Origin: Alcaligenaceae bacterium
Lineage (GTDB): Bacteria > Pseudomonadota > Gammaproteobacteria > Burkholderiales > Burkholderiaceae_B
Direction of reading: 5' to 3'
Length of the DNA: 24,000 nt
Assembly: GCA_012518515.1 (NCBI GenBank)
Contig: JAAYRZ010000153.1
Location: 60,189 to 84,188 of the forward strand
How positions within the stretch are numbered: the stretch's first letter is position 1; every line of letters starts with the position of its first letter. Under the pieces are notes generated by a model that ran no database searches, was not told where the DNA came from, and was given only the letters and a program-made list of their open reading frames with translations. Positions 1-24,000 of the stretch are shown here, in pieces. The position numbers and the translations under genes are program-made.

Positions 1-512
1 TAGGCAAAGTATTAGACGACCTCAAAGAGATGGGTTTCGAGTACATTATCTGTGATTCACCTGCTGGTATAGAAGCTGGAGCACTCACAGCAGCATATTA
101 CGCGGATGATGCCTTGGTAGTAACTAACCCAGAGGTTTCCTCTGTACGTGACTCAGATCGGATTCTTGGTATTCTTTCTTCAAAGTCCAAACGCGCTGTC
201 AGCTCAGAAGAGCCGATTAAGGAGCATTTGGTCATTACCCGTTATAACCCTAGACGCGTCGAAGAAGGCGATATGCTTTCTATTAAAGACATTGAGGATA
301 TTTTACGTATCAACTTAATTGGCGTAGTCCCCGAATCTGACGATGTAATCCAAGCATCAAACACCGGTTCACCAGTGATTCATCTTAAAGAAAGCAATGT
401 AGCACAAGCCTATGATGATATTGTTGACCGCTATTTAGGTGCAGAAAAACCGATGCGCTTCACCACTCATGAAAAAGCCGGCCTATTTAAGCGTATTTTC
501 GGAGGTAAATAA
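1..512 (+). CDS. minD: Septum site-determining ATPase MinD, C-terminal ~170 codons (the gene starts upstream of the window; the frame is open from nt 3)
   Basis: The translation (..KVLDDLKEMGFEYIICDSPAGIE..TNPEVSSVRDSDRILGIL..IKEHLVITRYNP..FKRIFGG) follows the MinD C-terminal half almost residue for residue. It ends in the amphipathic membrane-targeting tail, and minE follows 3 nt later. Confidence 0.95.
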   Translation, partial: GKVLDDLKEMGFEYIICDSPAGIEAGALTAAYYADDALVVTNPEVSSVRDSDRILGILSSKSKRAVSSEEPIKEHLVITRYNPRRVEEGDMLSIKDIEDILRINLIGVVPESDDVIQASNTGSPVIHLKESNVAQAYDDIVDRYLGAEKPMRFTTHEKAGLFKRIFGGK

Positions 513-515
513 TCA

Positions 516-800
516 ATGTCTTTACTTAAATTATTATTAGGTGAAAGAAAAAAGTCGAATACGGCAAAAATTGCCAAGGAGCGCATTAGCTTTGTATTAG
601 TACGTGACGCCAATGACGGTCCCGACTTTTTACCTCAACTGCAAAATGAACTAATTGAGGTTATCTCCAAGTACGTTAAAGTTAATCCTGAAGACATTAA
701 GGTTTCACTAGACAAGCAAGATAGCTTAGAGGTCTTGGAAGTAAAAATCGAAATGAGTCAAGATGAGATTAATGCAGCCAAAGACGCTCAAGCGACATAA
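516..800 (+). CDS. minE: Cell division topological specificity factor MinE
   Basis: 94 aa. The N-terminus ([27 protein letters not shown]) matches the MinE anti-MinCD/membrane-targeting motif (..KNTANIAKERL..). The gene sits directly downstream of minD. Confidence 0.93.
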
Positions 801-821
801 CTCACCTTAGATAAATGCAAA

Positions 822-850
822 ATAGCCGGAGAAAACTCTCCGGCTATTTT
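822..850. terminator. Rho-independent, bidirectional terminator between convergent minE and the first osmB-like gene
   Basis: Perfect 11-bp stem (822-832 atagccggaga / 837-847 tctccggctat) with a 4-nt loop. It is preceded by A residues and followed by TTTT. Confidence 0.8.
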
Positions 851-877
851 CATAAGTAGCTCAAAATGAACTACAAA

Positions 878-1087
878 CTACTTACCTAACTGATTACCGA
901 TAAGACCACCAACAGCAGCACCACCCACAGTACTCCAACCGTCGCCATCACTAATAAGAGCACCGGCCCCGCCACCAATCGCAGCACCTGCAACCGTACT
1001 TCTATCACGACTCGACATATTGCTACATGCCGCTAAACTGCCGATCAATGCTGCCAACACAAAATACTTACCAATTGTAGTTTTCAT
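878..1087 (-). CDS. osmB: Small glycine-zipper outer-membrane lipoprotein, OsmB-like (copy 1)
   Basis: 69 aa with a signal peptide and lipobox (LAAC|S). The motifs SRDRST and AIGGGAGAL...GGAAVGGLIGNQLGK closely parallel my memory of E. coli OsmB (..LSACSNWSKRDRNTAIGAGAGALGG..GGAAVGGVIGHQVGK). A GAGG-type SD lies upstream. Confidence 0.8.
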   Translation of the reverse strand: MKTTIGKYFVLAALIGSLAACSNMSSRDRSTVAGAAIGGGAGALISDGDGWSTVGGAAVGGLIGNQLGK

Positions 1088-1300
1088 AATACACCTCTCA
1101 TCATTTTAAAATCTCTACTAGCTCAGTAAAACCACCAGTAAACTTAACTTATGCAATGAGTTTATCAATCACTGCCTAATCAATAACTATAAGTTAACTG
1201 AAACAGAGGCAAAATACTATTTTAATAGTTATATAACTGTATCTAGTTGCAAATCTTTTTCAAGTCTAAGTAGTAGTAATATTATAAAAATCAGATAAAA

Positions 1301-1510
1301 CTACTTACCTACTACATTACCAATAAAACCACCTACAGCGGCTCCACCAACGGTACCCCAACCACTACCACCTGTCATAATAGCTCCGGCCCCGCCACCA
1401 ATCGCAGCACCTGCAATTGTGCTTCTGTCACGAGTGCTAAGATTACCACAAGCAGTTAAACTACCAATTAAGGCCGCTAATACAAAATATTTGCCAATCG
1501 TAGTCTTCAT
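1301..1510 (-). CDS. osmB: Small glycine-zipper outer-membrane lipoprotein, OsmB-like (copy 2, tandem paralogue)
   Basis: 69 aa, collinear with copy 1. The first 18 residues are identical (MKTTIGKYFVLAALIGSL), the lipobox is LTAC|G, and the Gly-zipper is the same. Confidence 0.8.
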   Translation of the reverse strand: MKTTIGKYFVLAALIGSLTACGNLSTRDRSTIAGAAIGGGAGAIMTGGSGWGTVGGAAVGGFIGNVVGK

Positions 1511-1728
1511 AACATACCTCTCATTATTTTAATAACTCAGTCAGCCCCTAAAGCTACTGAAATGTTTACAATCACTGCATAATTAGTCATTGTAAGTTAA
1601 CCGAATCAAGCGTTAAATGCTATTTAAATACTTATGCAAATGTATCTAATTGATAAACATTAGTACTCTAAGGCTTAGCATTAAGTATATAAACTAAACC
1701 TCAGAGCACAAGTCACATATAGCTATTT

Positions 1729-3402
1729 TTACTTTAAGGATTTAAAACGTATACGTCGTGGTTTTGCCGCTTCCTGACCTAAGCGTTTCTTTTTATCTTC
1801 TTCATACTCTTGATAATTACCTTCAAAGAAATAGACTTGCGAGTCTCCCTCAAAGGCTAAGATATGCGTTGCAATTCGGTCTAAGAACCAGCGATCATGG
1901 CTAATCACCATCACCGTCCCAGCGTACTCCAGTAAGGCATCTTCAAGAGCACGAAGAGTTTCCACATCAAGGTCATTTGAAGGCTCATCCAGTAATAAAA
2001 CATTCCCGCCACTAATGAGAGTTTTAGCTAAATGCAAACGGCCACGCTCACCACCAGATAACTCACCCGTTATTTTGCTTTGATCAGAACCTTTAAAGTT
2101 AAAACGGCCTAAATAAGCACGTGAGGACATCTCAAAACGGCCAACATTAAGGATATCCTGACCATCAGCAATCACCTCAAACACTGTTTTATCGTCCTCA
2201 AGACTATCACGAGATTGATCGACATAGGCTAATTGCACCGTTTGACCAATTTTGACCTCGCCACTATCGGGCTGCTCTTGACCTGCAATCATCCGGAATA
2301 ACGTCGACTTACCGGCACCGTTGGGCCCAATGATGCCTACAATTGCACCAGCCGGAACCCTGAAGCTTAAATCATCGATTAGAATACGCTCACCGAAGCC
2401 CTTGCTGACATTTGAAAACTCAATGACTTCCTGACCTAAACGCTCAGCCACAGGAATAAAAATCTCCTGAGTTTCATTACGACGCTGATACTCATGTGAC
2501 GAGAGCTCCTCAAAACGAGAGAGGCGCGCTTTTGATTTCGCCTGACGAGCTTTAGGATTTTGTCTTACCCACTCCAACTCTCTTTTAATAGTGCGTTGAC
2601 GTGCGCTTTCTGCCGCTTCCTCTTGCTTTAAGCGGTCCTCTTTTTGTTCAAGCCAAGAAGTATAATTACCCTTCCATGGAATGCCATGCCCACGGTCTAG
2701 CTCTAAAATCCATTCGGCCGCATTATCGAGAAAATAGCGATCGTGCGTCACTGCCACTACCGTACCCGGGAACTTCTGTAAAAAAATCTCTAACCACTCT
2801 ACACTCTCAGCATCGAGGTGGTTGGTAGGCTCATCTAACAGCAACATATCCGGTTTAGATAACAGCAAGCGGCAAAGCGCTACACGTCGCTTTTCGCCAC
2901 CAGACAAATGCTCAATCTTGGCATCCCAAGGGGGTAAACGTAAGGCATCAGCGGCAATCTCTAACTGATGATCAATATCATCACTACCGCCAGTAGCGGC
3001 AGCAGCAATTATAGCCTCTAACTCAGCTTGTTCAGCCGCTAAGGCATCAAAATCCGCATCAGGTTCAGCGTAATCAGCATAAACTTGATTCAGACGCTTA
3101 CGTGCCGCAAAGACCTCACCTAAGCCCTCTTCTACCGATTCGCGGACCGTATGCTCCGCATTCAACTGTGGCTCCTGAGGCAAATAACCAATACTAATAC
3201 CAGGCATTGGAATAGCTTCACCATCAATTTCCTTATCGACACCTGCCATAATTTTCAATAAGGTCGACTTTCCCGAACCATTAAGGCCTAGCACACCAAT
3301 CTTTGCACCAGGGAAAAATGATAAAGAGATGTCTCTTAAAATTTGACGTTTTGGTGGGACTGTTTTACCCACACGATTCATTGTGTAAACAAATTGCGCC
3401 AT
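1729..3402 (-). CDS. ettA: Energy-dependent translational throttle protein EttA (ABC-F family ATPase)
   Basis: 557 aa. The N-terminus [49 protein letters not shown] is near-identical to E. coli EttA/YjjK. There are two ABC cassettes (two Walker A, two LSGGE signatures) and no TM domain. Confidence 0.95.
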
Positions 3403-3576
3403 AAATACTTTTTAATAAATTAGATTTAAAATACTAGTTAATTGTAATCAATACGAAGTAAATCTGTTGTAAAGACAACCATTTAATTACTTATTCTTGG
3501 CTAAATGACTTAGACTTAAGCCATATTACATATTAAGATTACTTGATACTACTAAAGGTCCAAAGCAGAAATTAAC

Positions 3577-4146
3577 ATGAAGAAAGTATTTACAGATGAC
3601 GAACTCGAGGTTTTAGCCAAAACTGCTGATGTCCTTAGCGCATGGACAGGCAAGTGCGTGCTTTGCGAGAAAAACATTACCGATGAAGGCGTTGAGGTTG
3701 CCATCTTTGCCCAAGTTCTAGATCAAGATGATATAGGCCAAACTGCTGACGCAGATGAAGCCGAAGAGGCACACGCAATCGAAGACAAGGAAGAAGGTCA
3801 ATTTTTGCTGTTAGGCGGTGCCGATTCAAGCATTCTCGGTAATGCTGGTGGTTTATCCGACATCAATACTCAAGTCTATGAGTGTCGCCTTTTATTCAGC
3901 ATTATGTTTAATGCCGAGGAAGGTCAATTTGCTGAACGTTTTATCTTGGTCAACGACGAGTTTGAATTAGTTACTAGCTCAGACGAACTAGAAGAGCTCG
4001 TTCCTTTCAGCCTCAGAGAGGTTGACGACCTTGATGACTGGGATGATGACGATTGGGACGACCATGACGATGATGACGAGCTCAGTGATGAGGAATGGCT
4101 TGAACGTCACCGACTACCGCCTGACGACAAAGATAGCACTCACTAG
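3577..4146 (+). CDS. Hypothetical hyper-acidic protein with a C-terminal Trp/Asp repeat tract
   Basis: 189-aa ORF starting at ATG in an AT-rich divergent promoter region. By my hand count it has about 57 D/E against about 12 K/R. I recognise no family. The coding call rests on ORF length, position and a lack of competing ORFs. Confidence 0.65.
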   Translation: MKKVFTDDELEVLAKTADVLSAWTGKCVLCEKNITDEGVEVAIFAQVLDQDDIGQTADADEAEEAHAIEDKEEGQFLLLGGADSSILGNAGGLSDINTQVYECRLLFSIMFNAEEGQFAERFILVNDEFELVTSSDELEELVPFSLREVDDLDDWDDDDWDDHDDDDELSDEEWLERHRLPPDDKDSTH

Positions 4147-4160
4147 AACTTATTAGCCAT

Positions 4161-4183
4161 GGCTAGCAAAGCTTTTGCTAGCC
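4161..4183. terminator. Possible hairpin between the convergent acidic ORF and the GT2 gene (overlaps the GT2 stop codon)
   Basis: ggctagcaaa (4161-4170) pairs with tttgctagcc (4174-4183). No convincing U-tract on either strand, so it is weak as an intrinsic terminator. Confidence 0.3.
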
Positions 4184-5110
4184 AGCTACAAACTTCACAC
4201 GGTCTCTGAGATACAAACTGAGACCTATAGGATAGGTCAAGACTACCAAAACCCAAGCAGCAGGACTTCGCAAACGAAGCGCTGTCGGCACCTTCCGATG
4301 CTGTCCCTTCAGATGTAAACGAAAACGTGTATAGCGAATTGCCGACTTAACAAACTCTAATGGACTCTTAAAGAACCAAGCGATACTTTTCTCAATCGTA
4401 TCATGGGCTAATAATAACAAACCCGTCGCATGCTGTGACGCATTAGTAGCTCCTTGGCGGCTTAGAGAGTCACTCGAATCATAATAGACCCTATACACGT
4501 CATTAACAAAACGAGTTAAATAGCCGGCACGAGCAATTTTGCGCCAGACAATGCTTTCAGGAACAAAGCCTTCATACTCTTCTGGAAAAGGAAAATGCCT
4601 TAAGATTTCTGTATTAAGACAGCCGAACTTCTCACCTTGGGGCCGATACTTAAAATACATATCAATTGAGGTCATATCAATCATGTCTCGGACATATTTA
4701 TCACCTACAACCGTACCATCAGGCCTTTGGCATAAGCCAGTCACTGCTATATAGCCTCCGCGCTGATTAGCCGGAATACTATTCCAAGTTGACCACATAG
4801 AAGATAAAGCATCTGGCAATAAGGTATCATCAGAATCAAGCGCTACGATCAACTCACCGTGAGCCATGGAGACTCCGTTATTAAAAGCAGTCTTTTTATG
4901 TTGATTAGGTTGCCATGCATAACGAATCGGAATAATACCCTCATTAGCCCACTCTGCGATTAACTCGGAGGTATTATCTGTCGAACCGTCATCAATAATC
5001 AACCACTCAAAATCCCCAAAACTCTGGGCTTTGAGCGATTCATACACTCTTGGCAAGGTATCAGCCCGATTAAATGTCGGAGTGAGTACAGTAAAACCGT
5101 ATTGACTCAT
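4178..5110 (-). CDS. Family 2 (GT-A fold) glycosyltransferase with a C-terminal hydrophobic segment
   Basis: The N-terminus FTVLTPTFNRADTLPRVYESLKAQSFGDFEWLIIDDGSTDNT is the classic GT2 nucleotide-sugar binding region. A DxD motif (LDSDD) is present, and there is a C-terminal helix AAWVLVVLTYPIGLSLYL. Confidence 0.85.
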   Translation of the reverse strand: MSQYGFTVLTPTFNRADTLPRVYESLKAQSFGDFEWLIIDDGSTDNTSELIAEWANEGIIPIRYAWQPNQHKKTAFNNGVSMAHGELIVALDSDDTLLPDALSSMWSTWNSIPANQRGGYIAVTGLCQRPDGTVVGDKYVRDMIDMTSIDMYFKYRPQGEKFGCLNTEILRHFPFPEEYEGFVPESIVWRKIARAGYLTRFVNDVYRVYYDSSDSLSRQGATNASQHATGLLLLAHDTIEKSIAWFFKSPLEFVKSAIRYTRFRLHLKGQHRKVPTALRLRSPAAWVLVVLTYPIGLSLYLRDRVKFVAG

Positions 5111-5233
5111 AATATGATGATCTTAAAAAGCAAATTTACTAGATATATTAATATATTAGCCTTTTATCTCATCGCAAAAAGGAACTATTGTTAACAAAAC
5201 ATTTCCATCAGCGAATTGACGGAGCCGATATAC

Positions 5234-5267
5234 AAAAGGCCATCGTATTTATATACGATGGCCTTTT
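5234..5267. terminator. Rho-independent terminator downstream of the small basic ORF, insulating it from the GT2 gene
   Basis: Perfect 15-nt arms aaaaggccatcgtat / atacgatggcctttt with loop ttat. The A4/T4 flanks allow it to work in either direction. Confidence 0.75.
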
Positions 5268-5302
5268 ATTATCACGCTGCTTAAAGATAAACTTAAAAAG
5301 TA

Positions 5303-5443
5303 CTACTTAAGCTTATTAGCCTGATTGACTTTTTCTAACATCTTCCAAACACCTTTTGGAGAAGTTGCGTATAAACGCTTCAACTCTTTGCTAATGCAAC
5401 GACGCTCTAAGGTATTGCGGCTCGTACGCTTAATTTCTGCCAT
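5303..5443 (-). CDS. Unlisted 46-codon ORF encoding a very basic small protein (MAEIKRTSRNTLERRCISKELKRLYATSPKGVWKMLEKVNQANKLK)
   Basis: Hand-translated. ATG is at 5443-5441, an AGGGG SD lies 6 nt upstream, the TAG stop is at 5305-5303, and a strong terminator lies 36 nt downstream. It is below the length cutoff of the supplied ORF track. I recognise no family. Confidence 0.5.
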   Translation of the reverse strand: MAEIKRTSRNTLERRCISKELKRLYATSPKGVWKMLEKVNQANKLK

Positions 5444-5739
5444 GTCTTGCCCCTAAACAATATTAAACAATAAAATAATTTTTATTAAAAAACCATAGGT
5501 AATCGGTAATTTTATCATAACTTAGCTAAATACACTATATTAAGCATTGTTTTTAATAACTTAATAAGAAAAAAGTCATTATTAGTCTAATAGCTGATTC
5601 ATAATGATTCCAAAGGCGCTACTCAGCTATTCATACTTGAAAAATAGCACTTAGCCCTCATTTATAGTGATTAAAAAGCCTCTTAAAATCCCCCTAAACC
5701 CTTGAGCAACCAAGTCTTTGGGTATTGAGTAAACGTCCT

Positions 5740-8700
5740 ATGTCATCACAAATTCGTATTTTCGGCGCACAGCAAAATAATCTTAAAAATCTAGATTTAG
5801 CAATCAATACAGAAGAAATTACTGTACTAACCGGTGTCTCAGGCTCTGGTAAAAGCTCACTGGCTTTTGATACCTTATATGCAGAAGGTCAGCGCAAATA
5901 CGTTGAAACTTTCTCACCTTATGCGCGTCAATTCCTAGACCGCATGGATAAACCACAGGTAGAGCGTATTGAAGGCATCCTTCCCGCGATTGCCATTGAT
6001 CAGACCAATCCCGTACGTACCTCCCGAAGCTCTGTCGGCACCATGACTGAGTTAAATGACCACATCAAATTACTTTTTGCTCATTCTGCCAATCTATATT
6101 GTCGCCAATGCGCATCCCCAGTACATCAGGACAATATTCAATCGATACAAGAACAACTAGCAACTCTAAGCCAAAAACAAAATGATCCTAGGTTAGTTCT
6201 GTGTTTTCCAATCCTCGTGCCGGCCAATTTTACGGATGAAGAGGTTAAAGCCTTTTTAGAACAACAAGGCTATACGCGTATTCATAAAGAGGAAGAAGTC
6301 AGTCGTCAAGTCATCGATAAAAAAAGCAAAAAGACCAAACTTGAACTGATGAAAAAATTGTACGTAGTACAAGACAGGTTTCGTTTTTCTAAGGCAGAAC
6401 CCGAACGGGTCGCTGAAGCGTTAGAACACGCCCTAAACCATGGCCAAGGATTTTGCAGAGTTTATGCAGCCCTTGAGAGCGGTGAGGAGATCGTCTGGCC
6501 TTTTAGTCAACAGCTTCACTGCGCTCCTTGTGATATATCCTATCAAAAGCCACATGCTAGTACTTTTTCTTTTAACTCACCGATAGGTGCCTGTGATCAT
6601 TGTCGGGGCTTCGGTCGTAGTATGGGCATAGATTATGGCCTAGTCATTCCCGATGAAAGCTTGAGTTTAGCCAATGGTGCCATACGGCCTTGGCAAACGC
6701 CTAGCTTCAAAATACAACAAGATGACTTGATGAAATACGCTAAAAAAACAGGGATTCGCACCGACACCCCTTGGCGTGAACTTAATGAAGCGGAAAGGCA
6801 ATGGGTTATCAACGGTGATCCCGAATGGACCGGTAAAAGAAACGCATGGGATCTGCAATGGTACGGCGCCCAACGATTTTTTGATTGGCTAGAAACAAAA
6901 TCCTACCGGATGCATGTACGCATTTTACTGTCTAAGTTTAGAAGCTATACACCCTGCCCTGTTTGTCAGGGTTCGCGCCTAAAAGCAGATGCCAATCTTT
7001 GGCGCTTAGGTGATGGACTACAACATGACTACGCAGAAGGCAACTACAAACGCTTTATGCCAGTAGCAGCACGTTGGTCCGAAACAACATTAGAACAGCT
7101 CCCAGGCCTCACTATCCATGATCTAATGCAATTACCCATTGGTCATTTAAGAGATTATTTTAACAGTCCCTACTTTGATGCTAATGCAGATAAAGCCAGT
7201 GAATTGGTATTGACTGAGATTAGACATCGCTTACGCTACCTTTGTGATGTCGGACTAGATTATTTATCACTAGACCGACAAAGTCGCACACTTTCTGGTG
7301 GTGAAGTCCAACGCATCAACCTCACCACAGCCCTTGGTACCTCTCTAGTCAACACCTTGTTTGTTCTTGATGAGCCCTCTATCGGTCTTCATCCACGTGA
7401 TATGGGACGTATTATCGAAGTCATGCAAAGATTGCGCGATGCGGGCAACACTTTAGTGGTCGTTGAACACGATCCACAAGTTATGGTGGCGGCGAATCGT
7501 ATTCTTGAAATAGGTCCCGGTCCAGGCGAACGGGGTGGTGATATTGTATTTGACGGCACCCCAGAAAAACTCCGTACCGCTAACACCCTGACTGGAAAGT
7601 ACCTGGGTAATGTTCTGCGTGTTGAAGCACCGCTCCCAATGAAGGTCAGTGATAAGACACCCAAATTATTACTGGAAGGTGTTAATGCGAACAATCTGAA
7701 AAATGTTGATGTTGCCTTTCCACTCAATCGCCTCGTCTGCGTTACTGGTGTGTCAGGCTCGGGGAAATCCACATTAATTCAGGATGTCTTGTACCCTGCT
7801 CTTTTAAAGCATTTCGGCGAACCAACAGAAGCCCCAGGAGAGTATCAACACTTACTTGGTGCTGAGCAATTAGCTTCTGTGGTGATGGTTGATCAAAGCC
7901 CCATCGGTAAAACAGCACGCTCAAATCCAGCTAGTTATGTTGGCGCTTTCAATGCCATCCGCAACCTATTTGCGCAAGCCCCCATGAGCCTTGAACGTGG
8001 TTATAAACCAGGTACCTTCAGCTTTAATACGGGTGATGGCCGGTGCCCTACCTGCAAAGGAACCGGTTTTGAACATATTGAAATGCAATTTCTCTCGGAC
8101 GTGTATTTACGCTGTCCAGACTGTCATGGTAAACGTTTTAGAGATGAGGTCTGTGAGGTACAAGTAGAACATTTAGGACAAGCCGCTTCAATTGATGAAG
8201 TCTTGGAAATGACAGTCCAACAAGCCTTAGACTTTTTTAAAGGATTAAGAGAGGTACAAACTGCTTTACAACCATTAATCGACGTCGGACTAGAATATGT
8301 CAAACTAGGCCAGCCAGTACCCACGCTATCAGGTGGGGAAGCCCAACGCCTGAAACTAGCCGGTCATTTGGCCGAAGCCTCACGCAGTCGTACTAAAGGC
8401 AAGCAATTAGCGCTCAAAGGCTCTTTATTTTTATTTGATGAACCCACTACCGGTCTGCATTTTGATGATGTGGCACGCTTAATGCATGCCTTTAGAAAGC
8501 TACTTGCGGCTGGTCATTCACTCATTATCATTGAGCACAACCTTGACTTAGTACGTGCCGCAGACTGGATTGTGGACTTGGGTCCGGGCGGCGGTGAGCA
8601 TGGTGGTCAAGTGATAGCTCAAGGTACTCCTGACGCTCTAAAAGGCATGGAGCATTCATTTACCGCTCAAGCGCTGGTTGCTTATGAAGAAGAGATTGTC

Positions 8701-16169: not shown

Positions 16170-17027
16170 ATGAAAAACACACACGAATTTATTCTTACGA
16201 TTTCTTGCCCTGATCAAATTGGAATTGTGCATAGTATTTCAGGTTCTTTACTTGAATTAGGGGGCAATATTCTAACCTCACAACAGTTTGGTGACAAAGA
16301 TACAAAGCAGTTCTTTTTGAGAATTCGATTCAGTGTACCCACCACAGTCAGCCAAGAGCAAATCGAAACCAAACTAAGTGCTCCTGTAGAAAAATTCACC
16401 ATGGATCTAAAACTTTATCCAGCTGAAGAAAAATCTCGCGTCCTGATTTTAGTCAGCAAACAAGGTCATTGTTTAAATGACTTGTTATTCCGCACCCACA
16501 GTGGTTTATTGCAGATGGATATTGTAGGCATTGTGTCTAATCACCGTGATCATGAAAAACTCGCAGAAAGCTATAATATACCCTTTCACTACTTGCCAGT
16601 TAGCAACGAAAACCGTACTGAACAAGAAGCACAGATTCTCCAACTAGTCGATGAGCTCAAGGTTGATCTCGTAGTTCTGGCTCGCTATATGCAAATCTTA
16701 TCTGATCAACTATCGAAAGCGCTTGAGGGCAAAGCGATTAATATCCACCACAGCTTCTTACCGAGCTTCAAAGGTGCTAAGCCCTACCACCAGGCTCACC
16801 AACGTGGGGTCAAAATTATCGGCGCTACGGCCCACTATGTCACTGCAGATCTGGATGAAGGTCCAATTATTGAGCAGGATGTACAACATGTCGATCACCG
16901 ATTGAGCGCAGACAATCTGACTCAGGTAGGTAGTGATATCGAATCACTGGTTTTATCTCGTGCAGTAAAGGGTTTTGTTGAGCACCGAATTTTATTAAAT
17001 GGTCACCGCACCATCGTATTTAATTAA
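16170..17027 (+). CDS. purU: Formyltetrahydrofolate deformylase
   Basis: N-terminal ACT domain followed by the formyl-transferase core INIHHSFLPSFKGAKPYHQAHQRGVKIIGATAHYVTADLDEGPIIEQDV. Confidence 0.95.
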   Translation: MKNTHEFILTISCPDQIGIVHSISGSLLELGGNILTSQQFGDKDTKQFFLRIRFSVPTTVSQEQIETKLSAPVEKFTMDLKLYPAEEKSRVLILVSKQGHCLNDLLFRTHSGLLQMDIVGIVSNHRDHEKLAESYNIPFHYLPVSNENRTEQEAQILQLVDELKVDLVVLARYMQILSDQLSKALEGKAINIHHSFLPSFKGAKPYHQAHQRGVKIIGATAHYVTADLDEGPIIEQDVQHVDHRLSADNLTQVGSDIESLVLSRAVKGFVEHRILLNGHRTIVFN

Positions 17028-17034
17028 TTCTAGT

Positions 17035-17928
17035 TTACTCACCCATCATCAAGTCTTGGCGCTGTTCGAGCTTATTTTTCAAGAAATTAGAAAATAGCTC
17101 GATGCGCTTTAGCTGTCGCAAATCTTCGTGATACAACATCCAAAAACTACGTTTTATTGCGACTTCTTCGGGTAATACCACTTGTAGATCCATATTTTTA
17201 TGCACCATAAAACATGGTAATACAGCCATCGCTTGGCCCGCAACACAAGCCTGTAACTGCGCAACTAGACTATTAGATTTGAAAACAACATTAGCATCTG
17301 GGATGATATGGCTCAAATACTTCAGTTCATCACTAATAATAAACTCATCGATATAATCAATAAACTGATGCTGAGCCAAATCCTGTAAATCATTAATTAC
17401 GTCATGACGCTTCAGGTATTGAGGCGACGCATAGAGCCGCAATCTATAATCACTTAGTAATCTATAGACATAGTTACCACGCAGTGGCCTATCAATAGTA
17501 ATAAATATATCAGCCTCTCTGCGTGACTGATCAATAAAGCGTTGGAAAGGCATAATTTCAAGCGTGGTGTTGGGGTATTGTTTTTGAAACTCTACAGCTA
17601 AAGGAGTTAGCATATAAACACCAAAGCCCTCCGTTGCAGCTACGCGAATATTCCCACTCAAGTCCTCTTCAAATACTTTAATCACCTGCTGTGCATGGAG
17701 TAATTCACTCTCGATCTTCTCCGCATGTTGCAGCAAATTCCTGCCCGCTTCCGTCAGCAGATAACCATAACGGCGTGACTTATCAAAAAGCACTGTTCCC
17801 ATGTCATGCTCCAACTGTCGAATACGTCGTGACACGGTGCTATGCTCCACCCCTAAGCGCCGACCTGCTTCAGAAACTTTTGATGTTCTAGCAACCGCTA
17901 AAAAATAACGTAAACCGTCCCAATCCAT
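17035..17928 (-). CDS. LysR-family transcriptional regulator (divergent from mmsA)
   Basis: N-terminal wHTH LRYFLAVARTSKVSEAGRRLGVEHSTVSRRIRQLE, about 300 aa, in the classic divergent arrangement. Confidence 0.9.
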   Translation of the reverse strand: MDWDGLRYFLAVARTSKVSEAGRRLGVEHSTVSRRIRQLEHDMGTVLFDKSRRYGYLLTEAGRNLLQHAEKIESELLHAQQVIKVFEEDLSGNIRVAATEGFGVYMLTPLAVEFQKQYPNTTLEIMPFQRFIDQSRREADIFITIDRPLRGNYVYRLLSDYRLRLYASPQYLKRHDVINDLQDLAQHQFIDYIDEFIISDELKYLSHIIPDANVVFKSNSLVAQLQACVAGQAMAVLPCFMVHKNMDLQVVLPEEVAIKRSFWMLYHEDLRQLKRIELFSNFLKNKLEQRQDLMMGE

Positions 17929-17963
17929 AACATCCTCTTAATCAAGAGCTCGTGCAAATAAAA

Positions 17964-17974
17964 ACAATGATTGT
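17964..17974. promoter_or_regulatory. Candidate LTTR operator core in the lysR-mmsA divergent intergenic region
   Basis: 11-bp palindrome ACAATGATTGT, flanked by GTGCAAATA / GTGCATTTA repeats. Supported by position only. Confidence 0.3.
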
Positions 17975-18059
17975 GCATTTATTATATTGATTTTTGATTT
18001 TTTCCACATCACAATGAAGTAATAAAAAATAAAACCGTATAAATTCTAAGGAGACCTAT

Positions 18060-19553
18060 ATGAGCGATATACCTATCATTCCATTATTAATTAATGGTGA
18101 AAAAATTCACTCCAAAACCAACAAGTATTTAGATGTATTAAATCCTGCCGACCAATCAGTAGTAGCCAAAGCACCTCTTTGCAGCATCGAAGAAGTAGAT
18201 GCTGCCATTGCCAACGCCAAGGAAGCCTACAAAAGTTGGCGTAATACAGGTATTAATCGACGTATGCGCGTGATGTTAAAGTTGCAGGAGCTAGTGCGTG
18301 ACAACACAGACAAGCTCGCTGAACTCATCACAAAAGAGCATGGTAAGACCCTCCCAGATGCTGTCGGCGAAGTGGGTCGCGGATTAGAGGCAATTGAGCA
18401 CGCATGCTCTGTAGCCAGCATGCAAATGGGTGAGTTCTCAGAAAATGCAGCCAGTGGTGTCGATGTCTACACCTTAATACAACCCTTAGGTGTGGTGGCC
18501 GGTATTACCGCCTTTAACTTCCCTGTGATGCTGCCTTGCTTCATGTTCCCCTATGCTGTTGCAGCTGGCAATACCTTCATCCTGAAGCCTTCCGAACAAG
18601 ATCCTAGCGCTTCTTTATTCTTAGCTGAGTTAGCCCTAGAAGCCGGTTTACCACCTGGCGTTCTTAATGTTGTCCATGGAGGTCCTGATGTAGCTCAACG
18701 CTTATGTGAGCACCCTGACATTAAAGCGGTATCATTTATTGGCTCTACCCATGTAGGTACTGAAGTGTATCGTCGTGCCTCAGATAACAACAAACGTTGC
18801 CAGTCCATGATGGGGGCTAAAAATCATTGTGTCATTATGCCTGACTCAGATAAAGAGGTCGCTCTTAATCAATTAGTAGGTGCCGCTTTTGGAGCCGCTG
18901 GCCAACGCTGTATGGCTACCTCTGTAGCAGTTATGGTAGGTGAGACTAGCGAATGGGTTGATGAGTTAGTTGAAAAAACCAAGGGCCTCAAGGTTAATGT
19001 CGGCACAGATAGCTCGGCAGATTTAGGACCTCTAGTTTCTCCTGCTGCAAAACAACGCGTTGAGGCGCTAATTCAGTCAGGTGTTGATGAGGGAGCTAAT
19101 TTAGTATTAGATGGGCGTAACCATGTAGTACCAGGCTACGAAAATGGCAACTTTGTGGGGCCGACTATCTTTACTGGCGTTACCAAGGGTATGCGAATTT
19201 ACGATGAAGAAATTTTCGGTCCTGTCTTAGTGATTGTTAATGTTGATACGCTTGATGAAGCAATTGAATTCATTAACGACAACCCCAATGGTAATGGCGT
19301 TGCCATCTTCACCCAAGATGGTGGTACCGCTCGTCACTTCCAGAGCAATATTGATGTCGGTCAAGTTGGCATCAACATTCCAATTCCTGTCCCGGTGGCA
19401 TGGTTCAGCTTTACTGGGTCACGAGGCTCCAAACTAGGTGACTTAGGTCCTAACGGCAAACAAGCCTTCAGCTTCTGGACTCAGACCAAAACAGTAACTG
19501 CTCGTTGGTCACAACACAGTCAAGGGGTTAATACGACCATCACAATGAAGTAA
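18060..19553 (+). CDS. mmsA: CoA-acylating methylmalonate-semialdehyde (malonate-semialdehyde) dehydrogenase
   Basis: 497-aa ALDH-superfamily protein with an MmsA/IolA-type N-terminus ([16 protein letters not shown]), catalytic Cys context GQRCMA, and a strong AAGGAG SD. Confidence 0.9.
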
Positions 19554-19574
19554 AGCTTTATAGATTATTTCATT

Positions 19575-19610
19575 AAAAAAGGTCGTGATTTTAAAATCAC
19601 GACCTTTTTT
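19575..19610. terminator. Bidirectional rho-independent terminator between convergent mmsA and ccp
   Basis: Perfect 36-nt palindrome aaaaaaggtcgtgatttt|aaaatcacgacctttttt: a GC core stem flanked by A6 and T6. Confidence 0.85.
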
Positions 19611-19646
19611 ATGTACTACTTAAGGAATAACTAAGCGACGCTTTAA

Positions 19647-20693
19647 TTAACCTTCAGCACTCTCTTGAGGAGCCCAAGGGTTAGCAATCGGTGTTTCATC
19701 ACTATTAGGATGTAAAACAGGAATTGTGAACTGAGGCTGATCACCGGTCAAGGTTTTCAAGAAGGCAACAATATCAACAATTTCTTCATCAGAGAACGTT
19801 CTACCTAACTGTAGACGACCCATGATATCAACTGCTTCACCAAGAGTTTTAGCACCACCATCATGGAAGTACGGATAAGTCAATTCGACGTTACGTAAGG
19901 TAGGAACCTTAAAGTTCATACGGTCAATATCGGCACCAGTCACACCCGCACGACCTGCAGTTTCATTATCCGTCACATATGGCTCAACTAAACCCATGCG
20001 TTGGAAAGAGTTACCACCTAAGTTAGGTCCGTTATGACAAGCTACACAACCGCTATTTTTGAATAACAAGTAACCATTTAACTCTTGATCAGTAATGGCA
20101 TCATCATTACCTGTGAGCCATTGGTCAAAACGCGCATTAGGCGTTACTAGAGTTTCTTCAAAAGTAGCTAAAGCAGAAGTAACTTCTTCAATCGTGATTT
20201 CGTCTACACCGTAAACTTCCTTGAACTCTTCAACATAGCCAGGAATTGTTTTTAAAATGCTAACAGCTAATTCGTGAGTAGAACCCATCTCTAGTGGGTT
20301 TTCAATAGGACCACCTGCTTGCTCACGTAAGTCTGCGGCACGACCATCCCAGAACTGAACAAAGTTCAAACTTGAGTTAAGAACGGTTGGCGAGTTAATA
20401 GGACCCTGTGCCCAATAGTCACCCACAGAACTCACTAATTGGTCTGCACCACCAAGCATCAAGTTATGACAGGAGTTACAGGAAATGAAACCCGAACGAG
20501 AAAGACGCTGATCAAACCAAAGTTTTTTACCTAACTCAACCTCAGCCTGATTTTCAACCACATGAGGCTCAATTGGTTGGATTAATTCATTGTTAGGCTT
20601 ATAACGCTCACCATCGGCTTGCTGAGCCATCACTGGCGCAGCCGCTAAACCGAAAATGCCACAGGCTAATAAAGTAGCAGTTAATTTTTTCAT
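19647..20693 (-). CDS. ccp: Periplasmic di-haem cytochrome c peroxidase (CCP/MauG family)
   Basis: Sec signal peptide (..AAAPVMA|QQ). Two CxxCH motifs (CNSCH, CVACH). Conserved FWDGRA and PTLRNVELTYPYFHDG segments typical of bacterial CCPs. Confidence 0.92.
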   Translation of the reverse strand: MKKLTATLLACGIFGLAAAPVMAQQADGERYKPNNELIQPIEPHVVENQAEVELGKKLWFDQRLSRSGFISCNSCHNLMLGGADQLVSSVGDYWAQGPINSPTVLNSSLNFVQFWDGRAADLREQAGGPIENPLEMGSTHELAVSILKTIPGYVEEFKEVYGVDEITIEEVTSALATFEETLVTPNARFDQWLTGNDDAITDQELNGYLLFKNSGCVACHNGPNLGGNSFQRMGLVEPYVTDNETAGRAGVTGADIDRMNFKVPTLRNVELTYPYFHDGGAKTLGEAVDIMGRLQLGRTFSDEEIVDIVAFLKTLTGDQPQFTIPVLHPNSDETPIANPWAPQESAEG

Positions 20694-20763
20694 AAATTCC
20701 CCCTAGAATTGTAAGGACGTTGTAACCTAATTACTATGATATAGAATAAGGTTATTTTTTGAG

Positions 20764-20777
20764 TTGATCCTTATCAA
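20764..20777 (-). promoter_or_regulatory. Perfect FNR/ANR-type box TTGAT-N4-ATCAA, with a -10 hexamer TATCAT (20736-20741) placed for a class II promoter driving ccp
   Basis: TTGATCCTTATCAA is read directly from the sequence. If the box centre is set to -41.5, the minus-strand hexamer TATCAT falls exactly at -12..-7 and the predicted TSS is about 35 nt upstream of the ccp ATG. Confidence 0.65.
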
Positions 20778-20996
20778 GTTTCGAGAGCTTTTTATAGGCA
20801 ATAACCCTCAACAACTTAACTAATTTAGCATCAACCCAACAACTTTCACTAACACTCGGACACAAACAACTAATTAATAGTAACAATACCCCTTTTGTGT
20901 CTAAGGTCTATTCTATTATCAATGTTTAGAGCTGTTTAAACAAGTCATATCAACACTAAAAAGCTTAAGTAATTCAACTTAAATCAAAGTCCAGAA

Positions 20997-21560
20997 TTAC
21001 TTATCTTCGTCGGAATCTTTTTTTGTGACTGCGGGATTAAAGACATTCAGAAGCTGTTGCGTTTGATTTTGCATTTGCTCCTGCATACTCAGATAGAGAT
21101 CCTTGGTCTGATCCACATAATTACTCATGATGCGGCTTAGCATAGGATTTTGTATTGACATAAGTTCAGTCCAAGCTTCAGGCTTGAATTGCCCATGGTA
21201 TAGCTCCTCAGACTGCTCACTTAATTGCTTTTGAATCTCGGTAAAGGCTTGCATGTTGTGCTCAAGGTAATTACCCATCACACCCTGCATAGCATGACCA
21301 TAGAATCGAATAATTTGCTTGAGAGTATTGGTGTTAAACATAGGCACACCCGCACTCTCAAGTTCTAAAATAATCTGCAGCAAGATACTACGTGTAATAT
21401 CCTCGTTAGTTTTAGCATCAATCACTTTAAAACGTTCTGAGGTAACTACTAACTCCCTGACATCGGCCAAGGTAATATATGAACTCGTCTGAGTATCGTA
21501 TAAACGGCGATTAGGGTATTTTTTAATTACACGTGAATTATCTTGCTTAACTTCTGACAT
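20997..21560 (-). CDS. phaR: Polyhydroxyalkanoate synthesis repressor PhaR
   Basis: IKKYPNRRLYDTQTSSYITLADVRELV is the hallmark PhaR N-terminal DNA-binding motif. The gene lies directly downstream of phaB. Confidence 0.92.
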   Translation of the reverse strand: MSEVKQDNSRVIKKYPNRRLYDTQTSSYITLADVRELVVTSERFKVIDAKTNEDITRSILLQIILELESAGVPMFNTNTLKQIIRFYGHAMQGVMGNYLEHNMQAFTEIQKQLSEQSEELYHGQFKPEAWTELMSIQNPMLSRIMSNYVDQTKDLYLSMQEQMQNQTQQLLNVFNPAVTKKDSDEDK

Positions 21561-21592
21561 TATTTATTTTACTAGTTAAAAAATTATGCTGA

Positions 21593-22336
21593 CTAGCCCA
21601 TATGTAGGCCACCGTTAATTGAGAAATCGGCACCAGTCGAGAAGCCAGCATCATCTGATGCCAACCAAGCGACCATTGAGGCAATCTCTTCAGGCTCGCC
21701 TAAACGACGAACAGGAATAGTACCAACAATTTGTTCCAAAATCTCAGGACGGATAGCACGTACCATATCGGTACCAATGTAGCCTGGAGAAACAGTATTA
21801 ACAGTAACACCACGACTTGCCACTTCTTGGGCCAAGGCCATAGTAAAACCATGGATACCAGCCTTAGCAGTAGAATAGTTAGTCTGGCCGAACTGACCCT
21901 TTTGCCCATTAACCGAGCTGATGTTAATGATACGCCCCCAACGCTGCTCATACATGTGCTCAATCACTTGTTTAGTCACATTAAATAAGCTGTTTAAGTT
22001 AGTATCCATCACTGAAGACCAATCTTCAACTGACATCTTACGAAAAACACCATCACGAGTGATACCGGCGTTATTAACTAAGATGTCGATAGGTCCCACC
22101 TCTTCGCGAACTTTTTCAAAAGCCGCTACAGTTGAATCCCAATCGGCTACGTTACCGGCAGAAGCATGAAACTCATAACCTTCAGCTTTTTGCTGATCAA
22201 GCCAAGTTTGGTAATTACGAGTAGGACCACAACCGGCTACCACTGTAAAACCCTCATCAGCTAAACGACGACAAATTGCTGTTCCTATACCACCCATGCC
22301 ACCTGTAACATAAGCGATTTTCTTTGTTGAGTTCAT
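21593..22336 (-). CDS. phaB: Acetoacetyl-CoA reductase (SDR family)
   Basis: KIAYVTGGMGGIGTAICRRL..., NNAGITRD and the YSTAKAG catalytic motif. 247 aa, in PHA cluster context. Confidence 0.92.
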   Translation of the reverse strand: MNSTKKIAYVTGGMGGIGTAICRRLADEGFTVVAGCGPTRNYQTWLDQQKAEGYEFHASAGNVADWDSTVAAFEKVREEVGPIDILVNNAGITRDGVFRKMSVEDWSSVMDTNLNSLFNVTKQVIEHMYEQRWGRIINISSVNGQKGQFGQTNYSTAKAGIHGFTMALAQEVASRGVTVNTVSPGYIGTDMVRAIRPEILEQIVGTIPVRRLGEPEEIASMVAWLASDDAGFSTGADFSINGGLHMG

Positions 22337-22523
22337 AAGCCACTCTCCTTTTAGATTAGATGACTATATTTATTAATGTAAACCGTACTGTATTAAGCTG
22401 TCTATAAAGGTAAAACCTAATTTAGGCAGAAACATTTGTATTACAAAGCTTCTTAAAGCTCAATACTGTACGGTAAGTCGAAAAAAAACCAAATGTATTA
22501 AACCCAAAGCAAAACACCGTAAT

Positions 22524-24000
22524 TTAGTGATCCATTGCTTTTACTTTAACATATCGTCCCGGTGCATCTTCAATCACGGGGTACTGTCTACTACCCATAT
22601 TTTTACGGGCACGGATTTTCTTACCACCTTGCTGCTCTAGCCACTCAGCCCATGTAGGCCACCAGCTACCCGGCTTTTCCTCAGCTTCTGCAAGCCAATC
22701 ACCAGCACTTTGAGCACGATTCATGTCATCCGCTTGTTTTTCATTTACCCAATAATTACGTCGATTTTTATGTGGTGGATTAATCACCCCAGCAATATGT
22801 CCTGAAGCACCCAACACATAACGCACTGGACCAGAAATCAACTTGGCTGACTCAAAGCCACCTTCCCAAGGAACAATATGGTCAGCGATAGATGAGTAGA
22901 CAAAAGATGGGATATCAATACGGCCAAAATTAACCTTTTCACCACACACAGTTAGGTGATCTGGTTTAGCTAAATTATTTTCAAGATAAGTATTACGCAA
23001 GTACCAAGCGTAAAATGGACCTGATAAGTTAGTACTGTCAGCATTCCAGAACAAAATATCAAATGCTGTAGGCGCTTCACCTTTGTAGTAATGACTAACG
23101 ACGTAGTTCCATACTAGCTCATTAGGTCGTAACCAAGAGAAAGTGCTATTAAGCATCTTGGCTGTAGCCAAACCACTCTTGCCGAGTTTTAAGTCATTTC
23201 TAACAACCATTTCTTCGTCGATGAAAACATCCATGACACCAGTATCAGTGAAATCCAAGAAAGTTGTTAATAAGGTAAGCGACTTAACGATATCAATACC
23301 ACGGGCTTTTTGTATGGCAATAGCAGTCGCAGACATCGTACCGCCCACGCAGAATGCAGCAATATTTATTTTTGGCTGACCACTTATTTCTTGAACAATT
23401 TCCATGGCCTTAATAACGCCATGCTCAATGAAATCATCCCAAGTAGCTTCTAAAATACCGTCTTTATCACTCGGTAAAGGATTGCGCCATGAAATTAAAT
23501 AGACATTGTGTCCCTGCTCCAATAAGTAGCCAACCATGGAATTATCTTCTTGTAAGTCCATGATGTAGTACTTATTAATGCAAGGAGGAACCACTAGCAG
23601 CGGAGTTTCGAAAACTTGCTCTGCCTTAGGTTGATACTGAATCAATTGAAAATACACATTTTCAAATACAACTGATCCTTTAGTGGTAGCAACATTTTCA
23701 CCGATCTGGAACGCTTCCTCGTCAGTTTGTGTCATGCGACCTTTGCGTAAGTCAGTCAGCCAATTCTGCATACCCTTTTGCAAAGACTCGCCAGAACTTT
23801 CTTGAAATGCTTTAATTGCTTCAGCATTTAAATTGAAAAAATTAGAAGGAGCGACAGCAGCTAACCACTGGTCTACAGAAAACTGTAGTCGATTCTGCAT
23901 TTTTTCAGGCAAATTAAAGCGCTCGACCATACTTTCTACTGTATTTGAAGATAAAACATACAGATGAGCTAATAGATGTAACTGAGGGTTTTCTGCCCAA
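22524..24000 (-). CDS. phaC: Class I poly(R)-hydroxyalkanoate synthase PhaC, missing its N-terminus (the frame stays open to the window edge)
   Basis: Collinear with my memory of Cupriavidus PhaC (..FENVYFQLIQYQP..PLLVVPPCINKYYIMDL..ISWRNP..). The lipase-box is FCVGG, and the C-terminus is HIAGVINPP..GSWWP.W..W..PGRYVK. Hand translation upstream of the M at 23930 gives WAENPQLHLLAHLYVLSSNTVES with no stop. Confidence 0.95.
   Translation of the reverse strand, partial: WAENPQLHLLAHLYVLSSNTVESMVERFNLPEKMQNRLQFSVDQWLAAVAPSNFFNLNAEAIKAFQESSGESLQKGMQNWLTDLRKGRMTQTDEEAFQIGENVATTKGSVVFENVYFQLIQYQPKAEQVFETPLLVVPPCINKYYIMDLQEDNSMVGYLLEQGHNVYLISWRNPLPSDKDGILEATWDDFIEHGVIKAMEIVQEISGQPKINIAAFCVGGTMSATAIAIQKARGIDIVKSLTLLTTFLDFTDTGVMDVFIDEEMVVRNDLKLGKSGLATAKMLNSTFSWLRPNELVWNYVVSHYYKGEAPTAFDILFWNADSTNLSGPFYAWYLRNTYLENNLAKPDHLTVCGEKVNFGRIDIPSFVYSSIADHIVPWEGGFESAKLISGPVRYVLGASGHIAGVINPPHKNRRNYWVNEKQADDMNRAQSAGDWLAEAEEKPGSWWPTWAEWLEQQGGKKIRARKNMGSRQYPVIEDAPGRYVKVKAMDH

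Follow-up and report, generated by a model that had tools for sequence, protein, structure and literature searches.

The window, by which we mean the whole stretch of 24,000 nucleotides of Oligella DNA that was analysed, carries a single reading frame encoding two UvrA-like units in one chain. Is this a real gene, and does its product pass lesions to excision repair, alone or beside a canonical uvrA, or protect DNA in some other way? The ORF list gives the frame as 5725..11460 (+), with 1,911 codons and a TTG start. Starting from the ATG at 5740 gives a protein of 1,906 aa beginning MSSQIRIF, and the N-termini of homologues begin likewise. The gene, its parts and its downstream neighbour are as follows.

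5740..11460 (+), fused UvrA coding sequence, 1,906 aa plus stop in a single uninterrupted frame
5740..8694 (+), N-unit (aa 1-985), a full UvrA-like unit, 42% identical to E. coli UvrA
6112..6519 (+), N-unit UvrB-binding domain (aa 125-260), diverged (PF17760, 37.9 bits)
6604..6954 (+), N-unit insertion domain (aa 289-405), the sole one in the protein (PF17755, aa 298-362)
6979..7095 (+), family-specific insertion of ~39 aa after the second zinc module of the N-unit (aa 414-452), from the alignment
8695..8829 (+), inter-unit linker (aa 986-1030), low complexity and hypervariable, from the homologue alignment
8830..11457 (+), C-unit (aa 1031-1906), UvrA-like without insertion domain, 46% identical to E. 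coli UvrA
9208..9615 (+), C-unit UvrB-binding domain (aa 1157-1292), well conserved (PF17760, 97.3 bits)
9700..9795 (+), remnant loop (aa 1321-1352) replacing the C-unit insertion domain, CxxC spacing 32 aa
11472..12170 (+), Sir2/CobB-type NAD-dependent deacylase gene (PF02146, 4.6e-45; CobB-like NCBIfam matches)

The initial annotation described one uninterrupted gene with two UvrA units, and so it proved. An artefact, whether two neighbouring uvrA genes mis-joined or a duplication in decay, is already refuted: 20 independent contigs in ENA, Logan and JGI assemblies carry a gene call for precisely this 1,906-aa protein, so that the gene is not a mis-join; of 80 genome loci retained in our scan, 74 yield uninterrupted ORFs of 1,800-2,050 aa, which likewise speaks against a stop or frameshift in the linker; and the catalytic residues are invariant, with purifying selection on the gene. 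These 74 full-length products, from 80 loci kept out of at least 547, are the homologues referred to below. Among them all four Walker A lysines are invariant, as are the Walker B glutamates and H-loop histidines (save in one gapped sequence at site 4) and zinc modules 2 and 3 of both units; a check for loss of catalytic residues on this alignment thus found all four sets essentially invariant. The cysteines of the first zinc module of the N-unit are lost in 41 of the 74, and all four are kept in the Alcaligenaceae members. With pN/pS at 0.115 in the N-unit and 0.086 in the C-unit, as against 0.51 in the linker, selection on both units is strongly purifying, and the view that this is a functional protein rather than a decayed duplication is borne out.

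The motif content leaves little doubt about the kind of protein. Walker A (GVSGSGKS) occurs four times, at aa 32 and 670 in the N-unit and aa 1064 and 1587 in the C-unit, and the signature LSGGExQR also four times (aa 518 and 863; aa 1434 and 1778); with four Walker B motifs (DEP) and four H-loops, each unit has two ABC nucleotide-binding domains equipped with Walker A, signature, Walker B and H-loop. Twelve CxxC pairs make up six Cys4 zinc modules, three in the N-unit (C121/124+C261/264, C285/288+C406/409, C769/772+C792/795) and three in the C-unit (C1153/1156+C1293/1296, C1317/1320+C1353/1356, C1688/1691+C1711/1714), and the motif scan therefore agrees with the earlier reading that all four ATPase sets and all six zinc modules are intact. 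Profile searches of the halves run separately, as had been proposed, identified both as UvrA: each matches TIGR00630 (the UvrA model, cutoff 730) over its full length, with 962 bits for the N-unit and 1,017 for the C-unit, and the whole protein scores 1,973. Solved UvrA structures are matched at E = 1e-219 by the N-unit and E = 1e-241 by the C-unit. Against NF001503 (UvrA equivalog, cutoff 1,147) the units alone fall below the cutoff, at 978 (N-unit) and 1,044 (C-unit) bits; the whole protein reaches 2,015, which is why pipelines name it UvrA. We are highly confident that it is a functional fused UvrA of the window-type family, in whose layout one ORF carries all four Walker A motifs, the N-unit is complete, and the C-unit has a UvrB-binding domain and no insertion domain.

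Are the two units equivalent? They had been described as two complete units, and this holds for the N-unit and not for the C-unit. The insertion domain of the N-unit is 117 aa long in the window and 111-117 residues in all 74 homologues, where it is 62% conserved. In the C-unit the CxxC pairs of the second zinc module (1317, 1353) are 32 residues apart, as against 117 in the N-unit, and the insertion domain is therefore missing; the remnant loop is 22-46 aa long in 74 of 74 homologues, the domain being lost in every one. In an AF2 model this loop has almost no regular structure (pLDDT ~41-44). Since the C-unit lacks this domain, the protein is not simply two class I units joined end to end. 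The UvrB-binding domain is retained in both, with 136 residues in each. That of the C-unit has a pN of 0.068 and is folded in the AF2 model (pLDDT ~65-90), and that of the N-unit has a pN of 0.137 and is the least conserved folded domain of the protein (39% identity to the window sequence and an entropy of 1.54 across the 74 homologues). The ~39-aa insertion of the N-unit is without counterpart in E. coli UvrA or the C-unit; it is found family-wide, at 40% identity. The linker joins the two units as a flexible tether; across the 74 homologues it shows 7% identity to the window sequence and 38% gaps, and its length ranges from 18 to 69 aa. The earlier point that a fusion permits asymmetry between the halves was thus well taken, the insertion domain being confined to the N-unit.

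Double-length UvrAs are not rare. They form more than 100 clusters at 50% identity, and relatives are encoded at at least 547 genome loci in a collection of species representatives, mainly in Burkholderiales and also in some Gammaproteobacteria. The window-type layout was found in 45 of 107 double-length proteins analysed and in all 74 full-length homologues from genome loci. The earlier statement that tandem-fused UvrAs are listed as a class in a few proteobacteria was right in that a fused UvrA is recognised in annotation ('dimeric form', NF001885) and wrong as to its being confined to a few. In the full-text literature that we searched, tandem-fused UvrAs are not described in any paper, and we found neither an experiment on a fused UvrA nor a family member with a tested function. 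One 914-aa protein (P0185) was considered as a stand-alone relative of the C-unit and set aside as a fragment on a 3.1-kb contig. The fused form was also sought in Cupriavidus CH34 as uvrA2 (Rmet_4549), and had no match in the 150 kb examined of the unannotated record.

How old is the fusion? The closest neighbours of the N-unit are other N-units and those of the C-unit other C-units. In 100 bootstraps the N-units form a clade of their own 93 times and the C-units 98 times, a grouping of N- with C-units turns up only 7 times, and the two trees mirror each other. Duplication of the halves in situ, for which the unit phylogeny had been suggested, therefore finds no support; the separate, mirror-image clades show that the fusion is ancient, and this is an old family, centred on Burkholderiales and inherited as one fused gene. 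The deep branching of the units with class I single-unit UvrAs is another matter, bootstrap values being below 20 for any grouping.

Does the protein work apart from excision repair? A role in protection against drugs, like that of DrrC and Ecm16, had been put forward as plausible, and a UvrB-independent DNA-protection or drug-resistance factor of this class II type would accord with a divergent paralogue lineage, with the ability of class II UvrAs to work without the nucleotide excision repair (NER) machinery (PMC9328131), and with the existence of tandem class II fusions (17 of the 107 double-length proteins). However, class II UvrAs have neither a UvrB-binding domain nor the first zinc module (PMC9328131; PMC3167621), whereas the window protein has both in both units, with the UvrB-binding domain of the C-unit strongly constrained. 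The top structural matches of the AF2 model, whose overall quality is moderate (pLDDT 69.5), are class I UvrAs, including the UvrA-UvrB complex 3UWX, and class II structures rank lower; for the C-unit the best TM-score to class I UvrA is 0.64-0.72. The window gene lies in a housekeeping neighbourhood, apparently on the main chromosome, and no biosynthetic cluster or resistance context was seen at the loci in Oligella, Pelistega, Achromobacter and Ralstonia. We accordingly consider a DrrC- or Ecm16-like role very improbable.

The Sir2/CobB-type gene starts 12 bp downstream of the fused gene and is probably co-transcribed with it. It is not a conserved partner, being absent downstream of the fused gene in Pelistega and Achromobacter. 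Anti-phage defence (Sir2-associated or MADS) was considered and rejected: the Sir2 protein has no PADLOC match, the partner genes are absent, and the matches to mad3 and mad8 reflect generic ABC-ATPase similarity, since a neighbouring EttA protein matches both too. Scans for promoters and terminators gave sites no more numerous than in shuffled sequence.

How, then, might the two units cooperate? In canonical NER the two insertion domains (IDs) serve as recognition-ID and support-ID, contact of an ID with DNA and docking of UvrB on the same protomer are mutually exclusive, and a UvrA2UvrB1 intermediate is formed first (PMC11985968). We propose that the N-unit and C-unit fold back on each other like the protomers of canonical UvrA2, and if they do pair within one chain the stoichiometry would be fixed. 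The N-unit, bearing the ID, would take the recognition side on DNA; the C-unit, having no ID to compete with UvrB docking, would be a permanently open UvrB-loading side; and lesions would be passed into UvrB/UvrC excision. With its sides so assigned, the protein would resemble a hard-wired, asymmetric UvrA2UvrB1 intermediate. The weak conservation of the N-unit UvrB-binding domain suggests that there may be a single functional UvrB site, and the fact that the whole family has given up one of its two insertion domains suggests that a dimer can function with a single ID. The case for this asymmetric UvrB-loading mechanism is finely balanced. A stricter form of it, in which lesion recognition always falls to the N-unit ID and a single UvrB is constitutively loaded by the ID-less C-unit, on a fixed side of the lesion, is doubtful.

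Alternatively, the units might not pair with each other, each joining instead a unit of another chain or the canonical UvrA, so that larger or mixed complexes would form. In some homologues the linker has only 18 residues, perhaps too few for pairing within the molecule in every member; against this, mirror-image phylogenies show the N- and C-units to have co-evolved as a fixed pair, and throughout the family one ID has been kept and the other lost. The simplest explanation of these two facts is that the two units of a chain work together, and we regard pairing between chains as improbable.

Is the fused protein the only UvrA of its host or one of two? Most likely the fused family represents a second, auxiliary UvrA beside canonical uvrA. 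In Ralstonia the fused-family gene lies on megaplasmids, and two uvrA genes are listed for R. solanacearum (PMC518961 Table 2), which together suggest a second UvrA. The fused copy of Burkholderia lata is on chromosome 3, and that of Achromobacter A8 is named 'A subunit 1', implying another uvrA copy. The units are moreover as distant from class I UvrAs (46-50% core identity, compared with 57-68% for class I UvrAs across phyla) as class II proteins are; for reference, E. coli UvrA shares 68% with that of Azospirillum and 48% with a class II UvrA.

All this counts against the possibility that Oligella has lost the canonical gene and that the fused protein does all its housekeeping NER, although the evidence from gene location and naming comes from genera other than Oligella. 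There are points in favour of that possibility. In Alcaligenaceae the fused gene occupies a conserved chromosomal site with conserved synteny, even in genomes of ~2.3-2.9 Mb; both units are under the strong selection described above; the whole-protein NF001503 score is above its cutoff; and a 1,809-position model of a double-length UvrA (NF001885) exists. To our knowledge, a double-length form is the only UvrA of Chlamydia. Should Oligella prove to be without a canonical uvrA, the fused gene would be its housekeeping UvrA and not an auxiliary one. We consider a sole UvrA unlikely, though the best-supported of the alternatives.

The reading that we prefer is therefore a real single-chain UvrA heterodimer acting as a hard-wired, asymmetric, UvrB-linked damage sensor auxiliary to canonical uvrA, and taken as a whole we give it a probability of roughly 55%. 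We have counted against it the weak conservation of the N-unit UvrB-binding domain, the moderate quality of the AF2 model and the lack of a LexA box (CTGT-N8-ACAG) upstream of the fused gene; the only match with one mismatch is intragenic, and fewer were seen than chance would give. As to the auxiliary part of this reading, the conserved chromosomal site in small Alcaligenaceae genomes also fits a core function.

If the stricter form of the asymmetric reading is true, strand choice and A2B1 stoichiometry would be fixed by the gene, whereas a symmetric homodimer sets both dynamically, and Burkholderiales would have a second, mechanistically distinct entry into excision repair. The discovery value is small: the architecture is common and has a name in annotation systems, and public databases already contain near-identical sequences. 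The value lies rather in the protein as a tool. The protomers of the canonical homodimer are not separately mutable, which makes it hard to assign the roles of ATPase, insertion and UvrB-binding domains in the asymmetric hand-off of lesions; a natural single-chain heterodimer allows any one of its four ATPase sites, and any accessory domain, to be mutated by itself.

How does the protein compare with known systems? Its nearest annotated counterpart among those compared is the Ralstonia solanacearum megaplasmid protein A3768_5169, annotated 'Excinuclease ABC subunit A, dimeric form'. This belongs to the same family (58% identical over 100% of the length), its units fall in the same N and C clades as those of the window protein, and it too has a complete N-unit and a C-unit without insertion domain; the differences are that it resides in Ralstonia on a megaplasmid, and the window gene in Oligella on the apparent main chromosome. 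A second double-length UvrA with four ATPase sites is that of NF001885 / PRK00635, which we take to be the Chlamydia-type. Membership in it was considered and rejected, the window protein scoring 1,164.9 bits against a cutoff of 3,054; five other double-length representatives are also below this cutoff. The window-type fused UvrA is on this score a lineage independent of NF001885.

With class II UvrAs (D. radiodurans UvrA2, DrrC, Ecm16) the window protein shares the status of a divergent UvrA paralogue able to coexist with canonical UvrA. With the canonical class I homodimer (E. coli UvrA; PDB 2R6F, 3PIH, 3ZQJ, 3UWX) each of its units shares the fold and motif set, and in both units, as in class I UvrA, the UvrB-binding domain lies between the halves of zinc module 1. 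The class I insertion domain between the halves of zinc module 2 is present in the N-unit (PF17755) and replaced by the 32-aa loop in the C-unit. The window protein thus differs from the class I homodimer in having two unlike units (34% identical to each other) in a single chain and one insertion domain per 'dimer', at a core identity of 46-50%.

We put the probability at about 0.95 that the product of the fused uvrA gene (5740-11460, + strand) is a functional fused UvrA of the Ralstonia/Burkholderiales-type 'dimeric form' family. Translation from the ATG at 5740 gives 1,906 aa, and the N-terminus, MSSQIRIF, is then the same start as in homologues. The ORF and the motifs placed by the motif scan are:

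5725-11460, + strand: fused-uvrA ORF with a TTG start, 1,911 codons (ORF list)
aa 32, 670, 1064 and 1587: Walker A, GVSGSGKS, four copies
aa 518, 863, 1434 and 1778: signature, LSGGExQR, four copies

The scan also found four Walker B motifs (DEP), four H-loops and 12 CxxC pairs, equivalent to six Cys4 zinc modules. The initial annotation had described one continuous frame with two UvrA-like units, four ATPase motif sets and six zinc modules, and this description stands: taken separately, both halves align with the UvrA model TIGR00630 over its whole length (962 and 1,017 bits; cutoff 730), and halves 1 and 2 match solved UvrA structures with E = 1e-219 and 1e-241. Its view that both units are complete holds for the N-unit (aa 1-985) and fails for the C-unit (aa 1031-1906), which has no insertion domain (ID). 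Identity between the halves is 34%; with E. coli UvrA the N-unit shares 42% and the C-unit 46%. Could two adjacent genes have been mis-joined? The identical 1,906-aa product is found on 20 contigs (ENA, Logan and JGI assemblies) with constant neighbours, and 74 of the 80 genome loci kept yield uninterrupted ORFs of 1,800-2,050 aa; an assembly artefact was accordingly rejected.

The two units differ in what they have kept. Zinc module 2 of UvrA has two CxxC pairs, and the ID lies between them. In the N-unit 117 residues separate these pairs (285/288 and 406/409), and Pfam places the ID (PF17755) in that interval; in the C-unit (1317/1320 and 1353/1356) the spacing is 32 residues, and Pfam, the motif scan and alignment to E. 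coli UvrA detected no ID. The UvrB-binding domain (PF17760) is present in both units and is much better preserved in the C-unit (97 bits) than in the N-unit (38 bits). In an AlphaFold2 model of the C-unit (mean pLDDT 69.5) this domain is folded (pLDDT ~65-90) and the ID remnant forms a loop modelled with low confidence (pLDDT ~41-44). The model's top structural matches are class I (canonical) UvrAs (TM 0.64-0.72), including the UvrA-UvrB complex 3UWX; the class II proteins UvrA2 and Ecm16 match less well. Alignment also showed a family-specific insertion of ~39 residues (aa 414-452) in the N-unit, missing from E. coli UvrA and the C-unit.

Conservation was analysed in 74 full-length homologues, 55-87% identical. 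The Walker A lysines are invariant at all four sites, as are the Walker B glutamates and H-loop histidines save in one sequence gapped at site 4, so the alignment gave no sign of the loss of catalytic residues that might have been feared. All N-units have an ID of 111-117 residues; in the C-units its length is always 22-46. Neither unit shows any variation in zinc modules 2 and 3. The cysteines of N-unit module 1 (121, 124, 261 and 264 of the window protein) are lost in 41/74, and module 1 is therefore dispensable in the family; we infer that the losers are Burkholderia and Paraburkholderia-type members. At C-unit position 1156, 41 sequences, presumably those of these members, have Asp in place of Cys. 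Site 4 of the window protein reads 'DEPSVGLS' (aa 1818-1826, nt ~11191-11217), with 'GLH' at the other three sites; 63 of the 74 homologues have 'GLH' at site 4 and nine have the His-to-Ser change, whose carriers appear from the alignments to be Alcaligenaceae. The linker (aa 986-1030 in the window protein) ranges from 18 to 69 residues, with 7% identity to the window and 38% gaps. Computed against the Oligella sp. orthologue, with synonymous sites saturated, pN/pS was 0.115 for the N-unit, 0.086 for the C-unit, 0.174 and 0.081 for their respective UvrB-binding domains, and 0.51 for the linker. Both units are maintained by selection, the linker behaving as a tether. The invariant catalytic residues and the low pN/pS of both units bear out the earlier reading of a functional protein and not a decayed duplication.

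The fused architecture is very common. When the C-unit was used to query 1.84 billion cluster representatives, nearly all of the best 150 matches were proteins of 1,600-2,300 aa. We surveyed 107 double-length proteins (101 representatives, the window protein and five Alcaligenaceae homologues) by cutting them at Walker A motifs and aligning the units to E. coli UvrA. The window's layout, a complete N-unit and a C-unit that keeps the UvrB-binding domain and has lost the ID, occurred in 45/107; both units were complete in 30, both were class II-like in 17, and 15 had other combinations. Some UvrA-like representatives exceed two units in length (P0124, 2,334 aa; P0128, 2,343 aa; P0213, 2,166 aa), and several hits have 5-8 matched stretches; they may be triple fusions or extended ones.

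Scanning one genome per species turned up at least 547 loci that encode relatives; the 80 kept all cover residues 1 to ~1,905. Among them are Oligella sp. (87%), O. urethralis (85%), further Alcaligenaceae (Advenella, Alcaligenes, Castellaniella, Paenalcaligenes, Candidimonas), Burkholderia, many Paraburkholderia, Trinickia, Comamonas, Rhodoferax, Polaromonas, Vitreoscilla and Rhodocyclaceae, and the gammaproteobacterial Steroidobacteraceae and Lysobacterales. The nearest named protein is from Oligella ureolytica (89% identity), which assigns the window to an Oligella species. Within the plasmid collection, 134 Ralstonia records have the full-length gene (58% identity, 100% coverage) on megaplasmids of ~2 Mb, and a Mycetohabitans rhizoxinica megaplasmid carries it as well. 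Because one Ralstonia record is annotated 'Excinuclease ABC subunit A, dimeric form', the architecture has already been recognised and named. The NCBIfam model NF001885 (1,809 positions) describes another double-length lineage, of which the window protein is not a member (1,165 bits; cutoff 3,054). The plasmid matches total 919 records. A short single-unit UvrA-like gene (~700 aa, matching from ~residue 300 of the query, e.g. matches H66-H76 and H81-H90) that looks class II-like occurs on hundreds of plasmids from Enterobacter, Klebsiella, Escherichia, Acinetobacter and Pantoea, and many of these plasmids are conjugative.

The phylogeny of the halves that the initial annotation had proposed was run as a neighbour-joining tree with single-unit UvrAs (E. 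coli, Azospirillum, Bacillus, Streptomyces) and one Deinococcus class II protein. The family N-units and C-units formed distinct clades (93/100 and 98/100 bootstraps) with mirror-image topologies, and joined as one clade in only 7/100. Likewise, the nearest relatives of the window N-unit are N-units of other fused proteins, down to ~50% identity, and those of its C-unit are C-units. The separate mirror-image clades show the fusion to be old and passed down as one gene; a recent in-place duplication was rejected. Other fused families have different positions in the tree: in one of them the N-units adjoin canonical single-unit proteins, and the tandem class II forms lie elsewhere still. Fusion thus arose several times. 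Over conserved core columns, identity to class I UvrAs is 46-50% for both window units; E. coli UvrA is 68% identical to that of Azospirillum, 66% to Streptomyces, 57% to Bacillus and 48% to the class II protein. Both units are therefore as distant from housekeeping UvrA as class II proteins are.

The neighbours of the fused gene are housekeeping genes: upstream, part of MinD, EttA, a family-2 glycosyltransferase and a 46-aa ORF, and downstream, a CobB-type Sir2 deacylase, a TcdA-like ThiF protein, ChaC and pyridoxamine-phosphate oxidase (PNPOx).

30-512, + strand: MinD, C-terminal part, cut by the window edge
1729-3402, - strand: EttA, ABC-F translational throttle (1,000 bits)
3577-4146, + strand: 189-aa ORF, no family in Pfam, NCBIfam or PADLOC
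5303-5443, - strand: 46-aa ORF (MAEIKRTSRNTLERRC...), between the glycosyltransferase and fused uvrA
11472-12170, + strand: CobB-type Sir2 deacylase, starting 12 bp past the uvrA stop
12161-12967, - strand: TcdA-like ThiF gene, convergent, its 3' end overlapping the Sir2 3' end by 10 bp

Independent assemblies also call the 46-aa ORF as a gene, and neither Pfam nor NCBIfam matches it; Pelistega ratti and Achromobacter A8 have a 42-aa gene at its position. The order glycosyltransferase-small ORF-fused uvrA-ThiF-ChaC-PNPOx is kept in P. ratti and partly in Achromobacter. The Sir2 gene, which is absent from the corresponding position in both, is an Oligella addition. Upstream of the glycosyltransferase in P. 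ratti (CP047165.1, locus L003, 1577-5069) are ~10 small same-strand genes. Their products measure 58-137 aa, in several cases exactly 75 aa, and gave no Pfam hit; this run could be a repeated small-protein family. No biosynthetic cluster was found around the fused gene, no defence system at the locus (PADLOC gave no hit for the Sir2 protein), and no LexA box upstream of fused uvrA. Hits to mad3/mad8 are generic, because EttA hits them too.

How might such a protein work? In the canonical homodimer on damaged DNA the two IDs differ, one being a recognition-ID and the other a support-ID; UvrB docking and ID-DNA contact are mutually exclusive on one protomer, and an asymmetric UvrA2UvrB1 precedes UvrA2UvrB2 (PMC11985968). 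The fused chain comprises two different UvrA units with four conserved ATPase sites, one ID and two UvrB-binding domains. By analogy, it may fold into an intramolecular pseudo-dimer in which the N-unit would provide the recognition ID and the ID-less C-unit a permanently available UvrB docking side, making it a hard-wired form of the asymmetric intermediate that would pass lesions to UvrB and UvrC; we hold the chances of this mechanism to be about even. Full-text literature searches found no experimental work on fused UvrAs, and the gene is a typical member of a large family that has already been annotated but is biochemically unstudied. Its interest is modest, and lies mainly in offering a natural single-chain heterodimer for dissecting UvrA asymmetry.

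Points from outside Oligella, together with sequence distance, suggest that the fused UvrA is a second UvrA in its family. Two uvrA genes were counted in R. solanacearum (PMC518961 Table 2) and the Ralstonia fused gene is on a megaplasmid; the Burkholderia lata copy is on chromosome 3, and that of Achromobacter A8 is named 'A subunit 1'. The conserved site of the gene in a small genome would suit its being the sole UvrA in Oligella, but the 46-50% core identity to class I and the points from other genera make that unlikely. The reading as a second, UvrB-linked UvrA can also be set against the protective role of DrrC and Ecm16, which the initial annotation had thought plausible. That role is not supported, because the structural matches favour class I, the gene context is not a toxin cluster and, whereas class II proteins by definition have lost the UvrB-binding domain and act without UvrB (PMC9328131; PMC3167621), both window units retain this domain.
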